Positions 1 to 64,000 of a stretch of 64,000 nt of DNA are shown piece after piece. A program made the position numbers and the translations under genes. Numbering within the stretch: position 1 is the first letter of the stretch; each line of letters opens with the position of its first letter. Under the pieces are notes generated by a model, which was not told the origin of the DNA, did not search any database, and was given only the letters and a program-made list of their open reading frames with translations. Source of the DNA: Callorhinchus milii (Eukaryota); contig NW_024704742.1 in assembly GCF_018977255.1 (NCBI RefSeq), forward strand, positions 85,934,001 through 85,998,000, read 5' to 3'.

Positions 1-81
1 CTTGTGTGAAGACGTGTTTCCTGGCTCCTCTCGGCCTACTTTAGCTCTAATTGAATGTACACTTTTTGTGGCTGTTTTAAG

Positions 82-213
82 GTTTCGGCCACACCAGGAC
101 GCTGACCCCCAGAAGCCTCGAGTGGCTGCTCTCATCGACCGGCTCATCGCGTTTAAAAACAACGATCACGGAGCTTGGGTGAGGGGAGGTGACATTGTGT
201 TCCAGGACTCTGG
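82..213 (+). CDS. CEMIP2: CEMIP2/TMEM2-type hyaluronidase, internal coding exon (upstream exons outside window)
   Basis: ttaag|G..GG|gtagg; encodes FRPHQDADPQKPRVAALIDRLIAFKNNDHGAWVRGGDIVFQDS, closely matching TMEM2 (FRPHQDANPEKPRVAALIDRLIAFKNND); phase 2-2. Confidence 0.92.
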
Positions 214-1159
214 GTAGGTGCTGCCTCCTCTCGGCTGTGGCTGATGAGAGGAGAAGGTTGTGAGACTCTGAGACTGCACTGATTTCAATAAAATCCCTTG
301 GTTTTGCTCAGTAGTTATGCTCCTGATCTGGACAGCAGGTGCCAAGAATGGCCATCTGAGGCCATAGATTAGGATTGTTTTGATTGTGGAATCTCTGCCA
401 AAACTTTCGTATTTTTTGTAAAAAAAACCTGAAAGCAACAATGTTCCTTTCATAAAGCGGCAGCGAGCATGGGTCAGCAGTCCTGAAATCTGGACCTGTT
501 CTTAATCCCTCGTCCTGCTGAGTGTGTGGATGCTCAGTTTACACTGGCTTCAAGGGGATACGAAGCTGAAGCCTGCTCTGTTCAGTCAGCTCCCACTTCA
601 CTCCTGTTTGACCCTCAGTGAGTTCAGCAAGTTCATGGGATGCCAATCAAATAGTGATGATAATAATTTGTGTGATATATCACCACGTCTCAATGTGCTT
701 CACAGGTAATTATTATTAAGTGTTCTCCCTCCCACTCCAGGACTCATGGGGAATCCTGCTTTGAGCTAGATTTTCTTTTGAATGTTTGTGGGAAGTTTGC
801 ACTGTGCAAATTAGCTGTTACATTCATCTGCAGAATATAGTCACTAGACTTTACAGTGAATCCTGTGAATCGCTTTGGGATGTTCTCCCGACTTGAAAGG
901 CACTGGATCAAAAGTAAGGATTAGTATTATTAGTCAGAGGTGAGGTAAGAAAACCTTTCGGAAATACTGATTTCAAGCTCTCTCTGTGAATCCTAAATAC
1001 CTCAGTGAGAAAACCAAAACTGAGGTGGTGTCCTGTCTGGGTGCATCATGGAGTATGATAGTGTATAACCATGTTTATCATTTTATAGTATGATAGTGTG
1101 TGTATGGTACCGTGTAACCATGATGTATATTTACCTGCGTTTCTGATTTAATTTTTCAG

Positions 1160-1195
1160 ATTTTCTGATAATGGAGTTGGATTGACCTTTGCTAG
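1160..1195 (+). CDS. CEMIP2: CEMIP2 36-nt micro-exon
   Basis: tttcag|A..AG|gtaag; (G)FSDNGVGLTFA(S), cf. TMEM2 FADNGIGLTFAS; phase 2-2. Confidence 0.9.
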
Positions 1196-1325
1196 GTAAG
1201 AGTAGAGTTATTTATTAAGGATTATTATCTTTCATTATTAATCCAAATGAATGGAGGCAATTTTTAATACAGTAACTTTTTTTAAAGCTACAGGACAATT
1301 AAATCTTTCACTGCCATTGATTTGT

Positions 1326-1518
1326 ACAGTCATAAGTTGTTATAACTCGGTAGTTTGAGCTTTGCAAAATCAGACTCCGTGTTATAGCGAGTCACATTAT
1401 ACTGTATCCACTGACATCACCAAATCATCGGAAGCGTATTGCACTGTATTTCTCATATAATGCAGGCCTCTGGTATGGCAACGTTATGTACAGACCTGGT
1501 GTAACAGGGTCTGACTGT
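1326..1518. mobile_element. Tigger/pogo-like MITE remnant
   Basis: TA-CAGTC..GTTATAAC left end and GTAACAGGGTCTGACTG right end resemble degenerate CAGT..TATAAC TIRs. Confidence 0.4.
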
Positions 1519-1923
1519 CAGAAGAAGGGGAACAGGATGTTCTTCCCTTCTTTTCCTGATTTTTTTAAAAACTTAATTTTAGCCTCTAGTGGGTACCTCA
1601 CCCAAGGGCCGTTGTTAATACTTGAGCTTTGACAGTGCTTATAGGCTATTTTATTTGACCACCATCACAGACGAGTGCGGTCCAGTCCGATCCTCGCCTG
1701 GCTCACATCTTTGGGGAAATGGGGTGGGGGGGTGGGGGTCTCTGGACACTGATCAACAGTGGGTACTCTGGTTGATTTTGCACTTCCCTAATCCCGGGGA
1801 TATGAGGCCAGTTGTTCCCTCAAATGCTGCGGGATTTGAGGGAACTCGCAGCATTTGAGGGAACTCACAGCATTTACAAATAAAAATCTGCTGATTTCTA
1901 ATGAGTATCTGTTCCTCCATCAG

Positions 1924-2079
1924 TGACGGAAGCTTCCCGAAGGATGATGGCTCCACCCAGGAAATCTCTGAATCCCTGTTTGTTGGGGAGAGCAAGAACC
2001 GCGGCTCTCCTGGTGGCCAAAACAAATACTGGGGAGCTGGGGGAGTAGATGGGATAGGTCGCACACTGCCGAGAAACAA
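1924..2079 (+). CDS. CEMIP2: CEMIP2 coding exon
   Basis: catcag|T..AA|gtaag; SDGSFPKDDGSTQEISESLFVGESKNRGSPGGQNKYWGAGGVDGIGRTLPRN. Confidence 0.92.
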
Positions 2080-2364
2080 GTAAGATTCTCCGTCTTAATA
2101 TACCGTGTATTATCTTAATACACTGCTCCACATGGAGCAGTAGGTTAGAATGTTCTCCTTTCACCTCTGGGACATTGTTTCCAATCAGGTGTCTGACTCT
2201 GTGTACCTACTGAAACTATCTTGGACCATCTCAGTCACTGTCAGACTGGCTCGTCTACCAATCGTAATGCCCTGGAGAACTGTGAAAAACCATCTGGCTC
2301 AGGAACCAGATAACCGAGACCACCACTGAGGGTTGATTTGATTCCGCAAACTTGTCCTCCACAA

Positions 2365-2570
2365 ATAATTATCTACTTCTCTCCTAAAAGTTGTCATTGA
2401 GTCGGCTTCCGCCACCCTTTCAGGCAATGCGTTCCAGATCCGAACAACTCGCTGTGTGAAAAAATTTCTCCTCACCTCTCCTTTGTTTCTTTTAACAATT
2501 ATTTTAAATTGGTGTCCTTGGGTTACTGACCCGCCTGCCAGTGGAAATAGTTTCTTTCCTCCCTCCCAAA
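2365..2570 (-). mobile_element. CR1 LINE 3' fragment
   Basis: RRNFFTQRVVRIWNALPERVAEA peptide (CR1 ORF2 end). Confidence 0.85.
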
Positions 2571-2574
2571 AGAT

Positions 2575-2885
2575 TAATAATAATCCTTGCATTTGATATA
2601 GCGCTTTTTACGTCTTCGAGACGTCTCAAAGTGCTTCACAGAATATGCTGTAAAGTGAATTGACTGTATATTTGTGGGCGAAACGCGGCAGCCAATTGCG
2701 CACAGCAATGTCCCACAAACAGTCGTGGATTGAAATGACCGATTTATTATTGTTTTGTTTTGGAGGGATTATTAGTAGGCGTGTGGGGTAAGGAAACTTA
2801 CCCAAGGTTTTGCGCTGCCTGGAATTGAACCCAGGTGTCTCGCTTGTAAGGCGAGTGCTCTAACCACTGAGCTACAGGACTCCAC
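2575..2885 (-). mobile_element. tRNA-derived SINE with L2-type 3' tail
   Basis: Box A TAGCTCAGTGG, box B GGTTCAATTCC, tail GACGT..GCGCTATATCAAATGCAAGGA(TTA)n; the family's tRNA-Ala-like arm CTCGCCTTGCAAGCGAG is intact in other copies (e.g. 27350-27366). Confidence 0.9.
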
Positions 2886-3276
2886 TTATAGAACCTCAAC
2901 TGTCATGTTTCTAGTTTAAAAATTGTTTTAAGTTAGCTATCTCTGAACAACAAGTTTGTCCTGCAAATCTTTTTTAGTACATCAACAAGACTGCACTTTC
3001 CCTCAATCACTGTCCAAGGAGCATAGTCACTATTTGGTCATTTGACAACCGACAAATGCAGGTTTGAGCCTCATAAGGTGGATAGTAGGTACCAGGAACT
3101 GCTGCCAAACCCCAATGTGAAATTCTCTTTGGAGGTAGAATATGAAATAGTTACTTAATATAAAGATGGGTAGCAGCATTTATTACGCACAACTATTTTC
3201 CCTCCTCTTCTCCCTCCCTCCCACTGACTTTTTAGAAGAGCCAGACTAATCCTTTTTGGTTTGGGAATTTAAACAG

Positions 3277-3454
3277 GACATTCCCAATTCGAGGGTTTCA
3301 GATTTACGATGGACCAGTCCACGTCACTAAGACTACCTTCCAAAACTTTGTGAAAATGCCGGACAGATTCACCAGCGCTGTGGGATTCTCTCTGAAGAAC
3401 CCCTGGCAGCTGACTCCCAAGAACAGTCTCTCACTGGTGGCATTTGACATAAAC
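3277..3454 (+). CDS. CEMIP2: CEMIP2 coding exon
   Basis: aacag|G..AAC|gtagg; TFPIRGFQIYDGPVHVTKTTFQNFVKMPDRFTSAVGFSLKNPWQLTPKNSLSLVAFDIN. Confidence 0.92.
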
Positions 3455-3990
3455 GTAGGTGTATCTTATATTCAAATTTAAAAATCATTATATATATCCT
3501 CTAAATAGCTTATAATAAAACTATCTTATATTAATTTTAATTTGTTATATATATGTATAGACAATATATTATCAAAGTATTATATCATCTTATATACGTA
3601 AATTAGCGAGGGTCATGTCTGCAGGTTAAACAGTCAGTGGTTACTGCTGACTACCGTCAATAGTTCAGATAGCATGTTATTATCTGGGACATGAGGATGT
3701 GGGTTCACAGGCCAGGTTGAGCATTAATTTTACAATAAGCATTTGATGTGTGGCAACGCAGTGAAAGTGAGTACAGTAGTTGCTGTTTTAGCTGCTTCAA
3801 CTCCAGCAGCACAGACTCTGGGAATCCCAAGAGCTTTAACCATTGGGAGGCAACTAGATTTTCAATTCAGAAACTTGCTAGAGTTTGTCTGGGGGGTGGG
3901 AGAGGGAGGGGAGTGGGTTGGTGCTGACAGTGATAGGGTTGGTGGGGGAGTTTAGGCGCTGATGGTACTTGATTTGTGTTTGTTCCACAG

Positions 3991-4206
3991 GTCTCCTTGA
4001 ATGTTTTCTTTTGCAAAGCCGGGCCGTGGTTTGAGGACTGTGATCTGGATGGCGACAAGAACGCCGTGTTTCACGATGTGGACGGCTCGGTCACTGGCTA
4101 CCGCGACACGTACGTGAGCAGGTTGGACAATTATCTGGTCCGACATCCGGACTGCAAGGAAGTAACATCGTACAATGGGTCCATTTGCAGCGGAAAGTAC
4201 GCTCAG
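3991..4206 (+). CDS. CEMIP2: CEMIP2 coding exon
   Basis: cacag|GTC..CAG|gtaaa; VSLNVFFCKAGPWFEDCDLDGDKNAVFHDVDGSVTGYRDTYVSRLDNYLVRHPDC...SGKYAQ. Confidence 0.93.
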
Positions 4207-4270
4207 GTAAAGAGAGAGAGGGTCATGGTGAAGGTCGTAGAGTGCTTTCTTATTTACTCAGAGGATCATT

Positions 4271-4660
4271 GTGGAGTCCTGTAGAGTAGTGGTTAGAGCA
4301 CTCGCCTCGCAAGCGAGATGACCCGGGTTTGATTCCTGGATAGGGCGAAACGTTAGACAAGTTTTCTTACTCCACAGGCCTCTGTTTACCGAGCAGTAAA
4401 TAGGAACTTGGTTGTTACTTGATTCGTGGATTTCTCTCTGGAGGTAATAATCTCTTCAAAATAAATCAATAAAATACTAATTTGCTCACTCAATCCACGA
4501 CTGTTTGTGGGACACTGCTGTACGCAATTGGCTGCCGTGTTTTGCCCACAAACTATACAGTCAATTCACTTTACAGTATATTCTGTGAAGCCCTTTGAGA
4601 CGTCTCAATGACGTGATAAGGTGCTATATCAAATGCAAGTATTATTATTGTTACTATTAT
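4271..4660 (+). mobile_element. tRNA-derived SINE (same family)
   Basis: GTGGAGTCCTGTAG head through (TTA)n tail. Confidence 0.88.
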
Positions 4661-5463
4661 CTTGGAAAGAGATGTACCAGAAAGGATAGTTGAGGACAGG
4701 ATCTGGTATATTGTTGGCTCACTGTGGAAGGGCCGTGGCCTATATCCGACACAGTCACTTGTCTCTGAAGAAGGTGGAGGTGATTGATCATTGCTTGAAG
4801 TTCAGTCGGCAATGTTTTATTACAGGATGGCAGCTTCCGACGCAGATAATTGTGTACAGAGCTAGATACAGCAACGACAATAAGTAGGAGTGTTTTTCAA
4901 TGTATAGCTATGGAGATTTGCCCTTGTTGCCCAAGTGACTGCACTTAGCAACGAGAGGAATTTCTCAGCCAAAATATCACTTTGCCTTGATGTGATGCAG
5001 ATGGAACTCGGATTCATTCATTTGTTTGTGTTTATGTGGTTTCCAACAATCTGCAACTTGTTATTGCTGCTAATTTATAAGCAGGGCATATCTAGCTGTA
5101 GTGGCATTCCCTCTTCTTTTGAGGAATTCTTAAATTCATGGAGAAGAAAGCTGTTTCCAGTTATGTCCCACATAACAACAAGCCTTAACTGTGCCAGTGT
5201 TGGGTTTTATTTCAAATGCTGTACCTCTCCTCTGGTCTCCTTTACGTCAGATTGCCAACTAGCATAGCGGCAAGTCAAAGGCAATGTTGATTTGTAGGCA
5301 CTTAGTAACACCTCATGTAGCTACTTACTGTAGTAAGGAAAAGATCACTGCTGGCGTAGTAAGAGATTGGGGCCATCGCTTGAGGCCTGAGAGTGAAAGG
5401 ACGGTGTGTATTCCCACTGCACCACCTGATTCCTGTGATAACCAGTGATTGTTGTCCTAGGTT

Positions 5464-6091
5464 GTCCCCTCAGGCCGCTGAAACACTCATACATGTATTC
5501 GTCACCTCAAGGTTCGACTACGGAAACTCTCTCCTTGTCGGCCTCCCTCACTCTTCCCTCCATAAGCTGCAGATCATCCACAACTCTGCAGTTCATGTCC
5601 TCTCCTGCACCAGGCTCCGTAACCCCATCACTCCACCCTTGTCCGGCTCCACTAGCTCCCCATCCCTCAGAGAATAGAATTCAAAATCCTCATCCTCACT
5701 TTCAAGGCAACCCATGGCATTGCCCCCTCCTACCTGTCTGACCCGCTGACAGCCTATCAACCTGCCCGCTCCCTCCGCTCAGCAGGCACCGGCCTGCTCC
5801 TGGTCTCCTGCCCAACCCGTCCTTCCATTGGCGGTCGGGCTTTCAGCCTCTCTGCCCCCACCCTTTGGAACTCCATCCCACAATTCCTTTGCTTTGCTCC
5901 CTCTCTTGCCTCCTACAAGGCACGACTCAAGACCCTCATTTTTGACCGTACCTTCAGCCGCTCTCCTACCCCCTCTGCCCTCTCTCACTCCAACCCTGCC
6001 CCCCACGCTCGGGTCCTGATCCTTGATTGTTCAAGGCCTTGGGACGTCGTCCCGATGTGAAAGGCGCTTTACAAATGTAATTTTGTTGTTG
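5464..6091 (+). mobile_element. 5'-truncated LINE2 flanked by TAGGTT TSD
   Basis: L2 ORF2 C-terminal peptide AETLIHVFVTSRFDYGNSLLVGLP..KLQIIHNSA, tail GTGAAAGGCGCTTTACAAATGTAATT(TTG)n. Confidence 0.92.
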
Positions 6092-6094
6092 TAG

Positions 6095-6303
6095 GTTTAT
6101 GTGCAAACATGGCGTCCGCAGAACCTAACGATGACCATTGTAAGAGACGAGTATCCCGCCAATCCCATGACCCTGCGGGGCATCAACCAGCGAGCGGACT
6201 TCCAGCAATACCAACCAGTGGTCATGCTGCAGAAAGGCTACACGATTCACTGGAATGGCCGGGCGCCAGAGGAAACCTTTCTATATCTTATCAACTTCGA
6301 TAA
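6095..6303 (+). CDS. CEMIP2: CEMIP2 coding exon (acceptor abuts an L2 tail)
   Basis: gttgtag|GTT..AA|gtaag; VYVQTWRPQNLTMTIVRDEYPANPMTLRGINQRADFQQYQPVVMLQKGYTIHWNGRAPEETFLYLINFD. Confidence 0.92.
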
Positions 6304-6574
6304 GTAAGTAGTCTTAGCTCCAACCTTGGATAGCTCCAGTGGAGGGCAGTAAGGAAAGCTCAACCTGAAAAGGTCAGCACCCAAAATAATAAGAATAATC
6401 CTTGCAGTAATGTCAGCCTGGCTCAATGGTAGCAATTGTAATATTAGTCACTCGTTCCATGGCTGTTTGTGGGACATTACTGCGTGCGATTGGGCTACTG
6501 TGTTTCGTCCCCAGAATACACAGTCAACCCACTCCACAGAAAATCCTGTGAAATGCTTTGAGACATGTCGCCTC

Positions 6575-6985
6575 CGTTTTAGAAGGTTGTGGGTTCAAGC
6601 CCCACGTCGGGACTTGAACTCACATAGTCTAAGCCGACATTCCAATGTGGTGCTAGGGGGTATGTTGCTTGTCAGAGGTGCCCTCCTTCAGATGAGACAT
6701 TAAGCTGAGGACGCATCTGCCTGTTCAGGGGGACGTTAAAGATCCTATACACGATTTGAAAAGAGAAGGGAGTTTCTCCTGGCGTCTTGGCCAACAATCC
6801 CCCAAATAAAATTGGTTCACTTGCTCCATGGCTGTTTGTGGGACATTAGGGTGCGCAATTGGGTTGCTGCGTTCCCCTCTACAAAACACACAGTCAACCC
6901 ACTTTACAGTATATCCTGTGAAGCGCTTTGAGACGTCTCGACAACGTGATAAAGCACTATATCAAATGCAAGGATTATTTTTATT
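6575..6985 (+). mobile_element. Deu-domain SINE (AmnSINE1/SacSINE1-type core)
   Basis: GTCAGAGGTGCC..TTCAGATGAGACATTAA..GGACGTTAAAGATCC..GGCCAACA core; other degraded copies near 11290-11580, 19486-20290, 40760-40920(-), 58930-59090(-). Confidence 0.7.
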
Positions 6986-7821
6986 GGTATAACACCTTTC
7001 ATGTCAGGAGGACGCTCCAAAGCATTTCGCAGGATTTACTGTGAAGTGGAGTGACTGGATATTTGTAGGCGAACACGGCAGCTGAAGTGCCCACAGTAAT
7101 GTTCCCAAAGCCCCGTGAAAAATAGCTCCAAAGAACACTGGGGGTGGGGACTCTTTCCACTCAGCTCCTGTTAACCCCAAAGTCAAAGTCCGATCGGACA
7201 GGGTGATCCTAGCTAGACAAGCAGTGGGAAAGCTTGCCAGGCACTGCTTTCAATGGCAAGCTATGTGGTTTTAACAGGTTAAACTCCAGCAGTACTCCCA
7301 ACGCACATTCTGGGCTCTTGCCAATCTGGGCCAAATATTCTCTGCAACTAGATAAGCAGGGTGCGACCCTCCAGGGAGAGAATGTAGGTGGTGATGTGTT
7401 TTGCATGTGTCAGATACCCAGCTAACCAAGAAAATAGACACAGCAGCAAAAAAAGTGGTTGAAGTACAAAGTGCAATAGTTTTTTTTCAAAAGGGATTTG
7501 GACATGTATGTGAAAAAGGAAAATGTCAAACGCGAAGGTGGGGGGGAGTGAGACTGAATGTATTTCTCTGGATAGCGTGGTTATAGCCATGATTTGGCCA
7601 AGGGGTATGAATTGGCCACAGGTCTACATTCTGTGTGAGCTGTAAAATCATAGAATTATAAGATCGACCGGTTGAATTCCCTGATCTGCTGTTTCCATAT
7701 ACCAGGCCACACTATTGTTTGAAGCTGGTGTTTCCAGCAGGGGCAAAATTTGACGCCACCAGTATGTATGTGCATGCACAAGATGCACTCTCTATTTACA
7801 TTGTTTCCCCCCCCACCCCAG

Positions 7822-8004
7822 AAAGGATTGGATTCAGGTTGGTCTGTGTTACCCCCGGAGCAGCACCTTCCAGGTTATGGCTGATATCTACCAAAGGCAG
7901 AACTCTTCCGCTCACAGTGTGGAGGATTATGGAGCCGTATCCACGCTTAAAGAGCTCCAGGAGAAACCGTCGGAGAGAAAGTACTATTTTGACAATAGTA
8001 CCGG
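7822..8004 (+). CDS. CEMIP2: CEMIP2 coding exon
   Basis: cccag|A..GG|gtgtg; KDWIQVGLCYPRSSTFQVMADIYQRQNSSAHSVEDYGAVSTLKELQEKPSERKYYFDNST. Confidence 0.9.
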
Positions 8005-9124
8005 GTGTGTCTTATCTTTTCTCTTTTGCAAGGGTACTCTTATGCGATAAAAAACAAAATATAATATGACTGAGCGAACGTGGCGCTTACTAACGATTTC
8101 CGCTGTCATTACAATTGCACAATTTTAGCACGACATCCTGCAGTTTCTGCAAATGATTTTAGTCTGATGGTCAGGAAAGGATTGATAAGCTGTATGCCTG
8201 GGGCATTAACAGGGAAAGGCAATTGAAACTACAGTGAAGCCTTATTATACTGCATTTCTTTATAACTGAGTCAGTTCAGTGTGGATCCTGTTGATTGTTC
8301 ATGTGCACAGTTGACCTCTTTGCTTCTTGTGCACCAGTGGTCTCTTGTGCTTAAATGTTGTTTTAGTACCAGCTCCGAACAATTCCTTCCCCCTCCCTTG
8401 CCTCCCTCAATTTCCTTCTCCCTTGTGTATGCATTGTTTTCCCTTAAATGCATCAGTGTTTTTTTTTTGCTGCAACCACAGCTTCCAGCAATGAATTCCA
8501 CATTATCACATTCTTGGAAAGAATAAATTCCTCTTAAACCTAAGCTATTAGATCTGCTACTGATTATCCACTCACTAACAAGTGGAAACAGCCTGTCTAT
8601 GTCCATCTCATCAAATCCATACATAATTGTAAACACCTATCTGGTCCCTTCTCAATCATCTCTTCCCTGGAGAGAAAACCTCTAACCTGACCATTTTTCT
8701 TCATGGGTGCATACACTCACTTCCCGGGTAACATAATAATCTAGTATTCTGTGCCTGAACTCGGGAGATATGGGGGGTATTGAGATAGAAAAGTAGAAAA
8801 GTTGGACTGGGTCATTGTGCAATGAATATTTACAATAATCTGAATGTCCTGAATTAGTTCTTAAAACACCCGTTTCCCAAACTGTAACTTCAACCATGTC
8901 AACCTTGCCACATCTGTGCTTTATCTTTTGCCACTTTGGCAAAAAGGCATTTTGCAACCAATTTAATGGAGTCTGTAAAAGAGAGGAGGGTCTAACCTAG
9001 GTGGATTTCTAACTGGACTCCTTAGTAAGGAAGCTGAGAGGGGATTACTTCTGGTAACAGGTCGGTCTGATTCATTAGATCGTGCTCGACAGTAGTGGTT
9101 TCAATGTCCGTGAGTCAGCATGAC

Positions 9125-9486
9125 GAAGTCCTGTAGCATTGTGGTTAGAGCGCTCGCTTCGCAAGTGAGAGGATCCAGGTTCAATTCCCGGGCAGGGCAA
9201 CACCTTAGGGAAGTTTCCTCACTCCACGCGGCTCTGTTTGCCGAACAGTAGGTAGGAACCTGGTTGTTAGTTGATTGGCGGATTGCTTGCTGGGGGTAAT
9301 AATCCCTCCAAAAATGTTTTTTAAAAAATTGATCACTCCATCCATGACTGTTTGTGGGACACTGCTGTGTCATTTGGCTGCTTGTGTTTCGCTCACAAAA
9401 TATGCAGTCCACTTTACAATATATCCTGTGAAGCACTTTGAGAAGTGATAAGGCACTATATTGAATGCAAGTATTATTATTATTAT
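9125..9486 (+). mobile_element. tRNA-derived SINE (same family)
   Basis: Head/box B GGTTCAATTCC and tail GCACTATATTGAATGCAAG(TAT)n. Confidence 0.85.
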
Positions 9487-9630
9487 GACGTCCTGTTCTG
9501 ACCTACTAGATTTTGGTGATTTCGGTGAATTAAATCGGAAAACCTCAGCTTTCCCCACTTTGGCAGCTCAAACCTCTTCATTGAAATGATACCCAGGTGA
9601 ACGCTGCTCTCTTGCTCTTCTCTTTCCCAG

Positions 9631-9850
9631 GCTGCTATTCTTAACTCTTCAAGCACGGCAGGCTCGAGAGGGTCACAGCTACTGCTCTGTCCAAGGCTGT
9701 GAGCGGATCAAGATTTCTGCTACCATGCGCTCGCAAGAGCAGAGCAACTGCAGGTCCAGAGCCTATCCCAAATATTCCCAGCCTCCCAAAGCCATCATAC
9801 CAATGCCAGCACCCATCTCCAAGCAATGTGAAAACTGCGGAGCTTCTAAG
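9631..9850 (+). CDS. CEMIP2: CEMIP2 coding exon
   Basis: tcccag|G..AAG|gtaaa; LLFLTLQARQAREGHSYCSVQGCERIKISAT...CRSRAYPKY...CENCGASK. Confidence 0.92.
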
Positions 9851-10688
9851 GTAAAAGACATTTCCATTAAATACGACTGTTGGCCCTTAGACTGACTGAC
9901 AGCCTCTGTATAAGTTTGCAGAGCAGAAGTGTACTGCCTCATTGTCCCAGTGACCTCTGGTTTTTATGACACCTCCAGGAAAATATCTTACTGTGTACGT
10001 CTGGTTGGAAAGGCTTCATTCCCTCACACAATGGTCTGGCAAAAGGAATTAGATTTTAAAAGAGCAAATACTGAAACAGGCTTGGATTTCAATCTCCTGA
10101 GGGGGCGTCTTGTTAAGGTTCACATTGCTCTGGTGAGGACAGCGCATGTTGCACCGATGATTACCCTTCTACGCTTTTGGTCATCTTTTGCCCCTCCCCC
10201 CAGTTTGGGTTCCCAGCCAGCTGTGTAAAAGGCTTTACGAGAGCCTCCTGATGTGGAAGGTGCTGTATAAATATAAGTTGTACTGCTGACGCCTTAAAGG
10301 CTTGCAGTAGTTCAGCTGAGCCATTTCCAAAAGAATTAATTTCATAGCCACATGCTCAGATCAAGATCGCTGGGATTTGAAACGGGAATTCATGCCGAGA
10401 GCTGGAGGGGAGTTGGGGCTGTTTTCTCTCCTAAAGTGGATCGAGTTAGAACGAGTTCCTGTCGCATCCTTCCAGATCGGTTGTTGAGGAATCCTGCTTG
10501 AAACAGCCACACTGTGTTGCTCTCTATTCAGTCTCTGGTCTTCCCCTCTTACAATCTGGAGAACATGGTGAGGTCCACAACATGTCGTCGTTGCTTAGCA
10601 ACAGTGACTGACACGTAATAGATGCCTATGGCTGCAGTATTTAATCAGATCGCGAGCTGATGCGTGTGTCTGTATCTGTATTCTGCAG

Positions 10689-10787
10689 CTGGTTTTTACA
10701 AGTGATCCACACAACACCTACCTCCACGTGCAGATCCATTCCCTCAGCGAGGATGAGATTCAGCAAGGGAACAAATCCAGCATCTAT
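10689..10787 (+). CDS. CEMIP2: CEMIP2 coding exon
   Basis: ctgcag|CTG..TAT|gtaag; LVFTSDPHNTYLHVQIHSLSEDEIQQGNKSSIY (TMEM2 VVFTSDPHKSYLPVQ). Confidence 0.88.
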
Positions 10788-11805
10788 GTAAGTGAAGGCT
10801 GACCCCGGCAGCGCCCTTAACCAAACAGAATGTGAGATTCATGCAAGTTGTGTGCAACACCATACGCGCGTGAAAAGTTTGCACAGCGTCAAAACTATTG
10901 TTGCCGTTAGCTTTTGATAAGCAGTTTGAGACGTTCAGCGTTGTAGTATTAAACACTAAACAACCACTAGGTGGTAGTGTCCCTCCCGCATAGTGGACTC
11001 TTCATTGATTGGCAGGAATCTTTAAATATAAAGATTTTAATTGGAGAGTTGAGGGGCAATGTTACAAATCTTGTCTTTTAACGTTTGTTTTTCAGGGGCG
11101 ATCTGAATGAGGGTGAAACCAGCCCACATTCTTCCCCGGGACACAATCTAGTTATTGACTGTTTGTTGGGGAGGGTGCAAGGCTTCTATAGCTTTTATGA
11201 GCTGTCATATTGGAGGCATATGTGCTCCCCATTGAGACCCTTACAGGTTGTGCTGAGTCCCTGGACCATAGCTGAGACACCCAGGGTCTAGGCTGATACT
11301 GAGAGGAACTCTACGTTGTCAGAGGTCTTTTTTCGATGAGATGTTAAACTGAGCTCCCCTGCGCCGGTTCATAAAGAACATTACAGATTGCTGCGTCAAT
11401 ATTCACAAAAATAACATTAATTTAAATTAGTCTCCCACTCTCCTGGCCAGCAATCTCCCGGATAAAATTGGTCGTTCACTTCATGCCTGTTTTGTAGGAC
11501 TTCTGCTGGTGCAAAAAGTCTCCTGAATTTGCCAAGAAAAACACTCCAGCACAGCATACCTGTGAAGTGCTATATTAATGTCATTATTTGTGATTACATC
11601 ACTGTGTTAAACAGTGCCAAATGGATGTCAGGCGCCTCACCATGGTTCGGGTGGGGGAAAGAGAGGAAATTGGAATAGAACGATTTGCTAACCTGATTAA
11701 AAAATTGTAAGAGGAAGCACTGTGTGACCAATGCCTCTTCATACACAGTGTGTGTGTCTGTAACACATTTCTCCAGCTGAATGATGACCTGTGATCTTAC
11801 CCTAG

Positions 11806-11951
11806 GTGAATGGCACCTCGCTGCCATTTCAGACACAGGGATTTTTCTTGGTGACGGTTGACGCCTGTTCGGGCAAAGTCACCAAAAGAACCAACTTTAC
11901 CAAAGCTGATGCAACCATGGTGAAGTACTTGAGAACTGGAATCTCCCATAG
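11806..11951 (+). CDS. CEMIP2: CEMIP2 coding exon
   Basis: cctag|GTG..AG|gtaag; VNGTSLPFQTQGFFLVTVDACSGKVTKRTNFTKADATMVKYLRTGISH. Confidence 0.88.
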
Positions 11952-12783
11952 GTAAGAGGAAAGGAAATGGAAAATGTATCACTTTGACTGTACCTTCAGT
12001 CATCTATTCCCTTCCCTCCCTGCATGGGCTGCCACTCCATCTCTGTAAAGAGTTTTGTAATGTTTAACGGGGTGAAAAGCGCTTTGAAAGTACAAGCTGT
12101 TGTTGTGTAGAGCACTTCTTGTCCTTGGGGTGGGAATGGGTAGTTTGTTTTTTTATTTGGTTTGAAATGGTGAAAGGATAGAGCAGGGATCACACAACCT
12201 ATTGAGCTGTGCCGAGCCAGGCTTCATTGCATTTCTCTGCCCTGTACTTCAGCACCAAGATGCAACGTGTTGCTGGAGCTCACTGTTTCATTACCCACTA
12301 CTCATTTCTTCCCTCATCTCTTTTATGACTAATGGTTGCAGGTATCTCAACAGAGGAGGGAAACATAGCCCGTCCCCCCAAGATCTGGTGGATATTCTTA
12401 TTAGGGCTTGTGTGTAGCATTTTCATATTCCCCAAGAGGAAAAAAAGTAGTGGTTTTGTGTCCAGCTGTGGACCATATTTTTTAAAAAATGCTTTCTTAC
12501 TCTTTCTCCCCGATTTCCTTTGTGGGAGATAAGTGGTCACTAACAATGTGGAAAAGAGGGATTATCGGGGGGGGTGGGGGTAGGTAAACTGGAAACCTCC
12601 TAGACAGAGAATTGAATTGTTTGTTACTACAGTGAGTTTTTAATGTTCCTCTCGTTCCTTATAAATGTTCTTCATTTCTGTTCAAACAGATGAGATGAAT
12701 AAGGGTTATTCCCGCAGGATATCATTGTGGTGAGGTAATCGGCGGCTCAATGTCTGTAATTATGAATTCTCTCTGTTTTTCAG

Positions 12784-12893
12784 ATCCATTGTTTTAATGT
12801 GCTCCAGAGGCACACTCAGCGGTGACATTGACAGCATTTCTGAAGCATTAGTACCTCTGGGTACAGCCAAACCTGCACAGCTTCATAAGAAAG
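12784..12893 (+). CDS. CEMIP2: CEMIP2 coding exon
   Basis: tttcag|A..G|gtttg; SIVLMCSRGTLSGDIDSISEALVPLGTAKPAQLHKK (TMEM2 SIVLLSTRG...LVPLGLAKPAHLYDK). Confidence 0.88.
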
Positions 12894-15339
12894 GTTTGCC
12901 ATTAATCTCCTATTTTGCCTGCAGTCAAATTCTGTATTCTGAAATCAAATTGTGGAGTCCTGTTAGTGGTTAGAGCATTCGTTGGGTAAGTTTTGTTACT
13001 CCACAGATTGTTATATTATTCTGCTCAATGTATTATAGAAATTTTTAATACATTGAGCAGAATTCTATCCACCTCTATCTCTTTGTGTCTCTCTCTTTCC
13101 TCTTCCTGCCTCTTTTGCTTGGCTGATTAAGGCCTCCTGCTCGTCCCTCGTCCCCTCCACCCCACCTACCATCAGCTTTCGTGCTTTCAGCCACTACACC
13201 CCGAAACTATGGAACTCTCTCCCTCAATCCCTCTGCCTTGCCCTCTCTTTCCCCGTCTTCAGATCACACCTTCCTCTTCGACCGTGCTTACGGTAACCTC
13301 CTCCCTCCCCCCGGCTCAGCGTCAAGTGCTCCGAGACGTGGACGTTATATAGCATGAAGGGTGCTATATAAATGCAAGTTGTTGTTCTTATCTCTCTCTA
13401 AAACCTCTCTCTCTCTCTATCTATTGCTTGTCTAATCTTTTCCGTCTGATTTCAAAATTCATGAATGCCTTATTTGGCCATAATCTGGGACACTATTTGT
13501 GGTATATTTTAATAATGACCTTCAATGATAATTGACCTGTGGAAACTCTCCTCAGAGAGGAGTTCCTACTGGTCAGTATGATGTTCTCTGGTTACTGCTC
13601 CCACCTCCCTGTGGACTGAGCCAGTGGCGGTGGAGTGTTCCTAGTCACTGGGACTGAAGATCTTACTCATCTCCTCATGCTTGTGAGGACACTGCTCATT
13701 TGCTGGTCACCCAGGTGTGCCTTCGCAATGGGATATGTGAAGTTACGCTGATGGATGTCGGCTCATGCTACTGACAGGCCTTCAAGATGGAGTTGCCTCA
13801 CTCTGTCATCTCAGAATAACAGGGAGGCACTGATGTTGACATTGCTCACTGTGGCTGTATGACTTGCCCAATATTGGGCCACTTCAAAGAGATGGGATTG
13901 CAGTGGGATATGTAGAAATTCTCTGGCTTGTAACCTGGATGACAGTAAAAGAACATGAAGATGTTCTCCGTGTCTGACATAGTGTCCTACAGTGTATGTG
14001 TGTGATTGAATGTTTAGTCTCTCTCTGAAGAATGAATTGGAGAATAACAGTGAAACTGAAAATTGCGAGCACCAGTTATGATTGAGACCCTGGACCAGGA
14101 AAGACTATTCTTTGAGCATGTCAGGTCACTCAGATCCATTTAGTTTCGGTGCTAATACCACGTAGCAACAAAATCACACTTGAGTCAATATGCTTTGTAT
14201 TGCTCTAAAAGAATTTGAGAGGGTTGCTTCAAAATCATTGCATCAGATTACTTCAATTTGTTTTAAAGGGATTAAGATACTTTGGGCTCTTCAGATTGGA
14301 AGGTTGGGCAAAATGTACAATTGCATTGATGGGACATTTTCCACAGTACACATGGATATTCTGTGGAGTGAAGATGTCACTAACATGGCTTGCTGAAATC
14401 CTAGTGGCAATACTTAAGCAAAAGCTTGACCCATTCAGGTCACAGCTGTGGAAGTGTTGATAGTTTCTCACACAGGAGGAATGCAATCCCAAGCCTTAAC
14501 CAAACGCAATGGCAATCATGGAAAAAGTGCCAGGAACATTGTGTCCTCTTTTGATCTCCTGAAATCAACTGCAATAAGAATTTACTGCATTATAAATGAG
14601 GCTGAATTAAGTGGTTTAGTAAATTGCCTCTAATCTTTGTTAAATATTCAGCATTAGAAAGCTATTATTTGCTTATTTGTAGCTAACAACGGGATAACAA
14701 ATCCACCAAACATTTTACATACAAGGACAGTCAGTGCTGAAAAGGACAAGAGCCATTGTTGTGTGTTAGTGGATGAGAAGTTACTTAAAATCAAAGCTGG
14801 GGGGGACATTGGAGCTTATATTTGTCTCTAGTTCATTAAAAACAATCATAAAAAACACCTTAACAAACATATCTTAATACAGACAAAATTCCATGAGTAC
14901 CGGCATTCCTAAATGAGAGTTTGTCCTCGAGAGTTAATTTGACCCTGGTGAAACTATAGCCTATGTGGAGTAGTTTGCTTGTGTAATGACGTGCTGCAGT
15001 TCTCTTGCTTTCTACACGGCTACCGCTCATGCCCGAGCCACAATGCTGGCACATTTCACTGGATCCTCCAACTATACGACAAAGCACCTTAAGTAAAACC
15101 CACTCAAATGGTGGTAACTGAGCAGGACGGAACCCAGCTGATTTCTTTCTTTCCTCCCACAAATTATTTAAAAATAAGAGCATAGGATTTCCTTTCCTAG
15201 GATTGGAAAGATCTCAAAGTGCATAACTGTGGCTCACCTTTTAAACTTGCAGTATTTTTTTCCAGGGAGCGTATCAGCTAACTGGGTCCAGGTGTATTTG
15301 CCACCTGCTCATGTAACTATGAGCTCTTTGGTTTTACAG

Positions 15340-15539
15340 AAAGCATCGCCTTCTTTGGATACAAGGGCGAATCCAAACACTCCTGGACTCGGCTACACAG
15401 CAGCACTGCAGGGCAGGGGCTGGGACACCTGGAAAAATACATTCCATTACAACTGGAAGAATATGGCTGCACTAAGGTCAAGAAACCCCAAAGAAAAGAC
15501 CGGGAGCTTTACACAAAACTTTACGGGCTTGCTGTCTGA
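15340..15539 (+). CDS. CEMIP2: CEMIP2 terminal coding exon
   Basis: ttacag|AA..; SIAFFGYKGESKHSWTRLHSSTAGQGLGHLEKYIPLQLEEYGCTKVKKPQRKDRELYTKLYGLAV*, TGA at 15537-15539. Confidence 0.9.
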
Positions 15540-15652
15540 ATAAATGTGACCTAACTTATTTTATTTATGCTGCTTTTTACATCTTTCCTACGATTTTGAC
15601 TAAATGGTTTCCTTTCTATGTAATATATGTATATGAACCTAACCTTTCTTAA

Positions 15653-15658
15653 AATAAA
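15653..15658 (+). terminator. Candidate proximal polyadenylation signal of CEMIP2
   Basis: AATAAA ~115 nt after the stop, in an AU-rich UTR. Confidence 0.35.
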
Positions 15659-18317
15659 GATACAAAACAACAGGTTTTATGGTGCTCTCTGACCAGTTAT
15701 TATATTAGATTCAGAAATGTAATGGTACAGCTGTATTTATTTGAAACCTGTCCTGTTCAAACGATTGAGGGTTTTATGCACAAGATGTGCATAAAACCCA
15801 TGGTTTACATTCAATATTTTATATTCAACAGTACAATGAAGCTGGATGGTTTTGCTGTTGCAGACTTTCAATGTGAGATTGTCTCTCCCAATTTCTACCA
15901 AAATGTTACTTTAAAAAGAAAGTAAATTAACCCTAACGCTCTTTCTCTTTGGTCCGAGGAACTTAAAAGGAATGTGCTGGATGATGAAGAAGGGTAGAGT
16001 ATTTGGTTCTATCTGGCTGAAAAGACCCTAACGGACTGACTGACCCAGTTATATACCTGACCTTCAGCAGTTGAATAGTGCAAGTACTAGTAAAAGCTCC
16101 TCAGGAGAAAAAGTTGTCTTGTGACAGGCAATTCTATGTACATCATCCTCCACAATAATTGTTCCGACGTGTTAATGAGAAAGAATCTGAACTTCTCACT
16201 CTTATGAAGTTAAGTGAATTTTACTGATTAAAAAACTGGTTGAGCCCATTTGATCTCATTTCTTGCAGAATACTGACCTCACCATCTTCCAATTGAGGAG
16301 TGAGATTATTATTAAGTCCAGTGCCTTTGGCTTGATCCACCCTTCTATTAACACTTAAATAGCCTGTGTAAAGAGATATTTCTTATGTTCAAAATCTGGC
16401 CTTCACAATCATGAACCTGGGATCTCTTGTTCATAAAACAGTGCAACATTGACAAGGGATCAGAAGTGATACAGAACTGTGCTCCTGGGAAAATGTGCTG
16501 CTTCAAAATTTTCCAATAACAACTTGCATATATGTAGTGTCATGTCCATCCATGTAAGCAAACACCAATTCAAGGTAGTTTGAGTAATTCACTTTTTAAT
16601 CAACATTATCCAACAATAATAAAGATATATGAACACATTTCTTGGAAAAATATATCAAAGTGAAATGTTTACAGCACAGCTAGGCTTGTGCGAACCCATT
16701 GACTTTAACGTTTTAGACTGGCAGTGGTGCAGCATTTGTGTTGCATATGCTGCTCCATTGAGTGAAAGGGTGCAGGGTAATTTAATCAACAATTCTGAGC
16801 CAAGCTGCTGTAGTGGAGGGCAGCACTGCACTTTACAGGGAGAGGTGGTCTCAGTCGTTCACATGAATTTCATAGCAACAAGTTTATTGGCAAACTGTGG
16901 AGGACACTATTCCCCCCACCACCCCCTTGCTGAGGATGGTGTGTAGTGCAACAGGACCCCAGTCTGAGGGTAAAGGCAAAAAACATTTTAAAGTGACCAA
17001 TCCTAAAACAAGTGATATTGTCTTCTCTACTTCAATGCCGTACCCTCACAGGCTACAAGGAAGGGCAGAGAGGAATCCATGGACTATTTTACAATCTTAG
17101 GAATGATACAATCAGAACTGATAACAATGAATTTTATTTAAATTATTTGCTTCCTATTTTCTGTCATCTCTTTTTACAGTGTTTGAATCGCCCTCTGTTG
17201 ATTAATTTAAGGGGGAATGGACAAACCTGCATTTGATGTGAAGTGAAAAGCAATTTTAAATACTAAGTATATTATATATGTAGAAAAAAAACTCCTTTTG
17301 TTGATCAGTCAAAAAATTAAACTTATGCAACAATGAGAAATTAGAATCTCTGGCAGTGTAGTCTCACGCTCAAAAGACAAAATGAGGGAGGAGATGCTGC
17401 AAGAAAAAGGCTTGATCAGGAACAATTGGACTTGTGATGCTATCCGTCCCCTTGGGATATTTGTTAAAAGTGGTTTTAGAAAAATCTTGGAATGAGAATT
17501 GGAAAGATCACTGTGTTCTTCTCCTCAGCCTATTGAGTAGTTGAAACCACAACAAACCGAATTGGATTTTAAAGAGTTTTTGCTAAAAATCAATGCAAAA
17601 AAACCTCTGGCAGTCTTAAGTTACCAATCTGGGCGAGCAGATGAAACAGACAAATGTTAAAGCCTGTTTTCCATTTTATGGTTGTGGGCAGGGTCTCTAC
17701 AGATACTTCAGATCAGCAGTGAATGCTACTTTCTAACCAGATTTACTTTATTCTCGTGTAAGTTTCCTGGAATTGTGCAATCCATTGTGAAATGTCTCAG
17801 TGTGCAGAAGGTAGCACGTTAGAATCGACTCAAAAAACATTAGATCACCAGTGGAGGTTGTGTTTGCAATTAAACATTTTAACGCCTCATTTATACTGCT
17901 GAAAGGTATTTGAAAAGCAAACAGCACTTATATTTCCTGTTCCTAAATTGCTCTCAGTGGGAACTGAGAAAAGCTCTGCTAAATGGCGCTGAACTCTAGG
18001 TAACTCTTGAATGTTATGAAAGACCTGGTTAGTTGCATGACCAGTATTTTGATAACAACAAGACGGTTGAGGGTGGTGCAAGTTTTAAAGGTTATGGGTT
18101 TGAAATCAAACTTGCGTTGAATCATCTGCAGGGACACAGATCACTTTTCTCAAGTTGCTTCTGCCAGGTAATGGGTCTCCAGTGTGATTTGCTTCCAGCT
18201 TGATTTCTAATGAGCTTTTAATACTGATTCGGTGTCACTGTAGTACAAAGAGGACTTTCATGGGTATTTTGTTCTAAAGTAGTACTTAAAGTAATTTGTA
18301 TATATAACAAGTCCTTT

Positions 18318-18323
18318 AATAAA
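18318..18323 (+). terminator. Candidate distal polyadenylation signal of CEMIP2
   Basis: AATAAA preceded by TGTA elements and followed by a GT/T-rich tract, at the end of a ~2.8 kb repeat-poor stretch. Confidence 0.4.
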
Positions 18324-18720
18324 CTGTGACGCCTTTCTGTTGCTCTCAAAATACTCCACTTTAAAATAGGTTAAAAGGACCATTTAAATAACCCATGCAT
18401 AAACATTCTGTTTTTTGCAAAGCTGTCTTGCTGAAAATAATCACATTTGGTATGAAAATGACACTGAGTTATTAAATGGCCAGCACCAGGATGTAAATAT
18501 TTGAAGATGTATAAAAATTACAGTTAACATTTAATCTTTTTTTAAAAAAAGAGACTTCTCCACATAACAGAGCAGCTAACTAACTTCCACTGAATTAATT
18601 TATAAGATAAACCAAAAAATACGTAATTTCTATCCAGATCTATCTACACATAATGCCTATGACAATGTTCGATAAAATCTGGTACTTTGCATATAAATAG
18701 ATCTGATGGACTCAAATACT

Positions 18721-18726
18721 TTTATT
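18721..18726 (-). terminator. Candidate polyadenylation signal of the TBC gene
   Basis: TTTATT on + (AATAAA on -) ~300 nt downstream of the TBC stop. Confidence 0.35.
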
Positions 18727-19026
18727 GTTCAATATTTGATATTTGAGAAGGTATGTTGCAAAGAGCTATTTTGTAATTGAAGAATGCTTTTAAATTCAGA
18801 CTTTGCTTGAATAATAAAAAGCTTAATGTGCTCTAGAAGTGGAAAGTACTATTTGCAATCAGTCAACAACCGATTGGACTCAAAAATACAATGTAAACAT
18901 CAAAGAAATGCTGCAGTTTGGGGGTTCGTGTGTGAATTATGTGATTTGCTCAAGCCCCTCAGATATTTATGATAAATATATTCTCGCTGGCTTGATCTGA
19001 GTTGAACTGCGATTGCTATAGTTCTG

Positions 19027-19186
19027 TCAGGAAAACAGATTCATCAACTTAAAACTAAATAAGCCCCTTTTTTTCTGTTCCATGCTGCTTTTCTTGAAAC
19101 AGTCTAACACGGACTTGTTGCAGTAACTGAAGAACACTTCCTCTGCTCTTTGAAGAACACTGTTTAAATCCAGTTTTCCCTGTAAA
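19027..19186 (-). CDS. TBC-domain Rab-GAP, exon 10 (terminal)
   Basis: ttttag|T..; SLQGKLDLNSVLQRAEEVFFSYCNKSVLDCFKKSSMEQKKRGLFSFKLMNLFS*. Confidence 0.85.
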
Positions 19187-19589
19187 CTAAAAGTAGAGAA
19201 ATGGTGTGTAACAACACACTGTGATTTCATAAACCAAGACATCATTTAATTTCAGAAAGAGGAGCTTCTCCCAATGTCCTAGTCAACAATCCTGCAGACA
19301 GAATTGGACATTCAATTTGTAGGTTTTTGTGGGGCATTATTATGGACATACTTGCTGTCACATTCACCTACAAAATATAGTCATTGTACTTTATATCCTG
19401 TGAAATGCTTTGAGATGTCCTACTGACTTGAAAAGCGTTATAACAAATGCAAATGCAAAAATATTAGGATTATTGTTTGGCAACCTGGTGTCAGCTTGGC
19501 TTAATTGCTACCCTGGGTCAGAAAGTTGTGGGTTCAAGTTCCATATCTAAGACAACACTCCAGTTGTGGGAATACTGCATTGATGGGAG

Positions 19590-20063
19590 TAATAATAATA
19601 ATAATATTAATCCTTGCATTTGATATAGCGCTTTTCACGTTGGGAGGACGTCCCAAAGCGTTTCACAGAACACACTGTAAAGTGAATTGACTGTATATTT
19701 GTGGGTGAACGCGGCAGCCAATTGCGCACAGCAATAATAATAATAATAATAATAATCCTTGCATTTGATATAGCGCTTTTCATGTCGGGAGGACGTCCCA
19801 AAGCGCTTCACAGAATACACTGTAAAGTGAATTGACTGTATATTTGTGGGCGAACGCGGCAGCCAATTGCGCACAACAATGTCCCACAAACAGTCGTAGA
19901 TTGAAAATGACCAATTTATTATTGTTTTTGGTTTTGGAGGGATTATTATTAGGCTCTGTGTGGAGTAAGGAAACTTGCCCAAGGTTTCGCCCTCTGCCTG
20001 GAATTGAACTCAGGTCTCTCGCTTGCAAAGCGAGTGCTCTAACCACTGAGCTACAGGACTCCA
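19590..20063 (-). mobile_element. tRNA-derived SINE with a tandem second 3' segment, inserted into a Deu-domain SINE
   Basis: Tail block repeated at ~19590-19733 and ~19734-19875; head ends GGACTCCAC. Confidence 0.9.
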
Positions 20064-20512
20064 CCATTGTTCGAGTAAGGCATTAAACTGAATTCCCAGG
20101 ACCTATTTCTCAGGTGGATGTTAAAGATCCTGTGACAACCTAGTGTCCTGTTCAACAACTTTCCAGATTAATCAGCCATTTCTATGGCCGTTCGTGGGAA
20201 CTTGCTGTGCATGAAATTTGCCTTTAAAAACAGTTCAGTAATTAACGTAAAGCGCTTTGAGATGTTTCAATGTGATTAGATGCCATAAAAATGTGGTTCT
20301 AGTCCACGTTAGAGGTGAAAACAGGCCCAATGGACCAGGATTCTCCTGAACTTGGTTGTCAGAATTTTTTTTTGTCCCTGGCAATGTTCTCTTTTCCCTT
20401 TGTGCTAAACGCAACTAACTTATTTATCCTTTCCCTGGGAATAATTTTACAGGTGCCAATAGGAGGTATAGATTAAGTCTGAAGAAAAAAGAGGAGCATC
20501 CTTGTGAGTTAC

Positions 20513-20654
20513 CTGTTGGTATATTGGATGAGTTCCACTTCATCCATGCAGTTCAGCAGTGCCTGTCTTTTCTCCAGCAGGATTGCAGCACAGATGAACA
20601 GTTCAAAGGTGTAGTCAGTATTAGCAGAGGGTAATTCAGGCCTAATCTTGCCTT
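20513..20654 (-). CDS. TBC-domain Rab-GAP, exon 9
   Basis: ttgcag|AA..AG|gtaac; EGKIRPELPSANTDYTFELFICAAILLEKRQALLNCMDEVELIQYTN; phase 1-2. Confidence 0.88.
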
Positions 20655-21461
20655 CTGCAATTTCAAAGACAAAAAAAAGTGAAAAAAACAATAATAAGAC
20701 CACTTGAGGGGGTTTGGATTTTTTTTCTAAATGATTATGTTCTTTAAATAGAAGTGTGGTAACACAAAAACAATGTTGGAAATTTTTGCTACTCAAATTG
20801 CACATTTTTAATTTCAGGTTCTTGTTGACGAAAATAAAATACTAAGATACTGCGAATGCAAGGCAAGCAGTTACAAGTGATATCTGTTCAAACGCTCTGG
20901 GACGCTACCCCTCGTGAAGGGTGATATAACAATGAAAGTTGTTGTTTTTAGTTACTATGTTGAGTATTACTTTTTTTACCAGTCTTTCTTTCCTTCTCCT
21001 GAGGATATGTGACCCATTGTTTCCTTTTACTGAGGAAGTTTACAACATCTTTAAGTTTTAAGTTTTCAACATCTCCTCCGGCCACCAATGTGGCCATGAT
21101 TATTGTGTGAACCTTGACTGTGTGTGTGTGTATGTGTGTGAGGGAATCACAGCCAAGCTTGATTCAGCCCTCCTGTAAAGTTCTCCCACACATTTTCTAG
21201 CTTCGTCCCTTGATATCAATCAGAGATAGGAACGCTGGCTGACTGTCCCCACCCTGTCTCAGCTGGACTCGGTCCAATTGCTGCACTGGCTGAGAGCAGA
21301 GTACTGGGACAGCCCAATGGCGTAATGGACAGTTTATGGACCACAAGGACCACCAAATCCTAGTATGTACAGAGTTTGCTGGTCTTGGCCATTGGGGTTT
21401 GGGGTGTATCTTTTCGAGAAGAAATAAATTTAATTATTTATGGCACCTGCATCAGAACATA

Positions 21462-21830
21462 CAACAACAACAACAACAAGATTCCATTTATAAAGCGCCT
21501 TTCACGTCAGGAGGACGTCCCAAGGCGCTGCACAGTTGGGTCATGACCCGAGCAGGGGGGAAATGGTCAGGGTGAGGGGAGGGAGGGAGCGAGGAGGGGG
21601 AAATGGTCAGGGGAGGGAAGGGAGGGAGCGAGGAGGGGGAAATGGTCAGGGTGAGGGGAGGGAAGGGAGGGAGCGAGGAGGGGGAAGAGAGTCGAGAGGG
21701 GAGCTGAAGGCACGGTCAAAGAGAAAGGTTTTGAGGCCGGCCTTGAAGGAGGAAAGGGAGGAAGCAAGGCGAAGGCACTGGGGGATGGAGTTCCAGAGCC
21801 TGGGGGCTGAGAGGCTGAAGGCCCGACCAT
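21462..21830 (-). mobile_element. Young L2 3' end
   Basis: (CAA)n tail + ATAAAGCGCCTTTCACGTCAGGAGGACGTCCC; nearly identical to 49677-50010. Confidence 0.88.
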
Positions 21831-22023
21831 ACTAGCCATACTCCTTACTACCCAGAATTGACACAGCGACTTGAAACTAGTGTCTCACACCACTGCAAGG
21901 ACTGAAGACGTGCAACATATTCTACTAGCTTCATTAAAACAGCAGTGTTTTCTGTTACCTGAGCGCACACAATCTTCTATTTCCACTAAACATTCATTGC
22001 AATCAATTTCGTCGAGCACTCAC

Positions 22024-22172
22024 CCTCTTTTTGAATATGAGACATTCTTTCTGAATCACGTGCCCTTTCTGCCTCCAGTGAATTTAACTCGAGATGATGG
22101 CTGCTGAGGATCTCAAACAGGCGGATTGCCTCGCTGTGCTCAAACTCCCTCTGAAATCCCAGGAGCAACCAT
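22024..22172 (-). CDS. TBC-domain Rab-GAP, exon 8
   Basis: ggcag|A..G|gtgag; RWLLLGFQREFEHSEAIRLFEILSSHHLELNSLEAERARDSERMSHIQKE (TBC RWLL..F.REF motif). Confidence 0.92.
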
Positions 22173-22484
22173 CTGCCAATAAGAAGGACTACGTATAATA
22201 TTTCCAATTAAAAAGGTCTGCTTGCTTCTATATGACCCTCACCTTTACTACAACCAACAATTTGTAGTAACGTTCTAAATTAAGGCCACAACAAGAATCT
22301 GAAAGTCGATCCACTGGGAATATAAAAGAGTAATCCCATTAGGTGGGTTAGATGTTGAATGCAATTGTGATAGTGGCTCACTCTCTGAACCCAGAAATCA
22401 CTTCCTTGTATTTGCTATTGCTGACTGTGATGGAGAGATAATCCACAGATGATTAATTGGACATAATAGTATAATAGACAGTAT

Positions 22485-22805
22485 ATAGAATCATAGAATA
22501 TTACAGCACAGAAGAAGGTCATTCGGCCTCTCATGCCTGTGCCAGCTCTTTTTAAGAGCTACCCACTCATTCCTACTCCCCCACTCTTTCCCCATATGTT
22601 TGCAAATGTTTCCTTTTCAAGTACCTATCTAATTCCCTTTTTGAAAGTTTTTATTGAATCTGTTTCTACCACCCTTTCAGGCAGTGCATTCCAAACTATA
22701 ACAACTCTCTGTGCAAAAAAAATCTCCTCATCTCCCCTTTGGTTCTTTTGCGAATTATCTTGAATCTATGTGCCCTGATTACTGACTCACCTGCCACTGG
22801 AAATC
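22485..22805 (-). mobile_element. CR1 LINE 3' fragment
   Basis: ATCATAGAAT tail, FFAQRVVIVWNALPE-like sequence. Confidence 0.8.
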
Positions 22806-23272
22806 GCTGAGCATTTAATGAGATCTAACTAAGTGTCTTGAGTGGTAAATTGGAACATTTTCTTAGTTCTCACTTGTAAAATACAGTATATCATTAAGTT
22901 GGAAATAGCTTGTACGTACTGTATGACACCAATTTCACCATGATATGCAAGACACAAACCCAATGTAAAGGTTCATCAGAAATCGATTGTAATGGCCTCA
23001 TGAATAATTATCCACTGCTAAACAAAGTGGATAAATTAATCCATTAAGGCACTAGAAGAGAAAGTGTGGTTATTTGGGCACTGATAAATAAAACTCCAAT
23101 CTTAATATCCATTCTAAGCATCTTGTTTAATTCACAAGTAATTGATAAGACTTTTCTTTACTGTACTTGAAAGATAGATTTTCTGCTCTCAGCACTAACA
23201 TTACTGGGTTATTAATTACTGTAAAATCATTGCTCAATTTATTAAAGGGAAATGCTGCTTTTTTTTAATTAC

Positions 23273-23363
23273 CTGTGACAGAAGGTCAGACCATTCATAT
23301 TGTCCTGCAGGAGATGGGTGTGAAGCTCTGTGTCCAGCTCTTTCAGCAGTTGCTCCTCCAGCC
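23273..23363 (-). CDS. TBC-domain Rab-GAP, exon 7
   Basis: tctag|GG..AG|gtaat; RLEEQLLKELDTELHTHLLQDNMNGLTFCH; phase 1-2. Confidence 0.9.
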
Positions 23364-24216
23364 CTAGATACACATGAAGTGCTTTATAGTCAATGAGAGG
23401 CAAAAAACCTACCAGTGAAAGTGAATTGTAAACAAATCAAGTCTTAGCTCAGTTATAAAAAGACCTTATGGAGACAGGTCATGTTAAATTATGCTTCTTT
23501 TATTCTACAGCAGGGTGTGGGGGGGAGGTGTCACTTGGTCGGCAGGGGCTGGTGGCGGGGATGGGGAGGCGGGACGGGCAAGATGCATGGTCAAAGAGGA
23601 AGATCTGGAAGAGGCAAGTCTTAAAGACTCTAGGATGGAGCTCCAGAGAGTGGGAGCAGATAGGCTAAAAGCCGAACCACTGATGGCGGGGTAAATAAGG
23701 TATTAAGCAGGCCGGCCAGTGCCTGTTGAGCAGCGGGAGTGGCTGGAAGGTTGCAGAGGTAGGATCGAGAGAAAAAATTTAGAAATAAATCAAATAAACA
23801 GAAGATAAAATAGAGATAAAGTAAGTCAAAATGTTAAACAAAGTTATATTTTCTATAGACTAGAAAGTTTTTCTTGCCCCGAAATATTTTAAGTTTATTT
23901 CTGTCTACAGGAAAATTCGGATGAGCCGGCAATGCAGTATAATTCTTTTGTATAAAGCATGATATACAAGGCAGAAAAGCAAAGCCATTGGGTAAAACAG
24001 CCACTAGATGGGGTTCAGTGATTTTAAAAAAAAATCCTTAAAATTGTCATTCTTGTACATATTGTAATTATAATGGTGTATGGTATATTCCTCATGAGTA
24101 ATAAAGATTCAATAACACTCAATGGAATATTTCAGTGCTTTGACTACATCTTCTACAAATATCCATATAATTTGTGCTCACAAATTTTTTTGAAACATTA
24201 TCCATTGAATACTTAC

Positions 24217-24363
24217 TAATTTTCCTGATCAGTCCTTCTTCTTTGAAGTCATTAGAAATTTTCTCAAAATAGAAGGTACAGCACCAATAAGCATCAACTT
24301 CAGAGTCTAAAACTTCCAAAAAACGACTGACAAGGTCATTCATTCCTTGAGCGTAACCAACAT
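24217..24363 (-). CDS. TBC-domain Rab-GAP, exon 6 (Gln finger)
   Basis: ttctag|AT..A|gtaag; DVGYAQGMNDLVSRFLEVLDSEVDAYWCCTFYFEKISNDFKEEGLIRKI; YxQ motif. Confidence 0.93.
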
Positions 24364-24834
24364 CTAGAAAATATTTTTAAATGGGATTGAAAAAGTAAAT
24401 CCAGAACAGTTCGTCAGGATGCAGCAAGACAGTATAACAAGAAGACATAGGACTAGCAAAGTGCTATTGCAGGACAGACACCACAACATTTTCCTTTCCC
24501 CAGAGGATAATTAATGACTGGAACATGGAATGCCTGGAATGCCAGGAAGCGTTGTTGAGACCAGGACATTACACTTTAAAAAACAGCTGATGGGAGAATG
24601 GTATGGTTGGTGTTCTGGAAGGATGAAATCAGATGGGCTGAAGGGTCCTCATCATCTGAACTAATTTTACGATCTTGTGAAGAAACTTTCACCTCATCAT
24701 CGTGGTGAAATAAAGGTTAAATCACCTTTAATCCCTTGTAAACTTTATATTTTCCATATTATCACAATTTTAATGAACAAATTATTGTACATTATGTTTT
24801 TTTTGGTTGATGTATTATCACAATATTAATGAAC

Positions 24835-25570
24835 AACAACTTGCATTTAATATAGCGCCCTTCACACGGGATAGCGTCAGAGCACAGTGGCGGAGTCTGA
24901 CAACGAGCCAGTGGGAGAGGGAGTGGGGAGGTGACCATACGCACAATCAAAAATGAAGGTCTTTAGGCGGGATTTGAAGGTGGGGAGTGAGGGGGCAAGG
25001 CGGAAGGATCAAGGGAGAGAGTTGTAAAGTTTCGGGGTATAGTGGCTGAAGGCAAGACCACCGAAGGTGGAGCAAAGGACACAAGGGACAATTAGGAGGC
25101 CGGAGGCAGCAGGTGCTAAGCAGGTCAGATAGATAGGGAGGTGCGAGGGAATTAAGTGATTTGGAAACGAGTGAGAGGATCTTGAAGTCGATCCATTCAG
25201 TGATTGGGAGCCAATGGAACCTGGCAAGGACTGGTGTGATGTGGATACGGAGTTTTGTGCGGGTGAGTATCGGGTGGCAAAGTTTTGAATTAATTAGATT
25301 TTGTGTATGGTGGAGCTGGGGAGACCAGCGAGGAGAGCATTGGAATAGTCCAGCGGGAAATGATGAAGGCGTGGATGAGGGTTTCAGCTGCCTCTGTGAG
25401 ATACGGACAAAGGCGGGCAATGTGGCGGAGGTGGAAAAAAGCATTCCTGGTCAGGGAACAAATGTGGGGTAGAAAGGAAAGCTGGGGATCGAACCTGACA
25501 CCTAAGTTGTGCATGAGTTCGGAAAGTCTGAGGGAGAGCCCGGGGAGGTTGAGGAAATCAGACCCGAATA
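24835..25570 (-). mobile_element. L2 fragment
   Basis: NLGVRFDPQLSFLPHI..AAETLIHAFI, HITPVLARFHWLP..IDFKIL peptides and L2 tail. Confidence 0.88.
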
Positions 25571-25650
25571 AAGTCCTGCAAATGTGGAAACAACACTAAG
25601 GAGTGAATGACAAATGAGGAGGATACTCAATGCTAGAATTACTGCAGTAC

Positions 25651-25718
25651 CTGGATGAAATGCAGCAAAAGTGATAAGGATGTCTCTTAACACCATTAGG
25701 TTGGTCACACCTTCATTT
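25651..25718 (-). CDS. TBC-domain Rab-GAP, exon 5
   Basis: ctatag|A..G|gtact; NEGVTNLMVLRDILITFAAFHP; phase 2-1. Confidence 0.9.
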
Positions 25719-26328
25719 CTATAGAAAAGAAAACAAGGAATAATCGAGAAACGTAATTGAACATGAAACAAAATACTATTAACATTCATTCTGAACTGAG
25801 CAAAATGCAATGGGGTAACATTCCACTTAGGTCTAAATTCACTCTATTAAACTAGAATTTCAGACCATCCAGAATTTGACAATTTGGTTCTTAAAAGAAC
25901 TTACAGAAAAATGTCTTAAATTAAGACTGTATTTAAGAATTTGCCAAATTCTGAATACGCTGAAATGCTAATGTTAATCAGCCCCTTGGGACGTCCTCCC
26001 GACTTGAAAGGCGCTCTGCAAATGTAATTTTATATTTTATATTTTAAAGTAATCCGTACCCTAAAATTCACTAAGTTAGAACTGGAATGTTTATAATTCT
26101 GCCACATCGGAAGTTTTTTTGTTTAAATTGTAATTACTTGACCAGTTAAAGCTCACATCAATTTCATTAAACATTAAAATGAACATGTTTGGCTGCACAC
26201 ATTAGCAACTGGAATTGATTTTGAAAGGATTAGAGAGATCTTATATGCCAAGCCCAATCTCTTCATGGAGCAAAGTTGATATTTAATTCCATTTGTGGTT
26301 TGCGTTAGTAATAGAAAATTATCATTTA

Positions 26329-26669
26329 TAATAATAATAAACTTGCATTTGATATAGTGCCTTAGCACGTCTTCAAGACATCTCAAAGTACTTCAACAGA
26401 TTATACTATAAAGTGAATTGACTGTATATTTTGTGGGCAAAACTCAGCAGCCAACAGTCGTGGATTGCAGTGACCAATTTTTTTTAAGGAATTATTATCC
26501 GCGGGAAGCGGTCTGCCAATCGACTAACAACCAGGTTCCTATTTATTGTTAGGTAAACAGGGGTGTGTGCAGTAAGGAAACTTGTCCAACATTTCACCCT
26601 GCCAGGAATCGAACCCAGGTCTCTCGCTTGCAAGGCAAGTGCTCTAAGCACTGAGCTCCAGGACTACAC
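26329..26669 (-). mobile_element. tRNA-derived SINE (same family)
   Basis: Same head and tail motifs. Confidence 0.85.
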
Positions 26670-27072
26670 AAATTTATGAATGGCAATGGCATTAAAGTAT
26701 AAAAAAAATCAAGAGTAAAAAGAGATTTATGAATCAGAGACTAGATTATTTTTGACAAGGATCAAATTACTTCCAATTTAGCAATTCTAGGTATGAAATT
26801 CAGTCTATTATTAATTATTTCAAAGAAAGGATTGCTATGTTCCATTTTTACACTAGGAACCCCAGTGAAACAGAGTGATTTGCTTTTTAAAGCAGGTGTA
26901 AAAAATATTTCCCTATTGTATATGCTCTGAAAGGAAATGGAGCTCTTTTCTGAATTTGCCTTGCAAATTGGTGTCAGCTTGGCTTAATTGCTACCCTGGG
27001 TCAGAAAGTTGTGGGTTCAAGTTCCATATCTAAGACAACACTCCAGTTGTGGGAATACTGCATTGATGGGAG

Positions 27073-28408
27073 TAATAATAATGATAATAATAATCCTTGC
27101 ATTTGATATAGCGCTTTTCACGTCTTCTAGACGTCTCAAAGCGCTTCAAGAATATGCTGTAAAGTGAATTGACTGTATATTTGTGGGCGAAACGCAGCAG
27201 CCAATTGCACACAGCAGTGTCCCACAAACAGTCGTGGATTGAAAATGACCAATTTATTATTGTTTTGTTTTGGAGGGATTACTATTAGGCGTGTGGAGTA
27301 AGGAAACTTGCCCAAGGTTTCGCCCTCTGCCTGGAATTGAACCCAGGTGTCTCGCTTGCAAGGCGAGTGCTCTAACCACTGAGCTACAGGACTCCATGTG
27401 AGTAGATCTGAGAAAGTTGTTACCAGCATAATCTGTTGTACAAGGCAGTTAACTTTTGGGACATTCTGGCTGGAAACCAAAATAGAAATGACAACATTCT
27501 AAACAAAATAACATTGGTCATTCACTTCATAGCTGTTTGTGTGACACTGCAGTGTACAAAATTGTTGCCACATTTGCCCACAAAATAATAATAATAATCC
27601 TTGCATTTGATATAGCGCTTTTCACGTCTTCTAGACGTCTCAAAGCGCTTCACAGAATATGCTATAAAGTGAATTGACTGTATATTTGTGGGCGAAACGC
27701 GGCAGCCAATTGCGCACAGCAATGTCCCACAAACAGTCGTGGATTGAAAATGACCAATTTATTATTGTTTTGTTTTGGAGGGATTATTATTAAGCGATTA
27801 TTATTATTAAGGAAACTTGCCCAAGGTTTCGCCCTCTGCCTGGAATTGAACCCAGGTGTCTCGCTTTCAAGGCGAGTGCTCTAACCACTGAGCTACAGGA
27901 CTCCATGTGAGTAGATCTGAGAAAGTTGTTACCAGCATAATCTGTTGTACAAGGCAGTTAACTTTTGGGACATTCTGGCTGGAAACCAAAATAGAAATGA
28001 CAACATTCTAAACAAAATAACATTGGTCATTCACTTCATAGCTGTTTGTGTGACACTGCAGTGTACAAAATTGTTGCCACATTTGCCCACAAAATAATAA
28101 TAATAATCCTTGCATTTGATATAGCGCTTTTCACGTCTTCTAGACGTCTCAAAGCGCTTCACAGAATATGCTATAAAGTGAATTGACTGTATATTTGTGG
28201 GCGAAACGCGGCAGCCAATTGCGCACAGCAGTGTCCCACAAATAGTCGTGGATTGAAAATGACCAATTTATTATTGTTTTGTTTTGGAGGGATTATTATT
28301 AGGTGTGTGAAGTAAGGAAACTTGCACAAGGTTTCGCCCTGCCTGGAATTGAACCCAGGTGTCTCGCTTGCAAGGCGAGTGCTTTAACCACTGAGCTACA
28401 GGACTCCA
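27073..28408. repeat. Tandem duplication, period ~509 bp (SINE + 186-bp spacer), three SINE copies
   Basis: Identical spacer starting GTGAGTAGATCTGAG at 27398 and 27907. Confidence 0.93.
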
Positions 28409-28855
28409 TACAGTCACAGCACTTTACAGTATATCCTGGAAAGCACTTTGGGACATCAAGGGCGCTATCCAAATCTAAGGAATTTTGAACAAGGTTGCAT
28501 ACAGTGGAATGGACTGGTGTCAACAGGTGTTAATAGGGCCATTATACACTACCTTTCACAATTCTAATTGTGATCGCAGCATAATTGTTGAAATAACTTT
28601 TGTGAGGTGTCTCACCACTTGGCAGAAAAACTTTAAATCTGTAAGAATGATATCCTAAGTAAATGTAGCTTTTAAGAAGGAAGTAGGCAGGCATATGAAA
28701 CAGAGGGGCTTGAAAGGGAATGAAGATATGGCAGGGAGATGGGATTGAACTTGCTCCTTGCTCTGTGAGTCGGTGAGGAATCCATGGGCCTCACTCTGTG
28801 CTGTGAAACTGAACCCTTTTCCCATTGTTGTTAGTTTAACTTCCCTCACTAAATT

Positions 28856-28906
28856 TCACGTGCTCCCGACGTGAAAGGCGCTTTACAAACGTAATCTTAT
28901 TGTTGT
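28856..28906 (+). mobile_element. 51-bp L2 tail-only insertion with TAAATT TSD
   Basis: CCCGACGTGAAAGGCGCTTTACAAACGTAATCTTATTGTTGT between TAAATT copies at 28850 and 28907. Confidence 0.85.
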
Positions 28907-29061
28907 TAAATTGTACATTACGAGTTTTGTTTTTACCTTTTTATTCTTATTTAAGAGAGGCCGTGAGGAAGATGATGATAAATTTATTGTATATCAGACA
29001 CAGTGTCATAGTGAGACTGCAGCATTTCAAAACTATTGCTGCCTTATCTGTACCCACTTAC

Positions 29062-29165
29062 TGGTAATAATCTAGGACCCGTTCTGTTCTTGGCACATCT
29101 TTGTCTATGATCCTAATCGCTTCATGCAGGTCATGCACATTGATTTGGTGACGATCCACGTAAAC
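29062..29165 (-). CDS. TBC-domain Rab-GAP, exon 4 (Arg finger)
   Basis: ttccag|GTT..CA|gtaag; VYVDRHQINVHDLHEAIRIIDKDVPRTERVLDYY; IxxDxxR motif. Confidence 0.93.
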
Positions 29166-29244
29166 CTGGAAAAATTACACAAAATGCAACATTATGTGGT
29201 CTTGCTAACATTTCAGAATTTAGCATTCATTTAACACTAAACAC

Positions 29245-29520
29245 TCCTCATGGCCTAGAGGGTAAAGCACTGCCCACTCCAGAATGAAGCTACACAGACC
29301 AGAAGGCTGCGAGTTTCAATTCCATTCTGTGTTCAGTTATCTGATATCAGTTGGAACAGTGGTAGGGATGCTGCAATTCGCCTCAGTGCCCCTGACCTAG
29401 GGAGGGCCAAATAGGCCAAGATTGTGTTCCACATCGATATCCATTAATCCCTGCCAGCAAATGTGTATGTATGGAGTCAGGTGAGGACAGAATTGGACTC
29501 AGTTGTGAAATCAGCCATAC
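29245..29520 (+). mobile_element. Old tRNA-like SINE of a different family (related copies on - at ~1660-1820 and ~21130-21320)
   Basis: Shared GCCTCAGTGCCCCTG..CTAGGGAGGG..GGTGAGGACAG motif among copies. Confidence 0.5.
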
Positions 29521-29838
29521 AGTTCAACACTTACTATCACATGAGTAAAGACCACATTAATGAGGTACTAGAGGATTCTTATGGATCCACTTCAGGAGAT
29601 AAAAAATTAGTCAAACAAATTCAGGGGAGGAGAAAATTTGGTCCAAAAAAGAGCATAGAATCTGCATTGTATCTGGGAATGATGTATCCACAACAACAAC
29701 TTGCATATAGTGCCCTTCGTGTGGGTTAGCGTCCCGGAGCGCTTGTGTCACACAAGGAGACTTAGAAGAGCAGTTGTCCCATTGCTTTTAGTTTAACTTC
29801 TCCCAGTAAATTGTACATTATGAGGTTTTGGTTGATAT

Positions 29839-30040
29839 ATGACACTGCGTGAAGCGATTAGGATCATAGACAAAAATGTACCAATAACAGAACGGGTCCT
29901 AGATTACTGCCAGTAAGTGGGCACAGACAAGGCAGCAACGATTTTTGAAATGCTGCAGTCTCACTATGACACTAGTCTGATATACTATGAATTTATCATT
30001 CAACTTTCTTACAGACTCTTTTAAATAAGAACATAAAAGC
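29839..30040 (+). repeat. Inverted duplicate of TBC exon 4 3' part plus intron 4 start (28930-29134)
   Basis: GAAGCGATTAGGATCATAGACAAAAATGTACCAATAACAGAACGGGTCCTAGATTACTGCCAGTAAGTGGG is the reverse complement of the exon 4/donor region, with scattered substitutions. Confidence 0.9.
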
Positions 30041-30585
30041 AAGATACTGCAGCATTTCAAAACCAATGCAGCCTTACCTGAGATGCCAATAGGACTCACC
30101 AATGTCAATGTACTTTCAGAAATTTGTCTATACAATTTCAACACTGAAATACTTAGCGTAGAAAAAAGCTATAGCATCTATAGGCTGCAGAGTCCTGAAT
30201 ATGTGAGTGCTCCACACCCCCTCTGTGGATGCCATCACATGTGATAGAAATCAAACTAACATTTCACACAGGGAGGGAGAAAATACTATGCAATGGGCAG
30301 AGAGCTGCCTTGACAGAATATCTTCTGCCACCCTCTTGAATGGAAAGAATAATAAAAATATATACATGCACAAAATTAGGAAATTCTGTTACATTTCTGT
30401 ACTACGCTTGTGATGCTGAGCATTATAATTCATTCGCAATAAAGTTGGATCAACTGTACAACAAATTCTTTATTAGACATGTACCCTCTTAACTGTAAAC
30501 GACAATTCATGGTATCCTTAGTGTTTGTGAAACAACTTTTTGATGTACATTCTCCAGAAATAGACCTGCTGTTCATGCAAACTAC

Positions 30586-30710
30586 CTTTGCCTGCAGTTC
30601 TATAAAGGTCATCTGCTCATTCCTTTCATCAGATAGATCCACATCTGGCCCTTTAAGATTACAGCTGTTTCCAGTTTGTTGATAAGCGAGGGCAGCTTCA
30701 TAAAGTTCTG
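30586..30710 (-). CDS. TBC-domain Rab-GAP, exon 3
   Basis: cctgcag|CAG (NAGNAG)..AAG|gtagt; ELYEAALAYQQTGNSCNLKGPDVDLSDERNEQMTFIELQAK; phase 1-0 links exons 2 and 4. Confidence 0.75.
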
Positions 30711-31579
30711 CTGCAGGGGCAAAATGTGAAACAACTCTAGTTAGTCCAAGAAGTAACTTCCCAAGTAAGATTGAAACTAAGGAACATCCAGTTGAACAAA
30801 TAGTGCTAAAACAGTTAAAATACATTAAAAAGGTATTGCAGAGCTCCTAAAGGAACCACAGCAATAGTAATGTTTATGTGTTTTTGCTGGATTCTAATAG
30901 AGTATACTAACCATATGTACATCAAGAACAGTGAGCACCTACATTGGTAATGCACGTCTGGATTGACGAAACTCGAAGAAGAGATCACCAGTATTAGCTG
31001 GATTGAGGTTGTCACGAAGGCAATGGAGGCATGAAGAGTGAAGTGGACAATATTGCAGAGAATGGTGTCAAACAGGAATGATGTTAGAAAACTCACATGC
31101 CAACCCATCAACCTCTGGGAGAGGATGGATAGGAAGGGGAGAGAAGGAAAACACTGATAACACAGATAAAAGAAATAAAGAGTTCACAGAATCTTCAGAA
31201 AATTCAAGTATAATTTTCTAATAGATCAGATGGTTGCCCACCACTTCATTACTGCAATTGTGACAATCAAAGCATGGCATATGAGTATATCAGTGTAAAC
31301 ATTGCTGGGAGTAACAAAAGCCTCTTTCGTTAGCTGTCTTTAGGGTCTAATTTATAATGCTGTATTCGCAAAAGGGGAAAAGCTGTGATTTCTGAAAGAT
31401 ACTAAAGTGTAAACAAAGGCAGGAAAGCCAGAAACAAACATCCCCACAATCGCCTTTGTTCTAAAGCTTTTTTTTCACACTTGGCAGTTTTCGGAATTGA
31501 CAATCTTGATCTAATCATTCAGGCTGACTGGGGAGGCTGAATTAGCACTTTCCTTCAAACTTTCCCCAAACACCTCGTT

Positions 31580-31885
31580 CTAGGAACATAGGAGGAGTGG
31601 GCCATTCAGACCTTTGAGGCTGTTCCGCCATTTAATTAGATCACAGATGATTTGTACCTCAACTAATCTTTCAATTCCAATTTCCCACTTTCTCCCCATA
31701 TCCCTTAATACCCTGACCTACCAAAAATATATCAACCTCACTCTTGAAGATGTGGATGGATCCAGCATCCACGGTCTTTTGGGGGAGAGAATTCCAGTTT
31801 TCCAACACCCGTCGAGTGAAAAAAATGCTTCCTGATTTCACTCTTAAATGGCTGGTTCTAATTTTAAGACAATGCATTCTAACGA
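31580..31885 (-). mobile_element. CR1 LINE 3' fragment
   Basis: IFFTRRVLENWNSLPQKTVDAGSIHIFKSEVD peptide. Confidence 0.82.
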
Positions 31886-32029
31886 GGAACCACTGTATAA
31901 TAAAAAAGATCACTACAGGGAAACCTTGTTATAATATGGTTGGGTGGGTTCAATAACTCACCATATAGACCAAGTGCAAAAAATGTTCGAATTCTATCAG
32001 ATCACAGTTGACATCACTTTCTGGACATA

Positions 32030-33392
32030 GTGGTCCCCTCCTCTTCAACATCTATATGCTGCCTCTTGGTGATGTAATCCGCAGACATGGCGTCAACTTC
32101 CACATGTATGTGGATGACACCCAACTCTATCTTTCTGCCTCCACCCTCGACTCCAGAACCATTGCTGTCCTAACAAAATGTCTGTCAGACATCAAGTCCT
32201 GGATGAGAGCCAACTTTCTTCAGTTGAATGTCAACAAGACCGAGGCTCTCCTGATTGGCTCCCGTCAGCGCCTCCTCACCTCAGGCACTGACAGCATCAC
32301 CATCCATGGTTGCACACTTCACCTCACTGAGCCAGTCCGCAACCTTGGGGTCTTGTTTGACCCTCAACTATCCTTTCTACCCAACATCCGTGCCATGACC
32401 TGCTCTGCCTTCCCCCACCTCCACAACAGGTGGAATCCTGTAGCTCAGTGGTTAGAGCACTCGCTTTGCAAGTGAGAGACCTGAGTTCAATTCCAGGCAG
32501 AGGGCAAAACCTTGGGCAAGTTTCCTTACTCCACACGCCTAATGATAATCCCTTTAAAAAAAAACAATAATAAATTCGTCATTTTCAATCTACGACTGTT
32601 TGTGGGACACTGCTGTGCACAATTGGCTGCCGCGTTCGCCCACAAATATACAGTCAATTCACTTTACAGTATATTCTGTGAAGTGCTTTGGGACGTCTAG
32701 AAGACGTGAAAAGCGCTATATCAAGTGCAAGGATTATTATTATTATTATTATAATAACATCACCCGGCTCCCCCCTGTCTCACACCGCAAGACACCAAAA
32801 CCTTCATACACGCATTCATAACATGGAGACTTGAGTATGCAAACGCATTGCTTGTTGGCCTCCCCAACTCCTCCATCCATTGGCTGCAGATCATCCAGAA
32901 CTCTGCAGCCCGTGTCCTCTCGCGCACCAGGCTCTGTGACCCTATCACCCTCATCCTTGCCCAACTCCACTGCTTCCCATTACTCAGAGGATACAGTTCA
33001 AGATCTTGGTCCTCACCTTCAAAGCCCTCTATGGCCTTGCTCACCCCTACCTCTGCGATCTCCTAACCCACCATCTTGCCCGCTCCCTCTGTTCAGCAGG
33101 CTCTAGCCTGCTTCACGTCCTCCACCTCACCCGGCACACCGTTGGTGGGCAGGCATTCTGCCACTCTGCCCCCACCCCCTGGAACTCCATCCTGCAGTCC
33201 CACTGCCTCGCCCCCTCCCTTGCCTCCTTCAAGACCCTTTTCTTCAACCGTGTTTTCAATCACCCTGCTTGCCACCCTGCCCTCCATTCTCCCCAATCCT
33301 GACCCCCAGTTTGGATCCGAAACACTGACTGTCCAGCGACTTGGGACGTCCTCCAGATGTGAATCGCACTATACAAATGTAATGTTGTTGTA
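32030..33392 (+). mobile_element. L2 fragment including RT YVDD region, interrupted by SINE
   Basis: GPLLFNIYMLPLGDVIRRHGVNFHMYVDDTQLYLS..WMRANFLQLNVNKTE. Confidence 0.92.
32430..32752 (+). mobile_element. tRNA-derived SINE inserted into L2
   Basis: Interrupts L2 at CACCTCCACAACA|TCACCCGG with ACAACA/ATAACA target-site duplication. Confidence 0.9.
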
Positions 33393-36300
33393 ATGTTCAG
33401 GAGGTGAGAAAAGTGGCAACCTGAAGATCCAGAAATCATACTTTTTTGTAGCATAGGATACTGGGGGCTGACTCTGTGTTGGAAGCCCGGTATACTGAGC
33501 TCCCGATTTGCGCAAGATAGTCCCATTCTATACCTGAGGCAGTGTTCTTTGAAAGGCTTTATAATGAGGTTCCCCTGAACTTTGAGTGATCATAGTACTT
33601 TAGACCCCTTTGTAAGAGCTGATGCCTCCATGATTCTCATTTACATTCTTTACAAGATCACAAGCTGCTTTGATCCCATCCTTCCAGAAGACCCATTTTA
33701 CTGTTTTTCCGACCTGAAAGGAACTATATAAATGTAATTTGTCGTTGTTTCTATCCAGCTGTTATTAGTATGGATGAACTGCAGCTATGCTGCAAAGTGT
33801 GTGTGGGTGTGTGTGTATGGGGGGAGTGTCTAAGACATTATTCTCGTGGGGTATTTTTAGGAACTCTTTCACTTTCCATCAATGCCTTATATTTTTAAAA
33901 GGCTAGTTTGGATTGGAATCAAAATGGAGCACAAGTAGTAGTTTACTGCATTTGCCTTGCAATGCCAAATCATATGATCACAGGAGCCTGTCATGTGTAG
34001 CTACAATCTATCTCACTTCCTCCCAGGACGGTGAGAACTCCTCTAGTTTGTAAAGCAGTACACTGTCTGGAAATACATTTGAGTTCTTCGTCGTCTTTGT
34101 GGGATAAATTCCACAACAGCTGCTGCACTTTTGATTGCCAAACATTCAACAATGTTCTGTATGTCTTTAAACCAGTGATCAAGCCGTACAAGTGGGCTGA
34201 GTGCCCAGGCCACTCACAGCCAAGATAAAATGGCAGTCTGCTCCTCCAGAAGCAGTCGTTGCAGTTATCTTTGGTGGCATTGGGACACCATCTCTCTGGT
34301 GAGTCTTGTCACCTCCGCATGCAGCAGGTCTGCCTTGTACTACTAAGTGGGGTGACATCAGCAACACTATGATAAAGGAAATGAGCCATGACACTGAATT
34401 GGTCCAGATCTTAAAGCAATTAATTCATAATGCTTCTCCCCAAATTGGAGCACTGTTCAGCTCAGCACTGTTTCAGCTTCAGCTCTGCTGAAATAAAAGC
34501 AAATTCCTGTTGACATGTGGTTTTCTAAGACACTTGAGCCTTAATGCAGTTTGATCGGTGGTAAAATCAAAGCCCTATTGAAATCAAACTTTCCTTTAAT
34601 ATACATTGATCTCATTGGGGTGTCACTAAAAATAGATCAAACTGGTAGCTACTCTAAAATATATCAGGGAACTATCAGCTAGCTATATTTTCAGATATAC
34701 TTTGCAAAATGCTGTTGACACTACAATAAATCACTACACACTCCTGATCTAAACCAATTGTTTTATCTTTATGCTGCTATGTTTTATCTTTATGCTGCTA
34801 TGCTTGCTGTGTTGCTAGTATAGCAATGGTATTGGACAAGAACTTTTTATTTTCTTAGCAGTATATAAATGCAAGTTGTTGTTCTGCATTAATAACAATC
34901 CTTGCATTTGGAGGTTGTTTGAAAGTGCATCACAGAATTTACTGTACAAGTGACTGTATTTTGTAGGCAAAATTATGATTTAGTAAAAGCATTTATCAAA
35001 AAGTCCTGAGAGAGTTGATATTGCATTGTTCTGTGTTCCATTCCGTTGAACTCGTGCCTACAGAAGAAAGTTTGCAAAGCATTTCCAACTTATTGATTTG
35101 TTTTTTTCCTGACTCACTTTTCCTAAAATGATTCTGCATGTTGCTATCTTTCTCTGGGTTTTCACTCAGCATTTCTTGGTCGAATTTGTCCTTTTTATTC
35201 GTTCGTCCACACAACACAGTCATTACACTTTACAGTAAATCCTATGAAGTGCTTTGAGATGTCCTCCTGACATAAAAGGCGCTATACCTTAAGGATAGGA
35301 TTATTTTTATGGATTTTACCTAAATGCACTCATGGATCTTTCTGATATTTTGTTTTCGCTATGATTGTCTGCACGTTTTTGCTTCAGTGTGATTTCTAAA
35401 TTTACCCCATCCGCCCAGCCAAACAAATCTGTGGGGTGGCTCTATCTGGGATTCGACATAATACTGATGGCAAAGAGAAGAGTTGGGAGGGAAAGTGCAT
35501 TTAACTCCCCCCACCCCCAAGGCAGAAGCAAATCCTAGGGCAATACTTAAACATATTATACACAGCAGACCCTGTTAGAACATGGCAGCTGATGGCCATA
35601 AAATCTCAACCAGCCTCATCAGGGCGTGCGAGCTGGTCTTGACCTCTAATGGCGTCAGTGCGCATTTCAGCAGAAATCCAACCAGCTTCCAACCTGTGGC
35701 AAAAATGGCTGACTTCTGGGCACTGATGATGTGACTTCCTGCACGCTACACAATGCCCTGGAAGTGTCAGCCATGTCAAGTTGGCCTGTGGCCTGGACTT
35801 TTTTTGAAAGATTTTAATAGAGTGAATAAGAAACGCAAGGTGGAGAGATCTAAATACAACACTGTGTATATACTGGAGTGAGAAAGAAGAAAGAAAGATA
35901 AGCACAGCCCCGGAACCATACAGAGATCCATTAACCACCCCACTGTTTTCAGATCCGCAGTGAGGCCAGTTCCAATTAGTACGATTATCGGGCTCTCTAC
36001 TGCACTTGATAAAGGTACTGTCTGATGTAAATATAAATCAGACCAGTAGCTATCAGATTTGAACATTAGAGTGTTCTGAGTAGCTGATCTAAGCCGAAAT
36101 GTGAGTGGAGAGACCAAAATTGGCTGTAGTGTATCTGGATTAGAGAGGAATATCAGCCAACGTTCCTAAACCAATCTGACCTCCACCGGAGATACATGTC
36201 TGTACAAAGATAGAGTTGGGCTAAGCTTTGAATAGCTACTTTCTGAACATTTGCAAGAGCTACAAGAGTGGACTGTGGAACCGCATGACAGCATTATTCA

Positions 36301-36645
36301 GTACCTCAGGAGAGGAGGGTATGAAAGAAAACTGTGTGGAGAAACATGATGAGAAGAAAAACAATACAGTGAGTTGCTAATTGTCACTTCACGCTCGAAG
36401 CCTTTAATTTAAAAACGATTCCCATAAGACATGACCATAAATCTCCTGAATCATCGACTATTCCAACAATTACATTCAACCCCTGAGATATTATTTTCTT
36501 CATATTCACTTGTTATTCTAATTCTTGGAAAATTGGATTTTTCCTTTTTTAAACAAAATCCACAATTTCAGGAAAAGCAAAAGTCAAAAAGGATTCCATT
36601 TTCTATTCTGACTGATAGAAATAAGTACGGAATAGTAGCACTTAC

Positions 36646-36831
36646 TGTCTGACTCGTCCACTCTCATTCTTGTACCACTTGGCATAAGGGATTGCCATCT
36701 GCACTTCATCATCTTGTACCGGACAAATAGCTCCAGCGCCAGCGCTTTGCGTTCTCGTGCTGTGGAGGTGCAGGGATACATCCCGAACAAAAATTTCCAT
36801 GCATCTTTCCGTATACTGGGATCCACACCAC
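36646..36831 (-). CDS. TBC-domain Rab-GAP, exon 2
   Basis: gtttag|GT..A|gtaag; GVDPSIRKDAWKFLFGMYPCTSTARERKALALELFVRYKMMKCRWQ (TBC RxxxWxxL motif). Confidence 0.92.
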
Positions 36832-39329
36832 CTAAACAAAAAGGGTAAAGTGTATGTATACAGACAGAGAATATATTCAAAATCCCATTGTTGTCTGAAA
36901 ATCTTAACTCTGAGGTGACACGATTCTTAGATTGCTTTTAATTTTTAACAATGGTTGCACTTATATAACTAACAATGTTACAAATTCCTTCAAAATAACA
37001 ACCAGGCACAATCGTCCAGACTGTATTACCAGAGGATTTATTGCCATTGATCCCGAGTTTATAAATTTTATACAACTTAAAGATTTTTTTAATATTAATG
37101 AGGTCTAAAGGGTTATAATTTGAGTAATGTTTCTCTGTGCAGAATAATGGGGTGATTTAAGATCTATTTTCATATTCAATTGCTACACAACACATGATGT
37201 GATTTGAGTTAGTCTATGCAATTCTAAGTGAATAATTGCTTGCCACATGATCATTCCACTCAAAAATCAAAACAAATCATCTCTCTATCCATTACAATAG
37301 TTGCAGATATATCTCTAACTACAAATGAACTGTTGCCTTTTTCCGTTATTCAGCTTAAAAACAGACTACAATTTGGATTTACATTGACTGTACAGTCCAG
37401 AAAGAGGTCATTTGGCCCAACCAGTCCATGTTGATGTTTATATTTCACACAAGTCTCCAGCCACTCTCCCATATCCCGTTATTCCCTTCTTCCTCACGTG
37501 TGTATCTAGCTTCCTCTTAAATACATTTATATTTCTGATCACGGCTTCATGTAGCGAGTTCTACATTCCCACATTCTCACTCTCCTTGGTGCGAAGACGT
37601 TCCTTATAAATTCTCTTTTTAGCACCTTGGGACGTCCTCCCGACGTGAAAAGCACTATACAAATGTAATCTTGTTGTTGTTGATGTTTAGATCCGTTAGT
37701 CCCTATCTTAAACTCGTGTTCTCTAATTACAGATTCTACAACAGTGGGAACAGCCTATTTATAGAACCCTTTCATGATTTTGAACACCTCTATTAGGTAC
37801 CCTCTTGGATGTCTCTTCTCTCACGATTTGATTGACTGATTCTGAATTGACCGTGATTTGAGACAGACATGTAAGTGAGTAGAAGAGGCAAGTTTTCAGT
37901 CCGTGAGTCCCTTGACTAAATCCCCTCTGTAACATCACTCTCTTGAAAATAAAAACACCATGGACCGTCATGATTCCCAGAAGAGAGTGGTGAGTCTGGT
38001 ACATCTCCACATCTGACACTGGCTTAATCTGACACATCAAACACAGCACATGATATCCGCCCAGTCATGTTCACCTCATTAAACGTTTTGTGACATCACC
38101 TTTTACCAGTAATTGTATACCCTTTTGGATAGGAATTGGCATGGTTACTGCTGGGTCAATGTAGTCATGTGGATATCTCACGAAGGTTGCCTTTCATTCT
38201 ACTATAAGGAAGATCAGTCACACTAACGGTGTACGGCAAGACTGAACTATGAAAACACAGTCTGCTTTCATTCGCTCCAAGTCACGAGTAAGCTGTGTGA
38301 ACAGCTGGCAACATTGGACGAAATCATCTCTCCTTATCATAATCCTCTAAATTTGTTTCAGTCACTCTCTCATCTCTGGTTTCAAAGCATTTATGATTCA
38401 GATACAGTACTACAATAGATATTACACAGTCATCTACGACTCACTCAAATATATATTTTACATTGCATTTTTATATTATTTGCTTTTCTTTGGTCAAGTT
38501 TTACAAGTTATTTTCTATCCATTAAGTCCTCCCAGTGCTATGCCTCATTTCTCAGTTAAGACAAGTGACCTGCTCTCAAGTGTGACACCAACGTCAGTTT
38601 ACAGTGACTAGCAAACGTGTGCAATGGCAACCTGAGGGAGATTTTCTGCATGGAAGAAGCACTTTGGCTCTGCTCAGGAATCTACAAAGGGCTGCATATT
38701 TGCTATGTGGAGAATCACCGAACCCACATTCTACCACTGTAATAGATCCATGCTAATTTTCCCTTGCCCAAACTAAAACAAAGGCCAAATGTATCTCAGG
38801 GTAAAGTATATATCCCAAAAATAATATCTTGGGATACAGTATAATGACTGCCAGGATGGTAGAAGGCGAACCAGATGGACCTTGGTCTTTTTGCCTAGCA
38901 AATTCTTATGTTCTTATGTGTTTGAAGGGCAAGTGTTGGTACCTTTAGTTGAACAATTTCCCTGCTCTACCTTTTAGGTACCACACCACAATCTTGGTCA
39001 ATTCAAATTAAATTGTTTCCTTTTCTTCTAGTGAGTATCCTACTTGGACTAGTGACCATGAATATAGAGTTGAATGGTCTCCAAGATGCTGTGTTCAATT
39101 CAACCCTCTGTGGTGGCCTCAGTAGTCCAGTTCTAAGCCAGGTGGGTCCACAGTACTCCAGGGACTACTGATGACAGACCAATCAGCTTGGCTTATTGGC
39201 AAGACTTGGAGGGGCAGTTACTGGGAGCCAGCATTCTTCCCACCCAGCTTGTTAACCTTGCAAACCAAAGCCTTACCGTGTAGGGTTGACAGCTGCAAAA
39301 GCAGCAGAAAGCTTGCCAGGCAATAGACA

Positions 39330-40040
39330 CTAAATGGTAGTTTTAAAGAGGGTTCTGGAGCAGAGAGCCTGGGGGTTCACAAACACAGGTCTTTGAAGGT
39401 GGCAGGATATGTTGATACAGCTGTTAAAAAAAGAATATGGGATCCTTGGCTTTATAGAGGCATAGAGTACAAAAGCAAGGAAGTTCTGCTGGACCTTTAT
39501 AAGTCACTGGTTAGGCCTCAACTGGAGTATTGTGTCCAATTCTGGGCCCTTCACTTTAGGAAGGATATCATGGCCTTGGAGAGGGTATAGAGGAGACTTA
39601 CCTGAATGATACCAGGAATGAGGAACTTTAGTTATTTGGAGAGACTAGAGAAGCTGGGAGTATTCTCCTTAGAGCAGAGAAAGTTAAGGGGAGATTTAAT
39701 AGAAGTGTTCAAAATTATGAGGAGTTTCAAAACAGTGTAAACTGTTTCCACTGGTAGGTGGTTCGATAACCAGGGGATATAAATTCAAGATAATTGGCAA
39801 AAAAATGAGAATGTTTTACTTTTTTTAAACACGCACACACACAGAGTTGTCATGGTCTGGAATGCACTGCCTGAAAGGCTAATGGAAACAGATGCAATAA
39901 TAACTTTCAAATGGGAATTAGATTAATATTTGAAAATGAAAAATTTGCAGGGTTCAGGGAAGGAGAGGGGGAGTGGGACTGATTGGGTAGCTCTTCCAAA
40001 GAGCCGGCACAGGCACAATGGGCCGAATGGCCTTCTTCTG
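39330..40040 (+). mobile_element. CR1 LINE 3' fragment
   Basis: RGIEYKSKEVLLDLYKSLVRPQLEYCVQFW..RKDIMALERV; LEKLGVFSLEQRKLRGDLIEVFKIM. Confidence 0.9.
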
Positions 40041-40311
40041 TGGGGTCCTGTATCTTAGTAGTTAGAACATTTGTTTGCAAGCGAGAGTCCTGGGTTCGAT
40101 TCTCCACTCGCCTAATAATAATCCCTCAAAAAAAAATTGGTCATTTCAGTCCACAACTGTATGTGGACACTGCTGTGTGCAATTGGCTGCCGTATTTCAC
40201 CCACAAATAGACAGTCAATTCAATTCACTTTACAGTCCATTCTGTGAAGCACTTTGAAATGTCTAGAAGACGTGAAAAGTGCTACATCAAATGCAAGGAT
40301 TATTATTATTA
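40040..40311 (+). mobile_element. tRNA-derived SINE (internally deleted)
   Basis: Head GGGTTCGATTC and family tail. Confidence 0.8.
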
Positions 40312-41164
40312 TGTGCTGTAATATTCTAGTATTCTAATGCTCTTGATTGCAAGCTATGAGCTTCTAGCTTGTTGAACTCCAAAAATATTCGAAGGAGACC
40401 CCAAGCTTTGGCTTTTGCCAAGGTGCACCTAATCATCCCCAGAATTAGGTAAGCAGGGTGCATCTTTTCAAGGAGAGTGTATATTTGAGATACAGGGAAA
40501 TTTCTATAGGTGGCATTTATATGTGGAACTCTGATTGATCTGTCTAAGCATAGTGATGGATTTCCACACATGTCAGACACTCAGCTAATGAGGAGAAATG
40601 ATAACGAGGTAAAAAGTTTGAACTAATAATCCTTACATTTAGATATCCCAAACTGCTTCACAGAATATATTGTAGAATGGTGTAACTGTGTGCAAACAGG
40701 GTAGCCAATTTGTGCCACAAACAGCTATATGCATGTCAAATTTTACTGGGGTTTACTGGAAAGAGTGGTTAGTCAGGAGAAACTCCCTTCTCTTTTTGAA
40801 CAGTGCCAAAGGATCTTTGACGTTCACCTGATGGGACAGGCAGATGGGACCTCGGTTTAACGTCTCATCCGAAGGACTGTACCTCCAACAATGTAACACA
40901 GCAGCTGCAGTACTTCATTGGAACTATCGTAGATATTAGTTAGTGCTTCCAAAAGGGGAGAATAATAAGAGAAACCAATGTAATATGTTTTATTAAATCA
41001 GACAAATGATTTGCATAGGCTGAGTCCTAACTACTCAATTTGTTAATTTTCAACATTCATTGTTGTGCAGTTATAATGAATGAAAATAAAATTGCAAATT
41101 ACATTTTAATATTTTAAAATAAAATTGCATTTTTTGTAAGTTCACAGCAACAAATTTTCTAAAC

Positions 41165-41517
41165 TAATAATAATCCTTGCATTTGATATAGCGCCTTATC
41201 AAGGCTTCGAGACGTCTCAAAGAATATACACAGAATATACTGTAAAGTGAATTGACTGTATATTTTGTGAGTGAAATGCGGTAGCCAATTGCGCACAGCA
41301 GTGTCCCACAAACAGTCGTAGATTGAGTGACCAATTTATTATTTTTTTGAAGGAATTATTACCCCAGGAAAAGCGATACGCTAATCGACAAAAAAACAGG
41401 CTTACTTGCTGCTAGGTAAACAGTGGCATGTGGAGTAAGGAAACTTGCCCACTGTTTCACCCTGCCGGGAATCAAACCCAGGTCTCTCACTTGAGTGCTC
41501 GCGCTACAGGACTCCAC
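41165..41517 (-). mobile_element. tRNA-derived SINE (same family)
   Basis: Same head and tail motifs. Confidence 0.85.
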
Positions 41518-42219
41518 GAAAAACAAAATAGAATAGCTCAGGTATGTAATAACTATTGATACCAGAAAAATACTACCTGTTCAGTAGATTTGGATCTAGA
41601 CATATTAGTGGGGGAATTGCACAGCAATTTCACATTTCATGGAGAATGGAAATAGTTTTACAATTCCAAAAATTCCCCAGTAACACTTGTAGACTAAAAT
41701 TAATGGAATGTACCTACGCTTGAAATTTCTAATAACTCCAGCTGAAATTACCCTTCATGAAATCTACCTCTTTCCTTCATAGAAAAAATCAGGGCACTGA
41801 GGAGTGCATAGTATCTCATGTGCAGAATCAAAGTACAGGCTATATCAATGCACATAGTTTTAATTCTGAAATGGCAACAGAATTAATGACTGGACACTGA
41901 CACGATGTTGATCGATATTTGTATTCAACAAGTTTACATTGGAAAAGTGTAAATAGCGTTTACATTATTTTATAAAAACAATCAACTTGACTCTCATTCT
42001 CTAACAATGAACTGAGTTTAACTGTGAATAAATTTCAATAGAATTATGCTTCACAAGATTAATCCATGAGCAAAATGCCATCCAGTGCTGTTCCTGCAAT
42101 CTTGTCAGACTATCTACCAGAGTTTAAGGAGCTCTGACTGAGCTGCTAAGAAAGAAGTGCCATCAATGGAGTGGTAAGAAGCACCCTGCAAGCTCAGGGT
42201 GTGCAGAGAGAGTCCAAAA

Positions 42220-43745
42220 CCCCCCAAAATCCTGTTCTCCACTGACCACTACCTCCTCCACAACCCCTCTCAAACACCTTCGATCCTCACTTCAGATGCC
42301 AAGTGCAAAGAGTTCCTGGACTTGTTTACTTCCAAGATAAATAACATCCGCCTGGCTGCTACTTCCTCCCCCCCTCCCCATGTTGCCTACACCCCCATGC
42401 CTCCTTCACCACCTTCTCTTCCTTCCATGGCCCGGACCCTACACTCATTTGCCCCCATCTTTCCTCACCATCACCCAGATAAAGCCCACCACCTACTGCC
42501 TCGATCCCCCCCACTTCCCCACTCAGCTTCTGGCCACTCAACTCCCCACCTCTGCCCACTGTTAGCTGACACAATCAACCAGTCCCTCTTCTCGGGCTCT
42601 GTCCCACTCCCCCTTAAAACCCCTGTCATTACTCCTCTTCTTAAAAATCCTAGCCTCGATCCCTCCAACCTCACAACCTTGAGACCCATCTCAAACCTGC
42701 CCTTCCTGGCCAAATTTTGGAACGTGTCGTTGCAAATCAACTTTGCTCACACCTCTCCCTCCACTTCCTACTCAGACCCCTCCAGTCCGGTTTTCGCCCT
42801 ACCCACGGCACAGTCAGCGCTCGTCATAATAACAAATGACGTCTCGCTCTGTGACCAGGGCTTCCTTTGCTTCTTTGTTCTCCTGGACCTCTCCACTGCG
42901 TTCGACACAGTTGATCTCGCCATCCTTCTCCACCGCCTCTACTCCCTTATCCATTAGTGGGAGTTCACTCGCATGGTTCGAGTCCTACTTAACTAACCGC
43001 CAAAAATACATTATTGCAAATGTTTTTTCCTCCCGGCCCGCCCAGTCACCTGTAGGTTTCCCCAAGGCTCCATCTTTGGCCCCATTCTTTTCCTTATCTA
43101 CATGGTCCCTCTCAGTGATGTCATCCGTAGATGGGGTCAACTTCAACATGTACGCAGATGACACACAAATCTACTTCTCCTTCAGCTTCGACTCCCAGTC
43201 CACTGATGTCCTGTCAGCTTGTTTGACGGTCATCAAGGCCTGGATGAGCGCACATTTCCTAGCTGAACATTGGCAAGACGGAAGCCATACTCTTTGGTTC
43301 CCTTCAACGTCTTCTCTCCCGCAGATCTGAACTCCTCAAGCTCCCCGGGCTCTCTCTCAACCCACGTGCAACTTAGATGTCAGGTTCAATCCCCAGTTTT
43401 CCTTTCTACCCCACATCCGTTCCCTGACCATGACCGCTTTTTTCCAACTCCCTCACATTGCTCTCCTCTGTCCGTACCTGTCACTAACCTCCTGTTTGTC
43501 CTTCGTGCCTTCTGCTCCACCACTGGTGGCCATACCTTCAGCCACTATACCCCGAAACTCTGGAACCTCTCCCTCAGTCCCTCCCTACTCTCAAATCCTG
43601 CCTAAATGCCTTCCTTTTTGATTGCGCTTACAGCAACCTCCGAATTGCCTTCCCGAATGGCTCGTTGTCAGACCCTGCTTCTGTCAAGTGCTCCAGGATG
43701 CTACCCGGCGTGAAGGTCGCTATATAAATGCAAGTTGTTGTTGTT
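42220..43745 (+). mobile_element. Degenerate L2 with RT region
   Basis: RPISNLPFLAK, LLDLSTAFDTVD, NFNMYADDTQIY peptides across frameshifts; L2 tail at ~43700-43745. Confidence 0.92.
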
Positions 43746-44826
43746 GATTTCTGATAAATCTTCTCCTGGTTGTTGTTGCTTCTTCAGATATCCTCAGATT
43801 TGTTTGGTTGGATCCTAGAATGTAGGTGTCTTTTCTCTTTATGGCTTCTGTCCCAACTGTACTTTGCCCCTTCAATCTTGCGACAGTCTACAATTTTATA
43901 CTTCTGCTCTTACAGGTTGATGGTTTCTTCTGAAAATGGTCACATTATTTTGGATATGGATGAATTATCTGAGTAGATATGAATACAGCAATTATGAATG
44001 CTAGAGTCTGGACTAGACAGAATAATATGCATTTTTTTAATGAACTTTCTAAAAAGCATTTACTTTACTAAGACTGTACAACATATTACACATTATGTTA
44101 GGTTAGATTAGATTTACATTATTTATATAAATTACGACATTGCATACTAACACTTACCAGAATCTAAGCAATCATTGGTGTTCGCAATACAAATCGCTGT
44201 CAAGGTCTGTAAAGCACCAGTTTTATATTGAAGAGGTAACACAGCCATTATTGACTTTGTAGCCTTTATTATCGGTGGCCTTTTGCTTTCGCCCATTTTG
44301 TATGCTCTTCCACATCTCTGACAATGTGGGACAATTCACTGAGAGGAAAATATGGATGAATTAGATCAGCTGTTTTTTCCTATATTATTGCCCAAATTAG
44401 TGTCGCTCACGTTTGAAACCAAACTACAGCACTGATTGCATATTATGGTTCTTGGACTCCACTATGAAGTTATTGCTTCAGTCATTATAAATGGCAAAGC
44501 TTGTAATTAAACTGGGATGAAACTGTTAAAATGCATTGTGAATAGATAAAATGATAAACTGGTGAAGCGCAAGTAATCTGGTCAAGTGAGAGCTTCCACC
44601 AGTGGTTATGTTAAAGTGGTTGACAGGTGCACTTAGTTCGGGTACAATTTCATACAAATAATGACTTATTCAATGTAACTTACACCAAAATCAGCCTGGC
44701 AGAAACCAGTAGCAGGCTGCATATTTCAAATAGAGACGAAAAAAATCTCCTTTCTAGAAGCCTCAAGCCTTGTTACATGCCTGACAACTCCAACTAACTG
44801 ATGTTGGGAACAGTGGAACTAAAATC

Positions 44827-45745
44827 CAACAACAACTTGCATTTTATATAGCAGCCTTCACGCCAGACGGCAGCTCGGTGCACTTAACAATGGTAGAGCC
44901 CGATCCCGAGCCGGGGGAGGGCAAAGGTGATTATAGGCACTGTCGAAGAGGAAGGTCCAAGCGCAACCTGAAAATGGGGAACCGGGGCAAGATGACGGGA
45001 TTGAGGGAGAATTACACAGCTTTGTGGCTGAAAGCATGGCTGCCGATAGGGGGACGGAGGGTCTGGGGTACAAGGAGGAGGCCAGAGCCAGTTGAGCGGA
45101 GGCAACTGGTAGTAGTGTAGGAAGAGACTAGCTTGGAGAGATATGTGGGTGTCAGGGAGTGAAGGGATTTAATTACAAGATTGAGGATCTTGAAATCAAT
45201 CAACTCTGTGACAGGGAGCAAATGGAGTTTGACAAGGACTGGGATAATAGAGGTACGGAGTTTAATGTGGGTGAGACTGCCGGCAGCGGAGTTTTGAATT
45301 AGTTGAATTTTGTGAACAGTGGAGCGGGGAGACCGACGAGGAGAGTGTTTGAGTAGTTGAGGTGCAAGGTGATGAAGGCATGGATGAGGGTTTCAGCAGC
45401 TTTTGGAGTGAGATATGAACGGAGACGGGCAATATGGTGGACGTGGAGAGTTCTGGCCAGAGACTGGGTGTGGGGTAGAAAAGATAGAAGGGGATCAAAT
45501 GTGACGCCTAAGTTGCTCACGGGTTCGGTGAGTCTCTGGGAGAGATTAGGTAGGGTGAGGAGGTCTGAACCGCAGGAGAGAAGACACTGACGGGAGCCAA
45601 AGAGTTTGGCTTCCGTCTTGGTTAACATTCAGCTGCAGGAAGCTTGTGCTCATCCAGACCTTGATGCTTGTCAGACTAGCTGGGAGTCACAGCTGGAGGA
45701 AGAGAAGTAGATTTGTGTGACATTCGCATACATGTGGAAGTTTAT
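44827..45745 (-). mobile_element. L2 fragment
   Basis: NFHMYANVTQIY, NLGVTFDPLLSF, AAETLIHAFIT peptides; (CAA)n tail. Confidence 0.88.
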
Positions 45746-46204
45746 CCCGTAATCCAATGAAAATAAATGATTTTCACAAGACAGAATAGAATAGCACACA
45801 TTTGCTGGAAATCTCTTATTGCGATAAAACAAAGTGAAATAAATCATTTTCCACACTATAAGAAATCTTTTTTTGTACTGAAATAGTTTTCATCTAGAAA
45901 TATTAATAACTTCAGAACTGCCACAGAATTCTAGGCCCACTGCCAATAATAAGATGTTTTTCATTACTGAAGAATACAACATATTTCATACCATATGTCC
46001 TTGCTCTCAATGGTATTTTAAATGGCAAACATTTTAGTTAAGTACATTTTGGCTGTAGCTTTGAAAACTTCTAGGGCTTGTGTACATGTAGAATTTAGCT
46101 TTTATTTTCCCTTATCAACTGAAGGCAACGACTCATGCTACAGTATGGTTCCATGAATGCTGGCAGTCCTTCAGCTCATCGACCAAGTGGTTATTCTTTA
46201 TATC

Positions 46205-46630
46205 TGTTAGATATCAAGTCCTGGATGAGTTCCAGCTTCCTCAAGTTGAATGTTGATAAGACTCTCCGATTTGGTTCCTGTTAGCTGCTGACCGCATGAC
46301 CCTGCACGGATACTCATTCCACCTCACTCATGCATGGATACTCACGAAGCTGGTGCAGAACCTTGTTGTTTTGTTTGACCCTTTATTATTATTATTAATT
46401 GTCTTTCAAATTCTACATCCAGGCTCTCACTTGCTCTCTCTTTCCTCCCCGCTCCCCTCTGTAACATTGCCTGACTCTGACACTACATCTTCTGAGACCA
46501 CCATTCATGCTTCTATCACATCCAGACTTGATTATTCCAATGCTCTGTGGCCGGATTCCTCAGCTCTTCCCTGCACCAGTTGCAGACTATCCAGAACTCT
46601 GCAGCCCGTATCCTCTCCTGCACCAGGCTA
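46205..46630 (+). mobile_element. Old L2 fragment
   Basis: TIHASITSRLDYSNAL, LQTIQNSAARIL peptides. Confidence 0.75.
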
Positions 46631-47091
46631 TCCAAGCCCAAATCTCGATCTTTTCTTGGCTGCATCGGCTCCCACATCTCCCAGGGGGTCGAACCCACAG
46701 TATATTCCGTGAAGCGCTTCGAGACATTGCGAAGACGTGATAAAGCGCTATATCAAATGTAAGTGTTATTGTAACATCCTCACCCTTTGGCTCTGGGTCT
46801 CTCTCACTGACCCCGATGCTCTCCCTTTTCTCTCTCTGAACCCATCTCTCTCTTTCTCTCCAGCCCTGGTCTCCCTCTGTTCCCCGGGTATCTCCACCCC
46901 CCACAAGCCTGTTCTGCCACTCTATTAGATCAGGGCTGATCTGTACCTCAACTCCATTTAGCTGCCTTTGCCCCATGTCCCTCGTTACCCTTAATTTACA
47001 AAAATCTACCCACCTCAGTCTTGAAAACGTGAATGGAAATTTTTCCTCTCCCCGGTCTGTCCGCCTCGGGACTCTCCCTCTCGATTCTCTT

Positions 47092-48322
47092 TCTCCCCGG
47101 GTCTCTCCCCATCCCCCCCTCTCCCCGGGTCTCTCCCCATCCCCCCCTCTCCCCGGGTCTCTCCCCATCCCCCCCTCTCCCCGGGTCTCTCCCCATCCCC
47201 CCCTCTCCCCGGGTCTCTCCCCATCCCGCCCTCTCCCCGGGTCTCTCCCCATCCCCCCCTCTCCCCGGGTCTCTCCCCATCCCCCCCTCTCCCCGGGTCT
47301 CTCCCCATCCCCCCTCTCCCCGGGTCTCTCCCCATCCCCCCTCTCCCCGGGTCTCTCCCCATCCCCCCCTCTCCCCGGGTCTCTCCCCATCCCCCCCTCG
47401 CCCCGGGTCTCTCCCCATCCCCCCCTCGCCCCGGGTCTCTCCCCATCCCCCCCTCTCCCCGGGTCTCTCCCCATCCCCCCCTCTCCCCACCTTCTCTCCC
47501 CCCCCCTCTCCCCCGGGTCTCTCCCCATCCCCCCCTCTCCCCACCTTCTCTCCCCCCCTCTCCCCGGGTCTCTCCCCATCCCCCCCTCTCCCCGGGTCTC
47601 TCCCCATCCCCCCTCTCCCCGGGTCTCTCCCCATCCCCCCTCGCCCCGGGTCTCTCCCCATCCCCCCCTCGCCCCGGGTCTCTCCCATCCCCCCCTCTCC
47701 CCGGGTCTCTCCCCATCCCCCCTCTCCCCACCTTCTCTCCCCCCCCCTCTCCCCCGGGTCTCTCCCCATCCCCCCCTCTCCCCACCTTCTCTCCCCCCCC
47801 TCTCCCCCGGGTCTCTCCCCATCCCCCTCGCCCCGGGTCTCTCCCCATCCCCCCTCTCCCCGGGTCTCTCCCCATCCCCCCCTCTCCCCACCTTCTCTCC
47901 CCCCCCCTCTCCCCCGGGTCTCTCCCCATCCCCCCTCGCCCCGGGTCTCTCCCCTCCCCCTTTTCCACCGAGCCCCCCTTCTCACCCGGGTCTCCCTCCC
48001 TCTCCCCCCGGGTCACCCTCCCCCTCCCCCCGGGTCTCTCTCCCCCCGGGTCTCTCTCCCCCCGGGTCTCTCTCCCCCCGGGTCACCCTCCCCCCGGGTC
48101 TCTCTCCCCCCGGGTCACCCTCCCCCCGGGTCACCCTCCCCCCGGGTCACCCTCCCCCGGGTCTCTCTCCCCCCGGGTCACCCTCCCCCCGGGTCACCCT
48201 CCCCCCGGGTCTCCCTCTCTCTCTCTCCCCGGGTCTCCCTCTCTCCCCCCGGGTCTCCCTCTCTCCCCCCGGGTCTCTCCCCCCGGGTCTCCCTCCCTCT
48301 CCCCCCGGGTCTCCCTCTCCCT
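47092..48322 (+). repeat. Pyrimidine-rich minisatellite, ~28-bp unit CCCCGGGTCTCTCCCCATCCCCCCCTCT, degrading into ~17-20-bp CCCCCCGGGTC(A/T)C(C/T)CT variants
   Basis: Tandem repeats read directly; period 28 at 47095/47123. Confidence 0.95.
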
Positions 48323-48337
48323 CTCGCGGTCACTGAC

Positions 48338-48635
48338 CTCCTCTGAAGATGAGTTTCCTGAACTGAGACTCTCCCACCAGCCGCCCGTCCGCGTCCAGCA
48401 GGAACCTGAAGGTGTCCAGGTCGAGCAGCGCCCGGGCCCCGGGGCCGCACTTGGCCCCCGCCGCCGCCTCCTCCTCCTCGCCATCGGCCAGCCGGACACA
48501 CAGCCCCTCCCCCGCCGCCACCTCCTCCTCCTCCTGCTGCCGGCTGCAGCTCTGCTGCCCGGGGCCCCGCATCCTGTCCTCCTGCCCGGGACTCGGCTTC
48601 GCCGCCGCCTGGCCCTGCGCCCCTTTCCCCTCCAT
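48338..48635 (-). CDS. TBC-domain Rab-GAP, exon 1
   Basis: ATG at 48635 with an in-frame upstream TGA; low-complexity N-terminus then LDLDTFRFLLDADGRLVGESQFRKLIFRG; G|gtcag donor; all 10 exons sum to 1470 nt (489 aa + stop). Confidence 0.85.
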
Positions 48636-48735
48636 CAGCCTCCCGCTGCCGCCAGCTCAGGCCCCATGGGGTCAGCCTCCGCTCCGCTCCTGCCCCCGCC
48701 AAGCTCTCGGCTCCCAGAAGAGAGTGAGCGGCCCC

Positions 48736-49345
48736 GTCACCATGGCGACCATCACGCACCTCGTCAGCAAGAGGAACGTCACTCAACACGCCCCCCCCGT
48801 CACCATGGCGACCATCACGCACCGCGTCAGCAAGAGAACGTCACTCAACACGCCCCCCCGTCACCATGGCGACCATCACTCCCCTCGTCACCATGGCGAC
48901 CATCACGCACCGCGTCAGCAAGAGGAACGTCACTCAGCACGCCCCCCCGTCACCATGGCGACCATCACTCCCTTCGTCACCATGGCGACCATCACTCATC
49001 TCGTCAGCAAGAGGACCGTCACTCACCCCCCCCCCCGTCACCATGGCGACCATCACTCACCTTGTCAGCAAGAGGACTATAACTCACCTCCCCGTCACCA
49101 TGGCGACCGTCACTCCCCTCGTCACCATGGCGACCGTCACTCCCCTCGTCACCATGGCGACCGTCACTCCCCTCGTCACCATGGCGACCATCACTCACCT
49201 TGTCAGCAAGAGGACCATAACTCACCTCCCCGTCACCATGGCGACCGTCACTCCCCTCGTCACCAATGAGACCGTCACTCACCGCCCCCCCCGTCACCAT
49301 GGCGACCATCACTCACCTCGTCAGCAAGAGGACCGTCACTCACCG
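48736..49345 (+). repeat. Promoter minisatellite, 27-bp unit with palindromic core GTCACCATGGCGAC (13 perfect copies), alternating with GTCAGCAAGAGGAC-type variants
   Basis: Cores start at 48736, 48799, 48860, 48887, 48949, 48976, 49037, 49094, 49121, 49148, 49175, 49232, 49293. Confidence 0.95.
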
Positions 49346-49676
49346 CCCCCCCCCCCCCACCCCCACCCCCGGCACCAGGGAAACCGTCATTCCATTATCC
49401 ACTTTCCCGGTATCATCCACTAAATCAGTGAGGAGATTGTCACCAGAGAGACTGTCACTCACCCCCATTGGAGACCACAGTCTTACCAGGGAACCACAGC
49501 ATTGTCAGTCAGACTGTTAATTCACAACAACTTACACTTACACAGGACACTTCATTTGAAATGCCTTAAATTTTAATTGGCAGTTTTAAAATTCTGATAT
49601 CACTGGGCATTTTGAGGCATTTCCCCGAACGTTAAACTGTATTAACTGTGTCCTCACCTCAGGCACTGACAGCTTC

Positions 49677-50172
49677 AACAACAACAACAACAACAAGATT
49701 CCATTTATAGAGCGCCTTTCACGTCAGGAGGACGTCCCAAGGCGCTGCACAGTTGGGTCATGACCCGAGCAGGGGGGAAATGGTCAGGGTGAGGGGAGGG
49801 AAGGGAGGGAGCGAGGAGGGGGGAAATGGTCAGGGTGAGGGGAGGGAAGGGAGGGAGCGAGGAGGAGGAAGAGAGCCGAGAGGGGAGCTGAAGGCACGGT
49901 CAAAGAGAAAGGTTTTGAGACCGGCCTTGAAGGAGGAAAGGGAGGAAGCGGCGAAGGCACTGGGGATGGAGTTCCAGAGCCTCGGGGCTGAGAGGCTGAA
50001 GGCCCGACCACCGATAGTAGGGCGGTTGGGGCGGGGGACGTGGAGCAGACCGGAGCCAGAGGAACGGAGGGTACGGGCAGGTAGGTAGGGGGATAGTAGG
50101 TTGGAGAGGTAGGAGGGAGCAAGGCCGTGAATGGCCTTGTAGGTGAGGATGAGGATCTTGAAATCAATCCTC
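49677..50172 (-). mobile_element. Young L2 3' end
   Basis: (CAA)n tail and ORF2 C-terminal sequence. Confidence 0.88.
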
Positions 50173-50179
50173 TGGGGGA

Positions 50180-50955
50180 TTCACCATCCATGGTTGCACA
50201 CTCCACCTCATGGAGCCAGTCCAGAACCTTGAGGTCTTGTTCAACCCTCAACTATCCTTTCTACCGCACGTCCATGCCATGACCCGCTCTGCCTTCCCCC
50301 ACCTCCACAACATCACCCGGCTCTGCCACTATTTCACATCACAGGCCGTCGAAACCCTCATACATGCTTTCATAACATCCAGGCTCGACTATGCAAACAC
50401 CCTACTTGTCGGCCTCCCCAACTCCTCCCTCCATAGGCTGCAGATCATCCAGAACTCTGCAGCTCATGTCCTCTCCAGCACCAGGCTCTGTGACCTCATC
50501 ACCCCCATCCTCGCCGACTCCACTGCCTTCCCATCACACAGGATACAGTTTAAGATCCTGGTCCTCACCCTTAAAGCCCTCCATGGCCTTGCTCCCCCCT
50601 ACCACTGCAACCTTTTAACCCCCTAACAACCTGTTCGCTCCCTCCGCTTCGTGGGCTCTGGGCTGCTTCACATCCCCCACCTTGCCCGCCCCACCATTGA
50701 CGGGTAGGTCTTCTGCCACTCTGCCCCCACCCTCTGGAACTCGATCCCGGAGTCCCTCCACCTCGCCCCCTCCCTTGCCTCCTTCAAGACCCATCTCAAG
50801 ACTTTCCTCTTCGACCATGCTTTCCCCCCTTGCCCTCCACCCTTCCCGATCCCGAAACACTTACGCTTACGCGTCCGAAACACTTACTGTCCAGCACCTT
50901 GGGATGTCCTCCCTACATGAAAGGAGCTATTCAAATGTAATTTTGTTGTTGTTGT
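50180..50955 (+). mobile_element. L2 3' fragment
   Basis: VETLIHAFITSRLDYANTLLVGLP..LQIIQNSAA; (TTG)n tail. Confidence 0.9.
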
Positions 50956-53944
50956 TAAATGTGGAAGGTTTATTAAGGTAGAAGAGGTTTTGTTTAAAGT
51001 GGGATTTAAAGACAGACTGTGAAGAGGCAAGTTAGAGAGAATTCCAGTGGTTAGGGCGAAGTAGCTGTTGTGAGCATGGAGCAGGGGGGATATAATAATC
51101 CTTGCATTTAATATAGCCCCTTATCATGCCTTTGAGACGTCTCAAAGCGCTTCGCTTTGGCAACCCGAGTTCACTGATTGGATAGAGGAGTGGGTTCAGA
51201 AAAGATCAAGGAGACAGGAAGGCGAGAGTGTGAAGGGATTTATGGTTGAGGAGATTGAAAAAGATCCCTTTGGAAGACGGATCCAATGGAGCCTGGCAAG
51301 GACTGGGGTGATGATATTGTGGAGTTTGGTGGAGGAGAGGATGTGGAATTTTGGATTCGATGGAGTTTGGTTGGTTGAACTGGGCAGACTGCCGAGGAGT
51401 CTTGAAATGTCTAGGGAGAAGGTAACAAGGTGTGAATAAAGATTTTAGTGGCATTTGATGTGAGGTTGGGGCACAGACAGGCAAAGTGGTGAAGAAAAGC
51501 ATTCTTGGTCAGGACCGAATGTGAAGAAGGACTGCAAGAAAGAAGGGCAAATAGCAGGTAATTGGAATTACAGCACTAAGCTCCAGTGGAGATATTTTAT
51601 TAGCAATTACTCAAGCTTGAAGAGTCAAATAACCTGCTTTTGTGTTGTGATTGTGGTTCTGTTCTGAAAAATATTTTTTTGCAAGATAAATTGTATTATT
51701 TTCCTTAGTATAAGCTCCTTTAGATAGCTGAGGGTGGTGGAGGATTATTTGTTGTCTGTGGTTGCATCTAATCTATTTTTTGTGTTTTAAAAATATATTT
51801 TTATATGTAGCTTTTAGTAACCTGCTGGGTACATTTGAGGCTCCCCAATGACAGGCTAGTCCCAGAGCATTACCAATGCTACTCATGCTTGAATGTAGCT
51901 GAGGAGCAGTGGGGAGACACTTGGCCTGAGAATTGAAGGAATCAAAGTTGTCCCTCCTCTCCCCCCGACCCTCCCCAACACACTCCACTTACCTTCCCCC
52001 CCCCACTCACACACAATTGCAGTGTGTGTTTGCACTCCTACGTTTGTACTGTTATGCACTGAACTGCTACCCTGTTCCTTATAAATGGTCTGCATGCACA
52101 TCTGCTTTATTGATTCTGAGCCAAGGAGAAAAGGGAGGTAACCTTAGCACAAAGAGGAAGTTCTTCAGGTGCTATCTGAAAATGGGGGCGGAGGGACTGA
52201 GGCACAGAGTCACAGGGTCTGTAGTTGCCATCTCTTCCATCTGCCTTGAATATGGGCATAACATTGCCTACTGTGTCAAAACTAAGTGATGTTTGACTCT
52301 TTCAAAATGTCTTGTCAGTCCTTCATCTGTTTCCTCTCCCATCATCTATTTCTTCCTTTGTCTCTCTAAGTATTCTGGGGAGGATACCACCAAACTGAGC
52401 TTAGGCCCATGTCTCAGGAAGTTTGAGATGTTTGGTAGTCTCCATGAAATATACATATGATAACTGTTGCTGATTTTGTTAGATAACCGTAAGGATTCTT
52501 TACGGCTTGCCTGTGTTTTAATCAAAGTGGTGCTTAATGTCTCTCTGGGTCAGAAACAATTGTTTGTGATACCCAGTGATAACGCAAATTGTGGCCACTT
52601 TGGAATGCAATTGAACAAATCTAAACAGTGGCTGACAGATATAATTAGGAAATTATACTGAGCCTGATTGTTATTTGTAATTGCACATGTTCTGTTTGTG
52701 CTTCTTGAAAGTGTGACTTTGACCTATTTTCAATTAGGGGCTTCTGCAAGCTTGTATGAACCCGGGGAAAGAAAGTTTTGAGTGTTTAAGTGTAAGGAAA
52801 ATTTATTTTCAGTAAAATTGCATATCATATCCTCCGTGCACATTGCATAACTGGCTTTAAAATCATTCACACTTCAATGCTTAACAAGTGATACTTCAGA
52901 ACGAAACATAGAACTTTCAGAGAGATAGTTTGCATAATGAAATCACTCTGTGGGAAGCCAGGATGACTGAATTTAGAGCTGAATTTGTCAGCAGAAATGA
53001 TTCTTCACAGGATGCTAAGAAAAGCGAATAGCTGAACCAGTGAGAAAGGGGAGGTGACCTTAGCACGGTCGAAGAGTAAGGTCTTCAGGTGCTATCTGAA
53101 GATGGATGGGGGCAGTGGGGGAGGGTTGGAGTGCACTATGTGAAACATTGCACTTCACATATTGTATTGTGAAGAATTCCACTTTTGGAGATGTCTCAGG
53201 CAATAATTGCTGCAGGGTAACTCCCTTCCTCCCTCACCCCACACTCCGCTCCAATGATTTTGCCAGAAGCCGGTTTCTGCAGTCACTGAGCTGGCTGGTA
53301 CTTTTGATTCTGTCACTGTGCAAATCCTCGCACTTTAGTGAAAGTAAAAGCTGAGGTCAGTGTCTGAACGGCTCTTTGATGGGTCAGCCTAAGACTCATC
53401 AACAAAAACAATGGCAAATTGCAGCAATTGCCCACAAAATATATAGAAAATCCACAGTATATCCTGTGAAGCACTTTGAAACATCACGACGATGTGATCA
53501 GATGCTATATCTTTAAAAAAAAGTGATAAATAAAATAATAATTTGGTCACTCAATCTACAACTGTTTGTGGAATACTGCTGTGTGCAATTGGCTGCCGCG
53601 TTTTGCCCACAAAATATGCAGTCAATTCACTTTACAGTATATTCTGTGAATCACTTTGAGACGTCTCGAAGATCTGATAAGGCGCTATGTCAAATGCAAG
53701 GATTATTGTTATTATACCAAATGCAAGGATTATTATATAGCACCTTTGATGTTGGGAGGACATCCCAAAGTGCTGGAAAGTTCAGGGTTTGCACTCAAGC
53801 TGTGGGTTTGGATTTGGTGTGGCCTGTAGCTTGTGGAGGGAAGAGCTGGGACGTCCAGTGAGCAGAGAGTTGGAGTAGTCTAGCCGGGATAATCATGGAA
53901 GTGATGAAAGCATGGATAAGGGTCTCAGCGGCTCAAGGGAGGAG

Positions 53945-54308
53945 GCCTTGCACCCTCCTACCTCTCTGACCTACTATCCCCCTACTTACCTGCCCGTACC
54001 CTCCATTCCTCTGACTCCGGTCTGTTCCACATCACCCGCCCTACCATTGGTGGCCAGGCTTTCAGCCTCTCAGCCCCGAGGCTCTGGAACTCCATCCCCC
54101 AGTGCCTTCGCCTTGCTTCCTCCCTTTCCTCCTTCAAGGTCGGTCTGAAAATCTTTCTCTTCAGCCGTGCCTTCAGCTCTCCTCTCGACTCTCTACCCCC
54201 TCCTCACTCCCTCCCTTCCCCCCTGCTCGGGTCCCGACCGAACTGTCCAGCGCCTTGGGACGTCCACCTGACGTGAAAGACGCTCTATAAATGCAATCTT
54301 GTTGTTGT
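53945..54308 (+). mobile_element. L2 3' end nested in an opposite-strand L2 (~53850-54680)
   Basis: Tail GGGACGTCCACCTGACGTGAAAGACGCTCTATAAATGCAATCTTGTTGTTG; minus-strand L2 sequence on both sides. Confidence 0.8.
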
Positions 54309-57300
54309 AGTGGTGGAAATGGACAATGTTGCCAAGGTGGGGGAAAGCTCAATGCATCAGGCCACGGACGTGGCGTTTATAGGGCAATTGTGTTGAACAA
54401 GACACCAAAGTTCCGCACTGGCTCCGTAACGTGGAGTGTGCATTAATGTTCAATGAGGTCGCACCTGAGGTGAGAAGGCGCTGACTGGAGCCATGCAGGA
54501 GAACCTTTATTTTATCAACAATCAACTGGAGAAAGTTAGCTCTTTTCCAGGACTTGATATCTGACAGGCAGTCACAACAGCCGTTGCCCTGGACTCGAGG
54601 GTGGAGGTGGAGAGATGGAATTGGGTGTCATTGTAAAAATGTGGAAGTTGATACATGCCTGCAGATGACATCCCAGGAGCATATAGATAGTAAAGCCAAT
54701 TGGACATGCCTACAGTCGTGACAATTTCCCAAAATGCATAAGAAGACTGCGGTCGCACAACTCGCAGTTAGGCCTCACAGTCAAATAAGCAAGCAATCTA
54801 GGTTTCTTACACATCAGAGACCACAGAATTCAATTAAAACCAAGGGAACTGTTTTCATTAGTTTGAGGCGTTTCGCCTCTCAGCAATCACACACCTCCTG
54901 TTTCCACAAAATAGTTAATGGTTGATGCAAAAATGCATGTAAAGGATGGCTGTTTAGAGAGATTTGTTTCAATTGGAGGTTATGAAAAGCCTTCTCCCAG
55001 AACTGATAGATACTTGAAGTTGAGAGAGGCAGAGAAACCTGCTTCTATATATTAAAAAACGTGCACCATAAAATGTAAGTATTTTCTTTTTGAAACTTCA
55101 AACAAAATCAGATAAAACTACTGAGAAGGTCTTATTATTTTGATATGTAATAATATTTTGCGAATTCCTGGTTCAGTTACTAGGACCTTTATCTCCAGGT
55201 CAAAAGGTTATGGATTCAAGCCTCATGACACAACTTTGAACTCACAGTCTAGGCTGGCATTCCATTGCAATGCAGATACAATTCTCCTGCCATGTTTCCT
55301 CACAGAAACAATCGCTACACAGTTCTTGGGTACGACTGAAAAGAGGTAGTCAGCATGTGAGCTAGGTAGCTATAATGCTGTTGATGAATTGGTCAGATGC
55401 AGACGTGGGACACGTGTGAATTTGCAAACATTGCAATGAGCTGCTCCCAAATTCCTGTTACTGCTTATGGTTTTAACATTCTTCTACTACTGTATTACGA
55501 TGGATGACTGGTTGTAGACTGGCACACCAGAGGGAGCTCTTTTGCAGATAAGGCTGAGGCACACAGCTAGCTCAAGATCTGGAACAGTTGTGGACTCCTC
55601 TGCATTTGATACTTCCATTTGCAAAAAATTATCCGAGCACTTTGGGTGAAAAAAGAGAGAAAAGAAAAGATTATCTTCCAATGAATGTCCAAGACTTTGC
55701 TAAAAATACAATTGTCAATGAATATGTTTTTTTTCGGGGGGTTAGCTGCTAAATAATTAACTCCTAAATAATTAGCTGCTATATCTAATTCAATAACAAT
55801 CTTTCAGAATTCCCCCATTCCAACATTCTCTACAGCTGTTTCCTCCACCATTACTGTGTGTCCATCAGGATTTGTGAATCAACAAAAGGGTCGGGTAATG
55901 CCTCGACGGGCTTAACACGCATAGGGTTGGATGCTGAGGGGATGGGGAAGAGAAGGTGGCCATAGCATGTTCACAGAGGTAGGATTTGAGGTCGGACAGA
56001 GAGGGGCCAAGAGTGGTAAAGGGAGGGAGTTCCAGAAAGTATGGGCGTAGGAACTGAAGGTAACATGGAGAGAGCAGGTACACACAGCAAACCCCACTTA
56101 GCTGAGCGGAGGGAGTTGCACCATGGACTAGCTCAATCATTACTCAGAGAATTCCAAATCTCCCATTTTTGGGCAAAAGTGTTTCCACCTATTGAGAAAG
56201 ACCAGGAAACTTGTACCTAGGCCGCTGTCTCACCTGGGAAATGGTGCACGGCTGGGGGTGGGGTGGACAGGTCAGTCTCAGAAATAGAATTAAATCTCAC
56301 AAAGGTGCAAAAAATAAAAATAATTGAAAATAATTATTCAGCTCTTCATAATGGCAACTATTTATAACCATCTTGTTTGATTACACAGACAGCAGTTATC
56401 TTTGTTCCACAGGGAGGTTGGATGTGGTAGACTTCTATCATTACATTGTATTGGACTATGTGATGAAGTGCTTTATTCATCAAAAATAATTGTACATTTA
56501 TTGCTCCTAATACCACCACAATGTGTCAAGTCCTCACTATTAACTAGGTGCTTCAGTTTCGGTTCTGACTTCACAGTATTAACTTCATATAAAACTGTTG
56601 GATTGGGAACTAATGTAGAATGTACAAACCGATTGTAGCAGGATATGTAGCAAAGTTGCCACTAATTTTTTCATCGATTTTATTCCTAAAGGAGCAATTA
56701 ACAACGCTGCTGTACTAAAACAAATCTATTGAGTCAAGAGAACTGGAGTTTTGGAGCTGCTGTGTTAATAGTTAAATAACAGAGCTGCCTCAATGGCTGA
56801 GTGGATCATTGCACTGGATTCATTGAAAACACAGCTTGATGCTGTGAGGGAGGATGATCAGATGGGTGGTCAGATAGGATGAGATCAAATAGGCTAAAGG
56901 GCCTTCTTCATCCGAACCCTTCTTACAATCTTGTGAAGAGAGGAGGAAAATCATCCTATACGGCTTCTCTTACTGCATATTGTATTTATTGTGTTTCTGA
57001 ACACCTTCCTCTGCATCAGTCAATCCACTGACTGAAATGTTACTGAATGTTTACTAACTGATAGGTAAACAGAAGGGTGTGGAGTAAGGAAGCTTGCCTA
57101 AGGTTTTGTCCTGCCTGGGATTCAAACCTGAGTTCTCTCGCTTGGGAGGTGAGAGAGCTAACCACTAAAAGAACCTCTCAAAGCACTTAATATGCTTAAT
57201 AAACGTGCGCTTGATGTGAGCAATTGACACTAACCATGAAATGAGAGAAATTTAGAGATGGTTAAAAAAGAGAGGTTTTCAGGAGATTCTTGAAAGCGAG

Positions 57301-59099
57301 AAATAGCAAGAAGTGATAGCTGTACAGGTGTGTGCAGGAGAAACTCTTGTGGTGATGGCAATGGGAGAAGTTGGAGTGATATCATGCAATGGAGGTAGAC
57401 TACTGAGGAGAATGAAGTGGTCAGTGGTGTCAGAGATATAGAAACAGTGAGCAAGGCCACTGACTAGCGCAATCTCAGTATAACAGCATCGGAAACTGGA
57501 TTAAACTGAATCAGAAATGGCAAGAGATAAGCTCATTGCAGGGTGGAATTACAATGTTAAGAACTTAAAGAGAATAGGAGGGGTCTTAAATGGGTGAACA
57601 GCAAAAGCTCTTATAGATTAAAGAACTGATTGATTTTGTAAGTAACAAAGAAACTGTTAAAACAAGATACGAGACTGTACTAGTCAAAATCATTAAAAGT
57701 CAAAGGTGATCTGTGATGTGAGATTTATGGTACTACCATTGGTTATATTGAATACTTGTTGAACATGCATTTTAAGCCACATGACTTTAATACTTATCCT
57801 TTACTGTTTGGTTTGCACTATCTGGGCTCATCACAAGATGGCACGATGTTAGCTATCATCAGGAGCTGGACCCTAATCTTCATCAGTGCACACAATATGC
57901 CTTTAACAATAACAACAACTTGCATTTATATAGTGCCCTTCATGCGGGGTAGCGTCCCAGAGTGCTTAATTGTTTCCACATGAGCGTTATCATTATTTTA
58001 AATAACATGTGGATCATATATTCCTGCTGAAAGGCAAACATTCGCATTTACTACATAGGGATCACATATCTGGGATGAAATAATTGTTACTAAAACATTC
58101 TTGCATGTGATTGCACAGTTCCTAATGTAATTTGAACTCCTCCAGTTTTGTATTACCCTGTATGTCACGCACCCCAGCTTGTGTCTTTCCTTATACATTA
58201 ATGACTGAAGTGACTGAGAATCATAGAAAATTTACATTTGGTCCATTTTGCGTGCTGTTCTAACTCGCCCCACTGCAGCTATCTGCTTTAACCCAATTCC
58301 ATTACTCTTTCCTGTGTCCTTTTACATTCTTCCCTAGGAAATTATCCAATTCCCTCTTAAATATTTTTGATATAACTACTATGACTCTTTGTGCTAATGA
58401 ATTCTATATTGTAACCACCACTAAAGGTATTCAATTTAATATCTTTTTTTTAGATAATAGTGAAATTATTATTATTTTAAGATTAAATTTTATTATATAA
58501 TGGGTACAGGGTAGCGTAGTTTATCTTTAAAATAAATTAAATCAAGTATATTACAGATTGGATGATGGAGTCTAAAATATGGCAATTTCTAACAGGATTC
58601 CTTAATAGGATCTCAAATCACAAAAGGGGGCTCTTTCTTGTAAGTGAAAGTTCTGAACTCCGACCTGGAAATGGATAGCTTTGGAGCGGGATTCCCTACA
58701 GTTAAACATGGCATACTTCTGGTTACAAGAGTACATATTTGCAACTTGGAGTCAGTATTAAGATGTGCAGTTAAGAATCATTGTGTTATCGATCACAATC
58801 TAGGGCACATAGGCATGAAATCACTTTGTTGGAGTATTTTGTCCCAATAATCCACAAATGCAGCCCTCAAATTAAAGAACAATCTGTCCTCCCAGACACT
58901 AATGCTGAAATTCTGGTCCAAGCCTCTCATACTGTTTTTTTTTGGTCAGTCATGGATCTTTGGTTTCTTGTCTCATCCGAAGAACAGTATCTCTGACAAT
59001 GCATTGCTCCCCCAGCACTGCCAATGAGTGTCAGTCAAGAGTATGAACTTAGAGTCTCGACTTCATACTTGAACCTGTAACTATGTCAAAATAGTGTGA

Positions 59100-59970
59100 G
59101 GCAGCAGTACACAAGGCAAATAGGATGCTGGGCTATAATGTTAAATCAGTTGAGCTTGGATCCCCAGATGTTATGCTCAAGCTATATTGTGTTCTGTTCA
59201 GGCCATACCTGGAGTACTGCATACAGTTCTGGTCATTGCGACATAAGGCAGTTCAGAGGAGAGCAATTAGTTGATCCCCAATGTTAGAGGAATGAGTTGT
59301 AAGCAATGATTAGACAAGTTAAGGCTCTTCAGTCTTGAGAGAAGATGCCTCAAAAGGAACCTTAATAATTATAATAATCCTTGCATTTGATATAGTGCTT
59401 TTCACGTCTTCTAGATGTCTCAAAACGCTTTACAGAATATACTGTTAAGTAAATTGACTGTATATTTGTGGGCAAAACCCGGCAGCCAATTGGGTACAGC
59501 AGTGTCCCACAAACTGTTGTGGATTGAAGTAACCAATTTTATTATTGTGCTTTTTTTCTTGAGGGATTATTATCAGGCATGTGGAGTAAGGAAAGTTACC
59601 CAAAGTTTTGCCCTGCCGTGAATCGAACCGAGGTCCCAGGCGAGTGCTTTAATCACTGAGCTACAGAACTCCTATAGAGGTGTATAACATTTTAAATGGA
59701 ATTGAAAAAGGAGACCCAGAACAATTGGATGAAACAAGGCAGTAGAATAAGAGGGAAAAGGTTTAGAATTGGAAAGGGCAATTTGAGGACAGAGACCAGG
59801 ACGTTTTTCTTTACGCAGAGGGCAATTAAAGACTGGAACAGGTTTTCTAGGAAGCGTCAAGCAGTACACTGAACTTATTTTTTTTTAAAAATGTGATGCT
59901 GTGATTTGAGGGATTGTTCTGGAGGGTTGAGATCAAATGGGCAAATCTTTGTCTGAACTACTCTTGTATT
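59100..59970 (+). mobile_element. Degraded CR1 fragment (SINE-interrupted)
   Basis: RPYLEYCIQFWS-like and LFSLERRCL-like peptides. Confidence 0.7.
59363..59672 (-). mobile_element. tRNA-derived SINE inserted into a CR1 fragment
   Basis: Family motifs; CR1-like sequence continues on both sides. Confidence 0.85.
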
Positions 59971-62900
59971 CCCGTGACCTTCTGACAATAATGTTGAAAT
60001 GCCTGAGAAGGTTGATTTACATTTTGCAATATATAAAGATATTGAGAAACTGACCTGATGTGAAATGGAACAAGAACACTGAATCTGAAAGGAAATTACA
60101 GTGTAGAAAAAAAGAAATAATGTTTAAAATAGGTTTAAATAGAAGGCAATAGTTAGGTAAAATACCAAAGAACATCAAATAAATTGAGAAAGCAACAACA
60201 CAATATAAACAAGACAATAAATGGTGAGAAAGAATAAGTTAAAATGTCCTAGATAAAGAAAAGGGATTTAGTTTTTTTTAGTGTGAACCATTTTGCACAA
60301 TGATCATAGAGTGTCTCAAGTCATTACACACAGAGTGGTACTTTGCTAAATGCCTTTTGTGGGAATCAGAACATACACTGAACGCAGAGTAGAAAGCGAT
60401 TGAACTGGTAAATCTAACTTCTCCTGGTAGTGCTTTACAGGATATTCTGTGAAGCACTTTGAGACATCTCGACGCCATGATAAGGAGTTATATCAAATGC
60501 AAGTATTATTATTATTAGTAGTAATTATGCATAGTGTGATTTCTCTCATTCTTCAGGTAGAATCAATATAAGTAAAAAGCATGCACTATCTAACGTAGCT
60601 GCATAGTCTGTCATGGTCACCCCCTCTTTTACATAACTTGTTTGTCTTTAATAATTATCATTTCTGTTTAATGTATGCATTGGAAACATTAACCTGTTGA
60701 AAGTGTTCAATATTTCTATCATGTAGTTTAAAGCATTGATTACTTAAATGCGGTTATTGTGAGGACATGGATCTTGAACTCAATTCTCTGGGGGATTGGG
60801 AGTCAGTGAAGCCGGGCAAGGATAGGGGTGATCGGATCACAAGCCTAGTGTGGCAGAGGACACAAGCTACAGAATTCTGAATAATCTGCAGCTTGTGGAG
60901 GGAAGAGTTGGGAAGTCCAGTTAGCAGGAAGTTAGTATAATTGAGCTTGGACGTAATGAAAACGGAGGTAAGCAGGATGCTCTATGTCTTTTTTGCTCTA
61001 TCATTTAGATGATTCACAATTAAGTCTGGGGACTCTGACTGTCTTTCCGACTTTCATTCGAGATGGAGAGACCTTAACATTATAGACCCTCTGTTTGACA
61101 CCTGCCTCGCTCTTTTCAATACCAATCACGTTCTGATCTTCTGCATTGCAATCTCTCAAGGAAATGTGGGGCTGAAAGGGTTAAGTGCTTTGAGCCATTT
61201 ATCCAATGTGAAAGGCATGGTAGACCGCAAGTTGTTAATGTTCAGAAAGAAGTGTTTATTCACTTGTTGAGAAATTGAATTTCCACCTTCTCAGACAGCC
61301 GCTCTTCACATTCGCCAGGGCTATTATTTTAGAAATTGAATTGGATCTGGGCACGAGGCCTCATCTGGGAACAATAAACAGGATGTGAAAAGCTGGGAGA
61401 TGGCAGGCAGCTTTACATGTCATCGTTTGCAGTATTCCCCAGACACCCCCTGATGTCAGCAGACAGCACCTGCCCAGCATCTTCATGACACTCGCTCAGC
61501 TTGCCCACTTGAAGTCAATCATCTATTCAGTCCAAAACAAGTATCAAGTTAGTAATTAATTCATCACCCGCCAGGCCTCCTGCGCTATATAGCTCCTCGC
61601 TTTTCACTCTTTCATCTTACTTAACAGCTTTTGCTTCCAATCACACCTCCATTAACTCGCGCAAATACCATTTAAGGGGTAAAGGTATACTCCCCAAAGT
61701 CGCTGTAATACTTCACGTACAGAACAGGCCTATATATAGCTGATTGTGACAATGCAAGTTAGACCGCAGAGCTTTGGATATCTGTATTGAAATCACTTGA
61801 GTGTCTATTCTCTTGTCAATGGAATATAGTGTGCTAACGTGGTTCAGGGGCAGGATAATGTTAAAATCCATCCTCTGTGGGAGCTCTTGTTTCTCACTTT
61901 AGGAACGGGTAACAGATATTTCAGGAGTGCTTTCATTATATTTGACTGTTGTTGCAGGGTTAAAACATCTGGGCTCTGGGATAACCTCTGGAGCCGGTTT
62001 AAGATGAACAGCGGTGTGCCGTCACATGCGCAGCCCGGGCTCGGCAGGAAGGGGATGCTAGGGAAACGACAGTCAAAGCCAATCACTTCAACCTGTGGCA
62101 CAAGCAGGATATGCCCCGGCCGCTGTGTGGCTCCGATGTGAAAGCTGCCTCTCTGCTGTGCAGCACAAGGCTGGATACACGGCAGGCGGCAATTATTTCT
62201 TCCCTTTACACAGACTTCAATAATCTCCGTTCTTTTTAATATCCAAGATGACTTTGCACTGATTTCACTTCCAGTGTACCAGCCAGCCCCTTTAATAACC
62301 TCAAGAGGTTTCCAGTAGGTGGAAGAGAGAGGGGAGGAAGAAAAAGTTTGAAAAACAGGTGAGTTTTCTAAAACCTTCCTTTAATGGTGCAATATTACTG
62401 TCTTTGCTGTAAAGTCAAATGTTCTGTACTTGAATATTCAATGGAATGTGGAAATGTACTTTTCTATTTGTTCTGAGCTATTGAACAATCTCGGCACTTA
62501 TTGTACTCTTTGGTCCTGGATGTTCAGTGCATTCTGTTGATTCCCCAACACAGCTTCTCTTTGGGGTTATGGAATATAATTTCAGCAACTTTTATTATCT
62601 TTACTCGTATGTAAACTTTGTAGTTGAGGTTAATTGAGAATTACAAAGCATTCCCTGAAGCACTAGATTGTTTTGCACACACTGCCCAGCTGAGGTAGCC
62701 AACACCGCAATTCCTGAGCAGGGCTATGCCTGGAAGACCTGGAAGACAAGGGAGCCTTAGGTATGCAATGGCCTTTCACTTAGGAAATCCGAGTTTAAAT
62801 CCTCTGGCGTCTCCAGGCCTTGTATTTTGTGAACCTGCACCTTATACTCTTCGAGGTAAGGTATGCAGGGGGCATCCCTCCAGGGAGAGAGTGTGCATTC

Positions 62901-63671
62901 CATTCAAGACACAGGAAAATTTCTGTGTGTATGTTGGCATACATATAAACGCCTCTGTCTTGTTTGGATACTCTTAAGCATGGTGATGGGTTTCCACATG
63001 TGTCACCCGGCTGACCAGTGCTTGAAGAAAGATTTTTCTTAAATAACCCATTTGCTAGTCTTTGTAGTGAATTCATTTAGACTATTTTACCTACTATGTA
63101 TTTACTTGGATAAGTACATCCAATTTCCTACTTGCTGTTTCTGTATTAATTTGGAGTTTTTATTGAACTAATCACAGGATCACAAGTGATGATTGGATGA
63201 AGAAAGCCCTTTGGCACATCTGATTTTTTTGATCACCGTGGCTATTTGTCGGACATTGCTGTGGCAAACTGGCTGCCACTATTGCCTACCCTCTTAGTAA
63301 AATCCTGTGAAGAACTTTGAAACTAGAAAACGAAATAAATATCTAAACAGAGTAAACCATAGGAGTATGGGGAAAGGATAGGTAAATGGAGTAGAAAACA
63401 TTGCTTATAAAAGATCCAGGACAATGGACTGGATAGCCTTCTTCTGCGCTGTAAGCTTCTATGGTTGTGATGATGTAATAAGGCTCTATATCAAAAATGC
63501 AACGATGATAATTATTTTATCTTTCCAATGTAAACCAAACTTTTTTTTCACATGCATATCATGTATCTCAGAATAGGAATGATTAAACTTCTAATATATA
63601 TGGTTATCTCCAGTTGATCTTTGACTGTTGGTTTCTTCTATTTGTGCTGTGCGTTAAAATCAAATACAATA

Positions 63672-64000
63672 CAAAATTACATTTGTATAGCGCTTTTCAC
63701 ATCGTGAGGATGTCCCAAGGCGTTGGACAATCAGGGATTTGGACCCAAGCTGGGGGTTGGGATTGTGGAGGGTGGAGGGCAAAGAGGGTAGGAGGATGGC
63801 CAAAAGCTCAGTTGAAGAGGAGGGTTTTGAGACACACTTTGAAGGAGGCAAGGGAGGAAGTGAGGTGAAGGGAATGAGGGTGGGGCAGAAAGGCTGAAGG
63901 CCCAGCCACTGATGGTGGGGTGGGCCGGGTGGGGGATGTGGAACAGGCAAGAGCCTGCTGAGAAGAGGGAGCGGACCAGTTGATATGGGGTCAGCAGCTC
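63672..64000 (-). mobile_element. L2 3' end running off the window
   Basis: ATTACATTTGTATAGCGCTTTTCACATCG..GTCCCAAGGCG tail. Confidence 0.8.

Follow-up and report, generated by a model that had tools for sequence, protein, structure and literature searches.

Retroposons have been described in splice acceptors before. The canine merle SINE-Cf sits at the intron 10/exon 11 boundary of PMEL, as set out in the available part of the report (PMC7349775), and de novo Alu insertions into 3' splice sites of NF1 lead to exon skipping and disease, according to the accessible text of that study (PMC3219598). In mammals, transposable elements are depleted near acceptors (PMC3088655, available part). Insertions at acceptors are normally purged or disease-causing. 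Among elements of the L2 clade, the inserts of ZfL2-1 and ZfL2-2 show 5' truncation, a short target-site duplication (TSD; peak at 3-5 bp), and extra 5' nucleotides, in the portion of the report at hand (PMC4245944). Here we analyze an acceptor of the hyaluronidase gene CEMIP2 in Callorhinchus milii, which lies in a stretch of 64,000 nucleotides (contig NW_024704742.1 of assembly GCF_018977255.1, positions 85,934,001 to 85,998,000), hereafter called the window. An earlier note on this DNA proposed that a LINE inserted exactly at an intron/exon junction and rebuilt its 3' splice site. The main features are collected in Table 1, and positions are those of the window unless a contig is named.

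Table 1. Features of the CEMIP2 acceptor and of the LINE inserted at it (window positions)
Feature	Position	Strand	Basis
Upstream CEMIP2 coding exon, donor CAG/GTAAAG	3991..4206	+	protein mapping and RNA contigs
Region of the old acceptor: CTGAT (A 5429) as branch candidate, additional AG 5444-5445, TAG 5458-5460	5426..5460	+	sequence; organism B piece
Upstream copy of the 6-nt TSD, TAG/GTT	5458..5463	+	sequence; organism B contigs
Additional dinucleotide GT at the 5' junction, matching neither LINE family nor target	5464..5465	+	family alignment
5'-truncated LINE (end of ORF2, 3' UTR, and tail), sense to CEMIP2	5466..6091	+	comparison with 29 genomic copies
TGA reached if 5461 were used	5479..5481	+	in silico translation
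LINE tail, all 35 nt as in the family majority; carries TTTAC (A 6071) as branch candidate and the U-rich tract TTTTGTTGTTG	6057..6091	+	family alignment
Downstream copy of the TSD; AG 6093-6094 is the acceptor in use	6092..6097	+	sequence; RNA contigs
CEMIP2 coding exon VYVQTW...INFD, Pfam CEMIP_X	6095..6303	+	homology, Pfam, protein mapping

The frame that opens at 6095 matches the human cell surface hyaluronidase (8c6i_A 914-983, E 7.6e-34) and is 100% identical to two C. milii protein records, P0001 and P0002, which both read KYAQ/VYVQ across the exon junction. Mapping of P0002 on the window and the 80 kb upstream of it yields 21 introns, 4207-6094 among them. Two CEMIP-family paralogues, neighbours on contig C26 near 5.22 and 5.27 Mb, share 64% and 57% identity with the 6095 exon, and both carry an AG where this codon boundary lies, which indicates that the intron predates the insertion and is not a product of the LINE. 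By this comparison, the boundary, which is of phase 0, is ancient and far older than the element beside it. Intron gain from a transposable element is also ruled out by the donor, located 1.25 kb upstream of the LINE, and by the acceptor of the paralogues at the same place. In one run (X9), the spliced contig continues into the intron upstream of the 3991 exon (window 3923-3991), where contigs of X5, X7, and X11 join the previous exon; it represents either a retained intron end or another upstream acceptor.

Two further observations concern other parts of the window. On the minus strand, positions 36590-36940 contain a frame, GGVDPSIRKDAWKFLFGMYP, which we take to be TBC-domain-like and to belong to an opposite-strand gene. 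Long, GC-rich, strongly skewed tandem repeats with open frames of several hundred codons occupy 47000-49400.

The acceptor in use was identified from spliced contigs. Four of the ten RNA-like runs listed, none of them on record as RNA, were compared at 98% likeness, and in all four, drawn from two studies, a single contig connects 4206 with 6095 across an intron with GT..AG ends. Thus the copy of the hexamer that follows the LINE tail serves as the acceptor of this intron, and both the proposed in-frame exon start immediately after the tail and the rebuilding of the downstream copy as an acceptor are borne out, the former by homology as well. Back to 5466, everything upstream of the used TAG, including its tract, is LINE-derived. 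The same note had assigned to the tail both the U-rich tract and a branch candidate. The tract does lie in the tail; the branch point remains a candidate, TTTAC with A 6071, and no other yUnAy match occurs within 50 nt upstream of the 6095 acceptor.

Similarity of the insert to all 29 other genomic copies used for comparison, which were picked for their likeness to the CEMIP2 copy, starts at 5466-5469, and the insert is 628 nt long between the hexamers, its tail GTAATTTTGTTGTTG ending at 6091. From the majority of these copies it differs by 55 substitutions over 626 aligned sites (about 8-9% divergence). Its 5' part (5465-5674) shares 72% identity over 60 aa with the C-terminal part of a 577-aa frame, which in turn matches RVT_1 (E 8e-37). 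When tested in this way, the insert is read as derived from a reverse transcriptase-encoding non-LTR retrotransposon, with an intact 3' tail and a truncated 5' end. Following the earlier note, we tentatively place the element in the L2 clade, in preference to CR1 or Rex1/Babar, from ORF2 motifs and from the short-repeat tail with a short TSD. The exact 24-nt core of the tail occurs 1,694 times in the genome. Selection on the tail of the CEMIP2 copy is suggested by its 35 unchanged nucleotides, which are equally perfect in two of the 24 other copies with a recognizable tail (five of the 29, without a clear tail, were left out).

The hexamer TAGGTT stands on both sides of this 5'-truncated insert, as had been proposed and as the family alignment confirms. 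How often such repeats arise by chance was estimated from 70 copies of the family taken in genome order, of which 21 with unclear 5' ends were dropped and 49 scored, and from 2,352 mismatched pairs of flanks. Junction repeats of at least 6 nt occur in 5 of the 49 copies versus 3.1% of the mismatched pairs, those of at least 5 nt in 10 copies versus 7.3%, and those of 4-7 nt in 19 copies versus 19.4%. Taken on the sequence alone, the 6-nt repeat is therefore only moderately above chance, at about threefold odds.

Stronger evidence comes from a related species, organism B, represented by three runs from two samples (share 0.07), which were compared alongside run X1 of C. milii itself. In all three runs, a contig of 1,657-1,658 nt aligns with 6092-6355 (22 other letters and one gap). 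Its depths (43.8, 21.4, and 19.1 in X18, X19, and X20, respectively) equal those of the difference rows at 4788-5383, in the unique intron upstream, and the last upstream piece of the contig extends from 5304 to 5457/5458 according to the from_end values, which are counts of alignment columns calibrated on the contig of the first exon (they fit the rows at 4137, 4233, and 4237). Since joints are placed leftmost (the RNA joint, for instance, is given as 4204 to 6093), a step from 5457 to 6092 is a skip of the insert and one hexamer, as expected from a single TAGGTT. Organism B thus shows the signature of an empty site, a deduction made from the ends of the pieces and the equal depths and not from the letters of the junction. 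In C. milii run X1, contigs 4631-5526 and 6065-6436 are without differences and bridge both LINE junctions.

The empty site, which the earlier note had proposed to look for in relatives, argues that the hexamer is a real target-site duplication spanning the splice junction, and that the upstream acceptor is the ancestral one. The opposite reading is that the hexamer match is fortuitous, either because the LINE landed just upstream of an AG without duplicating anything or because organism B lost the element. The 3.1% of mismatched flank pairs with a repeat of this length and the abundance of the same repeat family in organism B speak in its favour, but the organism B pieces stop and restart precisely on the two hexamers, and the exact loss of an insert together with one hexamer is a rare event. 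We consider a chance match barely credible, the least probable of the alternatives weighed here.

Another reading makes the duplication 15 nt long (TTGTTGTCCTAGGTT), so that part of the present tract would be copied from the host, with two bases substituted since, and the LINE would have supplied only the branch region. Positions 5449-5463 and 6083-6097 do agree at 13 of 15 bases. However, the downstream sequence is exactly the minimal tail of the family, with 1,694 occurrences genome-wide, family members have junction repeats of 4-7 nt, and two adjacent changes would have happened to restore the tail. A duplication of this length is accordingly very unlikely, and we retain the 6-nt duplication.

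In the upstream exon (72 codons), the listed differences between organism B and C. milii include 12 at third positions. Compared with the 8-9% divergence of the CEMIP2 copy from its family, this suggests, as a rough inference, that the insertion is old and happened soon after organism B had split off.

We consider it highly probable that the LINE inserted across the AG/G of this acceptor and duplicated TAGGTT, that splicing goes to the downstream copy with the tract, and likely also the branch point, taken from the tail, and that the upstream copy is likely inert. In such an event, the endonuclease would have cut three bases before the junction, the second strand would have been cut three bases into the exon, and the last T of the LINE tail may have primed on the target. 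The allele could have been tolerated because the tail and TAG together would form an acceptor of average strength, with an AG-free zone of 29 nt, directly before an exon that keeps its own donor. The old copy would fail exon definition, because the 843 nt that follow it offer no good donor in the first 300.

Two acceptor models, both crude, were used to compare the sites: one trained on the 19 other acceptors of CEMIP2 alone, after the intron 196-1871, which probably contains a small exon, had been dropped, and one based on frequency tables. In the gene-trained model (true sites 1.5-13.1, leave-one-out), 7.6 is obtained for the new site and 3.8 for the old one; with the frequency table (true sites -1.3 to 14.1), the values are 8.7 and 5.3, respectively. 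In both models the old acceptor falls outside the top 12 of the 111 AGs of the intron. The stretch free of AG is 13 nt before the old site versus the 29 nt before the new one, and the branch candidates lie at -32 (CTGAT) and -24 (TTTAC), respectively. Up to 300 nt from 5461, no donor scores above 3.1, which is close to the lower end of the range of 20 true donors (2.2-12.7), and the old acceptor would have to define an exon of 843 nt. Within the LINE, an AG at 5474 (CCCCTCAG/G) scores higher than the old acceptor by either model; splicing to it would keep the LINE ORF in frame over 67 codons until a stop is reached.

The old copy was also suggested to be one half of a productive/unproductive switch, through which part of the CEMIP2 message would be sent to nonsense-mediated decay (NMD) in some tissue or condition. 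Much of the premise stands: the organism B contig and the sequence agree that the upstream copy is the ancestral acceptor still reading TAG/G, it has a yUnAy candidate, its scores are within the range of true CEMIP2 acceptors, and in silico its use adds 634 nt and reads VVPSGR before TGA at 5479, within 7 codons and far upstream of later junctions. The switch itself finds no such backing. An unbranched contig crosses from 4206 to 6095 in all four RNA-like runs and no joint of 4206 to 5461 is listed in them, which argues weakly, as rare forms are lost from contigs and NMD lowers the share of its targets in steady-state RNA. Only one contig, with a depth of 2.6 in X7, spans the old acceptor (5301-5493), and it is unspliced. 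In addition to the lower scores, the extra AG, and the poor donors, several decoy AGs, that at 5474 among them, score above the old acceptor, and the retention of 6/6 bases of the old hexamer has a probability of about 0.6 at about 8% divergence without selection. We regard residual use of the old acceptor as improbable, though less so than either a chance match or a 15-nt duplication, and read the upstream copy as a probably inactive remnant.

Two other roles for the old site or the insert were rejected. A recursive splice site AG/GT is not supported, as CAG/GTTGTC scores 0.2 with a donor matrix versus 2.2-12.7 for the 20 true donors. A cassette poison exon inside the LINE would have to use one of six best donors that all give stops, and the best donor at most 300 nt from 5461 is the one scoring 3.1.

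Whether the CEMIP2 case is singular bears on how such landings arise. A target preference for AG is ruled out, since YAG follows within 12 nt of the tail core in 17 of 70 unselected copies versus a 26% background. By rough arithmetic, which assumes 200,000 acceptors, a 6-nt target, one strand, and 991 Mb, about 0.06% of random insertions would land in this manner, that is, about one among the 1,694 copies; hence chance landing and tolerance are enough.

The exact tail core followed by YAG has 456 matches in the genome. Our survey covered 29 other sites with the exact tail and YAGG (30 of 34 were fetched) and 89 distinct sites with the tail and YAG (90 of the 456, nearly all on contig C1). No recognizable coding exon was found behind these 118 other sites in a low-sensitivity test that would miss the DCLK3-like case described below: frames of at least 25 or at least 22 aa only were considered, so that short exons, exons lacking a Pfam match, and other tail variants escape it. 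Among the 26 and 75 peptides of the survey there was no Pfam match over the cut-off and one weak match below it. A scan with a tail profile over 54 acceptor or exon-start regions of CEMIP2, its paralogues, and the DCLK3-like gene found the tail at the AG only at 6095 and at the DCLK3-like site, and about 50 and 100 nt upstream of the acceptor in two further regions. Farther upstream in CEMIP2, 6,790 nt before the window begins, lies an acceptor that is preceded, at a distance of about 50 nt, by the end of a SINE-type tail.

In the DCX-kinase (DCLK3-like) gene (G000:C2:14249590-14249670), a short retroposon tail stands between two TTGACAGGT copies, which span the AG/GT exon boundary at G000:C2:14249662; the tail fragment is a weak match to the profile (E 0.013). 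Judged by its letters, this gene appears to have a second tail-in-acceptor insertion in the genome. Another copy of the family (L061:1355-1525) has the TSD TAGGA and an acceptor-like 5' flank (tctctcctag/GA); no Pfam match was found behind it, where the sequence runs into more repeat.

A sense tail would bring a ready-made branch point and U-rich tract, so that landings on AG/G could rebuild the acceptor and escape purging. As a tentative proposal, which we hold at somewhat less than even chances, such events are recurrent in cartilaginous fishes, where tens to hundreds of constitutive exons would owe their present acceptors to LINE or SINE tails. Of the proposed cases, CEMIP2 and the DCLK3-like gene are documented at the sequence level. 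If widespread in chimaeras and sharks, the process would be a measurable route of splice-signal turnover with intron positions fixed. The CEMIP2 locus itself, for which a relative has the empty site and spliced RNA is at hand, is a dated natural case in which the upstream signals of a constitutive acceptor were swapped for those of a retroposon and the protein was left unchanged, and its old and new acceptors offer a simple before/after pair for minigenes.

A literature search, supplements aside, found no report of the CEMIP2 locus or of sense LINE tails serving as acceptors in cartilaginous fishes. With ZfL2-1 and ZfL2-2, the CEMIP2 LINE shares 5' truncation, a short TSD (6 versus 3-5 bp), and extra 5' bases; the available part of that report does not describe inserts at splice junctions, whereas the CEMIP2 LINE is located at one (PMC4245944). 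The NF1 Alu insertions, as far as presented in the accessible text, hit the same target, the AG or the tract of an acceptor, but the CEMIP2 insertion was tolerated and its exon is included (PMC3219598). The closest parallel is the merle SINE, described in the part of the report at hand as a retroposon in an acceptor whose TSD holds the acceptor AG and whose tail forms the tract, with normal splicing still possible at the downstream copy, as in CEMIP2 (PMC7349775). According to the same text, the merle element is an antisense SINE with poly(T) and a 15-bp TSD, is recent and polymorphic, and shows length-dependent use of a cryptic acceptor and a phenotype (PMC7349775). In contrast, CEMIP2 has a 6-bp TSD and a sense LINE that contributes its (TTG)n tail and probably the branch point as well; divergence of the copy from its family is about 9%, and one acceptor alone is seen in use. 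Thus the event of a retroposon entering an acceptor is known from merle, and what differs here is a sense LINE tail that, with its likely branch point, serves an old, apparently fixed, constitutive exon.

Follow-up and report, generated by a model that had tools for sequence, protein, structure and literature searches.

A minisatellite of X-box-like sites beside the probable transcription start of a TBC Rab-GAP gene in the elephant shark

Upstream of a TBC-domain Rab-GAP gene of the elephant shark Callorhinchus milii, a minisatellite repeats one X-box-like 14-mer 13 times, and our favoured reading, held with moderate confidence, is that repeats growing locally at a CpG island multiplied a genuine but second-tier X-box of the RFX factors. 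In this scheme tandem repeats would have accumulated to either side of exon 1 at the CpG-island promoter, the upstream repeated piece of 27-36 bp would have contained an RFX X-box-type site, presumably descended from a working one, and slippage together with unit shuffling would have produced 13 copies of the best-matching version (the A unit) among eight non-matching relatives. The most likely point of initiation is about 10 bp downstream of the first copy. RFX dimers probably occupy the proximal copies as sites of the second rank and add to expression, and the number of A copies would result from repeat turnover and would not be a dial set by selection, with recombination at the CpG island presumably driving the growth and copying whatever adjoins the start. 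All positions refer to the window, that is, the whole stretch of 64,000 nucleotides that was analysed.

The array and the candidate transcription start

The minisatellite occupies positions 48736-49352 and, according to tandem-repeat and unit analysis, consists of 21 units, of which 13 are A units (27 bp, with an X-box-like core), seven are B units (30-36 bp) and one is a C unit. The A core is the 14-mer GTCACCATGGCGAC, which has 13 exact plus-strand copies between 48736 and 49306; with up to two mismatches, on both strands, 26 matches are found against a mean of 0.24 in shuffled sequence. A preliminary description of this DNA had counted 13 perfect palindromes, and the 13 exact copies stand while the perfect palindromy does not, since between the 14-mer and its reverse complement 12 of the 14 letters agree and two do not. 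The proximal core lies at 48736-48749 (RFX2 core score 0.93, p about 1e-6), and 12 identical cores start at 48799, 48860, 48887, 48949, 48976, 49037, 49094, 49121, 49148, 49175, 49232 and 49293. The first B unit (48763-48798), the other B units at 48826, 48914, 49003, 49064, 49202 and 49320, and the C unit at 49259 are not X-boxes by matrix. Beyond the end of the array near 49352, degenerate relatives continue to about 49495, with three of them, at 49371, 49439 and 49482 (49371-49495), giving weak X-box matches of 0.81-0.85. The A, B and C units and the flanking relatives align as one lineage, in which eight of the 21 units (seven B and one C) are homologous to A. Successive A cores are 27 bp apart in five of 12 intervals and 57-63 bp apart in seven, in agreement with the 27-bp unit and the higher-order pattern of about 57-63 bp noticed earlier.

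Contigs were compared from three of six RNA-like runs with small shares (X5, X6 and X7) and from one of four DNA-like runs (X1); none of the runs is annotated as RNA, and differences in word share among the four DNA-like runs (0.51-0.66) were left aside. One X5 contig covers 48527-48728 at a depth of 4.4; its end, which is not a loose one, falls 8 bp from the first A core. The DNA run X1, from which the DNA analysed here may itself derive, crosses this contig end without a difference, and the X6 and X7 contig pieces stop at 48468. The X5 contig end lies 3 bp from the A, at 48725, of an initiator-like motif (48721-48727, minus strand), which is the only one between 48631 and 48760 that follows the initiator pattern YYANWYY and is the candidate transcription start. 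This one contig, from one study, is a weak hint that transcription starts near 48725 and that the array is promoter DNA, not 5' UTR, leaving a 5' UTR at 48636-48728 (minus strand) in the same contig. The 5' UTR holds a 10-codon upstream open reading frame (48635-48667, minus strand) whose TGA stop overlaps the main ATG. The array had been placed directly upstream of the TBC gene, with its first copy 101 bp upstream of the minus-strand ATG; the distance is reproduced, with the ATG at 48635, and the array adjoins the likely start site. If the start is near 48725, as this one contig suggests, 11 of the 13 A copies lie within 500 bp of it, which is the robust window for human X-boxes given in the accessible part of PMC5838959.

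The gene and its family

Judging from sequence matches, the gene, with its ten exons on the minus strand (19027-48635), is the C. milii ortholog of si:dkey-238d18.4, a TBC Rab-GAP without a formal name. Exons 2-10 match a C. milii record carrying that label, which lacks exon 1, and exon 1 matches the N-termini of shark proteins; the GC-rich exon 1 between the arrays is thus missing from the public protein record. Coding exon 1 (48338-48635, minus strand) lies within the CpG island and is spliced in all three RNA-like runs compared. RNA contigs of X5 and X6, from two studies, join it to exon 2, and therefore both runs are RNA and the ATG exon is real. In an X7 contig of depth 47.9, exon 1 is joined to a cryptic AG within repeat-like sequence of intron 1 (46631-46716, minus strand); the frame stops after about 30 codons, so that a non-productive isoform exists. 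Part of exon 4, together with its donor site and adjoining intron sequence, recurs in inverted orientation at 29845-29960 (plus strand), about 700 bp from the real exon.

The TBC domain, with intact IxxDxxR and YxQ motifs, is shared with the Rab-GAPs TBC1D15 and TBC1D17 and with TBC1D21. Among the matches listed, however, named TBC1D15/17 proteins are 27-33% identical to the marsupial member, in contrast to 43-89% for members of the family, which marks a separate subfamily. Members were named in sponge, molluscs, echinoderms, lamprey, sharks and bony fish among 20 of 150 representatives that were looked up, and the best 30 matches in one search were marsupials, squamates and turtles plus one unnamed entry. 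Placental mammals and birds do not appear among the 120 of 318 matches listed, which missed fish as well. In a quick tree of 61 sequences of at least 300 residues, on which the orthology does not depend, the subfamily (P0151, P0153 and P0317-P0344) has a long amniote branch of 1.77 changes per column. In one metagenome relative (L002, 404-4927) the TBC domain ends a single open reading frame of 1,500 codons, far longer than in the other members. Searched by itself, exon 1 matched no Pfam family and nothing useful in the PDB. Upstream of the array, no Pfam family was found in 110 open reading frames of at least 52 residues, so that nothing within the window points to a divergently transcribed partner; downstream, exons of a CEMIP-family gene (6095-9892, plus strand; three of 146 open reading frames scanned) converge on the TBC gene.

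Likeness to X-boxes and growth of the repeats

Six published X-box consensus patterns, taken from the accessible part of PMC2375033, were applied to the 14-mer, which passes two of them, the two loosest. The loosest, RYYNYY N1-3 RRNRAC, fits on both strands, as had been claimed, but it has 67 further matches in the window outside the array, and according to the available text of its defining paper (PMC2375033) its presence is not predictive. The strict pattern RTNRCC N1-3 RGYAAC fits neither strand; on the plus strand a single base is at variance. The preliminary description had also proposed a scan with JASPAR RFX matrices, and here the picture is stronger. With the RFX2 matrix MA0600.1, as printed in PMC5838959 (Table S4) and with ten T counts reconstructed from the totals of the columns, the A core reaches 0.91-0.93 (p about 1e-6; 0.88-0.92 with the full matrix), above the threshold of at least 80%. 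It is the best RFX2 site in 64 kb, with no site outside the array scoring as high, and it outscores five of eight validated human X-box cores (ALMS1, printed with a different spacer, was left out). The B and C cores reach only 0.69-0.78, below 0.80 (four core types scored), and by the RFX5 half-site matrix the A core is unremarkable, as 12 sites outside score as high. The X-box likeness noticed earlier is strong by the RFX2 matrix, and the 14-mer fails four of the six consensus patterns, the strict one included.

A GTT or AAC half is present in eight of nine validated human promoter sites (PMC5838959, Table S5, as far as available), and neither half of the A core has it; a matrix that treats positions independently may overrate sites of this kind. 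The two largest departures of the A core from the RFX2 optimum are at positions 12 and 3, both G/C where A/T is preferred, and correcting position 12, the largest, would add 3.5 bits. These mismatches would fit a GC-biased erosion of a better ancestral site. From the matrix p value, such a site is expected in about one of 20,000 random 27-bp units, which makes descent from a real site likelier than chance, an advantage that narrows where many arrays and motifs are scanned. Since the relics in the flank score 0.81-0.85, the lineage looks X-box-like from its origin. An MHC-II X1-X2 module was rejected because of the spacing, given the usual position of X2. In the accessible literature, the 14-mer and three symmetric variants of it occur in three papers, all on unrelated matters.

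The alternative that survives best, although we regard it as unlikely, is that a GC-rich quasi-palindrome around CCATGG scores on RFX matrices without being used by RFX, the array being neutral growth. The missing GTT/AAC half and the eight of 21 units that do not match speak for it, as do two distant metagenome relatives for which start codon and upstream DNA are present: their upstream X-box scores are not above shuffles (35 and 11 of 100 as good), in sequences that are AT-rich and far removed. In a further relative (L008) only four of 100 shuffles were as good, but there the DNA lies upstream of an internal match and not of the start. Against a chance resemblance stand the p value of about 1e-6 and the rank of the core as the best site in 64 kb, together with the position of the array beside the candidate start and the X-box-like relics in its flank.

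As to how the copies arose, a 16-22 bp C-rich tandem array lies just inside intron 1 (48022-48317), followed by a 28-bp C-rich array of about 32 copies (47092-47960). Together these two arrays (47092-48317) begin about 20 bp into the intron. Exon 1 is thus a piece of about 400 unique bases between three unrelated arrays, and the presence of arrays on both of its sides points to a process blind to the motif. The elephant-shark PRDM9 is described as partial and slow-evolving, with no expression found, and where a species has no working PRDM9 its recombination is concentrated at CpG islands (both from the available text of PMC5519329); a link from such recombination to the birth of repeats would be consistent with this arrangement. 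Hairpin-driven expansion was considered and rejected, the single-strand folding being no better than that of shuffles (z -0.06).

Methylation, variation and other readers of the array

The minus-strand partner of position 12 is the C of a CpG, and the A core thereby has what characterizes MDBP/RFX1 sites, a CpG cytosine where T is preferred. This opens two readings in which methylation decides on binding. The more elaborate one, which we consider improbable, is a polymorphic methylation-gated RFX platform: a weak unmethylated row of sites beside an active start would, when methylated, become 13 mimics of the strict X-box, RFX1 occupancy would rise as the promoter is silenced, the number of A units would set the switch, and repeat growth at CpG islands under a partial PRDM9 might routinely multiply real promoter sites. 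The plainer version, an array that binds weakly unless the core CpG is methylated and then binds strongly, RFX1 reading 5-methylcytosine as T, seems to us slightly less probable still. In its favour are the place of the largest matrix departure, opposite the C of the CpG, and reports, in the accessible parts of PMC3185043 and PMC2926618, that RFX1/MDBP accepts 5-methylcytosine in place of T. In PMC13042984, as far as available, RFX proteins are enriched on methylated probes, and COL1A2, the sole validated site without a GTT/AAC half, is called methylation-responsive in the title of a cited reference. On the other side, the CpG observed/expected ratio is 0.87-1.06 in the array as compared to 0.41 in the window, and all 13 core CpGs are intact, as expected if the array is mostly unmethylated. 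Expressed elephant-shark starts are mostly unmethylated in the available text of PMC5437953, and methylated sites are described, in the portions accessible, as second-tier for RFX1. CpGs neighbouring the cores carry transition variants (four CG to nine CA in the linker, five CG to two TG before B units).

We also give little credence to the reading of the preliminary description, in which the array is under selection, varies in length and tunes a ciliary or sperm Rab-GAP through RFX. The A core has no variable column (0 of 14) while the linker has 7 of 13 (Fisher p 0.002), and this invariance is no more than suggestive of selection, which would argue against a pure by-product, given that A units were defined by their core, that B cores are also steadier than their tails and that the copies share descent. 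Two X1 contigs carry unit junctions that are absent from the window: at one junction, in 11 of 16 31-mers; at the second, in the single 31-mer tested. These junctions, rebuilt from alignment tables, suggest a second allele with another unit order, the alternatives being an assembly error or a second locus. The array had been called a VNTR, and the unit orders that differ from the window, seen in this one DNA run, make it at most a candidate for one. Among human VNTRs, those no more than 100 bp from a start have twice the likelihood of influencing expression, but only about 6% of the tested human genic VNTRs were associated with expression (both from the accessible part of PMC8024321). As for the gene, no ciliary or sperm link was found for its family, and no TBC1D21 or ciliary gene name appears, among the matches listed. 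In the available data of PMC11167523, the zebrafish ortholog is detected in whole larvae at 4 dpf, and its level does not differ significantly in a cilia mutant (logFC -0.35, adjusted P 0.41). The name si:dkey-238d18.4 was not found in the main texts of the literature covered, and the zebrafish gene is absent from one ependymal table from which a control gene is absent too. A ciliary or sperm role is unsupported, and RFX targets, in the accessible text of PMC7498320, include ciliary genes more often than expected but extend beyond them.

Equally doubtful is that something other than RFX reads the repeat. CREB/ATF proteins could act on half-CREs, YY1/ZBTB4-type proteins on CGCCAT, or the array could lie in the 5' UTR and act via upstream ATGs. 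The array has 29 CGTCA half-CREs as against 42 in the rest of the window, in line with the half-CREs and CpGs that had been noticed in the units, but no full CRE was found within it. The minus-strand CGCCAT is one base off a ZBTB4 site as quoted in the text available, and it resembles a YY1 site. Read on the strand of the gene, each A core contains an ATG in a Kozak-like context, and would add an upstream ATG if the array were transcribed; among the RNA contig pieces listed, however, none reaches the array, a weak point as contigs show presence only. The N-termini of 125 orthologous proteins show no clear X-box footprint (one irrelevant regex match). The sawshark model P0001 begins with M-G-T some 35 residues too early, and this start could derive from an X-box ATG.

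Returning to the amplified, second-tier X-box, if RFX binds the copies and output follows the number of A units, nature would have provided a graded series of X-boxes at a vertebrate promoter, on which methylation-gated RFX binding and the summing of homotypic RFX sites could be tested. The array would then also be a first regulatory clue for an old TBC subfamily that spans sponges to marsupials. If not, the array is one more CpG-island minisatellite of the elephant shark.

Several known systems share features with this arrangement. The HRAS1, INS and TYMS repeats are promoter VNTRs with factor sites, and MNS16A is a promoter VNTR with GATA1 sites (PMC5438627, available part). Human promoter eVNTRs, as far as described in the accessible part of PMC8024321, have the same tandem units by the start, a factor motif in each and signs of allelic variation, and the elephant-shark repeat is likewise a tandem array at a promoter; it differs in that the factor would be RFX and that two unit types are interleaved. 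No RFX-site VNTR or minisatellite was found in the literature covered, which holds few subscription journals. With the vertebrate promoter X-box (JASPAR MA0600.1; PMC5838959, accessible part) the array has in common the 14-bp inverted repeat with an AT spacer, the high score and the position near a start, but it has 13 copies, not one to three, no GTT/AAC half, and its sites are candidates. Methylation-dependent MDBP/RFX1 sites such as that in COL1A2 exon 1 also have, in the text available, a CpG cytosine where RFX prefers T, whereas the elephant-shark array looks unmethylated, judged by its CpG content. In the C. elegans F25B4.2 promoter (PMC3245922, as far as available), several X-boxes likewise lie upstream of one gene, but there they are two separate motifs that act non-additively, the distal one repressing, while in the elephant shark the X-box-like sites are a tandem amplification.
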